Source of the DNA: Minisyncoccota bacterium | GTDB lineage: Bacteria; Patescibacteriota; Minisyncoccia; Phycocordibacterales; UBA1006 | DNA: 64,000 nt | NCBI GenBank assembly: GCA_028697455.1 | Contig: JAQVEZ010000001.1 | Location: 3,902-67,901, forward strand | Direction of reading: 5' to 3' | Notes under the pieces: generated by a model | The model's database searches: none | Seen by the model: only the letters and a program-made list of their open reading frames with translations | Told to the model about the DNA's origin: nothing | Shown: piece by piece, positions 1-64,000 of the stretch | How positions within the stretch are numbered: position 1 is the stretch's first letter | Layout: each line of letters begins with the position of its first letter | Position numbers and translations under genes: made by a program

Positions 1-42
1 CGTAAAGAAGGGCTTATTTTTTAATTAGTAATTATTTTATAT

Positions 43-738
43 ATGTCAGAGAATAATGTAGAACAAAAAACACCTGCACCAGGTGGAACAACAGGAGCTG
101 ATACTTCTTCTCAAAGAGGAAGAGGGGGAGCTCGTCGGGCAATGGGGAAAAAACCTCCTTTCCGAAAAAATTCTCGTTTTAAATCAGAGCGACCAGCTCC
201 TGAATTTGAACAGAAAATTATTAACATCAGTCGAGTTACTCGAGTGGTAAAGGGGGGAAGACGTCTTTCTTTCCGTGTTGATATGGTTATTGGAGACAAG
301 AAAGGGCGCATCGGACTCGGGTCAGGAAAAGCAACTGATACTTCCTTGGCAATTCAAAAAGCTTTTGCTCAAGCAAAAAAGAATCTTATTAAGGTTCGTT
401 TGACTAAAGCAAATTCTTTGGAGCACGCGGTCTCAGGGAAAGTTACTTCTTCATACGTTGATATTATGCCAAACCGTGGGCGAGGGCTTATTGCTGGATC
501 AACAGCACGAACCGTTTTCCAATTAGCTGGAATTACTGATACGACTGCAAAATTCCACTCTCGCTCAAAAAATAAACTTAATAATGCAAAAGCAACAATT
601 CTAGCTCTACAAACTTTTGCAATTCCGTTTGAGCCTGTCGTAAGACAAACAAACGAGGAAAAAGGTCGATTTTTTACCCAAGGTAATAGAGATAATCGAG
701 GGGGAAGAGAGCGAAAAAGCTTTTCTCCACAATCATAG
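43..738 (+). CDS. rpsE: 30S ribosomal protein S5 with Arg/Gly-rich N-terminal extension and ~60-aa C-terminal extension
   Basis: Core S5 motif INISRVTRVVKGGRRLSFRVDMVIGDKKGRIGLGSGKA...IKVRL is present. 231 aa versus ~166 aa typical. Lies at the start of an rpsE-rplO-secY block. Confidence 0.9.
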   Translation: MSENNVEQKTPAPGGTTGADTSSQRGRGGARRAMGKKPPFRKNSRFKSERPAPEFEQKIINISRVTRVVKGGRRLSFRVDMVIGDKKGRIGLGSGKATDTSLAIQKAFAQAKKNLIKVRLTKANSLEHAVSGKVTSSYVDIMPNRGRGLIAGSTARTVFQLAGITDTTAKFHSRSKNKLNNAKATILALQTFAIPFEPVVRQTNEEKGRFFTQGNRDNRGGRERKSFSPQS

Positions 739-741
739 CTT

Positions 742-1185
742 ATGCAAATTCACGAAATCAGGAGAGAATCTCCTAATAAAAAAAGTAGACGAGTTGGACG
801 CGGAGGAATAAGAGGAAAAACCTCAGGAAGAGGACACAAGGGACAAAAGCAACACGGAAGCCACGGAATGCGTCCAGAAATACGTGACCAGATCAAGAAA
901 ATTCCTAAACTTCGAGGACGAGGGAAAAACTCTTTGAAATCTATCAAGAGTAATAACATTGCTATCAACGTTTCTTTTATTGAAAAAAACTTTAAAGATG
1001 GTGCTGTTGTTTCTCCGCTTCATCTTCTTGAAGAAGGGTTTATTTCTCAGTATGTATTCAAAAATGCTGATGTAAAGATTTTAGGAAATGGAGATCTTAA
1101 TAAAAAAGTAACCGTTGAAGGATGTCTTGTTTCAAAATCTGCAGAAGAAAAAATTATTAAAGCAGGGGGAAAAATTTTAGCGTAG
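742..1185 (+). CDS. rplO: 50S ribosomal protein L15
   Basis: N-terminal RVGRGGIRGKTSGRGHKGQKQHGS glycine/basic motif typical of L15. Follows S5 directly, with no L30 gene between them. Confidence 0.85.
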   Translation: MQIHEIRRESPNKKSRRVGRGGIRGKTSGRGHKGQKQHGSHGMRPEIRDQIKKIPKLRGRGKNSLKSIKSNNIAINVSFIEKNFKDGAVVSPLHLLEEGFISQYVFKNADVKILGNGDLNKKVTVEGCLVSKSAEEKIIKAGGKILA

Positions 1186-1188
1186 TTA

Positions 1189-2466
1189 GTGCCTATGGAA
1201 ACTATCACAAGAAAATTTAAAATTATTTTAAAAGATGTTTCATTACGAAACGCAATTTTATTCACCCTTGCTATTCTTATTGGATTTCGATTTTTGGCAT
1301 CAATTCCTGTTCCAGGGGTTGATCCTATTGTTCTTCAACAATTCCTTCTCGATAATCAATTTTTTGGATTCTTGAATCTCTTTTCTGGAGGAGGGTTGTC
1401 ACAACTTTCCCTTGTTGTCTTGGGAGTAGGTCCATACATTACAGCATCGATTATCATGCAGCTTATGACGACCGTATCCTCAAAGCTTAAGTCTTTGTAC
1501 CATGAAGAAGGCTCATTGGGACGAAAGAAATTCAACAGCTATTCTCGCTGGTTGATGCTCCCCATTTCTCTTGTTCAGGGGTTTGGAATTTTGACTTTGT
1601 TGGCTCGTCAAGGAGCTTTGCCAGAGCTTTCTTTGGGAGGCTTCATTGCTAATGTTATTATCGTTACTGCGGGGGCCTTCTTGCTTACTTGGATGGGAGA
1701 GCTCATTACAGAGTTTGGGGTAGGGAACGGAGTTTCTTTGCTTATCTTTGCGGGAATCGTTGCTTCACTTCCAAGTGTTTTGTGGCAATTTACCCAATCA
1801 TACATGCCATCAGAACTCTTTAATTATATTTTGTATGTACTCTTTATTTTGGTAGTGATTGTTGCTGTTGTTTTGGTTAACGAGGCCGAAAGGCGTGTTC
1901 CTATTACTTACTCTAAACAGGTAAGAGGAATGAACACGTATGGAGGGTCTGATACTTATGTTCCAATAAAACTCAATCAAGCCGGGGTGATGCCTATTAT
2001 TTTTGCTATGTCTATTTTGCTTTTTCCACAAATGATTGCGAATTGGCTTATTAGTTCTGATATTACGATTCTCTCCACTATTTCAAGATTCGTTCTCATG
2101 ATATTGGAGCACAACATTTGGTATCCATTGGTGTACTTTATTCTTGTATTTGGGTTTACGTATTTCTATACTGCAATTACTTTCGACCCAGAAGCGATGT
2201 CCGAAAATCTTCATAAATCAGGAGCCTTTATTCCAGGTATTCGACCAGGGAATTCAACCGAAGATTATATTGCAAAAGTAGCATCACGACTTACTTTTAC
2301 GGGAGCGATATTCCTTGGAATTATTGCCGTCCTTCCTATTATTGTCCTCTCCTTTACCGGAAACTCTTCAATTGCAATTGGAGGAACGGGAATTTTGATT
2401 GTGGTATCAGTAGTGCTTGATCTTATCAAAAAGATCGATGCTCAGGTTGCCATGCGACAATATTAG
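1189..2466 (+). CDS. secY: Preprotein translocase subunit SecY
   Basis: 10-TM protein with the SecY signature LGVGPYITASIIMQLMT. Canonical position after rplO. Confidence 0.9.
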   Translation: MPMETITRKFKIILKDVSLRNAILFTLAILIGFRFLASIPVPGVDPIVLQQFLLDNQFFGFLNLFSGGGLSQLSLVVLGVGPYITASIIMQLMTTVSSKLKSLYHEEGSLGRKKFNSYSRWLMLPISLVQGFGILTLLARQGALPELSLGGFIANVIIVTAGAFLLTWMGELITEFGVGNGVSLLIFAGIVASLPSVLWQFTQSYMPSELFNYILYVLFILVVIVAVVLVNEAERRVPITYSKQVRGMNTYGGSDTYVPIKLNQAGVMPIIFAMSILLFPQMIANWLISSDITILSTISRFVLMILEHNIWYPLVYFILVFGFTYFYTAITFDPEAMSENLHKSGAFIPGIRPGNSTEDYIAKVASRLTFTGAIFLGIIAVLPIIVLSFTGNSSIAIGGTGILIVVSVVLDLIKKIDAQVAMRQY

Positions 2467-2492
2467 TTTAGTTATTTAATTATTATAAAAAT

Positions 2493-4637
2493 ATGCAACG
2501 AGATTATCCTTTAGAAAAAGTAAGAAACTTTGGTATTGTTGCCCACGTAGATGCGGGAAAAACAACAACGACCGAAAGAATTCTTTACTATACGGGGCGC
2601 TCTCATAAGATGGGGGAGACCCATGATGGAAGTGCTGTAATGGACTGGATGGAGCAAGAACAAGAGCGAGGAATCACCATTACCTCTGCAGCAACAACTT
2701 GTTTTTGGACTCCTACTTATGATCCTACCAACCAACAATTAAAACATCGTTTTAATATTATTGACACACCAGGTCACGTGGACTTTACCGCAGAGGTTGA
2801 GCGGTCTCTTAAGGTACTTGATGGGGCGGTTGTTGTTTTTGATGGACAGGCTGGGGTTGAACCACAGTCTGAAACCGTTTGGCGACAGGCAGACAAATAT
2901 CACGTTCCACGAATGTGTTTTATCAACAAACTTGATAAGGTTGGAGCTGATTTTGACAAGGCCTTTCAGTCTATTATTAATAGACTTACACCACACGCTG
3001 TTATGGCTCAAATCCCTGTAGGATTTGAATCAAGTCTTTCTGGGGTTGTTGACCTTCTTACTATGAAAGCGTATCGCTTTGAGGGAAATATGGGGAATGA
3101 AATCATTGAGTTTGATATCCCAGAAGATCTCAAGGCACGAGCAGAAGAAAAAAGAGCTCTCTTCGTTGAAAAAATTATTGAAAACAACGAAGAGCTCATG
3201 AATGCATATTTTGAAGGAGAAGAAATTCCTTTGGATAAACTAAAAAGTGAACTCAGAAAACAAGTTATAGCCAATAATCTTGTTCCTGTTTTTGGAGGAT
3301 CTTCCTTCAAAAACATCGGAGTCCAGCTTGTTCTCAACGCCGTTGTGGATTATATGCCATCACCTGTTGATATTCCTCCAGTAAAAGGAAAGAATGCAAA
3401 AACAGGAGAAGAAGTTGAGAGAAAAGCTTCTGATAGTGAACCTTTTTCAGCTCTTGCCTTCAAACTCGCAGTGGATCCTTTCGTAGGGCAGATTACTTTC
3501 TTACGTATTTATTCTGGAGTTTTGGAAGCAGGTTCTTATGTTCTAAACACACGAACAGGGGATAAAGAGCGTGTTGGGCGATTACTTCAAATGCATGCTA
3601 ACGAGAGAGAAGAGGTAAAAGCTGCGTATGCTGGAGAAATTGTTGCAGCGGTTGGGCTTAAAGATATTAAAACCTCTGATACCTTGTGTGACCCAGCATC
3701 ACCTGTTATCCTCGATGAAATTATTTTCCCTGAACCAGTGGTTTCTCTCAAGATTGAACCAAAGACAAAAGCCGATCAGGAAAAAATGGGTATTGCTCTT
3801 TCTCGTCTTGCAGCAGAAGATCCAACCTTCAAGGTTTCAACTGATGCAGAAACTCTTGATACGGTGATTTCAGGGATGGGAGAACTTCACCTTGATATTA
3901 TTGTAGAAAGAATGAAGAGAGAGTTCGGTGTTGAGGCTAACGTCGGAGCTCCTCAGGTTGCATACCGAGAAACCATCCTTGGAAATGCAAGTGCAGAAGA
4001 GAAATACATCAAACAATCAGGAGGACGTGGTCAATATGGACACGTTAAGATTAATATCTCACCACTTCGCGAACTTGCAGAAGGGGAAACTCTTCCAAAG
4101 AATGTCAAACGAGACGAAGATGGATTTGAATTTGTTAATAATATCAAGGGAGGAGTTATTCCAAGTGAATATATTCCAGCTTGTGAAAAAGGATTCAAAG
4201 AAGGAATGCAACGCGGTGTTGTTGCAGGATATCCAATGGTAAATGTGTCTGTTGATTTGTACGATGGAACCTATCATGAAGTCGACTCCTCTGAAATTGC
4301 CTTTAAGATTGCTTCTTCAAAAGCTTTCCAAGATGCTGCTCGACAAGCGAATCCAGTTCTCCTCGAACCTATGATGAAGGTTGAGGTGGTTGTTCCAGAA
4401 GAACACATCGGAGACGTTACGGGAGATATTTCTTCAAAGAGAGGACTCGTTGAAGGAGTTGATGAAAAAGGAATGGTCCAAGCAGTTCGAGCAACTGTTC
4501 CGTTGTCTGAAATGTTTGGATATATTAATAACTTACGATCGATGACATCAGGGCGAGGACAGTTTACTATGGAGTTCTCACGTTATGATGTTGTTCCAAA
4601 AAACGTTGCAGATGAAATCATAAAAAAACGAAGCTAA
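2493..4637 (+). CDS. fusA: Elongation factor G
   Basis: G-domain [32 protein letters not shown] and NKLDK motifs. 714 aa. Confidence 0.9.
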
Positions 4638-4689
4638 GCTTTGTTTTTTTTATTTATCTACAGATTATTTTATTTTGTGCAAAAAAACT

Positions 4690-4727
4690 TGCATCGGGGG
4701 GGGGGCAGGACGATATACTAGAAAGGT
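4690..4727 (+). promoter_or_regulatory. Putative promoter with a 10-G homopolymeric tract (approx 4696-4705) abutting a TATACT -10 element, 8 nt before the start codon
   Basis: Sequence gcatcGGGGGGGGGGcaggacgaTATACTagaaaggtATG. An almost identical arrangement is found at 26405-26447. Confidence 0.45.
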
Positions 4728-5279
4728 ATGAATAAATACGTAAAAATATTATTAGTAGCTTCATCCTTATTTTTTGGAGGAGCTGGAATATTATCAGCAC
4801 AGGAGATAGAGTGGTCAGAACCTTTTGCTGATCCATCAGGATATATTATTGAATGGGGCTCAGTAACTTACGGAAACAACACCTTCGTTGCGGTGGGGTA
4901 TAATTATAATACTTATAAAGGAATGATCATGACTTCATCTGACGGAACCACTTGGTCAGGACCTTTTGCTGATCCTTCAGAAAATAATATTTATTGGGGC
5001 TCAGTAACTTACGGAAACAACACCTTCGTTGCGGTGGGGTATAATGGTGGTACTGGTAAAGGAATGACCATGTATTCACTTAACAACGAGATAGTAGATT
5101 CTTCTGTTTCAAAACACTCAAGCATCTTCGGAACTCGCTTCTGCTCAGATACGGTAACTACCTTTTGTAGACCTAAGAGTGGATTTATCAACAACATTCC
5201 ATTGATTAGTATCTATACTGAACTCTTGGGGCTCTATCAACAACTCCTTTCTGCAATGCAAGGCGGAAACAGCTTATAA
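4728..5279 (+). CDS. Secreted BNR/Asp-box repeat protein (short paralog) with a conserved cysteine-containing C-terminal domain
   Basis: Signal peptide MNKYVKILLVASSLFFGGAGILSA. Two near-identical ~45-aa repeats (EPFADPSGYIIEWGSVTYGNNTFVAVGYN), one carrying the Asp-box SSDGTTW. The C-terminal ~50 aa (SSIFGTRFC...VTTFCRP..GF.NN.PL..IYTELLGLYQQLL) is shared with ORF 26448-27764. Confidence 0.6.
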   Translation: MNKYVKILLVASSLFFGGAGILSAQEIEWSEPFADPSGYIIEWGSVTYGNNTFVAVGYNYNTYKGMIMTSSDGTTWSGPFADPSENNIYWGSVTYGNNTFVAVGYNGGTGKGMTMYSLNNEIVDSSVSKHSSIFGTRFCSDTVTTFCRPKSGFINNIPLISIYTELLGLYQQLLSAMQGGNSL

Positions 5280-5295
5280 AAGCTGTTTTTTTATT
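5264..5295 (+). terminator. Rho-independent terminator hairpin aaacagctt-ataa-aagctgttt followed by a T-run
   Basis: Inverted repeat followed by TTTTTTT. The sequence is conserved with the terminator after the paralog at 27752-27782. Confidence 0.5.
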
Positions 5296-5304
5296 TGGCT
5301 TTTC

Positions 5305-5868
5305 TTGTATGATAGTGATATGCATTACATTATTGGTCTTGGAAATACAGGAGCATCTTATCAAAATACTCAACACAATATTGCGTGGATTATTTTTGAT
5401 TCCGAGAAGGCTCTTGAGTGGAAATCTGAAAAGCTTCTTCCTGGTGAGTTAGGAGTTTTTGAAGGTGACCTTTATATTAAGCCCTCAACTTTTGTTAATA
5501 ATTCAGGGAAAGTGCTTCCTTTTTTGAAAAAAAAAGGGCTTTCTCATTATGAAGATCTTGTGGTGGTGCACGATGATATTGATCTTCCTTTTGGAAAAAT
5601 CAAAATATCTTATGGGCATGGAGACGGAGGACATAACGGAATAAAGTCATTCATACAGCATGCCAAGACAAAGAATTTTATACGAATCAGGGTTGGAGTT
5701 GCTGTGGAAAAGAATGGGGTTTTTTATAAACCAAATGTTCTTGCACCTTTTGACAAAAAAGCACTAGAAGAAATATCAACGGTATTAGCCCCAAGGGTTT
5801 TTGCTATTATAAAATCTCTTAGAACAGAAGGCTTAGAAAAAACCATGAATATTTTTAACACAAAATAA
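5305..5868 (+). CDS. pth: Peptidyl-tRNA hydrolase
   Basis: N-terminal IIGLGNTGASYQNTQHNIAWII matches the Pth GLGNPG..Y..TRHN motif. The true start may be M at 5320. Confidence 0.8.
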   Translation: MYDSDMHYIIGLGNTGASYQNTQHNIAWIIFDSEKALEWKSEKLLPGELGVFEGDLYIKPSTFVNNSGKVLPFLKKKGLSHYEDLVVVHDDIDLPFGKIKISYGHGDGGHNGIKSFIQHAKTKNFIRIRVGVAVEKNGVFYKPNVLAPFDKKALEEISTVLAPRVFAIIKSLRTEGLEKTMNIFNTK

Positions 5869-5892
5869 AAAGCCTCTACGGCTTTTTATTTT
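5866..5892. terminator. Bidirectional hairpin terminator between convergent pth and rpsA
   Basis: aaaagcc-tctac-ggctttt flanked by A-run and T-run. Confidence 0.45.
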
Positions 5893-6965
5893 TCTTCTTT
5901 TTTGAAAGAAAGAGTAAGTTTTTGTTCTTTGGGTTCGAAGGTTGTTATGGTGAAATCATACGCTTGTCCCAAGCCAAGTTTGGTTTTGAGATCTTTTTCA
6001 GATTCAAATTCTGAAATATGTACCAATCCCGCAACTCCTTGCTCGATAGAAACAAGAGCTCCGTGTTTGTTATGTTTGATAACAACACCATTAACGGTTT
6101 GTCCTACTTTGTATTTTCCTTCAACAGATTTCCATGGGTTTTCGCTAAGTGCTTTTATTGAGAATGAAATTTTTCCGTCCTTTATTTCAATAATTTTTGC
6201 ACGAACCATGTCTCCTGCTTTGTAAAGTGTTCGTGGGTTTTCAACGAGTGACCAATCCATTTCTGAAATGTGCACAAGCCCCTCAACACCTTCTTCGAGT
6301 TTTAAGAAAATTCCAAAATCAACAATACCGGTAACTTCGCACTCGAGGATATCTCCGACTGAGTATTTTGAAGGAACTGATTTTTCTTTTGCGTTTGCCC
6401 GTTCTCCTCGTTCAGAGAAGATAAGTTTCCCTTCTTTTGGATTTACAGAAAGAATACTTACTTGTAATTTTTGCCCAACAAGTTTTTTGAGTTGATTAAC
6501 AATAGCATCTTTGTCTCCAGATTCAACTTTTGGATAGTGCTCTGCATTGAGCTGTGATGCTGGAAGGAAACCAGAGATCCCATTCCAATCAAGCATGAGC
6601 CCTCCTTTGTTCGCTTCTTTTACGACAATTTCAAGAATCTCCCCTGATTTGAGTGATGTTTCTGCTTCTCCCCAAGCAAGAGCTTGTTTTGCCTCTCGAA
6701 GAGAAAGCTCCACATAACCATCTTCGTTTTCGATATTTACGATTTTTGCCTTGATGGTGTCTCCTGCGTTGAGTTCACGGATCATGTCTCTTGCTACGAG
6801 ATACTCTTTACCGTAAATAACTCCAGTCCCAAACGGAACAAGTTCAACAAAAACCTGTGTTCCTTGGATGCTAATAACTTTTCCCTCAACGAGGGCACCT
6901 TCTTCTGTTTTTTGTTCTTCTTTTTGAGAAAGAAGTTTTTCAAAAAGATTCTTTATATCTGACAT
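5886..6965 (-). CDS. rpsA: 30S ribosomal protein S1 (four S1 domains)
   Basis: Repeated S1-domain signatures (GDIL.G.V..I.DFG.F..L..G.EGLVHISE). Confidence 0.85.
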   Translation of the reverse strand: MSDIKNLFEKLLSQKEEQKTEEGALVEGKVISIQGTQVFVELVPFGTGVIYGKEYLVARDMIRELNAGDTIKAKIVNIENEDGYVELSLREAKQALAWGEAETSLKSGEILEIVVKEANKGGLMLDWNGISGFLPASQLNAEHYPKVESGDKDAIVNQLKKLVGQKLQVSILSVNPKEGKLIFSERGERANAKEKSVPSKYSVGDILECEVTGIVDFGIFLKLEEGVEGLVHISEMDWSLVENPRTLYKAGDMVRAKIIEIKDGKISFSIKALSENPWKSVEGKYKVGQTVNGVVIKHNKHGALVSIEQGVAGLVHISEFESEKDLKTKLGLGQAYDFTITTFEPKEQKLTLSFKKEEK

Positions 6966-7158
6966 GTTTTAAAAAAAATAACCGCAAAAAAGCGGTCTCC
7001 TATTTATTTCTGCGTTTCTTCATCAAGAGAAGGAAAGAGGTCATATGAAGGGGTTACGCAAAAACCGCTAATAATTATTTAGGATAAGTAAACTATATAT
7101 TTTTTCTAAAAAAAATCAAGAGATACAAAATATCTCCTTTTTATGCTATAATAGAGCC

Positions 7159-7797
7159 ATGATAATAACATATTACGGAAAGCAATTTTTTAAACTTCAG
7201 CACGGAGATTTTACCTTGGCAATAAATCCATTGTCAAAAGACAACACTTTGGGGATAAAACCCGCAAAATTTGGCTCACAATTGGCGTTGAGTTCACTGC
7301 ATCATAAAGACTTTAATGGCTTTGAAGCCGTGACATATAATGGGGAAGAGCCTTTTCTTATTTACGGTCCAGGGAGCTATGAGATTAAGGGATATACCTT
7401 TGACGGTTTTCCGAGCGAAGCAAACATCGATGGTAAGTCATATATCAATACTATTTATTTTTTTACCATGGAGGATATTTCTTTTTGTTTTCTTGGAGAT
7501 ATTTTTGACGAACATATTGATCAAAAAGTAAAAGAGTTTATCGAAACCGTTGATGTTATTTTTGTCCCTATAGGAGGAAAGGGGACTCTCGATCCTATCC
7601 AGGCATCTAAAGTTATTCGCTATTTTTCACCGAAAGTTATTATTCCTATGGACTTTGGAAAAGACCGTGATTCAAAAGTCCTTGAGGTTTTTCTTAAGGA
7701 AATGTCATCACATGCAAAAGAAGAAGCAAAATATGTTTTCAAGAAGAAAGATCTTGAGACCTTAAACAATCACGTAGTCCTTCTCAAAGCTCAATAA
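7159..7797 (+). CDS. MBL-fold metal-dependent hydrolase-like protein (UPF0173-like); His motif appears degenerate
   Basis: N-terminus MIITYYGKQFFKLQHGDFTLAINP resembles MKITYLGHACFLIE...ILIDP of YtkL/UlaG-like hydrolases, but no clear HxHxDH motif is visible. Confidence 0.35.
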   Translation: MIITYYGKQFFKLQHGDFTLAINPLSKDNTLGIKPAKFGSQLALSSLHHKDFNGFEAVTYNGEEPFLIYGPGSYEIKGYTFDGFPSEANIDGKSYINTIYFFTMEDISFCFLGDIFDEHIDQKVKEFIETVDVIFVPIGGKGTLDPIQASKVIRYFSPKVIIPMDFGKDRDSKVLEVFLKEMSSHAKEEAKYVFKKKDLETLNNHVVLLKAQ

Positions 7798-7802
7798 TTT
7801 TT

Positions 7803-8156
7803 ATGAAAAGTTTATTCAAGAAATTGAATACTTATCCCGAAGGACTAAAAAAGAAAATAATTCTTTTTTGTGCTGGAGGGGCAACACTTCTATTGTTAGT
7901 GTTTTGGTTTATTCTCACAAGTATTTTTCCGAAAGAGGAACAACAAAACACAGGAGACAGCTTTGAGCTTATTAATGGTTTTGTGAATACCATTTCGAAT
8001 ATGGCTTCTGAGGGGAGCTATCAAGATGACATTTTTTTTACTGAGGATTTAGAACAGCAAACGCAAGAAACTCTCGGCTCAGGAGAAATACCGCAAGAAA
8101 TATTAGAAGAAGCAGTACAAGAAACACAGCAAGGAAACACAAAGGAAACTCTTTAG
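7803..8156 (+). CDS. Hypothetical membrane-anchored protein with acidic C-terminal tail
   Basis: One N-terminal TM (ILFCAGGATLLLLVFWFILTSIF). The C-terminal half is rich in E/Q/T. Confidence 0.4.
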   Translation: MKSLFKKLNTYPEGLKKKIILFCAGGATLLLLVFWFILTSIFPKEEQQNTGDSFELINGFVNTISNMASEGSYQDDIFFTEDLEQQTQETLGSGEIPQEILEEAVQETQQGNTKETL

Positions 8157-8180
8157 TTTATTTTATTTTTACCAAAAATT

Positions 8181-10622
8181 ATGAATTCAGAACACAGAAA
8201 AAACATCATACCAATCAACATCAGCAAGGAGATGAAAGAGTCATTCATTGCTTATTCAATGAGCGTGATTACTTCCCGAGCGCTTCCTGATGTTCGAGAC
8301 GGACTTAAGCCCGTTCATCGAAGGATTCTTTTTGCCATGAATGATATTGGACTTACTGCATCAGCTCGTTTCAAAAAATCTGCGACAATTATCGGAGATG
8401 TTTTGGGAAAATATCACCCACATGGAGATTCTTCTGTGTATGAAGCGATGGTAAACCTTGCTCAAGATTTTTCAACTCGTTATCCGTTGGTTTGGGGACA
8501 AGGAAACTTTGGTTCTATCGATGGAGATGGGGCTGCGGCGTATCGTTATACTGAGGCCAAGATGGCAAAACTTACCGGGGAAATGCTCCGTGATATTGAA
8601 AAAGATACTGTTGATTTTGTCTCAAACTATGACGACACCAGAAAAGAACCGACGGTTTTACCAACAGCAATTCCTTCATTGCTCCTCAATGGAGGGCTTG
8701 GAATTGCCGTTGGGATGGCGACAAATATTCCACCCCACAATTTGTCCGAGGTTATTGATGCGACAATAACTCTTATTGACAATCCTCGTGCTACGGTTGA
8801 AGATCTTTTGGTTCATGTAAAGGGACCAGATTTTCCGCTTGGAGGAATTGCTTATAATGTTAATGACATCAAGGAGGCGTATTCTACAGGAAGAGGAAAA
8901 GTAACGGTTCGAGGTGAGGTTGAGGTTGTTGAAACTTCTTCAGGAAAGAGTCAGATTATTATTAGTTCTATTCCATACCGAGTGAACAAAGCCAATTTGA
9001 TTATCAAGATCGCCGACCTCGTTCGAAACAAAAAAATTAAAGGAATCAAATCAATTCGTGACGAATCAACGAGTGATATTCGTGTGGTTATTGATATAAA
9101 ATCAGGGGGACAGCCAAAACGAATTCTTAATAATCTTTATAAAAATACCGATCTTCAGCAAAATTTTAATTACAACATGGTGGCGTTGGTGGATGGTATT
9201 CCATATACTTTGGGGCTTAAAGATATTATTGAGCACTTTATTAAACACCGTCAGGAGGTTGTTCGACGAAGGCTTGAGTTTGATTTAAGAAAGGCTGAAG
9301 CGCGAGCTCACATTTTGGAAGGTCTCAATAAGGCACTCGACCATATTGATGAAGTTATTGCCCTTATTAAAAAATCAAAAGATACTGGAGATGCAAGGGT
9401 AAAACTTATGAAAAAGTTTACTTTTTCTGAAATCCAAGCGAATGCTATTCTCGATATGAAACTTCAAAAGCTCGCTGGACTCGAGAGAAAGAAAATTGAA
9501 GATGAGCTCAGGGAGATTCTTAAATACATCAAAGAGCTCAAAGCCCTTCTCAAGAGCCAAGAAAAAATGCTTGCTCTTATCAAGGAAGAGCTCGTTGATA
9601 TCAAGGCAAAATATGGTGACGAGCGACGAACAAAGATTGTTTCTGGGGCAATAAACTCAATTAGAGAGGAAGACCTTATTCCTCAAAAGGAATATGCTCT
9701 CGTTCTTACCGAAAATGGTTACCTCAAGAGAACTGATCCCGAAGAATATAAAACTCAAAAAAGAGGAGGAATTGGTGTTATTGATCTCGATACCAAGGAT
9801 GAGGATATTGTTTCTCACTTTATTCTCAGCAACTCTCATAGTGATATTCTTTTCTTTTCAGACCAAGGAAAAGTGTATCAAACAAAAATGTATGAGCTTC
9901 CAGAAGGAAAGCGATCAACCAAAGGAAAGTCGATTAAAAACTTTCTTCCGCTTGAAGGAGAGGAAAAGATTACTTCAATCCTTTCTGTACCAAAAGGGAA
10001 AGAGCTCGAATCATATAGTTTATTCTTTATGACCAAAAAAGGAGTTTCAAAAAGAGTTCGTGCTGATGCCTTCAAGGCGGTTCGTTCTAATGGTTTGATT
10101 GCCTTGAGCCTGAAAGACGGTGATGAGCTCTTGTCAGTTTCTCTTGTTGAAGAAAAAGATGAAGTCATTGCTGTGAGTTCACAAGGAAAATCCATACGAT
10201 TCCTTGCCTCAGATGTTCGTTCAATGGGAAGAGCCGCAACAGGAATAAAGGGAATGACGCTGGCTCAAGATGACTTTGTTGTGGGACTTGGTGTTATCAA
10301 AAGTCAAATAAATGAAAAAGAACTTGAGCTTCTTGTTCTTTCTGAAAATGGATACGGTAAGAAAACAGTTCTTCATGAATATAAAATTCAGAAAAGAGGT
10401 GGATCTGGTATTAAAACCTTTAATCTTAATAAAAAGACCGGTTTGATTATTGGTGCGAAGATTGTTCATGAATCAGTACAAGAGCTTATTGCCATATCAC
10501 AGCGATCTCAGGTTATTCGAACAGAACTCAAGTCTATCCCAAGTCTTGGAAGAGCTACTCAGGGGGTGAAAGTGATGAAGCTCAAAGAAGGGGATTCAGT
10601 TGCATCTCTCATTCTTATTTAA
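8181..10622 (+). CDS. gyrA: DNA gyrase subunit A
   Basis: [30 protein letters not shown] with active-site Tyr region; C-terminal beta-pinwheel repeats. Confidence 0.92.
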
Positions 10623-10625
10623 TGT

Positions 10626-10662
10626 AACAAAAAACAACCTTTGGTTGTTTTTTGTTTAGTTT
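10626..10662 (+). terminator. Rho-independent terminator after gyrA
   Basis: aacaacc-tttg-gttgtt followed by TTTTGTTT. Confidence 0.5.
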
Positions 10663-10683
10663 TAATTTTGCTATACTAGAGCT

Positions 10684-11232
10684 ATGGATGATTATTCAGG
10701 ACCTAAATTAATTATTAGCCAGTTAGATATTTTTCCTGGACAAGATGTTGTAGACCTTGGTACGGGAGCAGGAGCATATGCTTTTGTATTGGCGGAAAAA
10801 CTTCTTGGAGGGGGAAATAGCTCAAGGGTTTTTGCTATTGATGTTCAAAAGAATCTTCTCGAGAAAATACAGACAGAGGCAGAGTTGAAGGGCTTTTATA
10901 ACCTTAAAACTATTTGGGGAGATATAGAAGCTCATGAAGGAACACGACTTAGAGACAACTCTATTGACTGGGTTTTTTTGGCGAACACCCTTTTTCAGGC
11001 AGAAGATAAAAATGCTCTTCTCAGAGAAGCACTCCGCATTGTGAGACCAGGGGGGAGATTTGTTCTCATTGACTGGAGCTCAGGTTTAGGACAAGGAGCT
11101 ATTGGCCCAAGCTCTGTTCAAGTTATCCCAGAAAATGAGGCAAAGACAATGTGTGAGAATGTAGGGTTTGAGTTTATAAAAACACTCTCGGCAGGAGAAC
11201 ATCATTATTGTCTTGTCTTTAAGAAAAATTAA
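10684..11232 (+). CDS. Class I SAM-dependent methyltransferase
   Basis: Motif I VVDLGTGAGAYAFVLAEK and a downstream acidic-loop motif. An extended -10 (TGCTATACT) lies 6 nt before the ATG. Confidence 0.7.
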   Translation: MDDYSGPKLIISQLDIFPGQDVVDLGTGAGAYAFVLAEKLLGGGNSSRVFAIDVQKNLLEKIQTEAELKGFYNLKTIWGDIEAHEGTRLRDNSIDWVFLANTLFQAEDKNALLREALRIVRPGGRFVLIDWSSGLGQGAIGPSSVQVIPENEAKTMCENVGFEFIKTLSAGEHHYCLVFKKN

Positions 11233-11237
11233 TTTTT

Positions 11238-12596
11238 ATGAAAGAAATTTTAACTATAAAGAATATTATTATTGCTCTTTTTGCTCTTTTTGCAATTGTT
11301 GCTTTTCTTATCTTTTCTGGATTCATTAAAGTGGGGAAATCAGCGCAACAAGCTCGAGGGTCGGTTGTTGTGTGGGGGACGATCCCTTTTTCAGTTATGC
11401 AACCATATATTGATAAAATTCAAGACACGCATCTTACGGTAACGTATTCTGAAAAGAAAGAGGCAACCTATGAGTCAGAACTTATTAATGCTTTTGCTTC
11501 CGGAACAGGGCCTGATTTGTTTATTATGTCCCACGAAGCTATTTTGAGGAATAGTGACAAGGTTTTTGAAGTTCCATATACCTCTTTCCGAAAAGATATC
11601 TACGAGAATTCGTATATTTCGGAAGCTCGTCTTTTTTTGACAGAGACAGGGATACTCGCGTTTCCTCTTTTTGTTGATCCTTTGGTTATGTATTACAATA
11701 AGCCATTGATTGCATCATATTCACCAACCTTTTCTCTTAGACTACCTCAATACTGGTCAGAGTTTCAGGAGTTTGCGCGAGAGGTGACACAATATAACGA
11801 AACGGGGGAGGTTATTATTTCAGCTGTTGGTCTCGGGACTTTTGATAATATTCTTCATGCAAAAGATATTCTTGCAACTCTTTTTATTCAAAATGGAAAT
11901 CAGATTGTTGGAACAAACACCACAACAGGAAAAAAGCAATCTGTTTTGACTTTTAATGAAACGGCTCTTGGCCAGTCAGAAGAAATTGTTAATTTCTATA
12001 CTTCTTTTTCACGCTTTGGTTCAACAAACTATTCTTGGAACGAAGCTCTTCTTGATACCCAAAATTCTTTTATTTCAGGGAATCTTGCCGTGTATTTTGG
12101 ACTTGGAAGTGAGGCTGGAGATATTCGTATGAAAAACCCAAATCTTGATTTTGGAGTAATGCGTTTCCCCCAGAAATGTGATCCTTTCACCTCTGGATGT
12201 AATAATTCTTCTGCATATACTTTCGGTGCAATGACAGGAATTGCCGTAAGCAAACATAGCAAGAATCTTCCCGCAGCCCTTGCCGTTGCTTCAAAAGTTG
12301 CCGGAGGAGATATCGTAAAAGGACTTGCAACTGATTTTCAGGTAGCTCCTGCGCGTAAAGATATCCTCTCTTCACTCCTTCAGGAGAGAGCAGGAGATCC
12401 TCTTAATATTCTTCGCTATGAATCAGCAGTTATTGCGACAGGGTGGTTTGACCCAGATAATCGAGAGACTGAAAATATTTTTTCATCTCTTATTCGAAAT
12501 GTTAATTCTTTGGCATTGAGTTCTCGTCAGGCACTCGCCCAAACTCAAGCAGCACTGAACCTCCTTCTTGATAGGACCATTAACCTCAGAGCATAA
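11238..12596 (+). CDS. Extracellular solute-binding protein (ABC transporter SBP family 1-like), membrane-anchored; no permease partner genes in window
   Basis: N-terminal TM anchor followed by GSVVVWGT...LINAFASGTGPDLFIMSHEAI, typical of SBP_bac_1 N-lobes. Confidence 0.5.
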   Translation: MKEILTIKNIIIALFALFAIVAFLIFSGFIKVGKSAQQARGSVVVWGTIPFSVMQPYIDKIQDTHLTVTYSEKKEATYESELINAFASGTGPDLFIMSHEAILRNSDKVFEVPYTSFRKDIYENSYISEARLFLTETGILAFPLFVDPLVMYYNKPLIASYSPTFSLRLPQYWSEFQEFAREVTQYNETGEVIISAVGLGTFDNILHAKDILATLFIQNGNQIVGTNTTTGKKQSVLTFNETALGQSEEIVNFYTSFSRFGSTNYSWNEALLDTQNSFISGNLAVYFGLGSEAGDIRMKNPNLDFGVMRFPQKCDPFTSGCNNSSAYTFGAMTGIAVSKHSKNLPAALAVASKVAGGDIVKGLATDFQVAPARKDILSSLLQERAGDPLNILRYESAVIATGWFDPDNRETENIFSSLIRNVNSLALSSRQALAQTQAALNLLLDRTINLRA

Positions 12597-12613
12597 TCAT
12601 TTTTATCAAAACT

Positions 12614-12656
12614 TACGGAGCCATTTTAGGGCCGTAAGTTTTTCTTTTGCTGCTTG
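12614..12656 (+). terminator. Hairpin terminator (acttacgg...ccgtaagt followed by a T-run)
   Basis: 9-bp inverted repeat with a 14-nt loop followed by TTTTCTTTT. Confidence 0.45.
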
Positions 12657-12679
12657 TTTCGTGATATACTATTTTTAGT

Positions 12680-13639
12680 ATGAATAAGCGTTTTTTTAGA
12701 TATTTTTTTATCCTTTTTCCCCTTGTTTTCTTTGGTATTTTTCAGTGGTCTCCGTCAGAAGCACAGGAGTCAGCTAATGGTGTTAAGGCTCACTGGGGAA
12801 CAGTAGAGTTACAACAAAATAGCAATGGTAATTATACGTATTCTATTAACAGCTCCGGAAATATCACACGGGAGAGTAGCGATACGGTTTATCTCAATGT
12901 ATCAAAAACCTCTGAACAGAACACCGAAGAAGTTTCTTATTACACTCTTTGTAGCTTTGATGCTTCAGCAGGATTGTCGTTTAGTGTTGCATATCCTGCT
13001 TGTGCCAACCCACAGAGTATTCTCAATGTTCAACCAGGATATATTTATAAAATATATTTCTCTGATGGATTAAATTCTTCAAAAATTATTAATAATCTCG
13101 GTGAAGGACAGGGGATTTTTCAACTTCCTTCTGCTCCTGCGTTCGGAGGAGTACAAGAAAATGAACAAAACCCGTTTGGTGGGTTAGAAGGGAAACCAGG
13201 TGGTGATGGGACAACCCAGGCTGAAGAAGAGCAAAACGACCCGATCACCACCACAACCTCTTCCGAAGGAGAAGGTCCTACTACCGCCACAACAACACAA
13301 GAAAGTGATGGAGGGCTCGTTTCTAAGGAATGCGGGTATAACCTTTCTAATGGAGGAAGGATTTGTGGCTTTTCAGATCTCATTGGTCTTCTTGATAGGA
13401 TTATTCAATTTATCTTTATTCTCGCTATCCCTATTGCAGCTCTTGTCTTTGCTTATGCAGGGTTCCTCTACCTTACAAGTGGGGGAAACACTGACAAACA
13501 CAAGAAGGCGGTTAAGGCGATGACTACCGTGGTCAAAGGGATTCTTGTGGTGATGGTTGCGTGGCTCGCTGTCAAAACTATTTTGGTAAGTCTCGGAGCT
13601 TCGCCCGATTCAGCATGGTTTTGGCTTGATGTTAAATAG
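12680..13639 (+). CDS. Secreted protein: ~200-aa Cys-containing extracellular domain, Thr-rich linker, and C-terminal 2-TM TrbC/VirB2-like pilin module
   Basis: Signal peptide MNKRFFRYFFILFPLVFFGIFQWSPSEA. Linker TTTTSSEGEGPTTATTTQ. The C-terminus (IQFIFILAIPIAALVFAYAGFLYLTSGGNTDKHKKAVKAMTTVVKGILVVMVAWLAVKTIL) has the same 2-TM plus basic-loop architecture as the five small paralogs downstream. Confidence 0.55.
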   Translation: MNKRFFRYFFILFPLVFFGIFQWSPSEAQESANGVKAHWGTVELQQNSNGNYTYSINSSGNITRESSDTVYLNVSKTSEQNTEEVSYYTLCSFDASAGLSFSVAYPACANPQSILNVQPGYIYKIYFSDGLNSSKIINNLGEGQGIFQLPSAPAFGGVQENEQNPFGGLEGKPGGDGTTQAEEEQNDPITTTTSSEGEGPTTATTTQESDGGLVSKECGYNLSNGGRICGFSDLIGLLDRIIQFIFILAIPIAALVFAYAGFLYLTSGGNTDKHKKAVKAMTTVVKGILVVMVAWLAVKTILVSLGASPDSAWFWLDVK

Positions 13640-13755
13640 TATATTTATTGCAGATATTTTTGTTTTTATGTTAAAATAAGGATAACTTCTTGTGATAGTT
13701 CTTGATCAAGAAGGTAATAATCGATTATTATTTAATTTTTTAAGTACGAGTTTTT

Positions 13756-14118
13756 ATGAAAAAATTTATTGTTGGAGGAGCAATTTTCTTGACACCTTTT
13801 TTGGCTTTTGCTCAAACAACCTTTGGAACTATCTTAGGAACCATCGGAGGTTTTATTAATGCCCTTATTCCTATTCTCATTGCAGCAGGTCTTGCATTCT
13901 TCATTTATGGAGTTGTTCGATATGTTATTGCAAAAGACGGAGATGATAAGAAAAAAGCAACTGGAATTATTATCAACGGAATCATAGGACTCTTTGTTAT
14001 CCTTTCTATTTGGGGGCTTGTTGGAGTTATTCAGTCAACCTTTGGTATTGGAACAGGAGCAACCCTTAATCAAGATCAAATCCCAGGAGTATGTCTACCA
14101 GGACAACCAGGATGTTAA
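13756..14118 (+). CDS. Small secreted 2-TM pilin-like protein (TrbC/VirB2-like family)
   Basis: Signal peptide MKKFIVGGAIFLTPFLAFA; TM1 ALIPILIAAGLAFFIYGVV; basic loop KDGDDKKKATG; TM2 IIINGIIGLFVILSIWGLVGV. Confidence 0.55.
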   Translation: MKKFIVGGAIFLTPFLAFAQTTFGTILGTIGGFINALIPILIAAGLAFFIYGVVRYVIAKDGDDKKKATGIIINGIIGLFVILSIWGLVGVIQSTFGIGTGATLNQDQIPGVCLPGQPGC

Positions 14119-14160
14119 TCTTATAATAAAATCCTCTCTTTTGAGAGGTTTTTACTTTGC

Positions 14161-14541
14161 TTGATACGTGATATTATAGGGCTATCTATGAAACAGCTTC
14201 TTGAACAATTTACTTCATATTTTACTGTGCCCTATGCGGAAGCAGCCATGTCAGACCTTCATTCTTTTTTAGGAAGACTTAATGATCAGATCATTAACCC
14301 TCTCATCGCTCTTGCCTTTGCTGTTGCTCTTGTTTATTTTGTGACAGGTCTCTTTACTTTTTTTAAAAAAGAAAGTGGATCAGATTCACGAGAAAAAGGG
14401 AAGCGACATATCGTGTGGGGAGTGATTGGTATGGCAGTAATGATTTCTGTTTTTGGGATTATTTCTTTTCTTACAAATACTCTGGGAGTTGGGAATGTTG
14501 ATCCTTCTTCTACAGGAGATATTTCAAGTCTCTTTAATTAA
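14161..14541 (+). CDS. Small 2-TM pilin-like protein paralog (TrbC/VirB2-like)
   Basis: TM1 INPLIALAFAVALVYFVTGLF, basic loop KKESGSDSREKGKRH, TM2 IVWGVIGMAVMISVFGII. Same topology as 13756-14118. Confidence 0.5.
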   Translation: MIRDIIGLSMKQLLEQFTSYFTVPYAEAAMSDLHSFLGRLNDQIINPLIALAFAVALVYFVTGLFTFFKKESGSDSREKGKRHIVWGVIGMAVMISVFGIISFLTNTLGVGNVDPSSTGDISSLFN

Positions 14542-14543
14542 AA

Positions 14544-14578
14544 AAAGCGAGTCACTTAATACGTGCTCGCTTTGTTCT
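14544..14578. terminator. Bidirectional hairpin terminator between convergent genes
   Basis: aagcgag-(14-nt loop)-ctcgctt flanked by A-run and T-run. Confidence 0.45.
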
Positions 14579-14582
14579 TGGA

Positions 14583-15827
14583 TTATTTCTTTTCGAGACT
14601 CTCTTCGAGCTTCTTAATCATCCCTTCTTGATCAGAAGAGGTTTTAAGAAGTTTTGTAAACTCCTTTAAAGACTCTGCTATTTCAGGAGGAATAAGCCCA
14701 TCCCCATTTGGAGTTCCTATAGAGATGATCTTTTCTTCCTGATAAGCATCTGAGAAAAGCTCTGCCACCATCGTCCTTCGGGTCGCTGAGATTTTACCCT
14801 CAGGGTCGATTACCTCAAAAAGTTCCATCTGGGCTTGGTAAATTTTTTGCTTTACCTCCCCAACTTGGGCTATTTTCTTTGCCTCAACTTCTGCTGCAGC
14901 AAAACCTTCAATTTTGGAAGCTTCTGCATCTCCTTCTGCCTTGACAATCCTTGCAGTTTTTTCAACTCCTGCAAGAGCTTTTCTCTTGAGGGAATCTTGG
15001 ACATCCTTTGCGACAAAGAAGGTCTTGATATAGAATCTCCCAGCAATCCCCGCAAAAGGAAATCTAAAAAGAACGCCTGTTTGGTTTTTGTCTTCAAAAA
15101 AGTCAAAACCATTCGAAGTTCTCTCATAGTCTCCACGGGAACCACCTACAGAGACAAAGTCCTCAAGACATTGAAAGTAACTTTTTTCAATTCTGTTTGA
15201 GGCATCCTTGTCTCTAAAAATTTCTTCAAGGGTGTAGTCATCGAAGGTCTTATTTAGAGACTTCAATGACACCTCATGAATAATTTTTTTAAGACCATCT
15301 TCTCCTACGGAAAGAAGGAAGTCAGCGTACTTCCAAGGATCCTCTATGAAATAAGTGAAACCATTGGTACCGTCGACATGGACGCCATCAGAAGTCTTTA
15401 CCTTCTCAAAGGGGTATTCGAGAGGTGTCGGTGTTTTGGTGAACACCCATACATCGAATATCTCAGGGAAGAAGGGAACCTTTGTCAGATTCCTATAGTC
15501 TCCCTCTTTGAGAATCCATGGAAATCTCTGGCTTCCCTTGAGCTCCCCAAGAATTGTAATGATCCCAAAGGAACCGCCTTCAATTTCAAGATAATCTCCA
15601 GCAGAGAAGCTTATCAGAAATAGAACTCCGATGATGCCAAAAATGAACAAAGGATTCATCCCGAAGGCAATCCAGAAGAGGAGACCCAATATTGAGCCTA
15701 CAATTCCAGAAATGATCAGGTGGATCTGAATATTCCACCACAGCACCTTGGAATTCCACAGTGCTGGACTGAGCCCCCGTGCCCTCCCAAAAAGGTTGGG
15801 CAAGAGGTTTTCGAATATTTTTCTCAT
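14583..15827 (-). CDS. SPFH/band-7 (stomatin/prohibitin-like) domain membrane protein
   Basis: N-terminal TMs (IHLIISGIVGSILGLLFWIAF...). C-terminal Ala/Glu-rich segment KDVQDSLKRKALAGVEKTARIVKAEGDAEASKIEGFAAAEVEAKKIAQVGEV typical of SPFH C-terminal coiled coils. The start was moved to the internal MRKIFENL to avoid overlapping the gene upstream; the ORF track extends to 15965. Confidence 0.5.
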   Translation of the reverse strand: MRKIFENLLPNLFGRARGLSPALWNSKVLWWNIQIHLIISGIVGSILGLLFWIAFGMNPLFIFGIIGVLFLISFSAGDYLEIEGGSFGIITILGELKGSQRFPWILKEGDYRNLTKVPFFPEIFDVWVFTKTPTPLEYPFEKVKTSDGVHVDGTNGFTYFIEDPWKYADFLLSVGEDGLKKIIHEVSLKSLNKTFDDYTLEEIFRDKDASNRIEKSYFQCLEDFVSVGGSRGDYERTSNGFDFFEDKNQTGVLFRFPFAGIAGRFYIKTFFVAKDVQDSLKRKALAGVEKTARIVKAEGDAEASKIEGFAAAEVEAKKIAQVGEVKQKIYQAQMELFEVIDPEGKISATRRTMVAELFSDAYQEEKIISIGTPNGDGLIPPEIAESLKEFTKLLKTSSDQEGMIKKLEESLEKK

Positions 15828-15846
15828 TTTTCGTTTTTTAAATATT

Positions 15847-16284
15847 CTACTTTGTGAGAATTCTTTGTTCTCCATACCCGCATCTGATTTCAACCGGTGC
15901 AGTTTCACTGCCCCATACCCAGACACCGGTATCCTCATAGCTGAGAACGTGTCCGTCCGCTTCAAATGGCTTACCCTGTTTTTTGTTTTTGTCAGAGTAA
16001 ATTATCATATTGAGGGTTTCACTTGGGGTATAAAAATCTACCCTTCGTGAGCCCTTTTTTGATCCAAACGGCACAAACTGCCAATCTCCTTTTTGGAGGA
16101 GAACCATGGTAACCATCTCGGAGGAGGCTACAGATCTTTTCTTTTCAGAAGAGTTTCCTCCCCAAAAATAGAAAACCAGGAGTGCCAGCCCAATAAGAAC
16201 CAGTACGATCCATTTTAACGGAAACCCTGCCGTTCCCTTGGAAGAAGTGTTTGCACCGCTTCCTTTTTTAGCTGCTTTTTTCAT
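15847..16284 (-). CDS. Hypothetical membrane-anchored protein
   Basis: Basic N-terminus, then one TM (IVLVLIGLALLVFYFW) and a ~100-aa extracytoplasmic domain. Confidence 0.4.
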   Translation of the reverse strand: MKKAAKKGSGANTSSKGTAGFPLKWIVLVLIGLALLVFYFWGGNSSEKKRSVASSEMVTMVLLQKGDWQFVPFGSKKGSRRVDFYTPSETLNMIIYSDKNKKQGKPFEADGHVLSYEDTGVWVWGSETAPVEIRCGYGEQRILTK

Positions 16285-16382
16285 AGCTCTTTAATTTTTA
16301 AATGTTCACTTTGAATACTATCACATTTTGAAGCTATTGTCAATTTATAAGAGTTCTTAAAGCTGTGATATACTTTTAAGGT

Positions 16383-16808
16383 ATGAATAAATATTTTCTT
16401 GCAAAACTTTACTCATTTTTAATTTTTGCACTTTCTTTTGGCGGAGGGTTAAAAGGTGTTTTTGCTCAGGGGAAATCAGGGACTGATACCCCACCAGGGC
16501 AATCAGGATCTGACACTCCAGAAGGAGTTCCTGGGATGTCGATCAAGCTCGATAACCCTCTTGGAACAACTGACAGTATTCCTATGTTGATCAAGAGACT
16601 CCTTGATGTTGTTTTGACCATTGGGGTTCCTTTAATAGCCTTGGCTATTATTTATGCAGGTTTTCAACTCGTTACTGCTCAAGGGAATACAGAAAAACTT
16701 AAGGTAGCCAAGAGAAACCTTGTCTACGTTGTTATTGGGGCGGGAATTCTTCTTGCAGCTTATGCTATCTCTGAAGTAATCGTTGGGACCGTCACCGCTA
16801 TTCGTTAG
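16383..16808 (+). CDS. Secreted 2-TM pilin-like protein (TrbC/VirB2-like)
   Basis: Signal peptide MNKYFLAKLYSFLIFALSFGGGLKGVFA, Pro/Gly/Thr-rich spacer, TM1 VVLTIGVPLIALAIIYAGFQLV, basic loop QGNTEKLKVAKRN, TM2 LVYVVIGAGILLAAYAI. The start context (tgatatact..aaggtATGAATAAATA) is shared with the two BNR-protein genes. Confidence 0.55.
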   Translation: MNKYFLAKLYSFLIFALSFGGGLKGVFAQGKSGTDTPPGQSGSDTPEGVPGMSIKLDNPLGTTDSIPMLIKRLLDVVLTIGVPLIALAIIYAGFQLVTAQGNTEKLKVAKRNLVYVVIGAGILLAAYAISEVIVGTVTAIR

Positions 16809-16824
16809 CCACACATTAGGAATT

Positions 16825-17175
16825 ATGAACATTTTTAGAAATAAATGGATACTTACTTTGGGGGCTCTTTTGTTACCAAGTTTTGCTCTTGCTGCAACGA
16901 CCTTTAAAAATATTATTTTTTCAACGCTTGATATTATTGGAAATTATTTAATGCCAGTTTTGTTTGCACTTGCCTTGGCTTATTTTATTTGGGGAGTAGC
17001 TGATTTTATTCTATCAGCAAACAATCAAGCCGAACGAGAAGCAGGGAAGACGAGAATTATTTGGGGAATTGTGGCTCTTTTTGCAATGGTTGCGTACCTT
17101 GGACTTGTAAATATTTTTAGTTCAGGGTTCTTTAACACCAGTTCGACCTTACTTCCTCAATTGTTTACCTCTTAA
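16825..17175 (+). CDS. Small 2-TM pilin-like protein paralog
   Basis: AGGA RBS before the internal ATG at ~16825 (MNIFRNKWILTLGALLLPSFALA signal), TM1 MPVLFALALAYFIWGVADFIL, loop NQAEREAGKTR, TM2 IIWGIVALFAMVAYLGLV. Confidence 0.5.
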   Translation: MNIFRNKWILTLGALLLPSFALAATTFKNIIFSTLDIIGNYLMPVLFALALAYFIWGVADFILSANNQAEREAGKTRIIWGIVALFAMVAYLGLVNIFSSGFFNTSSTLLPQLFTS

Positions 17176-17178
17176 ACT

Positions 17179-17529
17179 ATGACATCAAATCTCAAAAAAA
17201 ATATCATTGCGCTTGGTGCAAGTACGTTCCCAGTTTTTTCCTTTGCTCAGGTAGGGCAAAATATAAAATCTTTTCTCTCTTCGATAGGAACTCTTGTTAA
17301 TGCGTATATTATTCCTCTTTTGATTTCACTTGCCCTCCTCTATACCATTCTCTCGGGGGTGAGATTGATTCAGGAATCTGATTCTGCAAAGAAAGGGGAG
17401 AGAAGAACTCAACTATTGTGGGGAATTATAGGACTCTTTATTATCCTTTCTATTTGGGGAATTCTTGCGGTATTTTCAAATACTTTTACTGAAGTCTTTA
17501 TGGGGGGGACCATACAACCTGGAAAATAG
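17179..17529 (+). CDS. Small 2-TM pilin-like protein paralog
   Basis: Signal peptide, TM1 IIPLLISLALLYTILSGV, loop QESDSAKKGERRTQ, TM2 LLWGIIGLFIILSIWGILAV. Very similar to 13756-14118 (shared motif GLFxILSIWG). Confidence 0.55.
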   Translation: MTSNLKKNIIALGASTFPVFSFAQVGQNIKSFLSSIGTLVNAYIIPLLISLALLYTILSGVRLIQESDSAKKGERRTQLLWGIIGLFIILSIWGILAVFSNTFTEVFMGGTIQPGK

Positions 17530-17543
17530 TTTTTTAAAAAACA

Positions 17544-17577
17544 AAACTCGTCTTTGCAACGAGTTTTGTTTTTGATA
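17544..17577 (+). terminator. Rho-independent terminator ending the pilin-like gene array
   Basis: aaaactcgt-ctttgca-acgagtttt followed by GTTTTTG. Confidence 0.5.
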
Positions 17578-17585
17578 CTTTCTTT

Positions 17586-17670
17586 TGGTGCCCAAGAGAG
17601 GACTTGAACCTCCACGCGTTGCCGCACTGGTTCCTAAGACCAGCGTGTCTACCGATTCCACCACCTGGGC
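17586..17670 (-). tRNA. tRNA-Leu (anticodon TAG), long variable arm, CCA encoded
   Basis: Read on the minus strand: GCCCAGGTGGTGGAATCGGTAGACACGCTGGTCTTAGGAACCAGTGCGGCAACGCGTGGAGGTTCAAGTCCTCTCTTGGGCACCA. Cloverleaf with anticodon loop CTTAGGA and T-loop TTCAAGT. Confidence 0.85.
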
Positions 17671-17880
17671 AGGTGTGTTTACCCATCTGTATAAAAGAAT
17701 AGTTTTTTTATTTCAATACACATGCAGGCGTGTCTACCGCTTACTATTCTTTGCACCACCTGGGCAGGTGTGTTTACCCATCTGTATAAAAGAATAGTTT
17801 TTTTATTTCGATACACACGCAGGCGTGTCTACCGCTTACTATTCTTTGCACCACCTGGGCAGGTGTGTATCCCGAGCTGT
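17671..17880. repeat. Tandem direct repeat, 95-bp unit x ~2.2, starting at the 5' boundary of tRNA-Leu(TAG); each unit carries a tRNA 5'-fragment-like segment
   Basis: Unit aggtgtgtttacccatctgtataaaagaatagtttttttatttc[a/g]atacaca[t/c]gcaggcgtgtctaccgcttactattctttgcaccacctgggc at 17671-17765 and 17766-17860, plus a partial third copy. Two SNPs between units. Each unit contains ccacctgggcagg and gtgtctaccg, which match the tRNA acceptor/D-arm on the minus strand. Confidence 0.85.
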
Positions 17881-17944
17881 ACTTAACAAGATCTTTAGAT
17901 TCTGCAAGCCCCGGATTTATTACGTATTGATGATTCATTACGTG

Positions 17945-18017
17945 TCCGCTTGGAAGGATTCGAACCTTCGACCGTCTGGTTAAGAGCCAGCTGCTCTACC
18001 GACTGAGCTACAAGCGG
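17945..18017 (-). tRNA. tRNA-Lys (anticodon CTT)
   Basis: Minus strand: CCGCTTGTAGCTCAGTCGGTAGAGCAGCTGGCTCTTAACCAGACGGTCGAAGGTTCGAATCCTTCCAAGCGGA. Acceptor CCGCTTG/CAAGCGG. No CCA encoded. Confidence 0.85.
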
Positions 18018-18061
18018 GAACAAAAGAAAGTATATAGGAATGATATTTTTTCGCAAGAAAA

Positions 18062-18144
18062 GTGCCGAGAGCGGGAATTGAACCCGCACGCCCGAAAGCA
18101 AGGGATTTTAAGTCCCTCGTGTCTACCGATTCCACCACCTCGGC
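18062..18144 (-). tRNA. tRNA-Leu (anticodon TAA), long variable arm
   Basis: Minus strand: GCCGAGGTGGTGGAATCGGTAGACACGAGGGACTTAAAATCCCTTGCTTTCGGGCGTGCGGGTTCAATTCCCGCTCTCGGCA. Anticodon loop CTTAAAA. Confidence 0.85.
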
Positions 18145-18240
18145 AATGAGAAGATAGTACCATAATTTAGGCTAATATCCAATATTGTCTTTTGAGTTAA
18201 ACAAGCTTTTTAAAATGGATTTTATTTTCTGATATTTTTG

Positions 18241-18312
18241 AGGCATAGGCGGGAATCGAACCCGCGCATGGCGGTTTTGCAGACCGCAGCGTTTCCACTT
18301 CGCCACTATGCC
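18241..18312 (-). tRNA. tRNA-Cys (anticodon GCA)
   Basis: Minus strand: GGCATAGTGGCGAAGTGGAAACGCTGCGGTCTGCAAAACCGCCATGCGCGGGTTCGATTCCCGCCTATGCCT. Discriminator U as expected for Cys. Confidence 0.85.
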
Positions 18313-18344
18313 GTGACAACAAATATCTTATAGCTATTTGTTAA

Positions 18345-18680
18345 TTATCTGAGTTTATCCTTTATAAGAATTTGATCAATCTGCTGTCGGTTCTTTTCTC
18401 CCTCGTCGATAGCAAAATTTACAAAAGGAAGAATACGCGTTGAGATATTTTTTTTGAGGTAGTCACGAGCTTCTTTCTTGTTTCGAGAGAGGAAGGCAAG
18501 AACTTTGTCTTCTTGGTTTTCAGGGAATACCGAGAAATAGACAATGAGGTTTTTGTAGTCATTGCTGAGCTCACAGCGAGTGACGGTGATAAGGGAAGTT
18601 TTGTTGGATTCTCTTTCAATAAATGCTGCAAATATTTTTTGATACTCTTTTTTGAGCTTATCTTGTTTTGATATGTTCAT
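18345..18680 (-). CDS. rbfA: Ribosome-binding factor A
   Basis: Immediately downstream of infB on the same strand (canonical infB-rbfA order). VTRCELSNDYKNLIVYFSV resembles the RbfA KH-like core VTVTDVEVS.DL..AKVYVS. Confidence 0.65.
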   Translation of the reverse strand: MNISKQDKLKKEYQKIFAAFIERESNKTSLITVTRCELSNDYKNLIVYFSVFPENQEDKVLAFLSRNKKEARDYLKKNISTRILPFVNFAIDEGEKNRQQIDQILIKDKLR

Positions 18681-18683
18681 AGT

Positions 18684-20183
18684 TTATTTGATTTCAAGGA
18701 TAAAGGACTCAAGGATATCTCCTTCGTGAATATCGTAATGTGAATCAATCATAATTCCACATTCAGTTCCTTCTCCTATTATTTTTTCAGTAGTGATTTT
18801 TCCTTGTTGGAGTGCGATGATTTTTGTCTCGGTGATAACCTCGTTATTTCTTTTAATCTGCGCTCGGTCACCAAGTTTGAGCTCACCGCTGATGAGCGAC
18901 CCTCCCATGAGGAGTTTGTTCTTTTGTTGTGAGAAAATTTTCAAGATTTTTAAACTTCCGGTGATTGTTCTGACTTCTTTTTTGATACGTCTTTTTTCGT
19001 AGAGTTCAAGGAGCCATTCGGTGAGATTATAGATAATATCAAAGCTTTGGATATTTATAGTTTCATAACCATTGAGGTTCTTGAGATTACTTTCTTCATC
19101 AACATGGAATCCAATAATAATAGTATGAGGATCAGAGAGAGCGAGTTTGATATCGGATTCATTAATTGCTCCTGTTTCGTTTTTGATAATTTTGAAAATA
19201 ACTTCATCGTCAGTAATTTTCTTGATTTCGTCTGCGATAGCTTCTCCCGTTCCCGAAACATCAGTTTTGAGTATTACGGGGATGATGGCAACCCCTTCTT
19301 GGTGCGCAAGTAACTCTGTTGGAGTCGCTATTTCTTCTTTGATATGTTTGTATTCTGAGGCTTGGTGCTCGGCCTCTTTTTTTGTTTCAAAAGTTTCAAA
19401 ATGACTTCCCACAGAAGGAAGTTTGTCAAAACCTACGAGTCTAATAGGAGATGAGAAAAAAGCTGAATCGATATTCTCTCCGCTAAAGTCTCGCAACATT
19501 CGTGTTGAGGTGACGCTCTCTTCTGCAACGACATACTGTCCTTTGTGAAGAGATCCATCCTTTATTACAAGCGTTGCAGTAATCCCTTCTCGTGGGTCGC
19601 GATAGGACTCAACCACAAAACCACTTGCTGGTTTATCAAGATCTCCTTTGAGTTCTTCCATCTCGGCAAGAATGACGAGAGATTCGAGAAGGTCATCAAT
19701 CCCGGTTCCTTTTTTGGCTGAAATAGGAGCAAAGGGAACATCTCCTCCAAATCCTTCAACATAAATCCCTTCTTCAAGAAGGTCAGTTTTTACTTTCTCA
19801 ACATTTGCTTCGGGTTTGTCGATTTTGTTAATAGCGACAATAAAAGGGATGTTGTTTTTCTTGATAACCTCGATAGCATGTCGTGTTTGCATTTTGACAC
19901 TGTCATCGGCAGAAACAATAAGAATAGCGATATCAGCGATTCCTCCTCCGCGATTTCTCATTTGATCGAAGGCAGCGTGTCCTGGTGTATCGAGAAAGGT
20001 TATTTTTTTTCCGCCCTTGAGTGTTACTTCGTAGGTTGATATGTGTTGAGTGATTCCTCCTGCTTCGTGTTCAACAATGTTTGTTTTTCGTATGTAATCA
20101 AGAAGTGTAGATTTTCCATGATCTACATGCCCCATGATGGCAACAACTGGCGATCGTTCAATTATGTTTTTAGATTGAGGCAT
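18684..20183 (-). CDS. infB: Translation initiation factor IF-2 (short form lacking N-terminal domains)
   Basis: G-domain VVAIMGHVDHGKSTLLDYIR, DTPGHAAF, NKIDK. 499 aa versus ~700-900 aa in most bacteria. Confidence 0.9.
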   Translation of the reverse strand: MPQSKNIIERSPVVAIMGHVDHGKSTLLDYIRKTNIVEHEAGGITQHISTYEVTLKGGKKITFLDTPGHAAFDQMRNRGGGIADIAILIVSADDSVKMQTRHAIEVIKKNNIPFIVAINKIDKPEANVEKVKTDLLEEGIYVEGFGGDVPFAPISAKKGTGIDDLLESLVILAEMEELKGDLDKPASGFVVESYRDPREGITATLVIKDGSLHKGQYVVAEESVTSTRMLRDFSGENIDSAFFSSPIRLVGFDKLPSVGSHFETFETKKEAEHQASEYKHIKEEIATPTELLAHQEGVAIIPVILKTDVSGTGEAIADEIKKITDDEVIFKIIKNETGAINESDIKLALSDPHTIIIGFHVDEESNLKNLNGYETINIQSFDIIYNLTEWLLELYEKRRIKKEVRTITGSLKILKIFSQQKNKLLMGGSLISGELKLGDRAQIKRNNEVITETKIIALQQGKITTEKIIGEGTECGIMIDSHYDIHEGDILESFILEIK

Positions 20184-20244
20184 AGTTTTAAATGAGTTAA
20201 GGATGAATAATGAAAGTTTCTAAACGGAGAAATCTCAAGAATTT

Positions 20245-20679
20245 TTAGAGAACCTCTTGTTCTTCTTTGCTGAGCGTGTATTCAGAGGTTCCGTTTTTTA
20301 TTGGTTTTGCAAAGAGGTGAAGATATTCTCGTGAATACAATGATGAAATAATAATTCCGTCTTTGTTTTTGTTCAAAAGAGAAAGGGCAAAGCTTTGGTT
20401 TCCTCCTGTCTCCTTGTAAGGATTAAATCGTAAAACTTTTATATTTTTAATATTCTTTAAATCTTCATTTTCAAGAAATGAAATTCTCTTTTCAAACTGA
20501 GCGATAACTTGTTCCTGCTCATGGATGAGTTTGTTGTTTTCTTTGATAATTTCCTCAAGGCTGAGGCGATCGCGACCTCGTGTGAGAAGGGTGATTCTTC
20601 GGTGGAGAAGAATAATAAAGATAATAATTGCAATGAAGCCGATTCCTCCAAAGAGAAGATTTATTGATATTGTGCTCAT
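20245..20679 (-). CDS. DUF4446-like membrane-anchored protein
   Basis: One N-terminal TM, a coiled-coil region, and a C-terminal RFNPYKETGGNQSFALSLLNKNKDGIIISSLYSRE that resembles the DUF4446 consensus as I recall it. Confidence 0.4.
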   Translation of the reverse strand: MSTISINLLFGGIGFIAIIIFIILLHRRITLLTRGRDRLSLEEIIKENNKLIHEQEQVIAQFEKRISFLENEDLKNIKNIKVLRFNPYKETGGNQSFALSLLNKNKDGIIISSLYSREYLHLFAKPIKNGTSEYTLSKEEQEVL

Positions 20680-20701
20680 ATCATAGCATATTATATGATT
20701 T

Positions 20702-21973
20702 ATGCATGAATTTCAATCTTTTTGTGCTATGATAGAAGAACGATTCTTTATGTTTTCTTTTGGCCAGAAAAAATCCATTTACCTTGACTATGCAGCGGCA
20801 ACCCCTTGTAGCACAGAAGTTTTTGCTGAGATGAAACCATTTTTTGAAAAGAGGTTTTTCAACCCTTCTTCGGCATCCTTACTTTCTCGAGAAATATCTT
20901 CTGAGATACAGAAATCTCGAGAAAGCATTGCAAAAAATCTTGGCGTACGAGCACAGGAGATATTTTTTTATGACGGAGCAACTGAAGCAAATAATATGCT
21001 TATTTTAGGAGCGGTTTCAGCATTCAAAAGAGAACAAGGGATTATTCCACACATTGTTGCAAGCGCTATTGAACACCCTTCAATTGTGGAAACCTTAAAA
21101 TCTCTCTTAAAAAGAGGGGAGATTGAGCTTGATTTTGTTCCTGTTGATTCTTTGGGACGTGCTGATTTGAAAGCATTAAAAAACCTTCTCAAGGAGAACA
21201 CAGCACTCGTGAGTATTGGATACGTAAATAACGAAACGGGAGTTGTTCAAGACCTCAAAGCTATTTCAAAAATTTTAAGAAAGCAACGAAAAAAACAAGA
21301 CACTCTTTTTCCGTTTCTCCACTCAGATATTGTTCAGGCAATTAATTACGTCGATAAAATTAATCCAGAAAAGCTCGGTTGCGATGCGGTAACCATAAGC
21401 TCTGGAAAAATCTACGGTCCAAAAAAAATGGCTGCTCTTTATCGAAAAAAGTCTTTGACCATTGATCCTATCTTTTTTGGAGGAACGCAAGAATCTTCAT
21501 ATCGTTCAGGAACAGAGAACGTTCCTTATATTGTTGGATTTGCAAAAGCCCTTGAGAATGCAAGAAAAAAACAAAAGGAAGAAAATGAGCGACTTTCTCA
21601 TATTCACAAAAAGTTTACCGAAGAACTCTCCTTGTTGTTTCCAGAGCTTATTATGAACACTCCTTCATTAGATCTTTGCTCTCCTCACATTGTGAATATT
21701 AGTTTTCCTCGGGTGGCTCACGAAGAAATTCTTTTTCGATTAGAAGAATCTGGTTATATCTGTAGTATGAAATCAGCATGTAAGTCAGGAGAGGAAGGAG
21801 ATTCGCATGTTATTCTTGCCATTCGTGGAGAAAACGAAAATCATCTTCCTACAGGTTCCTTGAGAATTTCTTTCGGGAAAGATACTGTTTGGAAAGATCT
21901 TGAAAATTTTCTTAAGGACTTATCCGAAATTATTAAACTGATCGAAGATACTCATCAGAGGTTTTTGCCTTAA
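20702..21973 (+). CDS. Cysteine desulfurase / class V aminotransferase (NifS/IscS-like)
   Basis: SIYLDYAAATP N-terminus, PLP-Lys region SSGKIYGPKKMAALY, active-site Cys loop CSMKSACKSGE. The true start is likely the internal M at ~20744. Confidence 0.75.
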   Translation: MHEFQSFCAMIEERFFMFSFGQKKSIYLDYAAATPCSTEVFAEMKPFFEKRFFNPSSASLLSREISSEIQKSRESIAKNLGVRAQEIFFYDGATEANNMLILGAVSAFKREQGIIPHIVASAIEHPSIVETLKSLLKRGEIELDFVPVDSLGRADLKALKNLLKENTALVSIGYVNNETGVVQDLKAISKILRKQRKKQDTLFPFLHSDIVQAINYVDKINPEKLGCDAVTISSGKIYGPKKMAALYRKKSLTIDPIFFGGTQESSYRSGTENVPYIVGFAKALENARKKQKEENERLSHIHKKFTEELSLLFPELIMNTPSLDLCSPHIVNISFPRVAHEEILFRLEESGYICSMKSACKSGEEGDSHVILAIRGENENHLPTGSLRISFGKDTVWKDLENFLKDLSEIIKLIEDTHQRFLP

Positions 21974-21979
21974 AAAAAT

Positions 21980-23041
21980 ATGGAAAAACGAAAGAAAATA
22001 TCATTGTTAACTATTTTTATTATTTGCGCTTTTTGTGCTCTTTTGGTTTTTAGTTTTTTTCTCAAAGAAAATAACAAAAATATATCAAACCTTTTTCAAA
22101 AAATAAGTTTGGAAAAGAAACAGTTAGAAAGTGAAAAAGATCAGCTTAAAACTCTTTTAGAAGAAGAAACAAAAAAAGAAACAATCTACCGCGTCACTGT
22201 TGTTGGGGATATCATGCTTGACCGAGGAGTTAAAACGAGAGTAAAGCAAAACTCTGGAGATTATAATTTCCCTTTTCAACTTATGAAAAGTTATTTTTCC
22301 AATTCAGATTATGTTTTTGCAAATCTTGAAGGATCTATTAGTTCGGTAGGGGCAGATACGGGGAAGCCGTTTTCTTTTCGCTTTGAGCCTGCTGCCGCTC
22401 CTGCTCTTGCAGCAGCTGGAATTGACCTCGTTTCTCTTGCTAACAATCACATTCTTGATTGGGGGAGAGATTCTTTGTGTGCAACAACTACTCATTTAGA
22501 AAAGGTAAACGTCGCTTTTGTCGGGGCTGGATGTAACAATAACCAAGCTGAAAAGAGCACTCTTGTGACATTGGGGAATACAAAAATTGCCTTTCTTGCT
22601 TATACTGAATTTTATCAAGGAGCTCATGCAACAGTTACCGCTCCAGGTTTGAGTGAATACAGTATGACAAAAATAAGGGAGAAGATTAAGGCGCTCAAAG
22701 AGGATGAAGATGTTGACCTTGTTTTTGTTTCTATGCATTGGGGAGACGAATACAAGGCAAGAGCAAATAATTATCAAGTTACAACAGGATATAAGCTTGT
22801 TGAAATGGGTGCCGATCTTGTTATAGGGCACCACCCTCATGTTAAACAAGAAATTGAGCGCTATAAAAATGGATGGATTATTTATTCTTTAGGAAACTTT
22901 ATTTTTGATCAATCATGGTCAAAAGAAACAATGGAAGGGTTAATGGTTGATATTTTTATTCAGAACAAGAAAATCATCAATCTTGAACCAATTGATCTCT
23001 TGATAAATAAAGACTTTCAGCCAGCTATCGAAACCATTTAA
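21980..23041 (+). CDS. CapA/PgsA-family metallophosphatase-like protein (poly-gamma-glutamate synthesis-like)
   Basis: N-terminal TM plus motifs VVGDIMLDRGV, FANLEGSIS, LANNHILDWG, SMHWGDEY, GHHPHV characteristic of the CapA family. Confidence 0.65.
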   Translation: MEKRKKISLLTIFIICAFCALLVFSFFLKENNKNISNLFQKISLEKKQLESEKDQLKTLLEEETKKETIYRVTVVGDIMLDRGVKTRVKQNSGDYNFPFQLMKSYFSNSDYVFANLEGSISSVGADTGKPFSFRFEPAAAPALAAAGIDLVSLANNHILDWGRDSLCATTTHLEKVNVAFVGAGCNNNQAEKSTLVTLGNTKIAFLAYTEFYQGAHATVTAPGLSEYSMTKIREKIKALKEDEDVDLVFVSMHWGDEYKARANNYQVTTGYKLVEMGADLVIGHHPHVKQEIERYKNGWIIYSLGNFIFDQSWSKETMEGLMVDIFIQNKKIINLEPIDLLINKDFQPAIETI

Positions 23042-23139
23042 CATATTTTTCACGCTAATGAAAAACTTGTTAAAATTTTGAAAGGATATATAATAAGAAG
23101 TATATTCACAATTATTAATTTTTAAATATTAAGACTCAT

Positions 23140-25836
23140 ATGCCTCCATTTCAAAATTTTACCCAAAAAGCAAAGGATATCATTCGTAGATCACATGAAC
23201 TTGCAATAGAGCGAGGACAAAACCAAGTTAATGCTCTGCATCTTTTAACAGCCTTTATTCTTCAAGAGGACGGTTTTTTCGTTTCTCTTTTGGAAAAACT
23301 TAATATTAATGCACAAAATGTAACAAACGATCTTCTTGATGAGCTCGACAGAGAAGAGCAAGACGACACTGTTCAAGACGATACCATTTCTTCTCCTGTC
23401 CAAATGTACCTAACACAGGACCTTGCTTACATCATTGAAAAATCAATGAAAATTGCAAAAGAAAAAGGGGATAAGGTTATTTCTTCTGAACATATTTTTC
23501 TTGCTCTTTTTGAAACCGAGAGCCCTGCAAAGAGTTTTATTCTCGATCTTGGTCTTGAGAAAAAAATCGTAGTAAAAGTTCTTGACCAATTAAAAGAAGA
23601 AAGACAAAAAGAAACGAAAACCTTCCATCACCAATTTAGAAACCTTGCAAAATATTCTCGAAACCTTACTGAGATGGCTTCGAATGACAAGCTTGACCCT
23701 GTTATCGGCCGAGACAAAGAGATTATGAGACTTATTCAGATTCTTTCTCGAAGGACAAAGAATAATCCTATTTTGATTGGAGAACCAGGGACAGGGAAAA
23801 CTGCCGTTGTTGAAGGACTTGCTCAGAGAATGGCAAAAGGGGATATTCCTGAATCATTGAGAGGGAAGGAACTTGTCCTTCTTGATTTGGGACTTCTTGT
23901 TGCGGGAACAAAGTACCGTGGGGAATTTGAAGATCGGTTGAAAAAAATAATGAAAGAGGTCGAAGCCTCAGAAGGGAAAGTTATCCTCTTTATTGATGAA
24001 ATTCATACCATTATTGGAGCAGGGTCGTCTGAGGGCTCAATGGATGCAGCAAACCTTTTGAAACCAGCACTTGCTCGAGGTGATCTTCGTGCTATTGGGG
24101 CAACGACTCTTACTGAATATCAAAAACACTTTGAAAAAGATCCAGCCTTGGTTCGAAGGTTCCAGCCTGTTCAAGTTAATGAACCATCTCTTGAAGATGC
24201 TATTGCCATTTTAAGAGGATTAAAATCAAAATACGAACTTTTTCACGGTGTCCAGATAACAGATGATGCTATTGTTGCAGCAGTGAATCTTTCGTCACGT
24301 TATATTACGAATAGATATCTCCCAGATAAAGCTGTTGATCTTATTGATGAAGCAGCTTCGTCTTTGAAAATTTCTCTTCAGGATAAGCCTGCTGAGCTTG
24401 AAGAAGCACATCGAAAAATTATAAAACTTGAAATCGAAAAGGAAGCTCTTCTTAAGGATGTTGAAAAGGGAGAAAAGACAGCAGAAGAACGTCATGAAAA
24501 AATCAATCAAGAAATAGCCGACCTCAAGGAGTCAACACGTGAGCTTGAGTTGAAATGGATTAATGAAAAAACTATTCTCAATAATATTGCCTCTTTCAAG
24601 GAGAAAAAGGAAAGATATAAAATAGAATCAGAACAAGCAGAAGTTGAAGGAGATCTTGGTCGTGTTGCTGAGATTATTTATGGATTAATACCAGCCACAG
24701 AAAAACAACTTGAAAAAGAACTTAAGAAGCTTTCACGTCTTCAAAAAAATACCAGAATTTTAAGAGAGGAGGTGAGCGAAGAAGATATTGCCAATGTTGT
24801 TTCAAAATGGACGGGTGTTCCCGTAACAAGAATGCTTGAGGAAGAAATTTCTAAACTTGCTCGTATGGAAGAAGAACTCCAAAAAAGAGTAAAAGGGCAG
24901 GGTGATGCTATCGCAAAAATCTCACATGCTATTCGACGTTCACGCGTTGGTATTGGTGATCCCAAGCGTCCTATCGGTTCATTTATCTTTCTCGGTCCTA
25001 CAGGAGTTGGAAAAACAGAATTAACCAAAGCGCTCGCTGAGTTTATGTTTGATGACGAAAAGGCTCTTGTAAGAGTCGATATGTCGGAATATATGGAAAG
25101 GCATTCCATTTCTAAACTCATTGGTTCTCCTCCAGGATATGTTGGGTATGAGGATGCGGGGAAATTTACTGAAACCATTCGTCATAGACCCTATTCCGTT
25201 GTGCTTTTTGATGAGATAGAAAAAGCCCACCCAGATATTTTTAACCTTCTCCTTCAGGTTCTTGATGACGGTCGTCTCACCGACGGAAAGGGAAGAGTTA
25301 TTGATTTTACCAACACCATTCTTATCTTGACTTCAAACCTCGGGTCACAACATTTTCAGAAAATGCAGTCAATTGGTTTTTCTGAAAAAACTCAATCTCA
25401 AAATATTGATGATCAGAAAAAGAAGATTCTCGGATCCTTGAAAGATTTCTTCCGTCCAGAATTTTTAAATCGTTTGGACGATATTATTATCTTTAATCCT
25501 CTTGATAAGGCAGTTATTTCTGATATTACTGAACAACAACTTTCTCTTGCTCTTGAAAGACTTTCAGAAAAGAATATCTCTATTAGTACCTCAAAGAGAC
25601 TTATTAAACATCTCTCAGAAAAAGGATTTGACCCTCAGTATGGGGCGCGACCTTTGAAGAGGCTCATTCAGAATGAAATTCTTAATGAGATAGCCTTCAA
25701 GATTGTCAAAAGAGAAATAAAAGAAGGAGATAAAATTTTTGTTGACTATCAAGATTCAAAAATTGAAATCACCAAAAAGAGTACAAAATCAAGCCAAATA
25801 CGAAAGACTGTTCGAAAGAAAACTAGTCAAAAGTAG
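23140..25836 (+). CDS. clpB: ATP-dependent chaperone ClpB (two AAA+ modules with coiled-coil middle domain), Lys-rich C-terminal tail
   Basis: Clp N-domain repeats, Walker [10 protein letters not shown] and [10 protein letters not shown]-domain coiled coil, and the signature [16 protein letters not shown]...RRFQPV. Confidence 0.9.
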
Positions 25837-25884
25837 ACTTTGTGATATACTCGTGATTGCCTTTCTCTAAAAAGGCAATCATTT

Positions 25885-25967
25885 GCGTCGGTGGCAGAGT
25901 GGTCAATTGCACGGGACTGTAAATCCTGCGACGTTAGTCTACGGGGGTTCAAATCCCTCCCGGCGCA
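25885..25967 (+). tRNA. tRNA-Tyr (anticodon GTA), long variable arm
   Basis: GCGTCGGTGGCAGAGTGGTCAATTGCACGGGACTGTAAATCCTGCGACGTTAGTCTACGGGGGTTCAAATCCCTCCCGGCGCA. No CCA encoded. Confidence 0.85.
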
Positions 25968-26228
25968 CTTATTTTAAAGAAAGACACGAAAGTGTTTTTC
26001 TTTTTTAATAAGAAGATAAGAGGGAGGATTTGAAAAAAGTCGCCTGCAAAGCCGGACGAAGTCCGTAGGCGACGGCGGGGTCGAGGCTCTGAGCTCAAAG
26101 CCGAATCTTTGATTCTAGGCGTGAGCCAGAGCGGTGACCAAATCCCTCCCGGCGCACTTATTTTAAAGAAAGACACGAAAGTGTTTTTCTTTTTTAATAA
26201 GAAGATAAGAGGGAGGATTTGAAAAAAT
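25951..26228. repeat. Direct repeat: 191-bp unit x ~1.45 beginning inside the tRNA-Tyr 3' end; the unit contains a terminator hairpin and a GC-rich structured segment
   Basis: caaatccctcccggcgcacttattttaaagaaagacacgaaagtgtttttcttttttaataagaagataagagggaggatttgaaaaaa occurs at ~25951-26038 and ~26142-26228. The ~103-bp segment between the copies is GC-rich and carries hairpins (gtcgcct...aggcgac; gaatc-ttt-gattc). Confidence 0.8.
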
Positions 26229-26404
26229 AAAAACTCTCTAGAGGGTTTTTTGCTGTTAATGATTTTTATCCCTCACAAGAAATGCATACATTTGCTTCTT
26301 GGGTTGATGTTTGTTCTCCCGCAGGAGCCTCGTTGGTAAAAGGATCGATATATTCTTTCTTTTTCATGTTTCTAGTATACCATAATTTTTTTGAAGAAAC
26401 TCTT

Positions 26405-26447
26405 TTTACTTGACTCGGGGGGGGGGCGGAATATATAATAGAAAGGT
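26405..26447 (+). promoter_or_regulatory. Putative promoter with a 10-G homopolymeric tract (approx 26416-26425) abutting a TATATAAT -10 element
   Basis: gactcGGGGGGGGGGcggaaTATATAATagaaaggtATG. Paralogous to the element at 4690-4727. Confidence 0.45.
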
Positions 26448-27764
26448 ATGAATAAATATATTTTTACATCACTACTATCGTTATTTGTGATAGTAGGTTT
26501 TATAAGTTTTATTAATCCACACACAGCTTCTGCCCAACCTCTTGAATGGGAAGAGTTTGATCTCAGCCCCAATGAATATAATTCTATTGCCTATGGAAAT
26601 GGTGTGTATGTTGCTGTAGGAAGCGGAACCCCCATGTATTCCTCTGATGGGAAGAATTGGAATATGTCAATTCTTCCAAACGCAGCATCACTATCCTCAG
26701 TTGTTTATGGAGATGGGAAGTTTGTTGCGGTGGGGAGAACAGGTTCCCCACTTATGCAAAATATGAATCGGATTATTTACCTTTCTTCTGACGGGCTTTC
26801 CTGGGATATTGCTTCATCAATCCCCGATAAGTTAAATGCACAAAGCAATCTTCTCAGTATTTTTTATATGTATGATAATCTCAACGCTAAAGATTTATTT
26901 GTAGCCTTCGGGCAGGACTACTCTACAGGTGCTGGATCTACTAGCTTACCTTATATTGTTTATTCTTCTGATGGGGACGCCTGGCTCAGATCTACTCTGC
27001 CAATAGGTTCTGACGGAAGCCCGTCCGATGCAGTTGTAGGATATAACGAAAATGGAGAGCTTGTTCTTTTATCCTTTGTATATGGATATGGTATTGGTGC
27101 TCCTTCTTATTATATTATGTCTATTGACGGTGGAGCAACTTGGGTTTACCCGGACTCCCTTACAGGGCTTGATGATTTTCAGGGGCTAAGCATGAGTTAT
27201 CTCAACGGAAAATTTTTCTACGTGGGACATTCTTATGACGATGAAGAAGGTAAGGATCTGTTCTCTGTGAGATCCTCTATGAATGGACTTGATTGGGATA
27301 AAGGATCAATAGAGTTTCCTGAAGAATTCTTATCGGGTAGTAGGGAGACATCTGCTTATGGAGATAACACGTATCTTTTTTTCCTTTCCCCATCACTTGG
27401 TTACACACCCCCTCTCTATTCCCCCAACGGAGAAACCTGGGAATTCTTTACCCCAAGTTTTGATAAGAGTAGTTATGTATCTCCTATCCAATTAATTTAT
27501 GCAGAAGATTCATTTATGCTCCTTGGTCGAAATGAATCAGGAGGATATGTTATTGCTTTTCCCAAATCCTTGAATGATTCATCAGAAATACCTTCTTCAA
27601 AATCCTCAAGTATTTTCGGAACTCGATTCTGTACAGCAGGAGTTACTACCTTCTGTAGACCTCAGAATGGATTTACCAACAATAATCCATTAGTAAATAT
27701 TTACACTGAACTCTTGGGGCTTTATCAGCAACTTTTGAATACGATTCAAAATGAAAACAGCTAA
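26448..27764 (+). CDS. Secreted BNR/Asp-box repeat (beta-propeller-like) protein with a conserved C-terminal domain
   Basis: Signal peptide. Asp-box motifs SSDGKNW, SSDGLSW, SSDGDAW, SIDGGATW. Repeated YG.G.FVAVG blades. The C-terminal ~50 aa (SSIFGTRFCTAGVTTFCRPQNGFTNNNPLVNIYTELLGLYQQLL) is shared with 4728-5279. Confidence 0.65.
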   Translation: MNKYIFTSLLSLFVIVGFISFINPHTASAQPLEWEEFDLSPNEYNSIAYGNGVYVAVGSGTPMYSSDGKNWNMSILPNAASLSSVVYGDGKFVAVGRTGSPLMQNMNRIIYLSSDGLSWDIASSIPDKLNAQSNLLSIFYMYDNLNAKDLFVAFGQDYSTGAGSTSLPYIVYSSDGDAWLRSTLPIGSDGSPSDAVVGYNENGELVLLSFVYGYGIGAPSYYIMSIDGGATWVYPDSLTGLDDFQGLSMSYLNGKFFYVGHSYDDEEGKDLFSVRSSMNGLDWDKGSIEFPEEFLSGSRETSAYGDNTYLFFLSPSLGYTPPLYSPNGETWEFFTPSFDKSSYVSPIQLIYAEDSFMLLGRNESGGYVIAFPKSLNDSSEIPSSKSSSIFGTRFCTAGVTTFCRPQNGFTNNNPLVNIYTELLGLYQQLLNTIQNENS

Positions 27765-27782
27765 GTTTAGCTGTTTTTTGTT
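27752..27782 (+). terminator. Rho-independent terminator (acagct-aagttt-agctgt followed by a T-run)
   Basis: Conserved with the terminator after 4728-5279. Confidence 0.5.
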
Positions 27783-27801
27783 TTGTAAAAATATTTTGTC
27801 T

Positions 27802-28737
27802 TTATTTTGTTGAGAACTTTTTAACAAGATTGAAAATCAGCTCTTTGTCATCTATTGGATGGAACCAGTGGATTTTTTTATTTCTTTTGAACCAGGTCAT
27901 CTGTCTTTTTGCAAATTTTTTTGTTGCTTGGGATAGTTGTTCTTGCATTGCTTCTTTGCTTAACTCTCCTTTGAGATAAAGAGAGACGAAACGGTACTCT
28001 AAGCCAAGTTCATAAAGACGTTCATACGAAAGACCTGATTGATGAAGGCTTTGAACTTCTTTTATGAGAGACCCATTTTGTATTCGCTTATCGATACGGA
28101 GATCAATATTTTTGTAGAGTTCTTCTTGAGGAAGCTTGAGTCCAATAAAAAGAGTTTGATAGTTATTTTGTGGTTGCTTTCTTTCCGGGTAATCTCCAAG
28201 AGCCTCTAGGATTTCTATTGCTCGGACAAGGCGCACTTTATTTTTAGTATCGATTTTTTTTAAAACTTTTTCGTCTTGTTCTCGGAGATATTCAACGAGC
28301 TCTTCGGTGCTTTTATGTGAGAGTTCTTTTCTGAGAGCTTCGTTTGGAGGAACGGAAGGGAAGGACATTGATTCTACGAGAGCATCAATGTAGAGACCTG
28401 TTCCACCACAAATTATAGGAAATTTTTGTTGTTTTAAAATATTCTCGATTACCTTGTTTGCCTCGCTTATATATTCTTGCACACTGTATTTTTCTTTTGG
28501 GTCAGTAAGGTCAAGCATATGATGGGGAACACCGCGCATTTCTTCTTGTGTTATTTTTGCCGATCCAATATCAAGACCCCGATATACCTGACGAGAGTCA
28601 GCAGAGATGATTTCTCCGTTGTGTTTAAGGGCAAGCTCTACAGAGAGGGAGCTTTTTCCTGTTGCCGTTTGCCCAAGAATGACAATGAGTTTTGGCTTTT
28701 TTCTGAACAGAAGAAGGAATTTTTTAAAGATGTTCAT
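27802..28737 (-). CDS. miaA: tRNA dimethylallyltransferase
   Basis: P-loop ILGQTATGKSS plus ISADSRQVYRGLDIGSAKIT. Confidence 0.85.
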   Translation of the reverse strand: MNIFKKFLLLFRKKPKLIVILGQTATGKSSLSVELALKHNGEIISADSRQVYRGLDIGSAKITQEEMRGVPHHMLDLTDPKEKYSVQEYISEANKVIENILKQQKFPIICGGTGLYIDALVESMSFPSVPPNEALRKELSHKSTEELVEYLREQDEKVLKKIDTKNKVRLVRAIEILEALGDYPERKQPQNNYQTLFIGLKLPQEELYKNIDLRIDKRIQNGSLIKEVQSLHQSGLSYERLYELGLEYRFVSLYLKGELSKEAMQEQLSQATKKFAKRQMTWFKRNKKIHWFHPIDDKELIFNLVKKFSTK

Positions 28738-28967
28738 AATAGAAATACTATAAATTAATTATTTTAAATCCACAAACTTATCCACAGCTTGGTTTTGAGG
28801 CTATTTGCAAGACAAAGTGGGATACTATAGAATGAAAGTGGGATGAAGTGGTATAAAACAGCAGAACCCAACAATGTATTCATGTAGCAATAATCCATTT
28901 GTTTTGCTGTTTTATACCACTTCATCTAAAGAGAGATCTATTCGCGAGATCTGGTTAAATTTTTATT

Positions 28968-29402
28968 ATGTTTATAGGAGAACACATACACACTCTTGAT
29001 GGAAAAAAGCGTTTATCTTTACCTTCTAAATTTCGAAAGGAATTGGGAAAGACGGTTATTGTTACCAAAGGTTTAGATTCTTGTTTGTTTGTTTATTCTC
29101 AGAAGGAGTGGAAAAAGTTTGCTGAAAAACTTGCAGAGCTTTCTATGGGGCAGGGAGATACACGTGCATTTTCACGATATTTTCTCGGAGGAGCACTTGA
29201 GGTAGACATAGACTCAGCAGGAAGAATTCTTATACCAGATTTCTTGAAAGATATAGCACATTTAAAAACAAAAGTAATGGTGGTTGGTCTTGGAAGTAGA
29301 ATTGAGCTTTGGGACGAAGAACGTTGGACAAGTTACCAAAAAGAACTTGAGAAGAAGGCAGACGTTGTTGCAGAAAAACTTGGTGATATTGGAATGATTT
29401 AA
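28968..29402 (+). CDS. mraZ: Transcriptional regulator MraZ
   Basis: MFIGEHIHTLDGKKRLSLPSKFR, with two MraZ repeats. First gene of a division/cell-wall cluster. Confidence 0.85.
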   Translation: MFIGEHIHTLDGKKRLSLPSKFRKELGKTVIVTKGLDSCLFVYSQKEWKKFAEKLAELSMGQGDTRAFSRYFLGGALEVDIDSAGRILIPDFLKDIAHLKTKVMVVGLGSRIELWDEERWTSYQKELEKKADVVAEKLGDIGMI

Positions 29403-29412
29403 TTTTGAAACT

Positions 29413-30318
29413 ATGAGTTTTCAATCCAAGCACAAATCGGTCTTGAGTGAAGAAGTTCTTCATTATCTTGATATCAAAAAAGGTGATATTGTTCTCGACG
29501 GAACGATCAACGGAGGAGGGCATGCTTCGCTTATTGTTGAACACTTGGGTCCTCAGGGGATTTTTATCGGAATCGATCAGGATAGTAAGGCGCTTGCTTT
29601 CTCTAAAGAAAGATTAAAAGGAGCACTTCCAAAAATTCACTTGATCCACAAAAATACACGACACCTCGATAGTATCCTTGATGATCTAGAAATTCACTCA
29701 ATAGACAAAATTCTCCTTGACCTTGGCTGGTCTTCAAACCAATTTGAAGATGGAGAAAGGGGGTTTTCGTTTCTTGTTGAAGGACCTCTTAAAATGACAA
29801 TGTCAGATAACACTGAAGATGTTTTGTTTACTGCGCATGATGTTGTTAATTTTTGGGATGAATCGTCTTTGGTTGATATTTTGAAATTTTATGGAGAAGA
29901 ATCATTTGCTTCTCGAATTGCAAAAGCAATTCTTGAGAGACGGCAGGAAAGAGAAATAACAACGACAATAGAACTGGCTGAGCTTATTAAAGAAGCTATT
30001 CCTAAAAAATTCCACAAAAAAGGAATCCACCCCGCAACAAAATCTTTTCAAGCAATTCGTATTGCTGTTAATGATGAGATGGAGGCCTTGCGAGAGATAC
30101 TTTATAAGGCTTTTGAAAGAATGTCTTCAGGAGGGAGACTCGTTATTATTTCCTTCCACAGTATCGAGGATCGCATTATCAAAAATTTCTTTAAGGATCG
30201 TTCAAACGAAAAGAAAGCGATTCTCATAACCAAAAAACCCATTACTGCAAGTTCGGAAGAGCTCTTGGAAAACAAGAGATCCCGTAGTGCTAAATTACGA
30301 GTACTAGAAAAATTATAA
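29413..30318 (+). CDS. rsmH: 16S rRNA (cytosine1402-N4)-methyltransferase RsmH (MraW)
   Basis: HKSVLSEEVLHYLDIKKGDIVLDGTINGGGHA; canonical position after mraZ. Confidence 0.9.
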   Translation: MSFQSKHKSVLSEEVLHYLDIKKGDIVLDGTINGGGHASLIVEHLGPQGIFIGIDQDSKALAFSKERLKGALPKIHLIHKNTRHLDSILDDLEIHSIDKILLDLGWSSNQFEDGERGFSFLVEGPLKMTMSDNTEDVLFTAHDVVNFWDESSLVDILKFYGEESFASRIAKAILERRQEREITTTIELAELIKEAIPKKFHKKGIHPATKSFQAIRIAVNDEMEALREILYKAFERMSSGGRLVIISFHSIEDRIIKNFFKDRSNEKKAILITKKPITASSEELLENKRSRSAKLRVLEKL

Positions 30319-30323
30319 TTATT

Positions 30324-30608
30324 ATGTTTAAAAATTTGCAACTAAAAAAAATAAGAAACATCACTCTTGCAGGACTTGCAGGGGCTGCTCTTGTGTATTC
30401 TTTTCAAGTTACTGCGATTACTTTGAACGCTGCTGAGGCACGTGGTTTTGTTAAGAATATCTCTGAAATGGAAACTCAAATTTCACAATTAGAGTTGACT
30501 TATTTTGAACTTCTCAATGATCTCTCTTTAGATGAAGTACAGAACAATGGAAAAAATGTTGAATATGCAAAAATTAATGAAATAAAGACCGTTGCTTATA
30601 ATTTCTAG
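30324..30608 (+). CDS. FtsL-like small bitopic division protein
   Basis: 94 aa, one TM (ITLAGLAGAALVYSFQV), coiled-coil C-terminus. Sits between rsmH and ftsI, where ftsL usually lies. Confidence 0.4.
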   Translation: MFKNLQLKKIRNITLAGLAGAALVYSFQVTAITLNAAEARGFVKNISEMETQISQLELTYFELLNDLSLDEVQNNGKNVEYAKINEIKTVAYNF

Positions 30609-30611
30609 CGT

Positions 30612-32333
30612 ATGAAAAACGAGAATAAGAAATTTACGCTTCGACTTCATGTTTTGTTTGGATTTATGCTGCTTACAGCGGTTTTTCTTATTGCTAATTT
30701 ATTTCGCTTACAAATTCGAGACGGGTATCTCTATCGGGAACAAGCAGATGATCAATATATAGTTTCGAGTCGAACTTTTTTTGAACGAGGGTCGATTTTT
30801 TTTGTTCAAAAAGATGGGACAAGAATGACAGCAGCGGGGAATCATTCGGGGTATAAAGTTTCAATTAACCCCTCTACTTTTCCAACAGAACGAGCAGAAG
30901 AAATTTATAATAAGATTACAAGCATTATTCCAGTTGATAGGGATAAGTTTTTTAACGTACTGAATAATCAAAAAACACGTACCTATTATGAAATAGCAAC
31001 GAGAGTTGAAAAGGAGGACGGTGCCGAGCTCAAATCCCTTGTGGGCTCGGCTGTAGACCTTCATGCTGAAAAATGGAGAACCTATCCTCTTAATGGCTTA
31101 GCGGCCCACCTGCTTGGTTTTTTGGCCTTTAAAGACGATGATTATGCTGGAAGATATGGGCTTGAACGTTATTATGAGAATACCCTCAAAAGAGAAGACC
31201 CTCGTCTTTATGCAAACTTTTTTGCCCGACTCTTTCATGGGATTCAGTCTGGAATAAGCTCGGGAGTAGAACTTGAGGGGGATATTGTTACAACCATTGA
31301 CCCTCAGATTCAGATATTCTTTGAAAATGAACTAAAAAAGATTCAAGAGACATGGAGCTCTCAATCAGTAGGTGGAATTATTATGAATCCAAAAACAGGA
31401 GAGATTTATGCGATGGGCTCTTATCCTTCTTTTAATAATAATACTTTTGAAAAGAGTAGCCTCGAGGTGTTTCAGAATCCACTTGTCGAGAAGGTTTATG
31501 AAATGGGCTCAATTATGAAGCCAATTATTGTCTCTGTTGGGATCGATTCGGGGTCAATTAATCCACAGACTTTTTCTTATAATGATACAGGGTCTGTTCA
31601 AGTGGGGCCTTCAACAATTAAAAACTACGACGGGCGAGGGCGTGGAGTCGTTGATGTTCAAGAAATTCTTAACCAATCTCTTAACACTGGTATGGTTGCC
31701 ATTTCAAAAAAAATATCAAAACAGAATTTTAGAGATTATTTTGAAAAATTTGGACTCACAAGCAAGACAGGGATAGATCTTCCCAATGAGGTAACTCCTC
31801 TGAGTTCCAATCTCAAGAGTAATCGAGATATTGAGTTTGCCAATATGTCTTTTGGACAGGGAATAGCTTTGAGTCCAATGGCGATGGCTCGTTCGTTATC
31901 AGTTCTTGCAAATCAGGGGAAACTTCCTCAGCCACATCTTGTTAAAAAAATTGAGTACAGTAACGGGCTTTCAAAGACCTTTAATTATTCAGATCAACCA
32001 CAGGTTATTTCACCAGAAACTTCTGGAGAGATTTCCCGGCTCTTGGTAAATGTTTTTGATGCCTATACGAGCAATGATGATAGACTTGCAAAGTATAGAG
32101 TTGCAGGGAAAACGGGGACAGCACAGGTTGCAAATCCCGCTGGTGGGTACTATCAAGACCGCAACCTCCACTCATTTTTTGGGTATTTCCCAGCTTATGA
32201 TCCAGAATTTATTGTCTTTCTTTATACAGAGTATCCAAAGAATATTAAATACGCTTCTCAGACTTTGATTGACCCCTTCAAAAAAACAGTAGACTATCTT
32301 ATCAATTATTACGATATTCCTCCTGATCGCTAA
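30612..32333 (+). CDS. ftsI: Penicillin-binding protein (FtsI/PBP2-type transpeptidase)
   Basis: N-terminal TM, dimerisation domain, transpeptidase motifs GSIMKP (SxxK), SLN (SxN), KTGTAQ (KTG). Confidence 0.8.
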   Translation: MKNENKKFTLRLHVLFGFMLLTAVFLIANLFRLQIRDGYLYREQADDQYIVSSRTFFERGSIFFVQKDGTRMTAAGNHSGYKVSINPSTFPTERAEEIYNKITSIIPVDRDKFFNVLNNQKTRTYYEIATRVEKEDGAELKSLVGSAVDLHAEKWRTYPLNGLAAHLLGFLAFKDDDYAGRYGLERYYENTLKREDPRLYANFFARLFHGIQSGISSGVELEGDIVTTIDPQIQIFFENELKKIQETWSSQSVGGIIMNPKTGEIYAMGSYPSFNNNTFEKSSLEVFQNPLVEKVYEMGSIMKPIIVSVGIDSGSINPQTFSYNDTGSVQVGPSTIKNYDGRGRGVVDVQEILNQSLNTGMVAISKKISKQNFRDYFEKFGLTSKTGIDLPNEVTPLSSNLKSNRDIEFANMSFGQGIALSPMAMARSLSVLANQGKLPQPHLVKKIEYSNGLSKTFNYSDQPQVISPETSGEISRLLVNVFDAYTSNDDRLAKYRVAGKTGTAQVANPAGGYYQDRNLHSFFGYFPAYDPEFIVFLYTEYPKNIKYASQTLIDPFKKTVDYLINYYDIPPDR

Positions 32334-32334
32334 A

Positions 32335-32362
32335 ACAAGGTTAAGGCCTTGTTTTTGTTTGA
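32335..32362 (+). terminator. Rho-independent terminator after ftsI
   Basis: aacaagg-ttaa-ggccttgtttttgttt. Confidence 0.45.
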
Positions 32363-32417
32363 GTTTCTATTGAAATTTTTGCCCAAATGAGTATGATAAC
32401 TAATGTTGCTTAGACAT

Positions 32418-32489
32418 TGGCTCTATCGTCTAACGGTTAGGACGCCAGGTTCTCATCCTGGTAATCGGAGTTCGATTCTCCGTAGAGTC
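32418..32489 (+). tRNA. tRNA-Glu (anticodon CTC)
   Basis: GGCTCTATCGTCTAACGGTTAGGACGCCAGGTTCTCATCCTGGTAATCGGAGTTCGATTCTCCGTAGAGTCA. Shares the D-arm (GTCTAACGGTTAGGAC) with tRNA-Glu(TTC) at 49754-49825. Confidence 0.8.
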
Positions 32490-32609
32490 ACTATCACGAA
32501 TACTAGTTTGAGTACTCAAAAGCCCCCAGTTCTTCTTTGTGTTATATATTCAATATTGTGGTAAAATAAGTAGACATGGATTATTAATTAAACCACTTAC
32601 ATATTCAAT

Positions 32610-32996
32610 ATGAGTCTGAAAAGCAAACATCTTAAATTTACCCTCAAGAACATAATGAGAGTTGAACAAAATTCTTTTATTACAAAAATAACCTCTATTT
32701 TGTTCATAGGATCACTCGTTATCTTTGACAGAATGTATAGTATGGATAGCGAAGTTTTTATAGCAATCGCTCTTGTCATTTTCTTATGGGTAATTGATAG
32801 CTCTCTTTCCTATCGAAAAGAACTTTACCGAAAACACTACGATCACATAAAGACCCTCCCAGAAGATGGGGCAGATCTTCTTTTAGAGAACAATACTTCT
32901 TTACAGAAAAATGACCCCTTGAAGTTCTTTTTCTCAAAGAAAATATTTGCATTCTATGGAATACTTATCTTAATTTTCCTTTTATTTCTGGGTTAA
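32610..32996 (+). CDS. Hypothetical small membrane protein
   Basis: ORF with three predicted hydrophobic segments; no recognisable motif. Confidence 0.3.
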   Translation: MSLKSKHLKFTLKNIMRVEQNSFITKITSILFIGSLVIFDRMYSMDSEVFIAIALVIFLWVIDSSLSYRKELYRKHYDHIKTLPEDGADLLLENNTSLQKNDPLKFFFSKKIFAFYGILILIFLLFLG

Positions 32997-33204
32997 TAGT
33001 TAGTAAAATTTACAGACACTTTCCCTGTCACTTTTGTCATCTTGTTGTGCTCGAAAAGGGTTGATAGTAATACTCTTAAAGTATTTTTATGGATATTACC
33101 CCATAATGAAGTTATTAAGTTCGAGCTCGAGAAAAATATCCCTAGAGATTATTTATCTGTGATGGTTTCAATTCTAAGAACAAACAATAGAATGTTTCGT
33201 GTAA

Positions 33205-33242
33205 AACAAAAAGGTGTCTAAAAGACACCTTTTCTTTTTGTT
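33205..33242. terminator. Bidirectional hairpin terminator (aaaaggtgtc-taaa-agacacctttt)
   Basis: Perfect 10-bp inverted repeat flanked by A- and T-runs, just downstream of the minus-strand gene at 33253. Confidence 0.5.
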
Positions 33243-33252
33243 TAATTTTCTT

Positions 33253-33777
33253 TTACCGCCATAATCCTTGGACAATTTGTCCGTAACCATTTTGGTAACC
33301 GTTTGCAATGCTCCCGTACCCGTTGTAATAACCACGACTGATATCATGGTAAACTCTTCCAGAGCCATGATGGAATGATCGCCCAAAGTTTTTCATCCAC
33401 GGGGTGTAATAAGCCGGCGCTGACCAGGGCTGAGAGTAATAGTATGGATAAGATTGGTATCCACGCCATCGCCCTCTGTAACTAAGGTCATTCAGGATAT
33501 ATCCAGTAGCTGCTCCGACAAGAAACGATGTCGTCGATGACCACCCTTGATTCCGTGGTTGCTCCACATAATAATATTGCTGTGGAGGACTTTGAGAAGC
33601 TTGGGTCTGGTAATAATATTCTGTTGAAAGTGACAGCTTGTTCTCATCGTAATACACAGGAGAATCTTGAGCATAGGCTGTCGTTGTGGTAGTAGTTTGC
33701 TGGTAGTATGACATTTTTGACTCTGAATAACACGAAGATAAAATCATCATCAGCAAAATTACAAGTATTTTTTTCAT
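33253..33777 (-). CDS. Tyr/Gln/Gly-rich low-complexity lipoprotein
   Basis: Lipobox-like MKKILVILLMMILSSC; poly-Thr stretch; 30+ Tyr residues in YY/GY repeats (GYYNGYGSIANGYQNGYGQ). Start revised to the internal MKKIL. Confidence 0.5.
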   Translation of the reverse strand: MKKILVILLMMILSSCYSESKMSYYQQTTTTTTAYAQDSPVYYDENKLSLSTEYYYQTQASQSPPQQYYYVEQPRNQGWSSTTSFLVGAATGYILNDLSYRGRWRGYQSYPYYYSQPWSAPAYYTPWMKNFGRSFHHGSGRVYHDISRGYYNGYGSIANGYQNGYGQIVQGLWR

Positions 33778-34146
33778 TGTTAAAAGTATTTCTTGATAAC
33801 AGTCTACCGATTCATATATTTTTTGCAAATATAAAACCCTCCGGAGAGAGGGCTTTTCTTTGTTTGGGACCTACTTTGCTATCTTGAGATAGCTCTGCTC
33901 TTCGTTTTTAGAATTTTGTTTGTAGATTCTAAAAACAAGAAATTTCCTTGTTTCGAGGACTTTTGCCCCTGTTTTGAAACACCCCTTGCCAAGCTCTTCG
34001 AGGGTTGGAATTTTTTGTAAATTTTTCTTTACCCAACGAGTTTCTTTTTGGTCTTCTTTCTTTGCCCAAAAGAATAAAAAGCTTAGAGAACTTGATTTCA
34101 TAGTTTTTCTTTTCAATATAGAAACAAAAGAGAGGGAAGTCAAATT

Positions 34147-35235
34147 TTATTCAATTTCGCTCGGTTTTTTAACGGGGGCTGGTATCTTGAGATCTCCGGG
34201 TTCGCCAGTTATTTTGGTAATGTCTTTGTCTATTTTATTGAGCTCGAGGCTCGCTCTTTGAAAATGGTTCACGGTTGTTCCGAGAGAATTTCCCATTTTT
34301 TCAAATGACTCAGAATAAGCCGAAAGATGCCGACCGAGTTTCTGTACATTTTTTTGAATTTCAACTGCTGATTTTTCAATCTGAAAAGCTTTAAATCCAT
34401 AAAGAACTGATTGTAGATATGCAGCAAAAGTTGTTGGAGAAACAATAATAACTTTTTTATCATTGTAGGCGTAGTCGATAAGGTTCCGTGTGTTTGCCCT
34501 TATGGCACCAACCTCATTAATGAGAAGGTCATAATAAATACCTTCAGCAGGTATAAACATAAAGGCAAAGGGAAGGGTTCCTTCTTCGGGCCGGATATAT
34601 TGTGCTGTTTCATCGATTCTCTTTTTTAGATCATTTTTGAAAAACTTTTCGAGCTCGAGTCTTTTTTCTTCATCGGTCTCATCAACAACTCTTCGATAAT
34701 TATCAAGAGAGAATTTTGCATCAACAGGGATAAATTTATCTTGTTCTGTTCGTATAATAGCGTCTACGATTTTTCCATCAGAAAAACTATACTGCATTTG
34801 ATAATTAAGAGGGGAGAGAATATTGGAAAGAATAAGCTCAAGCCCCATTTCACCTAAATTTCCTCGGGTTTTTTGGTTCTTGAGAACCTTTTCAAGATCA
34901 GCAAGCTGCTCTGCAAGCTCGAAGACTTGTTTATTTGTTTCTTTGGTTTCAGAAATCTCTCTTGTTACATTAATAAGGTTTTTTGAAACCTGATCGTTGA
35001 TTTGTTGAATGAGTTTTTGCGATTCTGAAAACTGAGTTTGAACTGCTCGTGACATATCGCGTTGTGAACCAGTGAGCTTTTCATCAAGGCTATCTCTTAG
35101 GTGATTTATTTGCTGTAAAAGGATTTGGATTTCCCCTGAGTTTTCTTGTGGTTTTTGCCCTGATTTGATTTCTTTGATCAGCCACACAAGAGCAATAAGG
35201 AGCAAAACTCCTATTATTATAATAATTATTTCCAT
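34147..35235 (-). CDS. rmuC: DNA recombination protein RmuC
   Basis: N-terminal TM, long coiled coil, C-terminal IPVDAKFSLDNYRR...FMFIPAEGIYY matching the RmuC nuclease-like domain. Start likely the internal MEIII. Confidence 0.65.
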   Translation of the reverse strand: MEIIIIIIGVLLLIALVWLIKEIKSGQKPQENSGEIQILLQQINHLRDSLDEKLTGSQRDMSRAVQTQFSESQKLIQQINDQVSKNLINVTREISETKETNKQVFELAEQLADLEKVLKNQKTRGNLGEMGLELILSNILSPLNYQMQYSFSDGKIVDAIIRTEQDKFIPVDAKFSLDNYRRVVDETDEEKRLELEKFFKNDLKKRIDETAQYIRPEEGTLPFAFMFIPAEGIYYDLLINEVGAIRANTRNLIDYAYNDKKVIIVSPTTFAAYLQSVLYGFKAFQIEKSAVEIQKNVQKLGRHLSAYSESFEKMGNSLGTTVNHFQRASLELNKIDKDITKITGEPGDLKIPAPVKKPSEIE

Positions 35236-35286
35236 AGCATCAGTATAACAAGGAAAAGAGTAAAAGAAAAAGTAGACCACAAGAGC

Positions 35287-35610
35287 CTACTTTTTTTCGA
35301 ATCGTATTCCTTTTTTGAATCCAATCCCAAAAGCTCGGAGGAGAATTCCTCCAAAAAGGAAAAGGAGAAGAAGGGAATTTTCTTGAAATGTCTCTACGAC
35401 TTTCGAAGGGTTAATGAAGTATAAGACCAACATTAATCCATATACGATATCATACATCCATCCCATATGCCGAGCAATGAAATAGGTAGCCTCTATTTCC
35501 TTAACTATTGATGCCGTCCACAGCTCCTCATCAGATACATGGGGTTTTGTGAGGTAGAAAATCCCTGACAGAAAGAATCCGAAGATGATAATAATCAGAA
35601 ATGTCTCCAT
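35287..35610 (-). CDS. Hypothetical small 3-TM membrane protein
   Basis: 107 aa, hydrophobic throughout. Confidence 0.35.
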   Translation of the reverse strand: METFLIIIIFGFFLSGIFYLTKPHVSDEELWTASIVKEIEATYFIARHMGWMYDIVYGLMLVLYFINPSKVVETFQENSLLLLFLFGGILLRAFGIGFKKGIRFEKK

Positions 35611-35662
35611 AATTTCTTTGTTTTTTCTATTAAAACAAAAACCTTCCCTTTTGTCAATTTAG

Positions 35663-36382
35663 CTAGAGATGGAGGTAGTGGCGGAGGGTGTAAAGCCAGT
35701 TTTCATCTTGAGGATCTTCTTTTTCTTTTTCAGAGAGAAGCCAACGGAGATATCCAGGATCTTCTTGGGCAATTTCTTCTAATTTTTTTCCACTATATTT
35801 TCCAAATTTAATACTTCGATAGAGAAAAGGTTGTGAGGAAGTTTTGATCATATACTCAATAGCCTCGTCTTGTGAAATATTTTTTTCTTCCATTATTTTT
35901 TTAAGAAGTCGATAGAAAAGTTGTTCAAGAACAAGAATATCCCCCCAGGCATCATGAGCATTAGCTTCTATTTCAATTCCAAGAGAATAGCGAAGATATT
36001 GAAGAGCGTATGAATCTATTTTTTCTTGAGGGTCAAGATGACGCGCAATCTTAAGGGTGTCAATAACAGGACCCACCTTAAGGCCTTCTCGTTCAATCAT
36101 ATCAACGTCAAATGTTGCATTGTGAGCTACAAAAACGTGATTTTTTTGAAAGCGTTTTTCAAGATCAACAAAGGCGGGACTTCCTACGAAAGAAGGCTTT
36201 CCTTTGAGCATCTTTTCGGTGATATGGTGAACGGCCATGGCCCCGAAAGAGATTTTTTGGCTACTTGAATAGAGCTCATTAACGTCAACCCCGTCAGTGC
36301 TTCGATAGGCAAGCTGAATAAGTCGGTCCTCAGGGCCATTTCCGGTAGTCTCAGTATCCAAAAAAAGAAGCGTATATTTCAT
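35663..36382 (-). CDS. DEDDh 3'-5' exonuclease (DnaQ/epsilon-like) with C-terminal extension
   Basis: Exo I LFLDTETTG, Exo II VAHNATFDVDM, Exo III HDAWGDILV, followed by a ~70-aa extra C-terminal region. Confidence 0.75.
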   Translation of the reverse strand: MKYTLLFLDTETTGNGPEDRLIQLAYRSTDGVDVNELYSSSQKISFGAMAVHHITEKMLKGKPSFVGSPAFVDLEKRFQKNHVFVAHNATFDVDMIEREGLKVGPVIDTLKIARHLDPQEKIDSYALQYLRYSLGIEIEANAHDAWGDILVLEQLFYRLLKKIMEEKNISQDEAIEYMIKTSSQPFLYRSIKFGKYSGKKLEEIAQEDPGYLRWLLSEKEKEDPQDENWLYTLRHYLHL

Positions 36383-36490
36383 ATATTCAGTATAGCAGGG
36401 AAGAGAGGAAAAGAAAAAGCTTGAAAAGTTTATTTTTTGGTTTTGTTTTAGCTTGCAAAAGGTTCATAATCCTTATAAAATAAGAGGCAT

Positions 36491-36952
36491 ATGACTATTC
36501 AAGAACAAATCAAAGAACAGATGAAAAGCGCTATGAAAGAGCGAAATATGATGGCAGTGACAACCTATCGAGGACTCATGTCAGCTTTTACCAATGAGGT
36601 TGTGGCTACGGGAAAATCACCCGACACTCCTATCTCGGATGAAGATGCTCTCAAGGTTCTCACGCGGGAGGCAAAACGTCGGAAGGATTCAATTCACCAA
36701 TATCATGACGCAGGACGACCAGAACTTGCCGATGAAGAGCAAGCAGAATTAGCTCTCATTGAAGTATTTCTGCCAGAACTTATGTCTCGAGAAGAAATCC
36801 TTGCTTTTGCCAAAGAAAAACAAGAAGCACTTGGAGTTTCAGACGGTATTGCTAATAATAAGGGGCAATTTATGGCAGCACTGATGTCAGAGCTCAAAGG
36901 AAAGGCAGATGGAGGAGAGGTTAAGTCAGTTGTTGATGAGCTTCTAGGATAA
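36491..36952 (+). CDS. GatB/YqeY domain protein
   Basis: MTIQEQIKEQMKSAMKERNMMAVTTYRGLMSAF matches the YqeY N-terminus. Confidence 0.7.
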   Translation: MTIQEQIKEQMKSAMKERNMMAVTTYRGLMSAFTNEVVATGKSPDTPISDEDALKVLTREAKRRKDSIHQYHDAGRPELADEEQAELALIEVFLPELMSREEILAFAKEKQEALGVSDGIANNKGQFMAALMSELKGKADGGEVKSVVDELLG

Positions 36953-36989
36953 ATTTTATTCATTAAGTATTTTCTAAAAGTAGAAATAT

Positions 36990-37328
36990 ATGAAAAGTTT
37001 TATTTTACGTATTATTGGTTTAGGACTCGTTATTTACTTTGTTCTGCCTGCTATTGTTTCAGGAATAAGTATTGACCAAGGGAAAACGGCAATTACGGTT
37101 GCAATACTCTTTGCCGTTATTAACTTTGCAATTAAACCAGTTCTCAAAGTTGTTACCTTGCCGCTTAACCTGCTGACTTTTGGGCTCTTTGGGTTGGCTA
37201 TCAATGTACTCCTTTTTTGGTTCGTAGGTTCTCTTATTGAAGGATTTACTATTGTTAACTTTATGGCTGCTTTCTGGGGATCGTTGATCCTTACCGTAGC
37301 TAATTGCATTCTTGATCGTCTTGATTAA
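36990..37328 (+). CDS. Phage-holin-4 / DUF360-like small membrane protein
   Basis: 112 aa, 3-4 TMs, with FAVINFAIKPVLKVVTLPLNLLTFGLF resembling the PF04020 core. Confidence 0.45.
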   Translation: MKSFILRIIGLGLVIYFVLPAIVSGISIDQGKTAITVAILFAVINFAIKPVLKVVTLPLNLLTFGLFGLAINVLLFWFVGSLIEGFTIVNFMAAFWGSLILTVANCILDRLD

Positions 37329-37362
37329 GAGACTAAATAAAAAACTCTCGAAAGAGAGTTTT

Positions 37363-37842
37363 TTATTTTATGCGAATTCGTGTTTGTCGATCCTTATCAA
37401 TGAGGGGGAGAATGAGCGTAAGAAGTCCATGTTGTTCATGTGCTTCTGCAAGCTCAATATCTATTTCTTCAGGAAGATCTAGGGTTCTCTCAAAAGATCC
37501 CCAAAAGAGTTCTTCAAAATAGATTTCCTCTAATTTTCCTTCGATATTTTGAGATCGTGACCCTTCAATCTGCACACGGTCGCGAGAGAGGGTTATATTA
37601 ATGTCTGATTTTTCTATTCCCGCAACCATCGCCTTGATAATAATGGCGCTATCGTTTCTATACATATCAACAGAAAGCTCTCCAACCTCATCGAGGCTAT
37701 CATGATATTCATTTTCATCATCTTCTTCGAATTCTTCTTCGTCTTCGAGGTATTCATCATCAATAAAATCGTGCTCATCATCAACATGACGAAACTTTAT
37801 ACTTCCTGTTAATTTTTCAAAAAAAGATTTTTTATTAGACAT
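37363..37842 (-). CDS. Hsp20/alpha-crystallin family small heat-shock protein with acidic N-terminal region
   Basis: Alpha-crystallin domain SVDMYRNDSAIIIKAMVAGIEKSDINITL...FERTLDLPEEID...GLLTLILP. Confidence 0.8.
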   Translation of the reverse strand: MSNKKSFFEKLTGSIKFRHVDDEHDFIDDEYLEDEEEFEEDDENEYHDSLDEVGELSVDMYRNDSAIIIKAMVAGIEKSDINITLSRDRVQIEGSRSQNIEGKLEEIYFEELFWGSFERTLDLPEEIDIELAEAHEQHGLLTLILPLIDKDRQTRIRIK

Positions 37843-37850
37843 AATATTTA

Positions 37851-38543
37851 TTAATGATTTACCCTCCGAACTTTTTCTAGTAAGGCGATAATAATGAGTG
37901 TTGAGAGCCAAAGAAGAGCAAGAGTGAGCAAACCATTGATTTGTACATATTTTATTATAAATGAGTTAAAGAAAGTATGCAATATAATTGCGATCCCGAG
38001 ACCGATGGTCCCAAAGAGAACGCGGATACGTTTTCTTTTATAAAAAACAAAACCAAGAGCAATTCCAACAACACTCGCGAGCATAGCATGGAGAATGCTT
38101 GCCCCAAGAAATCTTAAGGTACCTGTTTCAATAATAAATGAGATACTTTGTTGCACACTTGGTTCAATCATAAACATCACGTTTTCGGCTGTTGCAAAAC
38201 CAAGAGCTCCTGTTATCAGGTAGATAGCATAATCAACGGGCTCATCAACAAAATGTGTTCTGAGAGCGACAATTCCAACAATAAGAAACTTTGCGACCTC
38301 CTCGATTCCTGCAAAAACGGCTACCTGCTCGGAACTTCCGAGCTGAAGTGATTTTACGATTTGTTCAAGAGGGAGTACTAAAAAAACCACCAAAGCTCCT
38401 GCAAAAAAAGTTAGCGTGAGAAGCCCAAAAGGCTCGGGCTTTCTCTTGTCGATTTTGAGCCAAAAAAGAAGCCAAAATAATGTAGGGAGAATTCCTGTTA
38501 AAAAAACAATAAGAATAATTTTGAGATCTATAATTTCGGCCAT
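37851..38543 (-). CDS. PrsW-family intramembrane metalloprotease
   Basis: Polytopic membrane protein with EEVAKF (EExxK), FATAENVMF (FxxxENxxF) and HAMLASVVG (HxxxxG) motifs. Confidence 0.55.
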   Translation of the reverse strand: MAEIIDLKIILIVFLTGILPTLFWLLFWLKIDKRKPEPFGLLTLTFFAGALVVFLVLPLEQIVKSLQLGSSEQVAVFAGIEEVAKFLIVGIVALRTHFVDEPVDYAIYLITGALGFATAENVMFMIEPSVQQSISFIIETGTLRFLGASILHAMLASVVGIALGFVFYKRKRIRVLFGTIGLGIAIILHTFFNSFIIKYVQINGLLTLALLWLSTLIIIALLEKVRRVNH

Positions 38544-40690
38544 AGGTTTGTCATGAGAAGCTCTCGGTCATTTTCTTCTCGTGGAATATGTTGCCATATC
38601 TCTTCTGTTATGAAGGGCATGAAGGGGTGGAGGATTTTTAAAATATTTTTGAGCGATTGCCAGAGGAATTTTTGACGGGAAAGTTTTTCTTCTGCAGTTC
38701 CATTTTCAAAAATATCTTTTGATTCTTCGATAATAATATCGGCAAAATTGTGCCATACGTAATGATAGAGTTTTTCTGAGACAAGATAATATTTGTATTC
38801 GTTCATTTCTTGTGAAATTTCTGCGATCAGCTTTTCTTGTTCTTGAGTATGTTCTTGGTCTTTTGGAGAATAATCTGTCTCTTCAGGAGAAGGAACCGTA
38901 TTTTCAAGAATGAAACGAGTAATGTTCCAGAGTTTATTTGCAAATTTCTTGTAAGCCTTGATTTTGTTCTCATCAAGGTTCACATCATTTCCAGGACCAT
39001 TCCCAACAATGAGCGCCATACGAAGAGCATCGGTTCCGTATTTGTCGATAAGCTCTACGGGATCAATAATATTTCCGAGCGATTTTGACATTTTTCTTCC
39101 TTTGTTATCACGAACGAGCCCATGTAGATAAACTGTCTTGAAAGGTATTTCACCAATGAGGTATTTTGTCATAAGCACCATACGCGCTACCCAAAAGAAA
39201 AGAATATCATGTCCTGTTTCAAGAACGTTTGTTGGGTGATAGTTTACAAAATCAGGAGTATCTGTATCAGGCCAACCAAGGGTCGAAAAGGTCCAGAGCC
39301 CAGAAGAGAACCAAGTATCAAGAGTATCTTCGTCTTGAACCCATCCTTCTCCTTCTGGGGCCGTTATCCCAACATAGGTCTCATCATTGCGATACCATAC
39401 GGGGATACGATGACCGAACCAAATTTGTCGTGAAATATTCCAGTCACGCAAATTTTCAATCCAATGAAAATACACTTTTTCAAAACGCTGTGGGAGAATT
39501 TCAATTCCGTCTTTGCGAACGGCATCGAGCATGAGCTCCTTGAGTGAGCGATTATCACGATGAGGGATTTTTTTGTTAACATTAATCCACCATTGAAGTT
39601 TTGGCAGAGGTTCAATAACGGCCCCTGTTCGTTCAGCCGTTCCTACGTTTTGCACAATTTCTTTTTCTTCAACGAGAAGGCCTTGCTCACGAAGCCAATT
39701 AACAACCGCTTCTCGAGCTACTTCTGTTTTTTCTCCCCTTACTCCATCCATTCCTAAAATCATCTTTCCGTATTCATTGATGACTTGTTTGAGAGGGAGC
39801 TTATGTCGTTCTGCAATTTCAAAGTCGATCTGAGAGTGCGCTGGGGTAACTCCAAGAGCTCCAACTCCAAACTCAGGATCGACCTGCTCATCAGCAATAA
39901 CTTTGACCGTTACGGGTTCTCCTGCAAAGTCAAAAGAAAATTCCTTACCGATATATTTTTGGTAACGAGGGTCGTCTGGGTGAACAGCTACGGCAGTATC
40001 ACCAAGCTTTGTTTCTGGTCGTGTCGTTGCTATAGGAAAAGGGAAGTCATGAGAATATTTGAAGGTGTACATTTTTGAAGGACGTTCAATATGCACCACC
40101 TCATCATCAGAAATAGTTGTTTGTCCCTTGGGGTCCCAGTTTACGATACGTTCTTTACGATAAATGAGTCCATCACCATACATTTGTTTAAAGGCAGTGT
40201 AGACGGCTTTTTCACGCTCTTCGTCGAGAGTATAGGCTTCTCGTGACCAGTCGAGTGAAGCCCCCATTTTCTTACACTGAGCAACAATGGTATCGTGAGA
40301 TTCTTGAGCAAATTGATGAACACGTTCTAAAAAAACCTCACGACCCAAGTCGTGTTTACGAATTTTTTCTTTTTCGAGAATTTTCTCAACCTTTGATTGC
40401 GTTGCAATAGCAGCATGGTCAGTTCCAGGAAGCCACAAGGTGCGTTTACCGAGCATGCGTTGGTGGCGTGTCATGATGTCTTGGATCACGAGCATAAGTG
40501 CGTGGCCTGTGTGGAGTGTCCCTGTAACATTAGGAGGAGGGAGTACCATAGAGAAAGCTTCCGCAGACTCCTCGGTGAGACCTGCCTGGATCATAGCATC
40601 AGGATTAAAGAAACCTGATTGCTCCCAGAGTTCGTAGAGGGACGATTCGGTGTCTTTTGGGTTATAGGGCTGTAGAAATTTCTCGTTCAT
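38528..40690 (-). CDS. valS: Valyl-tRNA synthetase (short form lacking C-terminal coiled-coil)
   Basis: PPPNVTGTLHTGHA (HIGH) and KMSKSLGN (KMSKS); editing domain present. 720 aa. Confidence 0.8.
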   Translation of the reverse strand: MNEKFLQPYNPKDTESSLYELWEQSGFFNPDAMIQAGLTEESAEAFSMVLPPPNVTGTLHTGHALMLVIQDIMTRHQRMLGKRTLWLPGTDHAAIATQSKVEKILEKEKIRKHDLGREVFLERVHQFAQESHDTIVAQCKKMGASLDWSREAYTLDEEREKAVYTAFKQMYGDGLIYRKERIVNWDPKGQTTISDDEVVHIERPSKMYTFKYSHDFPFPIATTRPETKLGDTAVAVHPDDPRYQKYIGKEFSFDFAGEPVTVKVIADEQVDPEFGVGALGVTPAHSQIDFEIAERHKLPLKQVINEYGKMILGMDGVRGEKTEVAREAVVNWLREQGLLVEEKEIVQNVGTAERTGAVIEPLPKLQWWINVNKKIPHRDNRSLKELMLDAVRKDGIEILPQRFEKVYFHWIENLRDWNISRQIWFGHRIPVWYRNDETYVGITAPEGEGWVQDEDTLDTWFSSGLWTFSTLGWPDTDTPDFVNYHPTNVLETGHDILFFWVARMVLMTKYLIGEIPFKTVYLHGLVRDNKGRKMSKSLGNIIDPVELIDKYGTDALRMALIVGNGPGNDVNLDENKIKAYKKFANKLWNITRFILENTVPSPEETDYSPKDQEHTQEQEKLIAEISQEMNEYKYYLVSEKLYHYVWHNFADIIIEESKDIFENGTAEEKLSRQKFLWQSLKNILKILHPFMPFITEEIWQHIPREENDRELLMTNLWPKL

Positions 40691-40826
40691 ATAAGAGTAA
40701 TCCTAGCATAAAAAGGTTGGTTTTTGAAGAAAAGAAGGGGGATATATTTGACAAATATACCTGAAAGGTGTATAATAGCGATTAAAGATAAAGATAGTCT
40801 TTATCAAAAAATTAAAATTAAATAAA

Positions 40827-41279
40827 ATGGATGTAAGACAACAAATTAGTATTCCTCAAAAAGAAGTTGAGAATATTATCAAAGAACATTTAGAAGAAAA
40901 AAATTTCAAGGTTAAAGATGGTTCCTTGGGACGAGATGGTTCTTATTTTTGTACTCTTTACTCAGATGAAGAACTGTGGATAGAACGGGTAGGAGAAGTT
41001 CTTCAAAAAGCTCCGGTTGATGTTTTTAATTTTAAAAATCAGCCAAAGCTGTTTGAAATTTTTAACGATTCAATGGTTTATCGGAAGGTAATGGATTTAC
41101 TCCAGGAAAAACTTCCTTCCTATCCTGATTCAGAAGATCTTTTGAAATTTAAATCAGAGAATGTACTTTGGCACGCTCTCTATAATGAACCAAATGCAAT
41201 CTCCAAAAAAGAAGAGGATTTTCTAATTAAAGAGTTTAAAAAACTCGAAATTCACATCCACAAAAGAAAAGATGTATAA
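40827..41279 (+). CDS. Hypothetical cytoplasmic protein
   Basis: 150-aa ORF with normal codon usage for this window; no motif recognised. Confidence 0.35.
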   Translation: MDVRQQISIPQKEVENIIKEHLEEKNFKVKDGSLGRDGSYFCTLYSDEELWIERVGEVLQKAPVDVFNFKNQPKLFEIFNDSMVYRKVMDLLQEKLPSYPDSEDLLKFKSENVLWHALYNEPNAISKKEEDFLIKEFKKLEIHIHKRKDV

Positions 41280-41282
41280 TTT

Positions 41283-41325
41283 AAATAACCACTTTCTAAA
41301 TAAGAAGGTGGTTATTTTTTATTTT
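41283..41325. terminator. Bidirectional hairpin terminator (aataaccacctt...aaggtggttatt)
   Basis: 12-bp inverted repeat followed by TTTTTATTTT. Confidence 0.45.
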
Positions 41326-42503
41326 CCTAATTTCAAATTTCCTACTGCTTTTAGCTCTGATTCAGGGATATATGATTCAGCTCCTTTATTCCAATAATTG
41401 ATAACCCCAGCACTTGCAATCATAAGACTGTTATCTCCGGAAAGTTTTTTGAGAGGAAGATAGAGGGGAATTCCATGATTCTCTGCGATAATTTTAAAGG
41501 ACTCGGTAATAAAAGTATTTGCCGAAACTCCACCCGCGATGATAAGCCCCTGGGCGTTGTAGTCAACGAGAGCTTTTTCTGTTTTTTTGATGAGGACTTC
41601 AGTAACCGCATCTTCAAACTCTCGAGCAACGTTTGAAATTATTTGATCAGGTAATGTCCCGTCGTGTTGTTTTTTGAGATCATCAACAAGGTAGCGGACA
41701 GCCGTCTTGAGACCTGAGAATGAGAATCTATAATCCCCAGAGTTCAACATAGGTCGCGGGAGAGAGATGCTTTTATCGGGAACTCCTCCGTGTGCTGCTT
41801 GTGATATTTTTGGCCCTCCTGGGTATTCCATGCCGAGAAGGCGTGCAACCTTATCAAAAGCTTCTCCGACAGCATCATCAATGGTTTCCCCAATAATTTC
41901 ATACTCTCCCCAGTTTTTTACTAACACAAGCTGGGTATGTCCTCCAGATATAAGGAGTGCTATAAGAGGGAAGTCAAAAGTCTCAAGAGGACTAAAAGCC
42001 TTTTCTTGGTTGAGATAATCCTCCTTGAGGAGAATAGAGGTGATGTGACCTTCCATATGGTTTACGGGAACGATAGGAGCGTCACAAATGATTGAGAGTG
42101 CACGAGCAAAATTAACCCCAACCCATAATGCAGGAGCAAGACCTGGTCCATAAGTAACCATAATCATATCAATATGAGGAATACCGTTTGTGCTGAGGTA
42201 TTCGTGAAGGTCTTGGAAGAGCTCTGGCTCGCGTTCTAGAATAGTAGCGACCCCTTCTTCATCATAGTGTTGGTGGGTACTTTCTATTTTTGATTCTTTT
42301 ACAGCCTGTCTGAGAATGGGAACAAGATTTTTTGCATGCTCTCTTTTGGCAAGTGCAGGAAAGACACCTCCATAAGGCGCATGGGTTTCAATTTGAGAAA
42401 TGACAAGATCAGAGAGAACTTTTATATTTTTATCTCCTTTGTGAAGAGAAACGAGAGAAAGGGCAGTCTCATCACAACTGGTTTCTATAGAGAGTATTAT
42501 CAT
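41319..42503 (-). CDS. tsaD: tRNA N6-adenosine threonylcarbamoyltransferase TsaD (Kae1/Gcp)
   Basis: MIILSIETSCDETALSLV N-terminus; metal-binding HMEGH; ASKHH fold with insertions. Confidence 0.85.
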   Translation of the reverse strand: MIILSIETSCDETALSLVSLHKGDKNIKVLSDLVISQIETHAPYGGVFPALAKREHAKNLVPILRQAVKESKIESTHQHYDEEGVATILEREPELFQDLHEYLSTNGIPHIDMIMVTYGPGLAPALWVGVNFARALSIICDAPIVPVNHMEGHITSILLKEDYLNQEKAFSPLETFDFPLIALLISGGHTQLVLVKNWGEYEIIGETIDDAVGEAFDKVARLLGMEYPGGPKISQAAHGGVPDKSISLPRPMLNSGDYRFSFSGLKTAVRYLVDDLKKQHDGTLPDQIISNVAREFEDAVTEVLIKKTEKALVDYNAQGLIIAGGVSANTFITESFKIIAENHGIPLYLPLKKLSGDNSLMIASAGVINYWNKGAESYIPESELKAVGNLKLGK

Positions 42504-42603
42504 GCTTGTTACTATAGCAGAAATGAAAAAAAATTCATTCTAGCCTTAAATAAAATAAAATTTTTAAATAAAAATACCTCTTGCGAAGGTATTTTCTTGT
42601 TTT

Positions 42604-43107
42604 TTATTGAGTGACAGCAGAACTATCGTTCCCGTCAAAAACTGGTTCAGGATTTCCATATTCGAATACGAAGATATCCCCACCTTCTTGTGATTGTAAG
42701 CTGAGGATGTTTTCTTCATAGCTGAAGATCATTCCCTTGTGAAGTTCTTGGGTAAAAAGTGATTCCATTTCCATAAGGTCTTTTGAGTCACAAGCCATTT
42801 CGGTAATAGTGATGTCAGCTTTTATAATATTTTCTTGAAGAGAGTAATTTCCTCCACCTATATTACAAAAAGTTACTCCAATGTTTTCTCCTTCAAGAGC
42901 AAGGGTAATATTTTCTGAAACAAGGTCGTTGTTGAAGCTACTCAGAGTATAAACACCATCTTTTGCGAGTTTGTTGGTGCTTACTGGGATCACAGCGCTT
43001 GTTATTTTATTATAAATATTTTTTCGATCATTTTTTGTAGTAAAAATAATTCCAAGCAATATAAGTAAGGCAAATATTGAGATTATAATAAAAGGTGTTT
43101 TTTTCAT
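42604..43107 (-). CDS. Secreted META-domain (HslJ-like) protein
   Basis: Signal peptide; GVTFCNIGGGNYSL...ITEMACDSKDLME resembles META/DUF306 signatures. Confidence 0.5.
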   Translation of the reverse strand: MKKTPFIIISIFALLILLGIIFTTKNDRKNIYNKITSAVIPVSTNKLAKDGVYTLSSFNNDLVSENITLALEGENIGVTFCNIGGGNYSLQENIIKADITITEMACDSKDLMEMESLFTQELHKGMIFSYEENILSLQSQEGGDIFVFEYGNPEPVFDGNDSSAVTQ

Positions 43108-43188
43108 ATGATTTTTAAAGTATTAAATTCATACTCGATGAATATAAAAAGTATAGCATATTTTTGCTCTTTGGAAAAAAGAGCGAAA

Positions 43189-44328
43189 TTATTTGATAGC
43201 TTTTGCAACCTGATCAACAAGCCCCTTGGCAGTAACTTTTGGAATAATTGATGAAGGAGTCGGTCTTGTAATCATTTTTGCCACATTTTCAGCTGCCTTT
43301 ATTTTCATTTCGTCGGTTATGGCTGGAACCTTGTGATCTAAGGCTCCACGAAAAATTCCCGGAAAGACAAGCGCATTATTGATTTGGTTAGGAAAATCAG
43401 AGCGACCTGTTGCAATGATGTACGCTCCTGATTTTTGAGCAAGTTCAGGATCGATTTCTGGAGTTGGGTTTGCAAGAGCAAAAACGATAGGTTTCTCTGC
43501 CATCATTTTTATGTGGTTTGGGTGTATTGTTTTTGGCCCTGAGACTCCAATAAAAACATCAGCTTCTATTATAGCATTTTCGAGATTTCCTGAAATACTA
43601 TGAGGATTTGTTTTTTGGACAAGCTGCTTTTTGTATTTGGAAAGGCCAGTTCTTTTTTTGGAAAGAAGCCCTTTGCTGTCACTAACAATAACATTTTTGA
43701 TTCCATAAAGAACAAGAAGGGAAGCGATAGCTGTTCCAGCAGCCCCTGCTCCAATAACAACGACCTTCATATCAAAAATATTTTTTTTGGTTACTTTTGC
43801 TGCATTGATAAGCCCTGCAAGAACAACGATAGCTGTTCCGTGCTGATCATCGTGCATCACGGGAATTGAAAGACTTTTTTTGAGCTCGTCTTCTATGACA
43901 AAACAGTGTGGTGCAGAAAAGTCCTCAAGATTGATTCCACCAAAGGTTACAGAGATATTTTTTATAGTCTGGACGATTTCTTTCGTGTCTTGGGTATTTA
44001 AAACAATAGGAATAGCGTTAATCCCTGCCATTTCTTTGAAGATAGCAGCCTTCCCCTCCATAACAGGTAAAGCACCGATAGGCCCAATATTTCCTAATCC
44101 TAAAACTGCCGTCCCATCAGAGATTACAGCGACGGTGTTATTCTTTATGGTATAAGAATGAGCTTGTTCTGGATGCTTTGCAAGATATTCCGCAACAGCA
44201 CCAACCCCTGGGGTGTAAACTAAACTCCAGTTTTCTCTTTTTTTGAGTGATACCTTACTCGTAACGTTGAGCTTTCCTTTTAGTTTTTTGTGAAGCTCAA
44301 GTGCTTCTTTTCCAATATTTTTTTTCAT
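43189..44328 (-). CDS. NAD(P)-dependent malic enzyme
   Basis: LSLVYTPGVGAVAEYL, VISDGTAVLGLGNIGP and GAGAAGTAIA Rossmann motifs. Start likely the internal MKKNIGKEALELHKK. Confidence 0.8.
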   Translation of the reverse strand: MKKNIGKEALELHKKLKGKLNVTSKVSLKKRENWSLVYTPGVGAVAEYLAKHPEQAHSYTIKNNTVAVISDGTAVLGLGNIGPIGALPVMEGKAAIFKEMAGINAIPIVLNTQDTKEIVQTIKNISVTFGGINLEDFSAPHCFVIEDELKKSLSIPVMHDDQHGTAIVVLAGLINAAKVTKKNIFDMKVVVIGAGAAGTAIASLLVLYGIKNVIVSDSKGLLSKKRTGLSKYKKQLVQKTNPHSISGNLENAIIEADVFIGVSGPKTIHPNHIKMMAEKPIVFALANPTPEIDPELAQKSGAYIIATGRSDFPNQINNALVFPGIFRGALDHKVPAITDEMKIKAAENVAKMITRPTPSSIIPKVTAKGLVDQVAKAIK

Positions 44329-44374
44329 TATACGAGTATAGCACTTTCTGTCTGGAGTAAAACAAAAACCTATT

Positions 44375-45088
44375 TTAAAAAATAGGTTCTGTTTCAATAG
44401 ACGGGCTTACTGCTGGGGTTTCTTCGGTGGTGAGATCGAGACTAAATTCTACCCCTAAAAAGTCGTCAATTAAATTTTCTTTTATATTATTTGAGAACTT
44501 TTTTGAAGCATATTGAATGCCCCAAAGAGTTCTGTCAATTTTTGTCTTTCCCGAGATATTTAAATCATTTTGATTATATGACACATGAACAGGAAGAGAA
44601 ATCTCTTGAGTGACATCTTTGATAGTAAGCTCCCCGTAGAGAATGCCGTCTGTTATTTTTTGTATTTCAAGATGAGACTCTCCATAATGATCAGTATCGA
44701 AGAAGTCAACACCTTTGAGATGATCATCAAGAGAGTTAAACCCAGCTCCGGTTGCTGTGGAGGTTGTTGTGATTGAGTTCATGTCAAAAATTACATCCCC
44801 CGTGACTTCATTGTTTTTAATTTTTAATTGAGCATTTTTAATTTGCAATTCTCCTTTGTTAATAAAATTATCTAAGAGGGGATTTTTTCCGTCCCAGTAA
44901 ATTACAGCACCTTCTTTGGCTGTATAAATCCCATCAAGAAGAGTAGTAGAAGAACCTAAATAGTTTTCTTCGTTGATGACCTTAAAATCATTTGCCGTTT
45001 TTGTTTTTGGTTTTTCATTTTGCACAAAAGTATAAATGAGCACCATCGCTACCGCAAGAAGAATAATAATCTTTGTTTTTTTATTCAT
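44375..45088 (-). CDS. YceI-like domain protein (secreted)
   Basis: Signal/TM; DHLKGVDFFDTDHYGESHLEI...GELTIKDVTQEISLPV matches the YceI core. Confidence 0.6.
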   Translation of the reverse strand: MNKKTKIIILLAVAMVLIYTFVQNEKPKTKTANDFKVINEENYLGSSTTLLDGIYTAKEGAVIYWDGKNPLLDNFINKGELQIKNAQLKIKNNEVTGDVIFDMNSITTTSTATGAGFNSLDDHLKGVDFFDTDHYGESHLEIQKITDGILYGELTIKDVTQEISLPVHVSYNQNDLNISGKTKIDRTLWGIQYASKKFSNNIKENLIDDFLGVEFSLDLTTEETPAVSPSIETEPIF

Positions 45089-45105
45089 ATGTCCTTCGGT
45101 AAAAA

Positions 45106-45633
45106 TTATGCTGATGCTACAATTTCAATATGAATATCAAAATTTACTTCATCACTAACGACAACCCCACCTGTCTCAAGGGTTGCATTCCACTTAAGAC
45201 CAAAGTCTTGTCGGTTAATTTTCCCAGTAATATCAAAACCGGCTATTTTTGTTCCTTCCATGTTTGTTCCAACTCCCTCAGATTCGGCTACAAGGGTAAT
45301 ATTTTGGGTAACACCATTTATGCTAAGGTCTCCTGTGATGAGGTATTCCCCGTCATTATTTTTTTTGAAAGAGTTAGATGAAAATGTTAATACTGGATGT
45401 TGTTCAGCATTGAAAAAATCAGGCGATCGTAGATGATTGTCTCGCATCTCATTATTAGTATCAATACTTGATACTTGTGCTTCGAATGTTACTTGTGTAT
45501 TTTCAAAATCTTCTTCGGGGGAGCTGAGTGTCCCTGAGAATTCTCTAAAAACTCCTTTTACGGTTGAGACCATAAGATGTTTAACCTTAAAACCTATTGT
45601 TGAATGAACAGGATCTATTTTCCAAATTGTCAT
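45106..45633 (-). CDS. YceI family protein
   Basis: MTIWKIDPVHSTIGFKVKHLMVSTVKGVF..F.G...RDNHLRSPDFFNAEQHPVLTF...GDLSINGVTQNITL: a canonical YceI domain with no signal peptide. Confidence 0.8.
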   Translation of the reverse strand: MTIWKIDPVHSTIGFKVKHLMVSTVKGVFREFSGTLSSPEEDFENTQVTFEAQVSSIDTNNEMRDNHLRSPDFFNAEQHPVLTFSSNSFKKNNDGEYLITGDLSINGVTQNITLVAESEGVGTNMEGTKIAGFDITGKINRQDFGLKWNATLETGGVVVSDEVNFDIHIEIVASA

Positions 45634-45687
45634 GATTTTTTATTAAATAATAAATTGATAATGCCTCTAGTTTATGTTATAGAGCTT

Positions 45688-46143
45688 CTATTGTAAAGCG
45701 TGTCCATCATGGTGACTTTTTTGAATGGTTTGAACACCAGTTTTTTTATCTAAAGATCTTGAAAGTTTTTGTGAAAAAGGGGTTAAAAATATTTCTCCTG
45801 TAAGTCCAATAGAAATATTTTGAACGTGCCCTCCAAAAACCTCGTATTTTTTATTAGAAAAAACACCGTGGATATGCCAGTGGGGGTTTCCGTCTTTAAA
45901 ACTGAGATTCCCCTGAAGAGAAAGAATTTCAATATCTTCTTCAAAAGTTTTATTCGTATATTCTTGGTTTTCTGGGTCAAAAAAAGATATTTCTACCTTG
46001 CTTGCTCCTCCAATTCCGTTAAGCCACAAGGAAGATACTTGTGGGTACTTTGAAAAAAAGGAATTTAACGAGGCTATGAGGTTTTCGTTTTTTTCAAGGA
46101 TGAGTATATAAGATGATTTTTGGGCGTCTTCATAGATTGTCAT
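45688..46143 (-). CDS. PPC/DUF296-domain protein
   Basis: ILSLQGNLSFKDGNPHWHIHGVFSNKKYEVFGGHV resembles the DUF296 consensus (EilSLsGni..dG.pHlHvsl..G.v.GGHL). Confidence 0.5.
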   Translation of the reverse strand: MTIYEDAQKSSYILILEKNENLIASLNSFFSKYPQVSSLWLNGIGGASKVEISFFDPENQEYTNKTFEEDIEILSLQGNLSFKDGNPHWHIHGVFSNKKYEVFGGHVQNISIGLTGEIFLTPFSQKLSRSLDKKTGVQTIQKSHHDGHALQ

Positions 46144-46179
46144 ATTCCTATACTACCACATTAGTGGTAGTATAAAGGT

Positions 46180-46767
46180 ATGAAAAATAATAAATTCTTT
46201 TCAATAATCATTGTATTATTTGCCCTTGTTGTTGTTGCGGCCTTAATTCGTGTCTACAGCAGCAACGAAACATCCTTTTTAACCACAGCAGATCAAGCAA
46301 ATATTGACGAGGTAGATCAGAGTGATATGAGCACCTCAGAAAAACTTCTTTCTCAAGAAGATCTCGACAACTCTGCTCAAAATTTTTTTGGCAATCTGGA
46401 GACCATCCTTGATACTGATTATATTTCTCCTGTTGATTGGCCGCCACTTGTTCGTGTCCTTTCGGGAGAATCTTATCAGTGTGTTCAAGCAGGAAATGAA
46501 TTTCAGCAAGGAGGGGAAACGAAATCCTTGATATTTGATGGGGCTGAATACTGTGTTACCAAGGTTTCTGAGGGAGCAGCGGGGAGCCAGTATACTCAGT
46601 ATGCTTATCTAAGAGATTTTGAAGGAGAACTTGTTGCACTTTCTTTTAGTTTTCGTTTTGTTCAATGTATGAACTATGATGAGCCAAAACAATCTGAATG
46701 TCTTCATGAACAAGAGAATTTCAATATCACTCCCATTATTCACCAATTCTTTTCTCAGCTAAAATAA
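46180..46767 (+). CDS. Hypothetical membrane-anchored secreted protein with four Cys
   Basis: N-terminal TM/signal, acidic linker, Cys-containing globular part. Confidence 0.4.
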   Translation: MKNNKFFSIIIVLFALVVVAALIRVYSSNETSFLTTADQANIDEVDQSDMSTSEKLLSQEDLDNSAQNFFGNLETILDTDYISPVDWPPLVRVLSGESYQCVQAGNEFQQGGETKSLIFDGAEYCVTKVSEGAAGSQYTQYAYLRDFEGELVALSFSFRFVQCMNYDEPKQSECLHEQENFNITPIIHQFFSQLK

Positions 46768-46806
46768 CGTACCTGCAAGGTATTTTATTTTTGCTACAAT
46801 AGTGCC

Positions 46807-47379
46807 ATGTTTCCAACTTTTTTAAATGAATCCGCAGATTCTGTCGCTAAAAAACTTTTGGGGTGTTTTTTTGAGAGAACTATTAATAACAAAAAAATCC
46901 TCGTACGTATTGTTGAAACAGAAGCTTATGATCAAGATGATGAGGCGAGCCATACTTATCGAGGCAAAACACAAAGGAACGCAACGATGTTTGGAGAAAG
47001 TGGACATCTCTATGTGTATTTTACTTATGGTATGCACTATTGCTGTAATGTTGTTGCCTCTTCTTCTGGTTATGGGGCAGGGGTACTTATCCGAGCGGTA
47101 GAACCTGTTGAGGGGATTGAAATAATTCAAAAATTGAGAAAAAACAAAATGCCTATTAAAAACCTCACAAATGGACCAGGAAAACTTTGTCAGGGGTTGG
47201 GTATTGATAAGAAATTTAATGGGCATGACCTTAGAGAGGATCCGCTTAAACTCATTACTGGAAAACTCCAAAAGAGTGAGAAAATTATCCAAACAACGAG
47301 AATTGGTGTTTCTCAAGCGCAAAACAGAAAACGGAGGTTTTATATTAAAGGAAATCTTTATATTTCTAAAAACTCTTAG
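46807..47379 (+). CDS. DNA-3-methyladenine glycosylase (MPG/AAG family)
   Basis: AKKLLGCFFER...VETEAYDQDDEASHTYRGKTQRNATMFGESGHLYVYFTYGMHYCCNVV...NGPGKLCQGLGI. Confidence 0.8.
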   Translation: MFPTFLNESADSVAKKLLGCFFERTINNKKILVRIVETEAYDQDDEASHTYRGKTQRNATMFGESGHLYVYFTYGMHYCCNVVASSSGYGAGVLIRAVEPVEGIEIIQKLRKNKMPIKNLTNGPGKLCQGLGIDKKFNGHDLREDPLKLITGKLQKSEKIIQTTRIGVSQAQNRKRRFYIKGNLYISKNS

Positions 47380-47456
47380 TACTATATAAAAACTCTTTTT
47401 TAGGTTATACTGCAACTAGAGGCACTTTTTGTGTTCTTTAAATACATAATCTTCAT

Positions 47457-47972
47457 ATGAAAACTTTAATTTATATTATTCTTATTGTTGGAGTTATTTT
47501 AATTGCTCTCCAGCTTTTTAACAAAAACGAGGTAACAGCACCCTCTGACTCAGAAAACGTTGAATTTTTGTCTGGAACAGTTACTGGAACAGTTAACTAC
47601 CTCCCAAGAATCGCACTTCCAGAAGGAAGTATTATTAACATTGCTCTTCTCCAAGAAGGAGATGCAAATCTCGCAACGGTTTCAAGCACCGAAATTGTTA
47701 CTAAGGGAGAAAATGTTCCTGTACCATTTGCCCTTGATTATTTTGTTGATGATCTTGATGAAAATGCAGGGTATTACATTAAAGCGTCTATCTATTCTGA
47801 CGGAGGAGTTCTTGACTGGGAAGGGGATTCTGGAAATGTTATCACAAAAGGAAATCCAGTTGATGGGGTAGAGATTATGGTTTCTCAAGTACCAGCACCT
47901 GAAACTGCTAGCGAAACTAATGGGCAAGCCCCAGAAGCCACAGAAGGAGAAATTACTTCAGCTGTTGAATAA
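47457..47972 (+). CDS. YbaY-like secreted/lipo-protein
   Basis: Signal peptide; GTVTGTVNYLPRIALPEGSIINIALLQEGDAN...VPVPFALDY resembles YbaY-family lipoproteins. Confidence 0.4.
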   Translation: MKTLIYIILIVGVILIALQLFNKNEVTAPSDSENVEFLSGTVTGTVNYLPRIALPEGSIINIALLQEGDANLATVSSTEIVTKGENVPVPFALDYFVDDLDENAGYYIKASIYSDGGVLDWEGDSGNVITKGNPVDGVEIMVSQVPAPETASETNGQAPEATEGEITSAVE

Positions 47973-48079
47973 AGAGAATTTTTAAAAGCATCTCTATTAT
48001 GAGATGTTTTTTGTTTTAGAAAAACCATTATTGACAATTTATTTAAATTCTATTAAGATTAATACAAAATAATTTAAAA

Positions 48080-48418
48080 ATGGAAGTTTTCCTAAATCAA
48101 GATAGTCTTGGTGCAGATGATACTCTCGAAAATCTCCAAAAGATTTTGAAAAGATATTTGGTGACGAAAGCTTCCCTGAAAGGTTGCGGGGAAGGTGTTC
48201 TCACGGCTCTTCATATAGGGGGGTATTGGAACCCTTTTATGGGGTATTGGCCACTTGTTGTGGCAGTAACCCTGCAGAGCCAAAAGGAATATCTTCATCA
48301 AGCTTTTGCTTTCTCGTCATTGAGCGTAATCTATGACGAAGATCGCATCCTCTTTGATGGAGTAGCCTCAGATGAAAAAACCGAGAGAAGAATTGAACTT
48401 GCGTTCTTCTCTCATTAA
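48080..48418 (+). CDS. Hypothetical protein
   Basis: 112-aa ORF; no motif recognised. Confidence 0.3.
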   Translation: MEVFLNQDSLGADDTLENLQKILKRYLVTKASLKGCGEGVLTALHIGGYWNPFMGYWPLVVAVTLQSQKEYLHQAFAFSSLSVIYDEDRILFDGVASDEKTERRIELAFFSH

Positions 48419-48440
48419 AAAAACTTAATTTAAAAAACAA

Positions 48441-48472
48441 AACCGCTTTCGAGCGGTTTTTTGTATAGTTTT
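48441..48472. terminator. Bidirectional hairpin terminator (aaaccgct-ttcga-agcggtttt)
   Basis: Inverted repeat flanked by A/T runs between convergent genes. Confidence 0.45.
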
Positions 48473-49117
48473 TTATTTTGTAAGGGTGATATCAATTTTT
48501 ACGGTAAAATTATCGTCAATCATTTGGTTTGCCAGATTATCAAAGAATTTTCCTGACCCGAATTTTACATCCCAAAGAGTTCGGTCAAGTTGTGTTGTTG
48601 CAATGATGTGAAGCTCATTTTCCCCTGAAAGAGTAACAGGAAATTGTACAGGCTGAGTAATTCCCTTTATCGTGAGGTCTCCTATCAATATTCCGTTAAT
48701 AACTTCTGTAACGGTGAAATAAGCTTCTGGATATTTTTCAACGCTAAAAAAATCGTCTGACTTTAAATGGTTTGCAAGCATATCATTTCCTCGTCCCATT
48801 CCTGTTGAGCCAACGTGGATACTTTTCATATCAAAGGTAAAACTACCTGATGTAATTTGATTATCTGCAACCTTAAGAGAACCTTTGGTGATATTGAGTA
48901 CTCCCGAATCGAGATAGCCTTCTATAAGTGGTCGCCGTCCTTCCCAAGAGAGTGTTGTCGGCTCCTTAAGTGCGTATGTCCCATTTTCAGCTTGAAAATC
49001 AACAATGCCTGAAGTCATTTCAGGAGAGGTAGGATTTTCTGATTTTTTCTTGGAAAATACATTAAGAAGTAAGATTACAATAATGATAAGTGCTAAAAAG
49101 ATTAAAATTTTTTTCAT
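48473..49117 (-). CDS. YceI-like domain protein (secreted), third paralog
   Basis: Signal/TM; NHLKSDDFFSVEKYPEAYFTVTEV..GDLTIKGITQPVQFPV. Domain order matches 44375-45088. Confidence 0.65.
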   Translation of the reverse strand: MKKILIFLALIIIVILLLNVFSKKKSENPTSPEMTSGIVDFQAENGTYALKEPTTLSWEGRRPLIEGYLDSGVLNITKGSLKVADNQITSGSFTFDMKSIHVGSTGMGRGNDMLANHLKSDDFFSVEKYPEAYFTVTEVINGILIGDLTIKGITQPVQFPVTLSGENELHIIATTQLDRTLWDVKFGSGKFFDNLANQMIDDNFTVKIDITLTK

Positions 49118-49216
49118 GTGATTTTATGATATTTTTTATTAACAATATGCGAGTAAGTATATCATAGTTTTTTGAGTTGTTTTATCTTCTTGGTGATCAG
49201 CGGGATAAAATAACCC

Positions 49217-49702
49217 TCATACTTTTTTTTGTAATTCTGGGAGAAGATAATCCTTGCCGGTAATAACCTGGCGGCAATTGAAAGCTCCACATTCACATTT
49301 CCATTTTGAAATTTTATTTTCATCTGTTTCCCAGAGTATATAATCCGCAGTGAGCTCTTCTCCTATTTTTACATCTCTCATTGTTTCAAGTCTAAAAGCA
49401 TCTTTCATCCAAACATTCGGATTGCATGAATGATTTATAAAATAAGCATCACTTTCACCTCTATCTTCTATAGAAAATAAATTATCATCAAATTGCATAA
49501 CCAACATACCTCTATTTTTGGCAATATCGGCTTGTTTCTTGTTTACGTAATTTCCACCCCAAATAATTACAACCGTTCCTTTATTTATTGGTTGTGAAGC
49601 AAATAATCCCTTACCACGTTTTTTTGTTTCGCAAATTTCTATTTTAGGATTTACCCAATCCTCTCTCGGCGGTTTAATTTTTGATTTAAACAAACTAAAC
49701 AT
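49217..49702 (-). CDS. SET-domain protein (putative protein-lysine methyltransferase)
   Basis: FINHSCNPNV (SET NHSCxPN motif), ELTADY (Tyr motif), and a C-terminal Cys cluster CECGAFNC (post-SET-like). Confidence 0.65.
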   Translation of the reverse strand: MFSLFKSKIKPPREDWVNPKIEICETKKRGKGLFASQPINKGTVVIIWGGNYVNKKQADIAKNRGMLVMQFDDNLFSIEDRGESDAYFINHSCNPNVWMKDAFRLETMRDVKIGEELTADYILWETDENKISKWKCECGAFNCRQVITGKDYLLPELQKKV

Positions 49703-49753
49703 ATATTTTGATTATATGAGTTTTTCCAAAAAAAATCTAAGTATTTGTGACGG

Positions 49754-49825
49754 TGATCCCACGGGGAATCGAACCCCGATTGCCAGGATGAAAACCTGGT
49801 GTCCTAACCGTTAGACGATGGGACC
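49754..49825 (-). tRNA. tRNA-Glu (anticodon TTC)
   Basis: Minus strand: GGTCCCATCGTCTAACGGTTAGGACACCAGGTTTTCATCCTGGCAATCGGGGTTCGATTCCCCGTGGGATCA. Confidence 0.85.
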
Positions 49826-49899
49826 AAAATTTAATATTGGTAAAAATATTTTGCCTTTTGTTTTTTCAGGTTTTTGAAAAATCTGGTCTCTGCTCGCCT

Positions 49900-49926
49900 A
49901 TAAAAGGTTAGACGATAAGACCAAAA
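49900..49926 (-). pseudogene. Degenerate fragment resembling the 5' end of tRNA-Glu(TTC), ~75 bp upstream of the intact gene
   Basis: aaggttagacgataagaccaaaa here versus aaccgttagacgatgggaccaaaa at the genuine tRNA 5' end (plus-strand view). Confidence 0.35.
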
Positions 49927-50064
49927 AAGTTACCGTTACTTTATATAAGTTAGATAACGAAAGAAAGTATAACACACAAAAGTCCTTTTGCAATAAGCTC
50001 AAAAAGAACAGAACCTTGACCCCTCTTTTTTCTTTGGTATCATTAAGAAAACAATATAAATTAT

Positions 50065-50469
50065 ATGGTCCAATCCATTATACAAAGGCAGCGAGAGGTT
50101 AAAGAACGCTTTCTTGATGCCGTTGAAAGAGGGTACGAGTTCTCCTCAATTGAAATCTTCTTTTTAAGAAATGGGGTAGAGAAGCCAATTCTTCCTTTTT
50201 TAGGAACGATTGCTGGAACAAAAAAAATCCCCGGAGAAAGAGCTTCTGTTAAGGTAGAGGGAGATCTTATCGTAAGTGTTTTAAAAAACAAAGTTATGAT
50301 ACGATTTTCTGACCCAGAAGCTTTTGGAGAAGTTCAAAAAAACTTCGATCCGGAAACTATTTCTGTTTCAAAAATTATGTCCTTGAGCTACCAATTTTCT
50401 TTGGTAACTCCAGTACTTAATATTACTTCTTTCTTTTCCTTTCCTAGTAGCCTAAAAAGGAAGCGATAA
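50065..50469 (+). CDS. Hypothetical protein
   Basis: 134-aa ORF; no motif recognised. Confidence 0.3.
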   Translation: MVQSIIQRQREVKERFLDAVERGYEFSSIEIFFLRNGVEKPILPFLGTIAGTKKIPGERASVKVEGDLIVSVLKNKVMIRFSDPEAFGEVQKNFDPETISVSKIMSLSYQFSLVTPVLNITSFFSFPSSLKRKR

Positions 50470-50480
50470 TTAAAAAGAAG

Positions 50481-50514
50481 AAAAGCCGTCTTTTGAACGG
50501 CTTTTTTATTTCTT
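50481..50514. terminator. Bidirectional hairpin terminator (aaagccgt...acggcttt)
   Basis: aaaagccgtcttttgaacggctttttt between convergent genes. Confidence 0.45.
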
Positions 50515-50518
50515 CTTT

Positions 50519-51445
50519 CTATGCGTAGAGTGTTTTGTAAATATCTTCAACAGCTTTTACAGCATCTCCTGCCGAAATATTATTTTGGTGATAACGAACA
50601 TCGGTTACATCACCTGCTGCCCAAACCCCAAGAAGGGAAGTCTTTTGGGTATAGGGATCTGCAATAATTTGGTTATGTTCGTTTGTATCGATAACACCTT
50701 TTACAAATTGCGAATTAGGAATTTGTCCTATTTCTACGAAGACGCCTTGCACGGGGAGAAGTTCTTCAGTGTTGGTTTCTTTGTTTTTATAACGTACTCC
50801 TGTTATAAAATTTTCTCCATAAACCTCGAGGATGTCAGCATTGAGAATACCACGAACATTGTCTCTCTTGAGGACTTTTTCAACGGTGAGAGGCTCTGCT
50901 TTATACGAACTATTTCGATGAAGAAGGGTGACTGATTTACAGTAGGCAGCTAACTGAGCAACTGATTCAAAGCCTGCATTTCCTCCTCCGACAACAACCA
51001 CATCCATGTCGGTAAAGAGTGGCCCATCACAGCTAGCACAATAGGTGAGCCCACGATTCTCCCATTCCTTTGCCCCAGGAACCTTGAGTTCTTTTCGTGA
51101 CGACCCAGAGCTGATGAGTACAGTTTTTGTTTCGTGAGTTTTTCCCTTGTTGTCAGTAATTTTAAAATGAAAATCATCTATACGCTCGAGCTTTTCTACA
51201 CGAGTCCGAGAAAGGAGCGTTAGGGTTTCGTTATCAGCGTATTCTTCAAGATGTTTTTTGAAGGCTTCAGCAAGTCCATTTCCGGAAATTTCAGGAGTTC
51301 CTATCCAATTGTAGATAGTTTCAGAAACGGCAGACTGTCCACCGAATTCTTCAGCAATAAGAAGAGTTTTGAGTTTTTTTCGTGCAGCATAAACTCCAGC
51401 AGCAACTCCTGCAGGGCCCGCACCAATAATGACAAGGTCGTACAT
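50519..51445 (-). CDS. trxB: Thioredoxin reductase
   Basis: FAD motif DLVIIGAGPAGVAAGVYAAR, redox-active CASC (YCASCDGPLF), NADPH motif VVVGGGNAG. Confidence 0.85.
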   Translation of the reverse strand: MYDLVIIGAGPAGVAAGVYAARKKLKTLLIAEEFGGQSAVSETIYNWIGTPEISGNGLAEAFKKHLEEYADNETLTLLSRTRVEKLERIDDFHFKITDNKGKTHETKTVLISSGSSRKELKVPGAKEWENRGLTYCASCDGPLFTDMDVVVVGGGNAGFESVAQLAAYCKSVTLLHRNSSYKAEPLTVEKVLKRDNVRGILNADILEVYGENFITGVRYKNKETNTEELLPVQGVFVEIGQIPNSQFVKGVIDTNEHNQIIADPYTQKTSLLGVWAAGDVTDVRYHQNNISAGDAVKAVEDIYKTLYA

Positions 51446-51570
51446 AGTATAAAATCTGTTTGTTAATGACGAATAAAGAAATTATGAGCCTAGTATAGCG
51501 TGAATAAGGAGAAAGTCATAATTATTGACAAAATGTCTTTATATGATGTTTTGATAAAAAATCATTACTA

Positions 51571-51852
51571 ATGCTAAATAGCGAAAAAAAATTCAAAAAA
51601 TTTGAGGAGCTTTCAGAGGAAGAGAGGAGATTTGCTCATGATATTGCAAAAATTATTCTTTGCGAAGCACAGAATGGGATACTTCCACATCCCTCTTATA
51701 TAGCAAAAAATATAAGACCGATTTCTTTGGATGCTGATATTGAAGCGATTAAAGTTCCAAAGATTTTTTTGAAGGCCCAAATGATCGCCATGGAGCTTGC
51801 CTTTTCTCATTTTGGAAAATCAGAAATTGGTTTTAACAGAAAAACACCGTGA
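51571..51852 (+). CDS. Hypothetical small protein
   Basis: 93-aa ORF followed by a hairpin terminator (caccg-tgaga-gcggtg followed by T's). Confidence 0.3.
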   Translation: MLNSEKKFKKFEELSEEERRFAHDIAKIILCEAQNGILPHPSYIAKNIRPISLDADIEAIKVPKIFLKAQMIAMELAFSHFGKSEIGFNRKTP

Positions 51853-51866
51853 GAGCGGTGTTTTGT

Positions 51867-53009
51867 CTATTTTTTATTTCCTCTTCGCAAGAAGGCGGGA
51901 ACAGCAGACCAATCATCATCAGAATCATCAATCTCTTCGATCTCCTCAATTTCATCGACAGAGATATCTACGTCTTTTGATTTAGTCTTTGGTGTTCCTT
52001 CAGTTTTTGGAGCTTCATTTTTTTTGAGTGTTGAGAAACTCTTTTTTTGTGGAACCCCATCAAAGCCAGTAGCAATAACGGTTACTTTTATTTCTCCATT
52101 TTTGAGTTTTGGATCATGAATAGTTCCAAAGAATACACGAGCTGCCTCATCAGTAGACTCAGTAATAATTGATGCAATGTTGTTGACTTCACTCATAGTA
52201 AGGTCATCTCCTCCAGAAATGGCAAAGAGAATCCCTCGAGCCCCGTCGATACTAATATCAAGAAGGGGAGAGTTAATAGCCTGGAGAGCAGCTTCTTCAT
52301 CGCGGTTTTCTCCTTTTGCTTTTCCTACTCCCATAAAGGCTGGGCCAGCATCAGAAAGAACGGCACGGATATCAGCATAGTCGATATTGATGGTTCCAGG
52401 AGTCGTAATGAGTTCAGAAATTCCTTCCACGGTTTGCTTGAGAACATCGTCAGAAACCTTAAAAGCTTCTTTGAAGGTCATGTCTTTTCCTGCAATATCG
52501 AGAAGACGATCATTCGGGATGATAAAGAGAGCGTCTACTTCTTTTTCGAGTTCCTCAACCCCTTTTTTTGCAATTTGTTTTCTTTGTTCACCCTCAAAGG
52601 TAAAAGGCTTGGTTACCACACCAATAGTAAGAACTCCTTGTTCTCGTGCAATACGAGCAACAACAGGGGAAGCCCCAGTTCCTGTTCCTCCTCCCATACC
52701 GGCGGCAACAAAAACCATATCAGCTCCTTTTATAGATTCTTGAAGTTCTGCTTTTGTTTCTTCTGCAGAAAGTTGCCCAATTTCTGGGTTCATCCCTGAT
52801 CCAAGCCCCTTGGTAAGGTTTTTTCCAATATGGATTTTTTGTCCAGCATCAGAGTGATGAAGATCCTGGGTATCAGTGTTGACTGCAATAAACTCTACTC
52901 CATTGATTTTTTCGTTAACCATGTGATTTACGGCATTTGTTCCGCCTCCACCAACACCGATAACTTTGATTCGAGCAAATGTTTCTATTTCTGGGTTTAC
53001 TTTTGGCAT
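51867..53009 (-). CDS. ftsZ: Cell division protein FtsZ
   Basis: [17 protein letters not shown] and the tubulin signature GGGTGTG; acidic C-terminal tail. Confidence 0.92.
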
Positions 53010-53074
53010 ATGTTAAAAATTATTACTATAAAAGATTGTTTCATTCTATCAAAAATACACTATTCATGCAAAGT

Positions 53075-54247
53075 TTAAGGCATGAGCTGTCGAAAAATTT
53101 TACTAAAGAAGGTTTTTATCTTCTTAAGAGAAAAACTTCTTTGGGATCCCCTGTATGATGATTTTTCATCGTTACAGAGCCCATAGGCAGAAGAAAATTG
53201 ATTTGGAATACGTGTTGATTTTTTGTTTTTTTGACTTGTCTGAGTGATCTTGATTTCCTCAGAAGGAAGTTTCATCATTTGGCGAGTGTATTCATTAAGA
53301 TCTTTGGTATAAGAACCTCCTCCTGTAAATAATATTCCCGCAGGGAAAAGCCGATGTTTGTTCATTTGTAACAAATGTTTGTCTGCGAGCTCAAGGATAT
53401 CTGCTATTCGTGCATAAATAATATCTTCAACTCTTTTTTTGGGAAGGTCATGATGAGCTCCTTTTTTGATACTTTCTGCTTTTTCAAGCGGAATTTGAAG
53501 ACCAAGAGCAAGGTCGTTGGTAATATCATTTGACCCCAGGGGAAGAATCTCAAGCGAGGTTATAATTCCGTTTTTAAAAGTTGAAAAGGATGTTGTCTCT
53601 GACCCTATGTTAATAATTACAGAGCCTTGGTTTTTCTGTTGGTAGGAAAGAATAGCAGCCGCATCGGCAAGAGGTCCTGCGAGAACATCAGTAATAGCAA
53701 TGTTATTTTTCTCGATAAGAGATACGAGTGCATCAAGGTGATGTTCTGGGATAGTGATGAAAATTATTTTTATCTCAAGCCGTGTCCCGTACATTCCAAT
53801 TGGAGTTCCAAGAACGTCTTTGTCATCAACCCTATATTGAACAGGAATAGCATGGAGAATCTTTTTATTCGGGTATTTTGAAGCAAAAAGCTCTTCTGCT
53901 TTTTGGGTAACTTCTTCGGTGTGAGCTTCATCTATCTCGTTATTTTTCTTGGTAATTTCTATTGAGGTTCTTACGTATTGTGATTTAAGACCAACACCGC
54001 TAATACTAAAACGTGCTCTTGTGATTGGTTGTTTGTATTCGAGTTCGGCTTTTTTTATTGCAGATTTAAATGATTCAAAAGCTCTTCCTTGGTCAACGAC
54101 ATATCCATTACGAAACCCATGAGAAGGGTATTCAAGAGAATGAATGATTCTTGGTTTTTTCTTGCTTGTTAATTGGGAGGGGTCAGCTATAACGATTTTT
54201 ATTGCATACGTTCCTAGATCTATTCCTATGATATGTTCTTTACTCAT
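53075..54247 (-). CDS. ftsA: Cell division protein FtsA (actin-like ATPase)
   Basis: IIGIDLGTYAIKIVIAD; actin-fold motifs (DIGSETTSFSTF, GGGSYTKDL); immediately upstream of ftsZ. Confidence 0.8.
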   Translation of the reverse strand: MSKEHIIGIDLGTYAIKIVIADPSQLTSKKKPRIIHSLEYPSHGFRNGYVVDQGRAFESFKSAIKKAELEYKQPITRARFSISGVGLKSQYVRTSIEITKKNNEIDEAHTEEVTQKAEELFASKYPNKKILHAIPVQYRVDDKDVLGTPIGMYGTRLEIKIIFITIPEHHLDALVSLIEKNNIAITDVLAGPLADAAAILSYQQKNQGSVIINIGSETTSFSTFKNGIITSLEILPLGSNDITNDLALGLQIPLEKAESIKKGAHHDLPKKRVEDIIYARIADILELADKHLLQMNKHRLFPAGILFTGGGSYTKDLNEYTRQMMKLPSEEIKITQTSQKNKKSTRIPNQFSSAYGLCNDEKSSYRGSQRSFSLKKIKTFFSKIFRQLMP

Positions 54248-54258
54248 AATAAAAAAAA

Positions 54259-54660
54259 TTAGAGAGCTTTACTAAATTTCAGATATAACTGACGCTCATA
54301 CTTTTCCATTTTAGCACCATGTGTCATTCCTTTCAAATGGAGACAACTATGAATGAAAAGAAAGAGAACGTGTTCGCGATAGCGATGCCCATATTTTGGT
54401 GCCTCTTTCCGTGCCTGAGAAAGGGTGAGAATAATTTCTCCTGAGTTTTTATCGAGAGGAAAAGAAAGCGTATTTACAGGACTTTCCTTTTTCTTCCAGA
54501 TTTGGTGAAGTTCGATAGAATTTTTTTTATGAGGAAAAACCAAAGAAAGTTCATACTCTTTCCCTAAAATTTCATTTTTAACGTCAACAAAAGGCAGGTT
54601 AAGAATCCCGCCTTTTGTTTGTCGAATAATAGTTAAGTTGTCCTGTTCAAGAACGGTCAT
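54259..54660 (-). CDS. ybeY: rRNA maturation endoribonuclease YbeY
   Basis: HSCLHLKGMTHG matches the HxxxHLxGxxH zinc motif. Confidence 0.8.
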   Translation of the reverse strand: MTVLEQDNLTIIRQTKGGILNLPFVDVKNEILGKEYELSLVFPHKKNSIELHQIWKKKESPVNTLSFPLDKNSGEIILTLSQARKEAPKYGHRYREHVLFLFIHSCLHLKGMTHGAKMEKYERQLYLKFSKAL

Positions 54661-54666
54661 TATGTT

Positions 54667-54909
54667 TTAACGTTTTTTCCTGTCGGTTTTGAGAAGTCCC
54701 ATTTTATCTTTATATTCGTACTCTTTTCGCTTCTCTATTTTATTAAGAGCATTCATTTTCTTTCGGAACTCAGAAAGATTTCTTTCAAAATACCGTTGAG
54801 ATCTTTTCTTTGCCAAGATTCCTGATATTTTAACTTTTCTTGAAAACTTTCGGAGAACTCCTAAGTTGTTATCATTTTTTGCTCTTTTAATATCTACATT
54901 GGTAGCCAT
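54667..54909 (-). CDS. rpsU: 30S ribosomal protein S21
   Basis: 80 aa, very basic; VLRKFSRKVKISGILAKKRSQRYFE resembles the S21 core (ALRRFKR..EKAGVL.E.RRRE.YEKP). Confidence 0.6.
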   Translation of the reverse strand: MATNVDIKRAKNDNNLGVLRKFSRKVKISGILAKKRSQRYFERNLSEFRKKMNALNKIEKRKEYEYKDKMGLLKTDRKKR

Positions 54910-54949
54910 ATGAAGGTTATCTTAACACAAGAGAAAGATAATTCAAGTC

Positions 54950-56887
54950 TTAAAAATTAAGATATTCTGGGTTTATTCGTATTTCAGATTTTAAAGAAAG
55001 AGGGGAGAGTAAAGAAGAGATTTTTTGATCTTGATAGTAGTAATTCCAGTTTTCGGTGTCTACTTTAAGGTAAACATAAAGAGAGAGAAAAGATTTCTTT
55101 TTACTATTTTCGACGTTTATTTCTGGGGAATAGTCTTTTAAAAGATTCTGCATTTTTTGGTACTCTCTCTTGAGATAAACTCTCGGAATTTCTTTTTTTA
55201 TGGCGATGAGTGTTTTATAAGGAGGGAAGGAAAGCTCTTTCATTGTTTGGAGTTCTTTTTTGATAAATGAAGAAAAAATTCCATTTTGAAGGATTGGAAG
55301 ATTTTCGGCAACAATATTTTTTATTTGAAGGAGCACTTTCCTTTCGGTTTTTTCGATAATAGTTGATACCAGTTTGAGTATTTTTGTTGCTAAGGAGCGA
55401 TGAAGAATTGCAAAATAAGGGTCAATCGAAACAAGAATACTGGAGGAGATGTTCTTAAGGAAGGGAAAAGCTTTTGTTGTTCCAATAATAAGAAGCCCTT
55501 GCTCTTTGGAGAGTTTTTCTTTGAGACTTTCTTGTTGTTTTTTTGTTTTGATATGATCACCATCTATACAGAGTATTTTTGCTTTTGGATATTTCTTGAT
55601 TAAACTCTGTTCAAGAGACTGGGTTCCTGTTCCAAGAAGGTTAAGGTTATTTCCTGAGCAAAATTGGCAGGTATCGAAAGCAGGCATTTTTTCACCTGTT
55701 TGTTTGGCTATAAAGACATATTCGATGCCTTTTGCTCCTTTCTTTGAAAAGAGAGAAAGAGGATGCCCTGTGTTTGGCGACCGCGCAATATTTCCGCAAT
55801 CATTACAATGAATTACAGAAGCAAGTCCTTTTTTGGGAACGAAGAGGAATAAGTTTTTCTTTTCTTTGAGAGATTGTTCTATGAGCATTTTTGCATCCCC
55901 TCCAAGAATTTCAAAAGAGTTCTTTTTTACCAGTTCTTGATATCGTTCGGTATCAGTTTTTTTCTTTTCATGAGGGAGATAATTTTTGCTAAGGATGAGT
56001 TTTTCTTCTTTAAAAATTTTTTTAATATGAGGGTCAATAAGATCTGCTTCTCGGTTTCTGATCTTGTACCATATTTCTGGTCTGATAATGCTATCAGCGC
56101 TTATGAGAGAGAGGGAAGATTCTTTTGCATACACCTCAATGAAATCTCTCATATCAACAAAAGGAGAAGAAAATCCAATATAATGTTCAGATGATGCTTC
56201 CTCAAGGATGAGAGTACTTTGCTGATGCTGATAGGTGTCTATAAAAAGAGGAGTGCTAATGAGGAGAGTCGGAGATTCTTCTTGGGTGATTTTTTTGAAA
56301 GTACTTTTTGCTTTTGTCTGTGAAAGCCCACTATGAAGAAAAAAACATTTTTCTTCGATATTTTTTGAGAGCTCGGCATAAAGAAAATCAACGTCTTCTT
56401 TCGTTGGAGAAATAATGTGAAGAGACTCTCCATGGAGAACTTTTTCTCGAATGAGACTTCGGTAAAAAATAATTCGATCGTTTTTTTTCTGATGAAGGAC
56501 TGAGTGTTGATACGAAGCATTTTTAATATTTTTTCTCAAGGGAAGTGCGAGGGTTTCTTTTTGTAACCATGTGGGACTTGTTTCGTTGATTATTTTTCCT
56601 GTTGTTGTGAGGTAAAAATTTTTTAGCTGAGAGCAGGTTTTGAGAAAAGCGGGTGAAAAAAGAGCGTGATCGTAAACCTCGAGAACATTTCTCATCTTAA
56701 AAGAAGCTTGTTTGATTTGAGCCTTGAGATTAATGAGTTCTTTCGTTTCTGTAACAAGGGCAAGGACTTCTTTTTTTCTAAGAGGAACTTTTACGAGCTG
56801 CCCAGGAGACACTTTTTTTGCTGAAAAATAACTTAAGGTTTCTAGTCGGGCTGATTTTGCTATGGGAATTACTTCGAGAATCTGCAT
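54950..56887 (-). CDS. priA: Primosomal protein N' (PriA)-like protein with degenerate helicase motifs
   Basis: N-terminal 3'-DNA-binding-domain-like region (MQILEVIPIAKSARLETLSYFSAKKVSPGQLVKVPLRKKEVLALV) and a Cys4 zinc ribbon (CNDCGN...CQFCSGN). The position where Walker A (GxxGSGKT) is expected reads IIFYRSLIREKV, and the DEEH position reads LEEASSEH. Confidence 0.55.
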   Translation of the reverse strand: MQILEVIPIAKSARLETLSYFSAKKVSPGQLVKVPLRKKEVLALVTETKELINLKAQIKQASFKMRNVLEVYDHALFSPAFLKTCSQLKNFYLTTTGKIINETSPTWLQKETLALPLRKNIKNASYQHSVLHQKKNDRIIFYRSLIREKVLHGESLHIISPTKEDVDFLYAELSKNIEEKCFFLHSGLSQTKAKSTFKKITQEESPTLLISTPLFIDTYQHQQSTLILEEASSEHYIGFSSPFVDMRDFIEVYAKESSLSLISADSIIRPEIWYKIRNREADLIDPHIKKIFKEEKLILSKNYLPHEKKKTDTERYQELVKKNSFEILGGDAKMLIEQSLKEKKNLFLFVPKKGLASVIHCNDCGNIARSPNTGHPLSLFSKKGAKGIEYVFIAKQTGEKMPAFDTCQFCSGNNLNLLGTGTQSLEQSLIKKYPKAKILCIDGDHIKTKKQQESLKEKLSKEQGLLIIGTTKAFPFLKNISSSILVSIDPYFAILHRSLATKILKLVSTIIEKTERKVLLQIKNIVAENLPILQNGIFSSFIKKELQTMKELSFPPYKTLIAIKKEIPRVYLKREYQKMQNLLKDYSPEINVENSKKKSFLSLYVYLKVDTENWNYYYQDQKISSLLSPLSLKSEIRINPEYLNF

Positions 56888-56958
56888 GTTCTTAAGTATA
56901 CGTTTAAAACACCAAGCATCAAGAAAACCCCTCCAATGAAGAAGGGGTTTTTATTCAT

Positions 56959-57501
56959 TTATTTCGGAAAGACAATGATCCCTTTCATTTTGGGATTATT
57001 GCCTTTTGTAAAAAATGGGGAAAGAGATGTTTTTCCATAAGGAAATCTCTTGAGAATTATCATAAAATCCTCCAGAAGGACATAGATATTCTCTCCGTTC
57101 TCTTTGATTTCCTTGTCGGTCATTAGCCCCTTAAGAATACGTACTCCGGCAATGGGGGAGACTCTTTGAATATTTTCAAAATCAGATAAAGATTTCTCTC
57201 CTTCGATTTCTTTGATCTCGTAAGAAGGAGAAATCATTTTTTCATCCTCCATGTCTTCTCCGAGAAACGCAAAGAGATGAGAACTTATCATATAATCTCC
57301 ACGAGACTCTCTTTTTATTATTTTAAGAAGATCGTCAACTTCCTCCGAGAGAGTTCTTTTGTTTTTCTTTTGGTCATTCTTTTCAAGAAATTCTTTGAGG
57401 TCTTTCACCTCAATTTCTTCTTTGATTAAACTGTCTTTGAGTTGTTGTAAGAGAGTATGAATTTCCCCTCCTATCTCAAGACCTTTTATGATCTCAACCA
57501 T
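56959..57501 (-). CDS. Hypothetical protein
   Basis: 180-aa acidic ORF; no motif recognised. Confidence 0.3.
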   Translation of the reverse strand: MVEIIKGLEIGGEIHTLLQQLKDSLIKEEIEVKDLKEFLEKNDQKKNKRTLSEEVDDLLKIIKRESRGDYMISSHLFAFLGEDMEDEKMISPSYEIKEIEGEKSLSDFENIQRVSPIAGVRILKGLMTDKEIKENGENIYVLLEDFMIILKRFPYGKTSLSPFFTKGNNPKMKGIIVFPK

Positions 57502-57593
57502 ATATAATTTTTTTATATATTTTGTATTTTTTTCTTAATCTTGTCAAATTTTCCAACGCTAGAAAAAAACCTTTAGCGTGCTATGATATCCCT

Positions 57594-58604
57594 ATGTCAT
57601 TATTTGGAAAGAAAATTGGAATAGATCTTGGTACGACAAATATCCTTGTGTATGTCCCTAAAAAAGGAGTTATCCTCGATGAACCTTCAGTCGTTGCGAT
57701 TTCGATTCAAGACAATAAAGTTCTTGCAATTGGAAGTGAAGCAAAACAGATGATAGGGAAGACCCCAGAAGAAATTATTGCTTACCGACCTATGAAAGAT
57801 GGGGTTATCGCTGATTACAAGGTTACCGAAAAGATGCTCGAATACTATTTTGAGAAAGCTTTGGGGAAATGGAATATTTGGAAACCAGATGTGCTCCTCT
57901 CTGTTCCAGCAGGGATTTCTTCGACCGAGAGACGAGCCGTTATCGAGGCAGCTCTTAAGGCGGGAGCAAAAAATGCGTATGTGGTTAAGGAGCCAATTCT
58001 TGCTGCAATTGGAGCAGGGATTTCAATTCATGAGCCAAATGGATATATGATTATTGATATTGGAGGAGGGACTATTGATATTGCTGTGATTTCTCTTGGA
58101 GGTATTGTTGCCTCAACCTCGGTAAAATGTGCGGGGAGAAAGCTTGATGCCGCAATTATTGATTACCTCAAGAAGACTTATAATCTCGCTATTGGAGACC
58201 GAACTGCAGAAAAAATAAAAGTAAAAATCGGATCAGCTCTTCCTATGGATGAAGAGCTTGAGGTGATTGTAAAGGGAAGGGACTATGTGACAGGGCTCCC
58301 ACGTTCTATCAAGATCTCTACCAATGAAATAACCAAAGCTATTGAAAACGAACTCAAGACCATGATTCAAGCAATCAAGGACGTTCTTGCTCAAGTACCT
58401 CCTGAGCTTGCGTCTGATATTATTGATAACGGAATAACCTTGACTGGGGGAACTTCACAATTGCGAAACCTCACTGAGCTTATCCACCGAAGAACAGGAG
58501 TAAAAGCTGAAGTTGTTGATGACCCACTTTTTTGCGTTGCACGAGGAACAGGAATTGCCTTGGAACATCTTGATACTTATAAAAAAGCAATTATTAGTAA
58601 ATAA
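57594..58604 (+). CDS. mreB: Rod-shape-determining protein MreB
   Basis: IGIDLGTTNILVYV, actin-fold phosphate motifs, IIDIGGGTIDIAV. Start placed at MSLFGKK, 7 nt after an extended -10 (TGCTATGAT). Confidence 0.85.
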   Translation: MSLFGKKIGIDLGTTNILVYVPKKGVILDEPSVVAISIQDNKVLAIGSEAKQMIGKTPEEIIAYRPMKDGVIADYKVTEKMLEYYFEKALGKWNIWKPDVLLSVPAGISSTERRAVIEAALKAGAKNAYVVKEPILAAIGAGISIHEPNGYMIIDIGGGTIDIAVISLGGIVASTSVKCAGRKLDAAIIDYLKKTYNLAIGDRTAEKIKVKIGSALPMDEELEVIVKGRDYVTGLPRSIKISTNEITKAIENELKTMIQAIKDVLAQVPPELASDIIDNGITLTGGTSQLRNLTELIHRRTGVKAEVVDDPLFCVARGTGIALEHLDTYKKAIISK

Positions 58605-58633
58605 TAATTGCTTTTAGTTTGAGAGGAAAAATA

Positions 58634-58668
58634 AAAAGCACTTCATTAAAGAAGCGCTTTTTTGTAAG
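58634..58668. terminator. Bidirectional hairpin terminator (aaaagcacttc...gaagcgctttt)
   Basis: Inverted repeat flanked by A/T runs after mreB. Confidence 0.45.
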
Positions 58669-58685
58669 TTTTTAGAATTTTATTT

Positions 58686-59183
58686 TTATTTTTCTTTTCG
58701 AAGAATATATTCATCGCTCCAAGTATCATCAAGATATACCCCAGTCGTACATGCTGATAATTCACTGCGAGTGTCGCACCATAAATGAACTTCGCAATTA
58801 GTCTCTGACATATTCTTAGTTGAAAGAAAAATAATGATGCCGCGGTTATCAGCTGGAACTTGGTCATTTTTCACAAATTCTACAAACATGTCAAGAGCCT
58901 GTCGAATTGGGAGTCTCACTGCTCGATCGTGGTTAAGAAGCTCTCTTTCTGTTGTCTCCTTTTTTAAAAGTTCAATTGAAGGTGAGAATTCAATGTATTC
59001 TTCGGTATTAGCTTTTTTGTGATCAAACCAGTTGAGAATGTCTTTATCAATATACCAATTGTTTGGTGCTTTTTTTTGGAAAACCTCCTTAAGGTTTTCT
59101 ACTTTTTGAAAAAGTGTTTGAAGTTCTCTTTCTTTTTGTTTTAAAATCTCCCAACTCAGTTTGGGTTTTTTTGTTTTCTTCAT
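58686..59183 (-). CDS. Hypothetical protein
   Basis: 165-aa ORF, basic N-terminus, three Cys near the C-terminus; no motif recognised. Confidence 0.3.
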   Translation of the reverse strand: MKKTKKPKLSWEILKQKERELQTLFQKVENLKEVFQKKAPNNWYIDKDILNWFDHKKANTEEYIEFSPSIELLKKETTERELLNHDRAVRLPIRQALDMFVEFVKNDQVPADNRGIIIFLSTKNMSETNCEVHLWCDTRSELSACTTGVYLDDTWSDEYILRKEK

Positions 59184-59295
59184 TGTATAAGGTCTTTGTA
59201 GTTAATATGATTCTTTTTTATTGATTTGTCAATGATTTATTTGATGAGGAAAGAGTTTTATTTTTTTTAGAGATTTTTGTTATACTGTTTTTATT

Positions 59296-59955
59296 ATGGA
59301 AAAATTGAAAAAAATATTTTCCACCTATCCTTTGCCTCATCATGCTTATGGTATTGAAACAGCAGAGCATATTGGAGAGAATGTTGCTTCTTTTTTTGAG
59401 AAAGACCAGCTTGCTTTTGTGTACCACCATCGATATAAAAACCTTAGTATTGATGATGCTCGATCTCTTCGACTTCTCCAATCAGAAAAAACAGAGAAAA
59501 TGTTTATTTTTGTTTTGGAATTTTCAACAATCCATTATGAGGCACAAAATGCACTCCTTAAGGTTCTCGAAGAGCCAAGTGCTCACACCCATTTTATTTT
59601 GATTTTTCCGAGGGCTGATATTTTGCTTCCGACACTTCGTTCTCGACTTGAGATGGTTTTTCTAGAAAAAAATTCTCTATCACAAGAAAATGGAGATCTT
59701 TCTCCTAAAGAGTTTGTGGCAATGTCACTTGAAGATCGACTTGGTCTTATTAAAAAAATAACTGATAAAAAACAAGGGCATCCTTTTGATCTTGGGTCTT
59801 ATTTTCTTTTCCTTGATCACCTTGAACAGTATCTTCATCAAAACAACAATATCTCTCGCGAAAAGGCAGAGGCCTTGTGGAGTGCACGAAGTTTTGCTGA
59901 CAAGAAAGGAGCATCACTTAAAATGGGGCTGGAATATCTTGCTCTGTACCTTTAA
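59296..59955 (+). CDS. holB: DNA polymerase III delta'-subunit-like (clamp-loader AAA+ fold lacking Walker A)
   Basis: NALLKVLEEP (sensor-1 region) and TLRSRL (SRC motif) present; no P-loop. Confidence 0.5.
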   Translation: MEKLKKIFSTYPLPHHAYGIETAEHIGENVASFFEKDQLAFVYHHRYKNLSIDDARSLRLLQSEKTEKMFIFVLEFSTIHYEAQNALLKVLEEPSAHTHFILIFPRADILLPTLRSRLEMVFLEKNSLSQENGDLSPKEFVAMSLEDRLGLIKKITDKKQGHPFDLGSYFLFLDHLEQYLHQNNNISREKAEALWSARSFADKKGASLKMGLEYLALYL

Positions 59956-60001
59956 AAAACAAAAACTTGCGAGTTTGTGGAGCTCATTATATTATAGAGA
60001 T

Positions 60002-60556
60002 ATGAATTTTGATTTTAGTCTAGCTGATAAGGCTTTTGAAGAAGTAATTGAATTTTTGAAAAAAGAATTTCGACAAATCTCAACAGGAAGAGCAAATCCG
60101 GCACTTCTTGATAGTATTGTGGTTGATTCTTATGGATCACTTCAGCCCATTAAAAATATCGCATCTTTAAATGTCGAAGATGCACGTACTTTGCGGATAA
60201 GCCCATGGGATGGAAGCCAAGTGAAAGCAATAGAAAAAGCGATTGTTGATTCTTCGCTTCCTTTTTCTGTGAGCTCTGATGGAACAGGAGTAAGAGTACA
60301 CATTCCACAAATGACAGAGGAATCAAAAAAATCAATACTCAAAGTTCTCAAGGATAAGCTCGAAGACGCACGTGTCCGAGTTCGTAATGTGCGCCACGAC
60401 ACGCTCAAAAAAATAGATGACGGAGAAGCAGAGGGTCTTTATGCTGAAGACGCTAAGAACACTTTCAAGGAAGAGCTTCAAAAAAAGGTTGACGGTATTA
60501 ACAAAGAATTAGAAACCATTTATCAGGAAAAAGAAACTGATATTATGTCTGTATAG
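60002..60556 (+). CDS. frr: Ribosome recycling factor
   Basis: MNFDFSLADKAFEEVIEFLKKEFRQISTGRANPALLDSI... is a full-length RRF. Start chosen at the internal ATG at ~60002; the ORF-track upstream extension overlaps holB. Confidence 0.88.
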   Translation: MNFDFSLADKAFEEVIEFLKKEFRQISTGRANPALLDSIVVDSYGSLQPIKNIASLNVEDARTLRISPWDGSQVKAIEKAIVDSSLPFSVSSDGTGVRVHIPQMTEESKKSILKVLKDKLEDARVRVRNVRHDTLKKIDDGEAEGLYAEDAKNTFKEELQKKVDGINKELETIYQEKETDIMSV

Positions 60557-60558
60557 CT

Positions 60559-61656
60559 ATGAATATTCTTGTTTTTATTATTGTTTTGGGAATTCTTATT
60601 TTTGTCCACGAGCTTGGGCATTTTTCCTTTGCAAAATTATTTAAAATTCGAGTTGATGAGTTCGGGTTTGGGTACCCTCCTCGGATAGCAAAAATCGGAA
60701 AATGGAAGGAGACAGTTCTGACTATTAATTGGATTCCTTTTGGAGGTTTTGTAAAAATTTTTGGAGAAGCTGATGATGGGAGAGAGCTAAGTGATCAAGA
60801 GAAAAAAGAATCTCTGATTTACAAACCTCGTTGGCAGCAATTTCTCGTTATGTTTGCCGGGGTTCTGTTTAACTTTTTGTTTGCATGGTTACTCTTTTCA
60901 GCACTTTATTTTTCAGGGGTTACCGCGTCTCTTTCGTCGGTTCCAGAGAATTATAAGGTTCATGATACTCGAGTTGTTGTGAGTTCAATTTCAGAAGGTT
61001 CACCTGCCTTTGAAGCAGGGTTACAAGCAGGAGATGAGATCAAGGAGCTCTTTTCTCAAGATTTTCAAATTCCAATGACAGTAGAAAATATAGATGAAAA
61101 TATTGGATTCTTTAATGAACAGGGAGAAAAAGGGGAAGAGGCTGGTCTTGTTGTTTTAAGAGACGGGGAACTTACTATTATTGAAGTTCAGCCCGTTGAA
61201 GATATCATTCCTGGAAAGTATGGAATTGGTATCGCAATTGATAAGGTGGGGAAATTAGATTTAAATGTTGTTCAGGCTGTATCTCTTGGTTTCAAAAATA
61301 CACTCTTTATGACAAAAGAAATTGCTCTCAGCTTTTGGCACCTGATTACAGGTTCAATTTCTTTTGATAATGTTTCTGGCCCTGTTGGTATTGTCAAACA
61401 AATAGGGCAAGCAAGTTCGATTGGATTTTCATATCTCATTTCTTTTACAGCACTTTTGTCTATTAATCTTGCGATTTTGAATTTGATACCTTTTCCAGCA
61501 CTTGATGGAGGGAGAATCCTGGTGATTCTCATCGAATCAATTATTCGAAAAAGGATAAAACCAGTTATTACTAACTGGATCAACATTGTCGGTTTTTTTG
61601 TACTGATTCTTCTTATGGTCGTTGTCACCGTGAAAGATATTATTGGTCTTTTTTAA
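60559..61656 (+). CDS. rseP: RIP (site-2) zinc metalloprotease RseP-like
   Basis: HELGHF (HExxH) in TM1, PDZ domain, LNLIPFPALDGG (LDG motif). Confidence 0.85.
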   Translation: MNILVFIIVLGILIFVHELGHFSFAKLFKIRVDEFGFGYPPRIAKIGKWKETVLTINWIPFGGFVKIFGEADDGRELSDQEKKESLIYKPRWQQFLVMFAGVLFNFLFAWLLFSALYFSGVTASLSSVPENYKVHDTRVVVSSISEGSPAFEAGLQAGDEIKELFSQDFQIPMTVENIDENIGFFNEQGEKGEEAGLVVLRDGELTIIEVQPVEDIIPGKYGIGIAIDKVGKLDLNVVQAVSLGFKNTLFMTKEIALSFWHLITGSISFDNVSGPVGIVKQIGQASSIGFSYLISFTALLSINLAILNLIPFPALDGGRILVILIESIIRKRIKPVITNWINIVGFFVLILLMVVVTVKDIIGLF

Positions 61657-61657
61657 A

Positions 61658-61692
61658 AAACACCTTGTAAGGGTGTTTTTTATTTTGAAAGA
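61658..61692. terminator. Bidirectional hairpin terminator (acaccttgtaagggtgt followed by T's)
   Basis: Inverted repeat between convergent rseP and murD. Confidence 0.45.
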
Positions 61693-63053
61693 TTTGTTTT
61701 TACATTTTTGATAAATTCGTCATTTCTTTCGTATTCGTTTTTGAAAACCCCAAAGGACGCTGCGCCAGGTGAAAGAATAATGATATCTCCTGGTTCGGCA
61801 TGATCAAGAGCAATGTTCATCGCTGTTTTCATGTTGATAACCTCCGTAAATCGTTCAGAGCGAGGAGGAAAACACTCGCGAATTTTATCGGTTGCGGTCC
61901 CCGAAAAGAGCAGCGTATATTTGATATTACGTGCAATGTATTTTGCCATGTTTTGATAGTGAGCTTCTTTGTCAAAACCACCGGCAAGAAGAATAATATC
62001 TTTATCGGGATATTGTTTTTTAAGAGACTGAAGAGAGAGCACCGTCGATTCTGGTGCTGTTGAGTTGTTATCGTTAAAAAAGAGAATATTTTCTTTTGAA
62101 GATCCAAGATATTGGAATCTCCCTTCAACCCCTTTAAAATCAGCAAAAGCCTCTTTTATTTTAGCATTTGGAATTCCGAGAAGTTTTCCCACCTCAAAAG
62201 CTTGAGCAATGTTTTTTTCGTTATGTTTTCCAAAAATCCCAATAGCCCACGATTTGAGAATATTTTTAAATCGTGCAATTTTCTTTTTTGAAAGAATTGT
62301 TTTTTTATAATATTTTTTGATGGCCTTTTGTGATCCATGAGTTACCACAAGAAAATCATCTTCTCCCTGATGAGCAAAAATTGCAGACTTATCCTTAAAA
62401 TAATCCTTCATTGAGCCATTGTAGTAGTTCATATGATCTTCAAAAAAATTAGTAAAGACCGCAATGTGGGGAGATATTTTAAGTGAGTTGAACCCTTGCA
62501 GCTGCCAAGAATCAAGCTCGGCAAGAATAATGTCACCATCTTTGATTTTTTTAAGAAGGGAGAAATTCGAAACACCTTTTACATTACCTGCAAGATGGTA
62601 AGGGAGTTGTTCTTTTTTTAAGAGGGCTTCGATAAGTCCCAGGGTAGTGGACTTTCCTTTTGTCCCCGTAACACCAATAAAAGTAAATTTGATATTTTCT
62701 TTTTTGAGAATATCAATAACAAAAGCAAGCGACATGTGAACAGGGGTTCCTTCCTTGAGAGCGGTTTCAATATATTTATTTTCAAGAGAGATTCCCGCAT
62801 CTTTGATAATCATATCTTTGTTTCGAAAATCACGAACTCGATACCCTCCAAGAGTGTAGGAAATATTTTTGTATTTTTTAAGTTGGCGAAGTGTTTTTGT
62901 GAGTTTTTCTTCAGGAAGGAGATTCGTTACAACGAGATTGGTTCCAGTATTAGCAAGAAAGACAATATCCTCAATATCATGGCTCATCGTTGCCGTTCCC
63001 ATAATCGTTATATGCTTCCCGCGGAAATATTGTTCATACTGAGACTTTGTCAT
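61680..63053 (-). CDS. murD: Mur ligase family protein, probably UDP-N-acetylmuramoylalanine--D-glutamate ligase
   Basis: ATP-binding FIGVTGTKGKSTT; central and C-terminal Mur ligase domains; 457 aa; divergent from murE downstream. Confidence 0.55.
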   Translation of the reverse strand: MTKSQYEQYFRGKHITIMGTATMSHDIEDIVFLANTGTNLVVTNLLPEEKLTKTLRQLKKYKNISYTLGGYRVRDFRNKDMIIKDAGISLENKYIETALKEGTPVHMSLAFVIDILKKENIKFTFIGVTGTKGKSTTLGLIEALLKKEQLPYHLAGNVKGVSNFSLLKKIKDGDIILAELDSWQLQGFNSLKISPHIAVFTNFFEDHMNYYNGSMKDYFKDKSAIFAHQGEDDFLVVTHGSQKAIKKYYKKTILSKKKIARFKNILKSWAIGIFGKHNEKNIAQAFEVGKLLGIPNAKIKEAFADFKGVEGRFQYLGSSKENILFFNDNNSTAPESTVLSLQSLKKQYPDKDIILLAGGFDKEAHYQNMAKYIARNIKYTLLFSGTATDKIRECFPPRSERFTEVINMKTAMNIALDHAEPGDIIILSPGAASFGVFKNEYERNDEFIKNVKTNLSK

Positions 63054-63129
63054 CAGACTCTAGTATACATGGATACGTTTGTATGAAAAGAAAAGTTTTT
63101 TATTTATTATTGTGTTATATAATAAAAAA

Positions 63130-64000
63130 ATGAAACTTCAGGAATTACTTTCCCATGTCATTGTCCAAAAGATTTTGGGAGCAAAAGATGTTGATATCTC
63201 CCACATATCCCAAGATAGTCGAGATATTAAAGAAAATACTCTGTTTGTCGCAACTGTTGGGACACAAGTTGATGGACATCTTTATATTTCAGAGGCAATC
63301 GAAAAAGGGGCAATAGCTATCGTTTGTGAAACATTACCTAAAATGGTTGACTCCTCTATTAGTTATATCCTTGTTGAGGATTCAAATTTTGCACTGGCTA
63401 ATATTGCTAGTAATTTTTATGGAAACCCATCTGCTGATTTGAAAATCATTGCAATTACTGGGACAAATGGGAAGACAAGTATTGCACATCTTCTTTATCA
63501 ATCCTTACTTTTTCTGGGAAAAAAAGTAGCTATTTTTTCTACAGCAGGGGATTTCGTTAATGGAGAAAAAATATTTCTTGAAAGGAAGGCTCCTACTTCA
63601 TTGGAGCTTATTGAACTTCAGAAGAACTTAAGAATGGTAAAGGATGACTATCAGTGTGAATTTGTATGTCTCGAAGCAACCTCTCACGCACTTGACCAAA
63701 ATAGATTGGGATCAACGAACGTATCTGCAGCCGTTTTTACTAATCTATCTCAAGATCATCTTAATTACCATAAGACCATAGAAAATTATGCAAAGGCGAA
63801 AAAGAAACTATTTGATCTTTTGCCAGAATCTTCTTTTGCACTCATTAATATCGACGATCCGTGGGGAACTTTTATGTTTCAAGATACTCAAGCGAGAATA
63901 TTTACTTACAGTAGCAAAAATAAAAATGAAGTTGATTATTTTTATAGTGTTCAAAAGATGGGCTTAAGGGGGAGTCGTTTTTTACTGAAAGATATATTGT
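63130..64000 (+). CDS. murE: UDP-N-acetylmuramoyl-tripeptide ligase MurE (partial, runs off window end)
   Basis: MKLQELLSHVIVQKILGAKDVDISHISQDSRDIKENTLFVA...IAITGTNGKTS...NYHKTIENYAKAKKKLF. Not in the ORF track because no stop codon falls inside the window. Confidence 0.8.
   Translation, partial: MKLQELLSHVIVQKILGAKDVDISHISQDSRDIKENTLFVATVGTQVDGHLYISEAIEKGAIAIVCETLPKMVDSSISYILVEDSNFALANIASNFYGNPSADLKIIAITGTNGKTSIAHLLYQSLLFLGKKVAIFSTAGDFVNGEKIFLERKAPTSLELIELQKNLRMVKDDYQCEFVCLEATSHALDQNRLGSTNVSAAVFTNLSQDHLNYHKTIENYAKAKKKLFDLLPESSFALINIDDPWGTFMFQDTQARIFTYSSKNKNEVDYFYSVQKMGLRGSRFLLKDIL

Follow-up and report, generated by a model that had tools for sequence, protein, structure and literature searches.

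Poly-G tracts in the promoter spacers of genes for predicted secreted BNR-like proteins of a Patescibacteria genome as candidate contingency loci

Is a run of ten G residues just upstream of a gene for a predicted secreted protein part of a phase-variable promoter? The question arises in a 64-kb stretch of DNA (the window, 37.5% GC) in which exactly two G or C runs reach 8 nt or more, both of them G10. The next-longest G/C runs in the window are one G7 and one C6, and the number of G runs of at least 10 nt expected in 64 kb is 0.005 with independent bases and 0.015 with a first-order Markov model.

Promoters containing the poly-G tracts

The first tract occupies exactly positions 4696-4705 of the forward strand, where a first-pass annotation of this DNA had placed it approximately, together with a TATACT -10 hexamer 8 nt before an ATG. 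This hexamer was found as described (4714-4719, ATG at 4728). A -35-like hexamer, TTGCAT, was read from the sequence at 4689-4694; it matches TTGACA at 3 of 6 positions and aligns with the TTGACT of the other module copies. The promoter (copy 1) is laid out as TTGCAT-C-G10-CAGGACGA-TATACT-AGAAAGGT-ATG(4728), in which C, G10 and CAGGACGA make up a 19-bp spacer. The annotation had further located a second tract-plus-promoter arrangement at 26405-26447, and there, on the same strand, TTGACT (26410-26415), G10 (26417-26426) and TATAAT (26434-26439) form copy 2, TTGACT-C-G10-CGGAATA-TATAAT-AGAAAGGT-ATG(26448), with an 18-bp spacer of C, G10 and CGGAATA and with the -10 again ending 8 nt from the ATG. 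The annotation erred in describing the tract as abutting the -10. Between the G run and the -10 there are 8 nt in copy 1 and 7 nt in copy 2, and between the run and the -35 there is 1 nt, so that the run lies inside the -35/-10 spacer and adjoins the -35. This anatomy, observed directly at both copies, is that of the Neisseria porA, opc and fetA promoters, in which a homopolymer occupies the spacer.

From the -35 through codon 4 the two copies are nearly identical, and their flanks have diverged. In a consensus promoter scan covering spacers of 16-18 bp, the TTGACT-18-TATAAT of copy 2 matched 11 of 12 consensus positions and was the top candidate in its region; with its 19-bp spacer, copy 1 falls just beyond the range of the scan. 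A third copy was found in a contig from another sequencing run (L082:11160-11222, SRR28106884), which reads TTGACA-N5-TTGACT-C-G11-CAGAGGA-TATAAT. It is situated in a different genomic region (L082:11198), 3′ of a terminator, and the contig ends before the driven gene; in this PilB-ATPase neighbourhood the module follows an 875-aa gene. The module conserved at the three loci consists of TTGACT or TTGCAT, C, G10-11, 7-8 nt, TATAAT or TATACT, AGAAAGGT and ATG. Searching metagenome contigs with the module as DNA gave no matches.

The assignment of the -10 hexamers is validated by the promoter grammar of the genome. At 26 of the 61 gene starts in the window a hexamer resembling a -10 has its 3′ end 6-9 nt upstream of the ATG, while almost every other distance is represented by 0-2 genes, and the arrangement is often TGCTATACT-N6-ATG. 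An SD-like 4-mer precedes only 3 of the 61 starts, so that Shine-Dalgarno sites appear to be absent from this genome and first genes are evidently transcribed, by default, as leaderless or near-leaderless mRNAs. The copy 1 -10, ending 8 nt before the ATG, predicts an mRNA that is leaderless or carries a leader of ~2 nt; transcription is predicted to begin at ~4725-4728 for copy 1 and ~26445-26448 for copy 2. The usual promoter in the window combines an extended -10 (TGnTATACT/TATAAT; examples at 7159, 10684, 12680, 16383, 35235, 36382, 42503, 44328, 46807, 57594 and 59296) with a poor -35, and the spacing of the -35/-10 pairs present outside the two poly-G promoters peaks at 16-17 bp. The poly-G promoters are exceptions to this pattern: CGA and ATA precede their -10 in place of TGn, and their TTG-type -35 hexamers are the best in the window.

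Two other kinds of switch were considered for these promoters and rejected. A translational frameshift switch of the intragenic simple-sequence type does not fit a tract upstream of the ATG, since an in-frame TAG overlapping the -10 stands between tract and ATG at both copies (4719-4721 and 26439-26441), and none of the start codons farther upstream opens a frame through the tract; an effect of the tract can only be transcriptional. An invertible promoter of the fim/hin type was discarded because no inverted repeats were found flanking either promoter and no recombinase is present among the listed neighbouring genes.

Tract length and gene content in related strains

Both poly-G genes are monocistronic, each lying between terminators. 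At locus 1 (fusA-[gene]-pth), the intrinsic terminator of fusA (EF-G) at 4622-4650 on the + strand, with the 3′ half AAGCTTTGTTTTTTTTATTT, sets the gene behind it apart as a separate transcription unit. That gene, PHC89_00065 (4728-5279, + strand), encodes the 183-aa predicted secreted protein and is followed by the cassette terminator (5265-5290, + strand), whose 5′ stem half overlaps the last codons and whose 3′ half is imperfectly repeated, in direct orientation, by the AAGCTTTGTTTTTTTTATTT of the fusA terminator. At locus 2 (clpB-tRNA-Tyr-33-aa ORF-[promoter]-miaA), copy 2 precedes PHC89_00200 (26448-27764, + strand), encoding a 438-aa predicted secreted BNR-like propeller protein, and the terminator (27753-27778, + strand) overlaps the stop codon. 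The copy 2 promoter region is bounded on its other side by a divergent 33-aa ORF (26266-26367, minus strand) with its own promoter, TGGTATACT-N6-ATG, at 26374-26382 on the minus strand, independent of the G tract. The ORF (MKKKEYIDPFTNEAPAGEQTSTQEANVCISCEG) is absent from the protein collection; its amino acids are identical in a strain ~93% identical at the DNA level, and for this reason it is probably a real small gene.

To compare tract lengths, contigs of related strains were taken from other sequencing runs as carriers of variants in 90%-identity clusters of the neighbouring genes, and the lengths were read from the consensus contigs of automated k-mer assemblies; contigs L096 and L097 end short of the tracts. 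At locus 1 the tract is G10 in the window and in L086 (SRR21722018) and G11 in L087 (SRR21722017), and the start of contig L089 (SRR21722020) falls inside it. The 6,722-nt alignment of L086 with L087 has 0 mismatches, the sole gap being 1 nt in the tract. At locus 2 the window has G10, and in the comparison strain, which shares ~93% identity with it, L090 (SRR21722015) and L091 (SRR21722018) have G11 and L092 (SRR21722008) has G10. Here L091 (G11) and L092 (G10) differ over 8,297 nt by 1 SNP and the 1-nt tract gap, and L090 and L091, both G11, by 67 SNPs and 0 gaps. None of the A/T homopolymers of 7-9 nt in these overlaps (7 in L086 and 14 in L091) varies, which makes the G tract by far the most mutable site in the compared regions. 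Length polymorphism between samples, directly visible in these alignments, is limited to the G tract.

The lengths observed were 10 and 11 only, giving spacers of 18, 19 or 20 bp, and the tract (G10-11) is kept in the ~7% diverged strain despite changed bases in the neighbouring spacer and -10. Uniform length in related strains had been named by the first-pass annotation as a finding that would speak against phase variation; the tract proved not uniform, with G10 and G11 at both loci, and at the level of assembly consensus the near-clonal length variation known from porA, opc and fetA is reproduced. Farther afield, a contig search based on Pth returned nearest relatives of at most 50% identity, and the syntenic site in contigs L002-L004 has no poly-G. 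A C10 (L016:5669-5678) and a G8 (L005:2751-2758) were seen in non-coding DNA near pth of two further CPR MAGs, one from Staskawiczbacteria and one from Zambryskibacteria, in no obvious -35/-10 spacer.

The genes behind the promoters are themselves hypervariable, as observed directly at both loci. Locus 1 carries the two-blade 183-aa allele in the window and a 417-aa allele in L086, L087 and L089, with promoter, signal peptide and C-terminal domain as in the 183-aa gene and a propeller body ~36% identical to it. This low identity led us to reject an origin of the 183-aa gene by internal deletion of the 417-aa allele and indicates allele replacement. In L084 and L085 locus 1 is empty, the junction coinciding exactly with the imperfect direct repeat that the fusA and cassette terminators share in their 3′ halves, and identity to the window flips between ~99% and ~94% across the site, which suggests a recombination breakpoint. 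The borders of the locus 1 cassette (4640-4660 and 5275-5295) are imperfect direct repeats of the form AAGCT(T)TGTTTTTTT(T)ATTT, and the empty allele at L084:5955-5985 equals the exact recombination product of these bounding repeats. Locus 2 in L090-L092 is a deletion remnant, in which the promoter module is kept, the body is lost and the module is fused to the last ~22 codons. The length variation at locus 2, sitting on such a remnant, shows instability and not selection for switching. In one further run, SRR30309652, 228 or more C-terminal aa of the locus 2 gene are present and the locus 1 cassette is absent.

A perfect 89-nt direct repeat was noticed near locus 2 (window 25950-26038 and 26139-26227), comprising the 3′ end of tRNA-Tyr (25885-25968) and 70 nt downstream; the copies bracket a GC-rich insert of 100 nt (26039-26138). 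Contigs L090-L095 have a single copy, so that the repeat is either a window-specific duplication or insertion at the tRNA 3′ end or an assembly artefact.

The predicted secreted protein family

The 183-aa product matches PHC89_00065 of a Candidatus Pacebacteria/Paceibacterota (CPR) MAG at 100% identity. As the first-pass annotation had described, it consists of two internal repeats (4812-4937 and 4953-5078, 126 nt each and 87% identical) followed by a C-terminal domain shared with the locus 2 protein, and its description as a secreted Asp-box protein is consistent with a signal peptide read at ~aa 1-24 and one canonical Asp-box, SSDGTTW. Signal-peptide-like N-termini were likewise read from the sequence for the products of the tract-controlled genes, and several Asp-boxes are visible in the 438-aa and 417-aa proteins. 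Among the window proteins, Pfam matches to BNR_2 (E=0.0056) and DUF6242 (1.8e-4) remain below the gathering thresholds; homologs carry the BNR-type families PF14870, PF02012, PF13088 and PF15902. In an AF2 model of the 183-aa protein, two blades with pLDDT >90 are followed by a C-terminal helix, and the best Foldseek matches of the blades are propellers of the sialidase/pseudaminidase type, weak at E ~0.01. Taken together, these matches and the model lend moderate support to a BNR-like propeller fold.

The C-terminal domain (5100-5276 in the 183-aa gene, 27579-27761 in the 438-aa gene) is ~55-60 aa long, contains Cys and follows the pattern SSIFGTRFC-x5-TTFCRP-x2-GF-x-NN-x-PL-x2-IYTELLGLYQQLL. 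It matches no Pfam family. A profile of the domain found only 15 representatives among 1.84 billion proteins, 11 of them at E <= 1e-10 with the domain at the extreme C-terminus, and searches for the domain gave no relatives in genome contigs and no matches in metagenome contigs. The gene family is lineage-restricted: at least 9 members belong to the source MAG (PHC89_00065, 00200, 01105, 01475, 02125, 02285 and 02925, MDD3694044.1 and the split pair 02510/02515), and the remaining representatives come from related Logan assemblies. Members of the family share a few signal-peptide types and have highly divergent bodies, mostly BNR-like with Asp-boxes and YGxxxFVAVG blades; some bodies are unrelated, such as that of PHC89_01475. 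The locus hypervariability and the presence of at least 9 paralogs in the MAG strengthen the suggestion of the first-pass annotation that a surface-protein family may be under stochastic control.

Some members and neighbours deserve separate mention. PHC89_02510 and PHC89_02515 are adjacent and encode 78 aa (the C-terminal domain only) and 279 aa (signal peptide and blades), and the pair looks like one member split by a frameshift or stop codon. PHC89_01475 (contig L001) has an ordinary TGGTATACT promoter and no tract. Upstream of its ortholog, at L001:170-300, a TTGACA-16-TAAATT promoter is followed by ~90 nt and a strong terminator with no ORF, a unit that could be a small RNA. In the window, three consecutive small genes of 141, 130 and 116 aa (16383-17529) each encode a signal peptide and hydrophobic helices and look TrbC/VirB2-pilin-like by eye; the first starts with MNKY, shares AAGGTATGAATAAATAT with the poly-G genes and has an extended -10 and no tract, and the G7 of the window (17502) falls within the third.

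Interpretation of the tracts

We consider it probable that the tracts are promoter-spacer contingency loci of the porA/opc/fetA kind, in which slippage alters promoter strength. The G10 tracts would be hypermutable simple-sequence repeats in the spacers of sigma-70-type promoters driving predicted leaderless mRNAs for predicted secreted BNR-like proteins. Slipped-strand mispairing at replication, which we infer as the cause of the length changes, would add or remove one G, shifting the spacer by 1 bp and rotating the -35 relative to the -10. Because the poly-G promoters lack TGn and have the best -35 hexamers, the geometry between -35 and -10 should matter for them, and their strength would be expected to change stepwise with tract length, as a volume or on/off switch. 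Since the observed spacers of 18-20 bp exceed the local 16-17 bp, we predict low or no activity for the majority states in these samples, and ON for G8-G9. No allele was seen with the presumed optimum spacer of 16-17 bp, so that a presumed ON state is missing from the observed alleles. Occurring at no fewer than three loci in front of hypervariable genes, the module would constitute a set of contingency loci for the secreted or surface repertoire.

It is also conceivable, though unlikely, that the tract is unstable yet a neutral passenger of a duplicated promoter cassette, with the -10 alone driving transcription and no switch. In this genome most promoters do without a recognisable -35, the tract varies in length even where the gene body has been deleted, and the 18-20 bp spacers never reach the canonical optimum, all of which would suit a passenger. 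An unselected homopolymer, however, is expected to decay by interruption, and the lengths of 10-11 are kept at three loci and across ~7% divergence, while the rest of the window and the related-strain contigs from other regions contain no long G tracts. Moreover, these are the very promoters that lack the TGn making a -35 dispensable and yet possess the best -35 hexamers in the window.

A stable tract serving as a fixed promoter or spacer element, with the G10/G11 differences due to sequencing or assembly noise, is quite improbable. Illumina sequencing makes more indel errors as G runs lengthen, and part of the length variation, read from consensus contigs of automated k-mer assemblies and limited to +/-1 differences, could be technical. 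Against noise of this kind, no other indels occur in 6.7, 8.3 and 13.2 kb of pairwise overlap, A9 and T8 runs included; two independent contigs, L090 and L091, both have G11 at locus 2, and the window and L086 both have G10 at locus 1; a consensus path normally represents the majority of reads. An artefact of poly-G read ends was rejected, the tract being internal, with unique flanks on both sides, and recovered in independent assemblies. We regard as highly improbable that the G run is a deterministic cis-element, that is, a regulator operator, a G-quadruplex or an A-form element tuning a long-spacer promoter in a MerR-like manner. Spacers of 18-20 bp do resemble those of activator-dependent long-spacer promoters, and the flanking C...CAGG context is conserved, but a binding site under purifying selection would not be expected to vary in length, and the spacer is without dyad symmetry or an adjacent regulator gene. 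A MerR-type promoter was rejected on the same ground, C-G10-CAGGACGA having the right length and no dyad, and no MerR-family gene lies beside the poly-G promoters, whose neighbours are fusA/pth and the 33-aa ORF/miaA. A quadruplex was rejected for want of G runs, one G10-11 run and one nearby GG being, on a reading of the sequence, too few for a stable intramolecular structure.

Taken as spacer contingency loci, the poly-G promoters belong to a class that is textbook knowledge, homopolymer phase variation in the promoter spacer. In Neisseria meningitidis, porA (poly-G), opc (poly-C) and fetA vary in phase through the promoter spacer (PMC2791445). The promoters described here share with them a G/C tract of ~10 nt between the -35 and -10 of a sigma-70 promoter and 1-nt length changes among close relatives; their products are predicted to be secreted or surface-located, and by analogy a graded promoter strength would be expected. 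They differ in coming from a CPR/Patescibacteria MAG instead of a proteobacterial pathogen, in their predicted leaderless mRNA, in a tract that directly adjoins the -35, in spacers of 18-20 bp that are not centred on 17, and in the occurrence of the module at three or more loci. A second parallel is provided by Mycoplasma hyorhinis, a minimal-genome, host-associated bacterium in which poly-A promoter switches operate in a variable surface multigene family: each vlp gene has a homopolymer in its promoter spacer, and the 5′ leader and signal-peptide regions are conserved while the bodies vary. The present family resembles vlp as a multigene family with a spacer homopolymer, a conserved 5′ end and variable bodies, and departs from it in having poly-G instead of poly-A and BNR-like propellers with a C-terminal domain, without a lipobox, instead of repetitive lipoproteins. 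Campylobacter jejuni and Haemophilus contingency loci likewise use hypermutable poly-G as a stochastic source in surface-related genes, but their tracts lie mostly inside reading frames and act by frameshift, whereas those described here stand upstream of the ATG. As for the proteins, the SxDxGxTW Asp-boxes and YGxxxFVAVG blades are those of BNR/Asp-box propellers (sialidase-like, Ycf48/PSII_BNR and sortilin-Vps10), from which the 183-aa allele differs in having only two blades and a C-terminal domain outside the Pfam families.

The mechanism class being familiar, what is unusual is the combination of leaderless mRNAs, one module serving several loci and a link to the cassette-like replacement of alleles. 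A full-text literature search found no report of homopolymer or simple-sequence phase variation in CPR/Patescibacteria. More tentatively, the poly-G module, with its leaderless mRNAs, may be a reusable site from which a hypervariable family of secreted propellers is expressed stochastically, and in which a conserved 5′ handle (promoter and signal peptide) and a conserved 3′ handle (C-terminal domain and terminator) would serve as recombination arms, allowing passenger cassettes to be swapped, deleted or inserted. It is possible, although we would not put it higher than that, that a simple-sequence contingency system, which would be the first documented in CPR, and such arms together make up a combined phase and antigenic variation system that would control the face shown by an ultrasmall episymbiont to its hosts or to phages. 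CPR/Patescibacteria are mostly uncultured and host-dependent, with tiny genomes. If the proposal is true, contingency loci would be a general solution used also by environmental ultrasmall bacteria, and the family, with at least 9 of the ~600 genes of the MAG, would be marked as probable determinants of interaction.

Follow-up and report, generated by a model that had tools for sequence, protein, structure and literature searches.

A conserved array of six predicted TrbC/VirB2-like pilins with a divergent SPFH partner in a Patescibacterium

Gene content of the region

In the window, the whole stretch of 64,000 nucleotides (64 kb) that was analysed, six ORFs (p1 to p6) were all found on the + strand. 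They lie among the following predicted genes and features.

10684..11232, + strand: SAM-dependent methyltransferase, 182 aa (Pfam Ubie_methyltran and Methyltransf_11/25/31)
11238..12596, + strand: orphan solute-binding protein (SBP) SBP_bac_1, 452 aa, membrane-anchored (PF01547, 58.7 bits)
12608..12642, + strand: terminator-like hairpin with T-run in the SBP-p1 gap (-20.6 kcal/mol, z = -2.3)
12661..12670, + strand: GTGATATACT, extended -10-like element, ending 10 nt before the p1 ATG
12680..13639, + strand: p1, head-bearing pilin, 319 aa (PF18895, 30.1 bits; AlphaFold model)
13756..14118, + strand: p2, plain pilin, 120 aa (PF18895, 39.0 bits; hairpin model)
14133..14148, both strands: small GC hairpin with T-runs on both strands, p2-p3 gap
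14188..14541, + strand: p3, pilin, 117 aa (PF18895, 28.4 bits; TrbC, 18.0 bits)
14544..14573, both strands: bidirectional terminator hairpin in the p3-SPFH gap, where the two genes converge (z = -3.5 on +, -5.0 on -)
14583..15824, - strand: SPFH/Band_7 membrane protein, 413 aa (PF01145, 29.8 bits)
15847..16284, - strand: bitopic protein, 145 aa, single TM, 5' of the SPFH gene
16315..16343, - strand: promoter-like TTGACA-17 nt-TAGTAT with TG (consensus scan only)
16365..16374, + strand: GTGATATACT, -10-like element, ending 9 nt before the p4 ATG
16383..16808, + strand: p4, most TrbC/VirB2-like pilin, 141 aa (PF18895, 37.2 bits; TrbC, 24.6 bits)
16825..17175, + strand: p5, plain pilin, 116 aa (PF18895, 32.4 bits)
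17179..17529, + strand: p6, plain pilin, 116 aa (PF18895, 28.1 bits; NCBI PHC89_00140)
17537..17573, + strand: strong intrinsic terminator after p6, 15-bp stem and T-run (z = -4.0)

The z-scores are RNA folding z-scores. Hairpins with T-runs at 12608-12642 and 17537-17573 bound the region on both sides, as had been proposed in a sequence-only reading of this DNA. A third exact copy of GTGATATACT lies at 25842, ahead of tRNA-Tyr, and we infer that GTGATATACT is a promoter element. The - strand promoter-like site sits in the divergent intergenic region and faces the bitopic and SPFH genes, which are separated by 22 nt and likely form one operon. The hairpin between p2 and p3 may be an attenuator.

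Three starts needed attention. That of p3 is most likely ATG 14188 (117 aa, as in the NCBI and Logan gene calls), not TTG 14161 (126 aa). The SPFH protein most likely starts at ATG 15824 (413 aa), in agreement with its relatives, so that it no longer seems to overlap the bitopic gene. The start of p5 is ambiguous between 16825 (116 aa) and 16858 (105 aa; the relatives' gene call).

Family membership and predicted topology

All six proteins matched PF18895 (T4SS_pilin) above the Pfam gathering score of 26.6 bits. The TrbC/VirB2 family PF04956 matched the p4 orthogroup in 9/9 orthologs (best E = 8.7e-08), while p4 (24.6 bits) and p3 (18.0 bits) of the window itself did not reach its cutoff of 27.9 bits. 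Matches to NF045849, a mycoplasma ICE pilin-like family, were obtained with all of p1 to p6 at 16-35 bits, short of the family's curated 40-bit cutoff. The paralogs share only 19-42% identity and their genes are in tandem. When the 698 stop-to-stop ORFs of the window were searched with an HMM built from the six, no further copy appeared, the next-best hit having E = 0.39.

By hydropathy, each protein has two long hydrophobic segments. The AlphaFold model of p2 was a helix-loop-helix hairpin (helices 24-58 and 62-96, pLDDT 81-95), p1 had a corresponding C-terminal hairpin (231-266 and 271-304), and by residue count the inter-helix loops carry net positive charge. The leader ended in a canonical AxA in 5/6 pilins, and the Ala pair of this site (A17 and A19 of p2) was nearly invariant in an alignment of 71 family members. 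The atypical leader of p3 is weakly hydrophobic (maximum 10-aa hydropathy 0.72 vs 1.57-2.87 in the other five), has two acidic residues and ends in AEAA; in the p3 orthologs an AxA site is conserved. Thus the two-TM architecture ascribed earlier to all six ORFs was predicted for each of them, but the cleavable canonical signal peptide only in five. Likewise, the motifs GLFVILSIWGLVGV (in p2) and GLFIILSIWGILAV (in p6) are present, whereas WG(I/V)(I/V), also listed as shared, occurs in p3, p5 and p6 only.

Comparison with solved conjugative pilins gave no profile or fold match (best pilin hit 8dft, E = 3.1); this comparison is uninformative, because a bare helical hairpin resembles many things. 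The family matches indicate that the region encodes six TrbC/VirB2-like T4SS pilin paralogs, predicted to be hairpins, in agreement with the pilin assignment made previously. NCBI lists, under the name "pilin", a protein from a Candidatus Pacebacteria MAG whose sequence is 100% identical to that of p1. This agrees with the CPR origin suggested before, and the organism is an ultrasmall member of the Paceibacteria (Patescibacteria/CPR).

Chromosomal slot and positional orthology

An independent assembly, L006, was 100% identical over 9.6 kb and the layout recurred in many other genomes; the region is real, and the concern that the contig might be chimeric was dispelled. All relatives that were compared, with GyrA identities as low as 61%, had the array in the core slot GyrA-methyltransferase-SBP-[module]-tRNAs-RbfA-IF2. 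Flanking core genes were colinear at the DNA level. In relatives at about 74% GyrA identity, p1 to p6 formed one-to-one positional orthogroups with order and slot kept, the identity of pilin domains being 41-73% on the diagonal vs 18-47% off it. These comparisons suggest that the array is a vertically inherited core-genome module, neither a mobile island nor a recent amplification, and the term "island" does not fit it if an accessory or mobile element is meant.

The methyltransferase gene, whose Pfam matches were taken from the identical gene in L006 (precomputed), lay immediately 5' of the SBP gene at all related loci that were compared, and the SBP gene was always directly 5' of p1. In L020 the methyltransferase stop overlaps the SBP start. 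The SBP-p1 gap was 10 bp or less, or an overlap, in L007, L011, L012, L017, L019, L020 and L021, and 84 bp, holding the hairpin, in the window. No ABC permease or ATPase was found in the window. Gene order thus points to a linkage of the methyltransferase-SBP pair to the pilin array.

Strain-variable heads on conserved pilins

In p1, a signal peptide is followed by a predicted beta-sandwich head (about 33-150; AlphaFold pLDDT 80-94), a disordered T/E/G-rich linker, a double-Cys loop and the PF18895 hairpin (231-304). Between strains at 99% GyrA identity, p2, p3, p5 and p6 were 95-100% identical, and p1 was identical at 87/87 positions of the pilin domain and at 78/118 of the head. Pilin domains were 91-100% identical between strains while N-terminal modules were swapped or vanished. 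Between two sister strains, module A was identical at 28/146 positions and head B at 110/113.

The DNA breakpoints between strains lie exactly at the N-termini of p1 and p4, and p4 has an indel relative to L001 and L004 at 16397-16478. The N-terminus of p4 in the window is a short G/T/P-rich spacer, and sister strains have a head of about 128 aa there. Overall, the head modules span 100-500 aa and are swapped at strain level. Alignments and models suggest that p1, and p4 in sister strains, carries strain-variable beta-sandwich modules. The most conserved paralog was p2 (100% and 95% identity in sister strains, 71% in L007), which makes it the candidate major subunit. The sequence-only reading had mentioned neither the variable N-terminal module of p1 nor the methyltransferase-SBP linkage.

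The SPFH and bitopic genes

As described previously, the pilin genes enclose, on the opposite strand, an SPFH gene and the gene of a small bitopic protein. The SPFH protein matched PF01145 above the cutoff (29.8 vs 23.6 bits), has a hydrophobic hairpin at its N-terminus and has positional orthologs in relatives. It is divergent: only 13 cluster representatives among 1.84 billion proteins matched it at E <= 0.001. The 145-aa bitopic protein has a basic N-terminus, one TM and a beta-rich C-terminal domain of about 95 aa, and it had no match in Pfam, NCBIfam or PDB. A positional equivalent of 139-180 aa was present in every locus with the split layout.

An SPFH gene could be recognised within the array or next to it in the window, L007 (transitively), L011, L012, L013, L015 and L017. 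L019 differs in layout, having six contiguous pilin genes followed by Band_7 paralogs (43.8 and 34.6 bits), and the neighbouring protein in L022 was borderline for Band_7 (22.9 bits). The array neighbours in L014, L020 and L021 gave no demonstrable SPFH match, and L016 and L018 have p1 to p3 alone, then DnaE. This distribution suggests that a divergent SPFH protein is a conserved partner of the array, even under altered layout. A literature search found no description of such a linkage.

The protein resembles FloA/FloT, HflK/C and stomatin-NfeD in its Band_7 match above the Pfam cutoff and its N-terminal membrane anchor. In nfeD-SPFH operons a small membrane protein is encoded just 5' in the same orientation, as here, and there is precedent for flotillins assisting in the assembly of secretion machines. 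Unlike those scaffolds, however, the SPFH protein of the window is very divergent and its upstream bitopic partner has no NfeD similarity.

T4SS machinery and known pilin arrays

VirB4, VirD4, relaxase and prepilin peptidase were all missing, as noted before, when essentially every window ORF of at least about 112 aa was scanned against Pfam, and VirB6, VirB3, coupling protein and integrase were likewise absent from the 64-kb window. Prepilin peptidase is a component of type IV pili, not of VirB2-type pilins, and for this reason its absence is irrelevant. The pilin gene lies away from virB4 in 813 of 1,948 VirB4-containing Patescibacteria assemblies (1,948 minus 1,135; PMC12102498). Therefore the lack of virB4 in a 64-kb window cannot separate a surface filament from a T4SS, and the earlier argument from missing machinery for a filament rather than a conjugation system does not hold.

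This type of array is already known, from published arrays and from the gene already annotated "pilin". Quinonero-Coronel et al. (2025, PMC12102498) described 441 VirB2-like pilin arrays of 2-11 divergent genes in 383 assemblies of Patescibacteria, a group in which such arrays are widespread. Those arrays likewise match PF18895/PF04956, are tandem and chromosomal and lack a relaxase; their mean paralog identity is 25%, vs 19-42% here. In Paceibacteria virB4 is typically near dnaA/dnaN (PMC12102498), unlike in the window, which has no virB4. What the present array adds to that description is one-to-one orthology of paralogs in fixed orthogroups, swapped heads on pilins, the SPFH partner and the methyltransferase-SBP linkage.

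Six divergent pilins of Southlakia epibionticum are essential for epibiotic growth (PMC10633639; reviewed in PMC12857230), and this requirement for the pilins of the T4SS locus SEML1_0006-0019 of strain ML1 (Wang et al. 2023, PMC10633639) is the sole functional evidence for such arrays. ML1 belongs to the Saccharimonadia, whereas the window organism is assigned to the Paceibacteria; its pilin genes sit inside a T4SS gene cluster and those of the window are detached from it. SPFH, band 7 and flotillin are not mentioned there, nor is a head-domain fusion reported.

Like the classical conjugative pilins TrbC (RP4), VirB2 (Ti) and TraA (F), the window proteins combine a leader with two hydrophobic helices around a short basic loop, and their two termini are likewise predicted to face outward. 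The window proteins differ in scoring below the PF04956 cutoff and matching no solved pilin, and the array in its monoderm host, six co-resident paralogs, large N-terminal fusions and lack of adjacent VirB machinery. The Mbov_0395 family of mycoplasma ICE conjugal transfer proteins (NF045849) is similarly monoderm and pilin-like, but besides its sub-cutoff scores there is no ICE context in the window.

Proposed role and alternatives

We consider it fairly probable that the region is a core module of six non-redundant VirB2/TrbC-like pilins of a Patescibacteria T4SS that works as follows. Each pilin would be exported, and signal peptidase I would cut its leader at the conserved AxA site. The mature pilin would be a membrane helical hairpin with its termini outside and its basic loop on the cytoplasmic side. 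From this pool in the membrane, a VirB4-type machine with genes elsewhere in the genome would recruit subunits to build an extracellular filament, or a conduit, touching the host cell. Plain pilins would form the shaft, with p2 likely as the major subunit; p1 (and p4 in sister strains) would display Ig-like beta-sandwich modules outside or at the tip, and fast replacement of these modules between strains may tune host or surface recognition. The SPFH protein and its bitopic partner would serve as a membrane scaffold for organising, storing or quality-controlling the pool of pilins or the site of assembly, and the anchored SBP encoded directly upstream may cooperate with the module at the cell surface. 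Several observations weigh against this model: the absence of VirB4, VirB6 and VirB3 from the window, the neighbours in L014, L020, L021 and L022 (four species-level loci) that are not clearly SPFH, the short arrays of L016 and L018, and the terminator-like hairpin between the SBP gene and p1.

The pilins might instead form no filament and act as small integral membrane subunits, for example within a T4SS translocon or an uptake conduit, that import host-derived material together with the SBP and SPFH proteins. The methyltransferase-SBP pair, 5' in all loci and overlapping or nearly abutting the first pilin gene in most, is consistent with this, and no T4SS pilus has yet been seen in any Patescibacterium, a FEMS review speaking only of the "potential to elaborate conjugative pili". 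Nutrient or DNA uptake has been proposed for the Saccharibacterial T4SS, whose role has been called "completely unknown" (PMC11665869), and classical VirB2 is needed for substrate transfer independently of pilus formation. We nevertheless regard this alternative as rather unlikely: swapped heads of 100-500 aa resemble exposed display or recognition domains, not channel parts, the pilins are homologous to pilus-forming TrbC/VirB2, and no permease or ATPase gene lies beside the SBP gene.

Tandem genes of low identity (19-42%) could also fit a recent amplification that supplies exchangeable versions of one pilin for antigenic or phase variation. This has been proposed for the VirB2 paralogs of Bartonella and Anaplasma, and PMC12102498 draws the analogy. 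Such an amplification is very improbable given the one-to-one positional orthologs across genomes at 74% GyrA identity and the plain pilins conserved at 95-100% between strains, with variation limited to the p1 and p4 heads; nor were intra-array repeats or recombination cassettes seen. If the region were what is left of a conjugative or mobile element that had integrated, i.e. a true genomic island, this would account for the adjoining tRNA cluster (17586-18312), for pilin genes typical of conjugative elements and for the weak NF045849 matches in 6/6 proteins. We give this origin hardly any credence, since integrase, relaxase and coupling protein are absent from the window, the slot is the same in every relative from GyrA-methyltransferase-SBP to RbfA-IF2, flanking core genes are colinear at the DNA level, and the GC content of the region (0.39-0.41) lies within the range of the window (0.34-0.41).

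Pilin genes and family assignment

The sequence-only reading had placed six TrbC/VirB2-like pilin genes around an SPFH/band-7 gene on the opposite strand. All six forward-strand ORFs (p1 to p6) were present in the following arrangement.

10684-11232, +, methyltransferase gene
11238-12596, +, solute-binding protein (SBP) gene
12608-12642, terminator hairpin with T-run, after the upstream SBP gene
12680-13639, +, p1
13756-14118, +, p2
14188-14541, +, p3 (an earlier start lies at 14161)
14544-14573, bidirectional terminator hairpin with T-run, between convergent p3 and SPFH gene
14583-15824, -, SPFH gene
15847-16284, -, gene for a bitopic membrane protein
16383-16808, +, p4
16825-17175, +, p5
17179-17529, +, p6
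17537-17573, terminator hairpin with T-run, after p6

The terminators proposed for both edges were thus found. In the Pfam search, each of the six proteins matched PF18895 (T4SS_pilin) above its gathering cutoff of 26.6 bits (30.1, 39.0, 28.4, 37.2, 32.4 and 28.1 bits), which confirmed the pilin assignment. Matches to PF04956 (TrbC/VirB2; cutoff 27.9 bits) stayed below the cutoff for p4 (24.6 bits) and p3 (18.0 bits), and p1, p2, p5 and p6 gave no match to it in the Pfam scan. All nine p4 orthologs from related loci, however, matched PF04956 at E <=0.01 (best 8.7e-08), therefore homology to classical TrbC/VirB2 is likely, although the window proteins themselves miss strict membership. Sub-threshold matches to NF045849, a mycoplasma ICE pilin-like family, were obtained with all six pilins. 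An HMM built from the six found no seventh copy among 698 window ORFs, indicating a discrete six-member cluster instead of a chance pattern of hydrophobic ORFs. The p1 protein was 100% identical to an NCBI entry named "MAG: pilin [Candidatus Pacebacteria bacterium]" on a 165-kb contig, in agreement with the proposed CPR origin; p3 and p6 carry the NCBI locus tags PHC89_00115 and PHC89_00140.

Topology and leaders

Hydropathy analysis showed two long hydrophobic segments in each of p1 to p6. The AlphaFold model of p2 was a helix-loop-helix hairpin (helices 24-58 and 62-96, pLDDT 81-95), and that of p1 contained a confident hairpin with helices 231-266 and 271-304. The loops joining the helices were net positive when charges were counted from the sequences. 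In F-type pili of solved structure, the two termini point outward and the lumen is lined by the basic loop.

A canonical leader, in which a basic n-region precedes a hydrophobic core and an AxA site, was found in five of the six pilins, and both alanines of the site were nearly invariant in an alignment of 71 family members. The exception was p3, whose leader contains two acidic residues and reached a maximum 10-residue hydropathy of only 0.72, versus 1.57-2.87 in the other five. The claimed signal peptide therefore holds for five proteins and the two membrane segments for all six. Despite the weak leader, p3 orthologs keep a YxLIPxAxA motif. At the other end of the proteins, p2 terminates in ...GVCLPGQPGC, with two cysteines in the predicted extracytoplasmic tail, and p4 orthologs stop abruptly after helix 2 in a conserved ...AIRG.

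Type IV pilus (PilA-type) pilins were considered and rejected, because none of the six matched an N_methyl or T4P Pfam model, the leaders end in AxA, and Peptidase_A24 is absent from the window. Profile searches of the PDB with the pilin and p4 families returned noise only and no solved pilin. Foldseek with the p2 model gave nothing at E <0.76, and the archaeal conjugative pilin 8dft appeared at E = 3.1; a helical hairpin is too simple a fold to discriminate.

Chromosomal position

The window is ordinary core chromosome, containing S5-L15-SecY, EF-G, GyrA, IF2, RbfA, ClpB, LeuRS, FtsZ/FtsA, MreB, PBP, MurD and others. A second assembly, made independently from a different sequencing run, was 100% identical over 9.6 kb, thus the region is not chimeric. 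In this part of the chromosome, the genes run in the order GyrA, methyltransferase, solute-binding protein, pilins, (tRNAs), RbfA and IF2. The module occupied this same slot in sister strains (L001-L005) and in a dozen relatives at species level whose GyrA is 61-75% identical. It is therefore part of the core genome and inherited vertically, rather than accessory or mobile, contrary to the earlier description as an island.

Pfam scans of essentially all window ORFs of at least ~112 aa found no VirB4, VirD4, VirB6, VirB8, relaxase, integrase or ABC permease. The earlier statement that VirB4, VirD4, relaxase and prepilin peptidase are missing from the window was thereby borne out, and a VirB4-family ATPase with VirB3, VirB6 and VirB8 beside the pilins was likewise not found within the 64 kb. 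The missing VirB4 here, however, does not allow the conclusion that the locus is an appendage rather than a T4SS, as had been suggested. An integrated conjugative or mobile element was rejected, because relaxase, coupling protein and integrase are absent from the window and the slot is constant in all relatives; orthology and synteny speak against this explanation.

The related loci were titled Paceibacteria, Parcubacteria or Patescibacteria. Two with a typical Paceibacteria module were deposited as 'Crocinitomicaceae bacterium' (L015) and 'Candidatus Saccharibacteria bacterium' (L017) MAGs, names that are probably binning or labelling errors. Neither the accessions of the relatives nor the PHC89 locus tag was present in the supplementary tables of PMC12102498 available as text.

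The sequence GTGATATACT occurred exactly at 12661 (before p1), 16365 (before p4) and 25842 (before a tRNA gene), and with one mismatch upstream of other genes at 44335, 49156 and 49966; the window held seven matches versus 2.4 expected. A module-specific regulatory motif was rejected, because the element also precedes the tRNA gene and, with one mismatch, the other genes. It is probably an extended, general -10 element of the organism. Since it ends 9-10 nt before the ATG of p1 and p4, their mRNAs are suggested to be leaderless or near-leaderless.

Six fixed orthologous groups

When the last 95 residues of each pilin were compared between the window and relatives at 74% GyrA identity, identities between corresponding genes were 53-64% for p1, 51-73% for p2, 51-58% for p3, 62% for p4, 41-57% for p5 and 42-44% for p6, versus 18-47% between non-corresponding genes. 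Paralogs inside the window shared 19-42%. The clear diagonal and the low paralog identity indicated that the six-fold paralogy is old and that every copy has been retained. Such gene-for-gene retention argues for six different roles rather than recent amplification or antigenic variation. Antigenic variation is thus disfavoured by both orthology and synteny.

Variable heads on p1 and p4

From N to C terminus, p1 starts with a signal peptide and continues with a beta-sandwich head (about residues 33-150, pLDDT 80-94 in the AlphaFold model), a disordered linker rich in T, E and G, a double-Cys loop that is conserved (CGYNL...GGRICGF), and the pilin hairpin. Between strains with 99% identical GyrA, the plain pilins p2, p3, p5 and p6 were 95-100% identical. 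In p1 of the same strains, the pilin domain was identical at 87/87 positions, the head at 78/118 and the linker at 34/65. Sister-strain p1 carried an extra distal module A, absent from the window strain; in two sister strains, module A was identical at only 28/146 positions and their head B at 110/113. Sister-strain p4 bore a paralogous head, 57/107 identical to the p1 head of the window and absent from window p4. The DNA of the strains was colinear, with two clean indels exactly at the N-termini of p1 and p4.

Because the N-terminus of the pilin is predicted to be extracytoplasmic, N-terminal heads would be displayed outside, and the modules in turn predict the exposed end of the pilin. A recognition role is in keeping with the distal placement of the module that varies most. 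The p1 and p4 modules, swapped or lost among strains that otherwise hardly differ, are candidate host-specificity determinants.

SPFH protein and bitopic partner

The proposed SPFH/band-7 gene on the reverse strand was verified by a match to Band_7 (PF01145) at 29.8 bits versus a cutoff of 23.6 bits. A 460-aa ORF had no exact look-up match, and relatives indicate that the gene is the 413-aa form from ATG 15824; with this internal start, the overlap with the upstream gene for the 145-aa bitopic protein disappears. The hydrophobic stretch at residues 31-79 of the 413-aa form is an N-terminal membrane anchor. Only 13 cluster representatives among 1.84 billion matched the protein at E <=0.001; its subfamily is very small and fast-evolving. 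The gene order resembles that of nfeD-SPFH operons, but the upstream partner lacks similarity to NfeD: the bitopic protein had no NfeD match at E <=1 in Pfam and NCBIfam, so this identity is unsupported. A profile of its orthologs found nothing relevant in the PDB.

Two layouts were observed. In the split layout, every complete locus encoded an N-terminally anchored protein of 354-421 aa and a bitopic protein of 139-180 aa, both lying between p3 and p4 on the strand opposite to the pilins. The larger protein was an SPFH protein in the window and in the related loci L011, L012, L013, L015 and L017, and transitively in L007. The SPFH signature was undetectable in that of L014 and L021, and iterative HMM and pairwise searches gave no SPFH placement for the middle proteins of L014, L021 and L020. 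The contiguous layout has the pilin genes side by side, with the reverse-strand genes after them. Here L019 encoded Band_7 paralogs at 43.8 and 34.6 bits and a third at 16.5 bits, L022 had one match just under the cutoff (22.9 bits), and the reverse-strand proteins of L020 received no family assignment. As the linkage outlasts this rearrangement, a functional tie between SPFH protein and pilins is suggested, although all loci belong to one clade and inherited synteny would be an alternative. No literature treating Patescibacteria, SPFH and pilin together was found.

In L019 (Parcubacteria Gr01-1014_17, 12230-17661), the three SPFH paralogs downstream of the six contiguous pilins are interleaved with two paralogous polytopic membrane proteins of 228 and 275 aa (mutual E = 7e-60). 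The 275-aa protein gave a faint VirB8 match (E = 0.054).

Methyltransferase and solute-binding protein

In all related loci, two genes lay directly upstream of p1, one for a SAM-dependent methyltransferase and the other for an orphan SBP_bac_1 protein with an N-terminal anchor (window 10684-12596; L007, L011, L012, L017, L019, L020, L021 and L022). The gap between SBP gene and p1 was <=10 bp, or the genes overlapped, in most loci; in the window species it was 84 bp and held a hairpin and the -10-like element. The window contained no ABC permease or ATPase. The slot of L022 also holds a PEMT/ICMT-family membrane methyltransferase.

Proposed working and alternatives

We infer that the pilins would be exported, cleaved at the AxA site and retained in the membrane as hairpins, their two termini on the outside, until they are polymerised into a filament or conduit by a VirB4-type machine whose genes would lie elsewhere. 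The SPFH protein and its bitopic partner would act as a scaffold for the pilin pool or for the site of assembly. Our tentative extension, which we consider rather unlikely as a whole, sees the locus as an ancient and self-contained Paceibacteria module for host contact, physically apart from the virB4 locus. Six fixed, specialised VirB2-like subunits would form one heteromeric filament, with p1 and p4 as the positions where swappable Ig-like recognition modules dock and set strain-level host range. A dedicated, fast-evolving SPFH cage and its bitopic partner would store or feed pilins at the membrane, and the anchored SBP, often encoded just before p1, would sense or take up at the contact site. 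If this were true, neither the SPFH-pilin partnership nor pilins fused to display domains would have a precedent in T4SS biology. The main rival is that the pilins act within the membrane only, perhaps with the SBP in uptake; we regard it as improbable, while a T4SS pilus has so far been unobserved in Patescibacteria, which speaks in its favor.

In Southlakia epibionticum, six pilins of this type are essential (PMC10633639, PMC12857230). The T4SS of Patescibacteria is thus essential in the one species tested. PF18895 has been described as the dominant domain of freshwater-specific protein clusters. Given the published pilin data and the NCBI name "pilin", proteins of this kind are already known. 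The published Patescibacteria T4SS and pilin literature that we examined contained no mention of module-swapping heads, six fixed orthogroups, an SPFH/bitopic partner or linkage to a methyltransferase and SBP, and we regard these as modest, testable additions. The locus leaves the overall picture of the T4SS role in Patescibacteria unchanged and offers three concrete handles. These are the six paralogs kept gene for gene, the variable heads, and the divergent SPFH scaffold and orphan SBP that travel with the array and are suggested as testable partners, in pilin storage or assembly and in uptake. If confirmed, they could be usefully targeted in those few CPR-host systems that can be cultivated.

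Other features of the window

Downstream of p6, a 95-bp tandem repeat (17656-17896; two full copies with 97% identity and a partial third) begins inside the 5' end of tRNA-Leu(tag), duplicating this 5' end and its upstream region. At 43-1185, an unusually long ribosomal protein S5 (231 aa) is encoded immediately before L15, without an L30 gene in between, consistent with the absence of L30 as a CPR trait. A 438-aa protein beside tRNA-Tyr (26448-27764) had weak DUF6242 and BNR-repeat-like matches only and is possibly a secreted beta-propeller. Three YceI-like domain paralogs lie inside 5 kb (44375-45088, 45106-45633 and 48473-49117). Among housekeeping genes, we also observed a 4-TMS phage-holin-family protein (PF04020; 36990-37328), a YscW-like lipoprotein domain protein (47457-47972) and a SET-domain protein (49217-49702).

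Follow-up and report, generated by a model that had tools for sequence, protein, structure and literature searches.

The window analysed here is a stretch of 64,000 nucleotides of genomic DNA, within which a single unbroken open reading frame at positions 12680-13639 of the forward strand codes for a protein of 319 aa, here called pilin 1 (p1). The translation is 100% identical to the NCBI protein 'MAG: pilin [Candidatus Pacebacteria bacterium]'. From the N to the C terminus, p1 consists of a Sec signal peptide, a beta-sandwich, a disordered acidic stalk, a Cys hairpin and a two-helix PF18895 module. In its AF2 model the signal peptide is helical, the beta-sandwich is predicted with high confidence, the linker is disordered, and the Cys hairpin leads into two helices that form a hairpin of their own. 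Cysteines are present at residues 91, 108, 218 and 229, and hydrophobic stretches at residues 5-23, 231-268 and 277-309.

The signal peptide (12680..12763, forward strand; aa 1-28) has the basic n-region MNKRFFRY and a hydrophobic core at aa 5-23. Hydropathy and charge analysis places the cut after S-E-A and before Q, relatives of p1 carry an equivalent ..FAQ motif, and AF2 models a helix at aa 3-19. The ectodomain (12764..13144, forward strand; aa 29-155) is the Ig-like beta-sandwich and contains Cys91 and Cys108, the paired cysteines already noticed in the first-pass annotation of this DNA. That annotation described a Cys-containing domain of ~200 aa fused to a two-TM module through a poly-Thr linker; the fusion stands, as one conserved ORF, while the size is corrected to a domain of 127 aa followed by a linker of ~60 aa. 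This linker is the stalk (13145..13324, forward strand; aa 156-215), a disordered, acidic, Gly/Thr/Glu-rich segment with AF2 pLDDT values of 27-30, a net charge of -11 and a content of 12 Gly, 11 Thr and 9 Glu, and the poly-Thr tract TTTTSSEGEGPTTATTTQESDGG lies within it at aa 191-213. Similar Thr/Ser-rich linkers, proposed as something to look for in other surface proteins, were found in none of the other ORFs of the window. N-x-S/T sequons number six against an expected 3.2, an enrichment that is not significant (p~0.08).

The Cys hairpin, KECGYNLSNGGRICG (13325..13369, forward strand; aa 216-230), is modelled by AF2 as a short beta-hairpin. Its cysteines C218 and C229 are both invariant in two sets of aligned homologues (18/18 and 23/23), and the hairpin is also kept in small p1 orthologues of 121-130 aa. 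The VirB2-like pilin module (13370..13639, forward strand) comprises a helix at 231-266, the basic loop TSGGNTDKHKKAVKAM, a helix at 271-304, a short tail and the stop codon, and forms a helical hairpin with pLDDT ~80-86 in the AF2 model. The inter-helix loop is Lys-rich with a net charge of +3, and the ectodomain and linker are acidic, so that the predicted topology obeys the positive-inside rule with the N-terminal part extracytoplasmic. Together with the Sec signal peptide, this agrees with the earlier view of the N-terminal domain as secreted. Orthologous fusions exist in related genomes as well: the p1 architecture recurs in more than 50 protein clusters (50% identity) from independent NCBI, JGI, ENA and Logan assemblies of many samples.

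Directly 5' of p1 lies a gene for an orphan membrane-anchored solute-binding protein (SBP_bac_1; 11238..12596, forward strand; Pfam PF01547, 58.7 bits). An SBP gene occupies this position in three other loci and in 20 of 23 GTDB loci, and abuts or overlaps pilin 1 in most of them. The gap between the two genes holds a terminator-like hairpin with a T-run (12608..12650, forward strand; RNA fold -15.5 kcal/mol, z = -3.0), whose stem is preserved through compensatory changes in sister strains. It also holds the extended -10-like box TGATATACT (12662..12670, forward strand), which ends 9 nt 5' of the p1 ATG, as first described, in a leaderless-type arrangement, and is invariant in four sister strains. 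Similar boxes precede p3 and p4. Across the ORF set, 18 of 68 have a -10-like hexamer between -16 and -4, in most cases with its end 6-9 nt 5' of the start, compared with 6-8 of 68 at control offsets, and Shine-Dalgarno-like motifs are at background level in the same ORFs. Because the placement of a -10 box near the ATG is thus genome-wide, a promoter special to p1 is rejected.

The gene for p1 is the first of six pilin genes that span 12680-17529, with two interposed genes and pairwise pilin identities of 14-31%. The second, p2 (120 aa; 13756..14118, forward strand; PF18895, 39 bits), has orthologues in all related arrays. The third, p3 (117 aa from its ATG; 14188..14541, forward strand; PF18895, 28.4 bits), has a mechanical ORF that begins at TTG 14161, a TGATATTAT box 10 nt upstream and known orthologues. 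The interposed genes lie on the reverse strand and encode an SPFH/Band_7 protein of ~413 aa from an internal ATG (14583..15965; PF01145, 29.8 bits) and, 5' of it, a single-TM protein of 145 aa (15847..16284) defined by its ORF and translation. The latter has no family match and is a conserved partner of the SPFH protein in five related loci, and the pair may represent an NfeD-like arrangement. An SPFH gene at this position is found in the closer clade only. The fourth pilin, p4 (141 aa; 16383..16808, forward strand; PF18895, 37.2 bits), is the sister type to p1 and keeps a short Pro/Thr/Ser/Gly linker, with no ectodomain in this genome. It is followed by p5 (16825..17175, forward strand, with an approximate start that may also be 16783; PF18895, 32.1 bits) and p6 (116 aa; 17179..17529, forward strand; PF18895, 28.1 bits), both with orthologues. 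A terminator scan places a terminator-like hairpin 3' of p6, at 17537-17573.

All six pilin orthogroups are conserved clade-wide. p1 constitutes an orthogroup of its own, and p1 and p4 form a sequence subtype apart from p2, p3, p5 and p6. The core locus, in the order gyrA-methyltransferase-SBP-pilins...rbfA-infB, is syntenic across Paceibacteria, with database source names of Paceibacterota/Patescibacteria. Since its GC content equals that of the flanks and its gene order is conserved across this broad clade, the locus is not the genomic island for which it had been taken. A contig of another sample, with an identical S5 protein, carries a DsbB gene close to the locus.

The pilin module of p1 matches Pfam PF18895 (T4SS_pilin) with 30.1 bits at aa 236-299, where the curated gathering cut-off is 26.6, and the five small paralogs also score above this cut-off (28.1-39 bits), in keeping with the initial observation that p1 shares the two-TM module of its small neighbours. 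Weak matches to TrbC/VirB2 are seen in addition for p3 and p4 (E=2.9e-5 for p4), and precomputed PF18895 annotation is present on all homologues. The layout of p1, with a cleavable Sec leader, two hydrophobic helices and a short basic loop, is that of the PF18895 and VirB2-TrbC pilins; its mature form of ~291 aa, in which the domain (127 aa) and the linker (60 aa) precede the module, departs from the small mature proteins of that group. Pilins of this superfamily characteristically assemble with phospholipid into an extracellular pilus. A profile of the six paralogs searched against PDB sequences gave only chance matches to membrane proteins and no VirB2 or TraA. Searching for homologues with only the pilin module gave 11 candidates and a single match, which was of no use for a length census of PF18895 proteins.

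Modelled on its own, the ectodomain (aa 29-155, ~127 aa) reaches a pLDDT of 90.9 and a pTM of 0.83 in AF2, with at least seven strands. An ectodomain profile matched just 61 cluster representatives among 1.84 billion proteins. The pilin module is present in every complete specific match. The matches that lack it are two fragments cut off by contig ends and eight proteins, giant or eukaryotic, whose FN3/SdrD_B/CarboxypepD_reg-type repeats align over only ~40 residues; within SdrD_B/CarboxypepD_reg/fn3 repeats the match is confined to the 'PG..Y' strand region of this length. Against Pfam, the ectodomain matches no family, and the best score is that of the K319L-like PKD family (14.5 bits, cut-off 27). 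Foldseek searches of the PDB with the full p1 model and the domain-only model, and of the viral BFVD with the full model, returned nothing at E<=1e-3. The best PDB matches of the ectodomain (E 1.3e-2, TM <=0.46) are only generic Ig/FN3-like sandwiches. With no Pfam match and no significant structural neighbour, the domain is not assigned to a curated Ig-like, FN3, PKD or SdrD_B family. The lectin or adhesin fold suggested for it initially is dropped because of these Foldseek results, and a function in adhesion is something that we purely infer, since the domain has no significant structural neighbour or recognisable binding site.

Sister strains and lineages differ in the kind and number of domains at the p1 position, and the pilin module is nearly constant. 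Among relatives, the length of p1 ranges from 121 aa, with no ectodomain, to 837 aa, and unrelated domains are inserted at one point, directly after the signal peptide. In sister strains, ectodomain types A and B occur with pilin types 1 and 2 in all four combinations, a four-gamete pattern, and the breakpoint of this recombination falls within the stalk. Between P0001 and P0003, the pilin module has a dS of 0.03 and the ectodomain a saturated dS with a dN of 0.25, and therefore the ectodomain has been exchanged as a cassette. Each cassette is under purifying selection, as judged from a within-type dN/dS of ~0.1. In sister strains the gene for p4 codes for 270 or 297 aa and includes a copy of the Ig-like domain, with 465 bp in place of window positions 16398-16477. 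Exchange from strain to strain is as expected of a recognition module, and the ectodomain is probably a swappable module for surface recognition.

These observations can be combined into a model to which we give about an even chance of being correct, in which p1 is pilin 1 of six conserved VirB2/TrbC-type pilins, is modular and displays an exchangeable recognition domain. The p1 precursor would leave the cytoplasm through Sec and lose its signal peptide to signal peptidase I, which would cleave after S-E-A. Its C-terminal helical hairpin would then enter the membrane in such a way that the Lys-rich loop is cytoplasmic and the two ends face outward. At the N-terminal end of this hairpin the Cys hairpin would probably be stapled by a disulfide, and it would be preceded by the ~60-residue disordered acidic Thr/Gly-rich stalk, which is possibly O-glycosylated. 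The Ig-like beta-sandwich of ~127 residues at the far end of the stalk would serve as the exchangeable surface module. In the structures of the F- and T-pilus, pilin termini are located at the outside. The inter-helix loop faces the lumen in solved conjugative pili, and for these two reasons a domain on either terminus of a pilin would be displayed. The pilin set indeed carries both N- and C-terminal extensions, the C-terminal ones on other pilins.

Within this model, p1 would be a specialised (minor or tip-type) subunit that adds a variable recognition or attachment domain to the six-pilin structure, and its standing as a distinct conserved orthogroup in a six-member set agrees with such a role more than with that of a bulk subunit. 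A VirB2-like pilus or stub on the cell surface is the most likely form of this structure, and p1 would probably be directed at the surface of a host or partner cell. In sum, the first-pass annotation was right in its sequence facts, with three corrections (domain size, island and -10 box), and its interpretation is partly supported.

The genomic context bears on whether a filament is formed at all. The large ORFs of the 64-kb window are all housekeeping genes, as are those of the 10-kb flanks, and VirB4, VirB6 and VirD4 are absent from the window and 10 kb past each end. Over these ~84 kb the pilins are thus encoded neither with T4SS assembly genes (VirB4, VirB6, VirB3/8, coupling protein) nor in or near a virB4 cluster, and VirB4, VirB6 and VirD4 are likewise absent within 10 kb in all related loci examined. 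Monoderm T4SSs are normally without VirB2 pilins, T4SS studies of Patescibacteria report no pilus, and a pilus of VirB2-like proteins has so far been observed in no Patescibacterium. The PF18895 hairpin might accordingly do no more than anchor a stalked, S-layer-like or coat surface protein in a six-protein membrane complex with no filament, perhaps organised by the adjacent SPFH protein, whose gene pair sits inside the array. In archaeal S-layer glycoproteins a Thr-rich stalk stands next to the membrane anchor, and the stalk of p1 resembles this arrangement. We hold this explanation to be somewhat unlikely. The conservation of six hairpin-protein orthogroups over long distances is hard to explain for simple anchors, a more distant clade keeps the array without the SPFH pair, and genuine pilus subunits are homologues of this family. 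In favour of the modular-pilin model, VirB2-like arrays of six pilins have been described from a cultivated Patescibacterium, where they are essential, and a pilus is suspected. The published survey itself places pilins near virB4 in only 1,135 of 1,948 assemblies (Wang 2023; Quinonero-Coronel 2025); assemblies of the relatives studied here are not listed in the supplement of the Patescibacteria T4SS survey.

If a filament is formed, p1 could run along its entire length, giving a fibre coated with stalked Ig-like domains and not just a decorated tip. The 60-residue flexible linker would ease steric clash, and p1 heads the array behind a promoter-like element of its own. This is improbable, because in several lineages p1 has additional domains of 400-700 aa, a large load for a repeating unit, and because the p1/p4 subtype is distinct from p2, p3, p5 and p6, as is usual for minor subunits. 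It is also conceivable that the ectodomain and stalk are cleaved off near the conserved G-(I/L)-V-P-x-C, which would free a soluble Ig-like protein and leave a pilin of normal size. In canonical VirB2/TraA propilins a long leader is cleaved off, and the mature part of small p1 orthologues starts right at the corresponding ..LVPxC. Yet the ectodomain, well folded and under purifying selection, does not qualify as a leader, the locus has no linked protease gene, and other pilins of the set bear extensions at their C termini, so that we regard such processing as very improbable. That p1 arose artificially, from two genes fused by a frameshift or misassembly, is rejected as practically negligible in chance: nothing was found in favour of it, the architecture is continuous in the independent assemblies, and the start codon and upstream region are conserved.

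The modular-pilin model can be extended, though we consider the extension doubtful, to a surface organelle of the Paceibacteria core genome. Six VirB2-like pilins, unlinked to a T4SS ATPase and co-transcribed with an orphan sugar-type SBP, would build this organelle, p1 and p4 would display exchangeable cassettes for receptor binding, by which the specificity for a host or partner is determined, and organelle and SBP together would provide a contact-dependent route to host-derived molecules. Given the tight and ancient linkage to the SBP gene, at a distance from any T4SS genes, it may be asked whether the pilins cooperate with a T4SS at all.

Host recognition and attachment are largely obscure in Patescibacteria, ultra-small bacteria of which most are uncultivable, and VirB2-like arrays are essential in the sole genetically tractable species. 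With its outward, folded and strain-swappable domain, p1 is a concrete candidate for a specificity determinant, and in enrichments the ectodomain could be used as a natural epitope to find the structure under the microscope. That a single insertion point takes many unrelated inserts, with recombination inside the linker, shows the VirB2 fold to tolerate large terminal cargo, which is relevant for the engineering of pilus display.

Several known systems can be compared with this arrangement. All six pilins weakly match the Mycoplasma ICE 'Mbov_0395 family pilin-like conjugal transfer protein' (NCBIfam NF045849; E 5.6e-3 to 8.9e-9), at 16-35 bits and below the family cut-off of 40; these are small two-helix proteins of T4SS-like systems in wall-less or monoderm bacteria and, unlike p1, have no ectodomain. 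With VirB2/TrbC/TraA pilins (PF04956, PF18895), p1 shares the Sec-type leader, the two hydrophobic helices, the short basic loop and the occurrence as tandem paralogs. It differs in its mature length (291 aa compared with ~70-120 aa), its folded ectodomain and stalk, its extra conserved Cys hairpin, its position away from virB4 or other T4SS genes and its monoderm organism. VirB5-type tip proteins and the Gram-positive PrgB have the role that is proposed for p1, which is to bring a T4SS-type apparatus into contact with its target cell. They are not homologous to it and are separate proteins, whereas the putative recognition domain of p1 is covalently joined to a VirB2-like subunit, and PrgB-type adhesins are reported to be absent from Patescibacteria. 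The modular type IV pilin PilB of Streptococcus sanguinis, in which a pilin is joined to a vWA module, follows the same principle of fusing a pilin module to a functional surface module, and is a minor subunit in the multi-pilin set of a monoderm. The superfamilies are unrelated and the resemblance is by analogy only: p1 has an ordinary Sec leader with an A-x-A-type site and not a class III signal peptide or prepilin-peptidase motif, its hydrophobic helices are C-terminal, and its extra module is N-terminal on a long disordered stalk, whereas that of PilB is on the C-terminal globular head.

Close counterparts are the VirB2-like arrays of Patescibacteria, which belong to the same phylum and Pfam family. 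Southlakia epibionticum has six essential pilins in a T4SS cluster, and 441 arrays of 2-11 genes each were surveyed in 3,035 Patescibacteria genomes (Wang 2023; Quinonero-Coronel 2025). The present locus falls within the array definition of that survey, its six divergent paralogs share 14-31% identity compared with the ~25% reported, and non-pilin genes may interrupt published arrays as they do here. Publications on these arrays describe small pilins and stress their closeness to virB4, and the literature searched makes no mention of ectodomain-bearing pilins, cassette exchange, a gyrA-SBP-linked locus or separation from the T4SS. Relative to that literature, p1 with its ectodomain adds to the known pilin arrays of Patescibacteria an arrangement that is new for this type of pilin.

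The ORF at 12680-13639 (+) is a single unbroken frame of 319 codons, and the best description of its product, pilin 1 (p1), is a modular VirB2-like pilin whose Ig-like ectodomain, shuffled by recombination, sits on a flexible stalk rich in Thr. The window is a chromosomal stretch of a Candidatus Paceibacterota (Patescibacteria/CPR) metagenome-assembled genome (MAG), and its large genes include those for EF-G, SecY, GyrA, IF-2, ClpB, LeuRS, a PBP, FtsZ/FtsA, MreB and Mur ligases. The p1 product is 100% identical to the NCBI entry 'MAG: pilin [Candidatus Pacebacteria bacterium]', encoded on a 165-kb contig. Full-length homologues are present in NCBI, JGI, ENA and Logan assemblies, and these independent assemblies remove the concern that the fusion might be a frameshift artefact. 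In the hydropathy profile, aa 5-23, 231-268 and 277-309 stand out as hydrophobic. The first of these three stretches, with MNKRFFRY before it and S-E-A|Q after it, is predicted to be an ordinary Sec signal peptide; relatives have an equivalent ...FAQ motif. AlphaFold2 with an 18-sequence alignment models a beta-sandwich (aa ~33-150, pLDDT ~90), a disordered region (aa 156-215, pLDDT <30), a short beta-hairpin flanked by Cys218 and Cys229, then a helical hairpin (aa 231-266/271-304); the ectodomain modelled alone reaches a pLDDT of 90.9 and a pTM of 0.83. The linker contains 12 Gly, 11 Thr and 9 Glu, with a net charge of -11. The first-pass annotation's description of an extracellular domain, Thr linker and 2-TM module thus stands, with its ~200-aa domain resized to ~127 folded residues plus a stalk of ~60 aa. 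A DsbB homologue is encoded near the ribosomal protein cluster at 7385-7906 of a contig from another sample with an identical S5 protein (L035), a position that corresponds to ~2 kb before the window begins. Its presence implies that this reduced genome folds its exported proteins oxidatively, and is consistent with disulfide bonds in the conserved Cys pairs.

The C-terminal module of p1 scores 30.1 bits against Pfam PF18895 (T4SS_pilin; curated cut-off 26.6), and the five small downstream ORFs, p2 to p6 (starting at 13756, 14161/14188, 16383, 16783/16825 and 17179), also exceed the cut-off. All six modules align across the same helix-loop-helix at 14-31% identity. Additionally, p3 and p4 touch PF04956 (TrbC/VirB2), and a Mycoplasma ICE pilin-like family weakly matches all six pilins. 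The inter-helix loop of p1, TSGGNTDKHKKAVKAM, has a net charge of +3, which by the positive-inside rule places it in the cytoplasm and both ends of the hairpin, hence the ectodomain, outside. In solved pili, the basic loop of VirB2-type pilins faces the lumen. In the F- and T-pilus structures, both termini of these pilins are at the outer surface, so that cargo on either end is compatible with assembly. The main rival reading is that p1 is a membrane-anchored surface protein that forms no part of a filament; no VirB4/VirB6/VirD4-type genes were found across the window and the 10 kb past either end, or within 10 kb in any related locus examined. Surface display and modularity of p1 are well supported, and for the modular pilin we infer that it may assemble into a filament, take a tip or minor role and contribute to adhesion.

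The genomic setting was examined by scanning one genome per GTDB species, which yields 23 loci, all Patescibacteria by content. The order gyrA, UbiE-type methyltransferase, SBP_bac_1 (a solute-binding protein, SBP), p1, p2, p3, an SPFH gene and a gene for a 145-aa protein on the opposite strand, p4, p5, p6 and onwards to rbfA and infB is kept even where overall p1 identity is only 32-38%. With an even GC content (35-41%), this conserved order identifies a core locus, not the 'island' proposed earlier. All six pilins have a clear orthologue throughout the loci, and p1 is one orthogroup of a conserved six-pilin set. By sequence comparison, the six retained orthogroups argue for distinct roles within one assembly rather than a fast-turnover array for antigenic variation. 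The SBP gene is immediately upstream of p1 in 20 of the 23 loci and often abuts or overlaps it, an arrangement suggestive of co-transcription and of a functional tie with the pilin set; in more distant relatives the two genes are contiguous and probably share a transcript. In the window this gene (11238-12596 (+)) encodes a membrane-anchored protein for which neither an ABC permease nor an ATPase partner is encoded close by, and SBP_bac_1 lies directly 5' of p1 in almost every related locus (L003, L005, L007, L012-L034). The methyltransferase gene (10684-11232) is linked as tightly. The SPFH/Band_7 gene and its 145-aa single-TM partner (14583-16284 (-)), a putative NfeD-like arrangement, occur mid-array in the closer clade only; the more distant clade has an uninterrupted p1-p4-p5-p2-p3 array without this pair. 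Two of the 23 loci come from MAGs labelled Crocinitomicaceae (L016, JBLIKX010000009.1) and Nannocystaceae (L027, JAESSZ010000115.1), whose contigs encode a p1-type pilin with the Cys hairpin and are probably mis-binned; L016 carries the whole gyrA-SBP-pilin locus, with a GyrA 74% identical to that of the window. Several 'Saccharibacteria' TPA MAGs sharing this synteny may also be mislabelled. Elsewhere in the window, a 438-aa ORF at 26448-27764 (+) has only a sub-threshold DUF6242 match (21.9 bits) and may encode another uncharacterised exported protein. A 95-bp unit at 17656-17896 is present in 2.5 tandem copies (the first two 97% identical), each beginning with the 5' end of the minus-strand tRNA-Leu(tag) gene and the sequence upstream of it, within a cluster of four tRNAs (Leu, Lys, Leu, Cys).

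The extended -10 noted 9 nt before the p1 ATG is indeed present as TGATATACT at 12662-12670, and four strains share both this box and the start codon without change. Before the box comes a terminator-like hairpin (-15.5 kcal/mol, z -3.0), with compensatory substitutions in its stem. Similar boxes lie 10 nt upstream of p3 (TGATATTAT) and 8 nt upstream of p4 (TGATATACT). Across the 68 window ORFs, a -10-like hexamer, often TATACT, falls within -16 to -4 of 18 starts (6-8 at control offsets), with distances to the start codon peaking at 6-9 nt; examples are the genes starting at 10684, 12680, 14188, 16383 and 30612. Because this layout is general in the window, p1 is ordinary in this respect. SD-like motifs upstream of the window's ORFs are no commoner than background, and the genome evidently uses leaderless-type starts.

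A profile of the ectodomain alone, searched against 1.84 billion cluster representatives, matches no more than 61 proteins, of which 43 reach E<=1e-10. Every complete specific match terminates in a PF18895-type pilin module; almost all of these modules belong to the CGYNL...ICGF subtype and one (P0044) to the p4 subtype. In the weak tail, the matches are to giant or eukaryotic proteins bearing FN3/SdrD_B/CarboxypepD_reg-type repeats and extend over only ~40 residues around the 'PG..Y' strand. The ectodomain has no Pfam family, no significant neighbour among PDB structures (best E 1.3e-2, TM <=0.46) and none in BFVD. The top non-significant PDB matches are Ig-like domains of GH2 enzymes, IL-17RA FN3, the Wzt carbohydrate-binding domain and RhoGDI. 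The domain is therefore an Ig-like sandwich without assigned specificity, and the lectin or adhesin fold anticipated earlier was not demonstrated.

Comparison of the p1 proteins of four close relatives (P0001-P0004) reveals a 2x2 pattern in which all four combinations of ectodomain type (A or B) and pilin type (1 or 2) are found. Ectodomains are 88% identical within type A (P0001 versus P0002), 96% within type B (P0003 versus P0004) and 62-66% between types; pilin modules are 100% identical within type 1 (P0001 versus P0003), 99% within type 2 (P0002 versus P0004) and 92% between types. Between P0001 and P0003, dS is 0.03 in the pilin module and saturated in the ectodomain (dN 0.25). Between P0003 and P0004, the pilin module has the higher dS (0.65, against 0.33 for the ectodomain). 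Rapid point-mutation drift is ruled out by this pattern, the dS contrasts and a within-type dN/dS of ~0.1. On these sequence comparisons, the process is recombination with a breakpoint in the poly-Thr linker, moving old, functionally constrained alleles. P0003 and P0004 each have an extra first domain, mutually dissimilar (26% identity); in the P0003 locus (L008), 504 bp directly after the signal peptide replace window 12710-12793. At L011 4180-4240, the P0002 gene call (299 aa) is short at its 5' end, and a conserved in-frame ATG 57 nt upstream (MNKRFLRY...) indicates that this protein also has a full signal peptide.

Beyond these strains, the p1 N-terminus is a display site. Orthologues in four species (121-130 aa) pass from the signal peptide at once to ..LVPxC...CxF and the pilin module, and those in other species have 164, 226-231, 314-326 or 378-790 aa, with p1-type proteins of up to 837 aa among metagenomic cluster representatives. 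The inserts are mutually unrelated, including an Ig-like domain, a Cys-rich domain and FN3/purple-acid-phosphatase-N-like repeats, and all are placed after the signal peptide and ahead of the Cys hairpin, with Gly/Ser/Thr-rich linkers behind them. Other pilins also carry cargo. The window p4 (16383-16808 (+), 141 aa) retains only a short linker, GKSGTDTPPGQSGSDTPEGVPG; in sister strains, p4 has 270 or 297 aa (L001 2226-3038; L008 9646-10539), with a paralogous copy of the p1 Ig-like domain after the signal peptide and 465 bp in place of window 16398-16477. In L026 (11606-13615), the p3 orthologue has 669 aa, with an N-terminal pilin module (aa 33-86) and a C-terminal extension of ~580 aa that matches no Pfam family. 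L028, L030 and L033 likewise have large pilins in last position (353, 405 and 256 aa, respectively).

Arrays of 2-11 VirB2-like pilin genes are known from 383 of 3,035 Patescibacteria assemblies (mean identity ~25%), and a pilin gene is near virB4 in 1,135 of the 1,948 having both. A recent review speculates about a pilus acting as a conduit. Pilins with extra domains are unmentioned in the texts on these arrays, on Southlakia epibionticum and on the conduit pilus, and 'modular pilins' are established as a concept only for type IV pili. In S. epibionticum, the pilins are inside the T4SS cluster and are essential; they number six, as do the orthogroups in the window's set.
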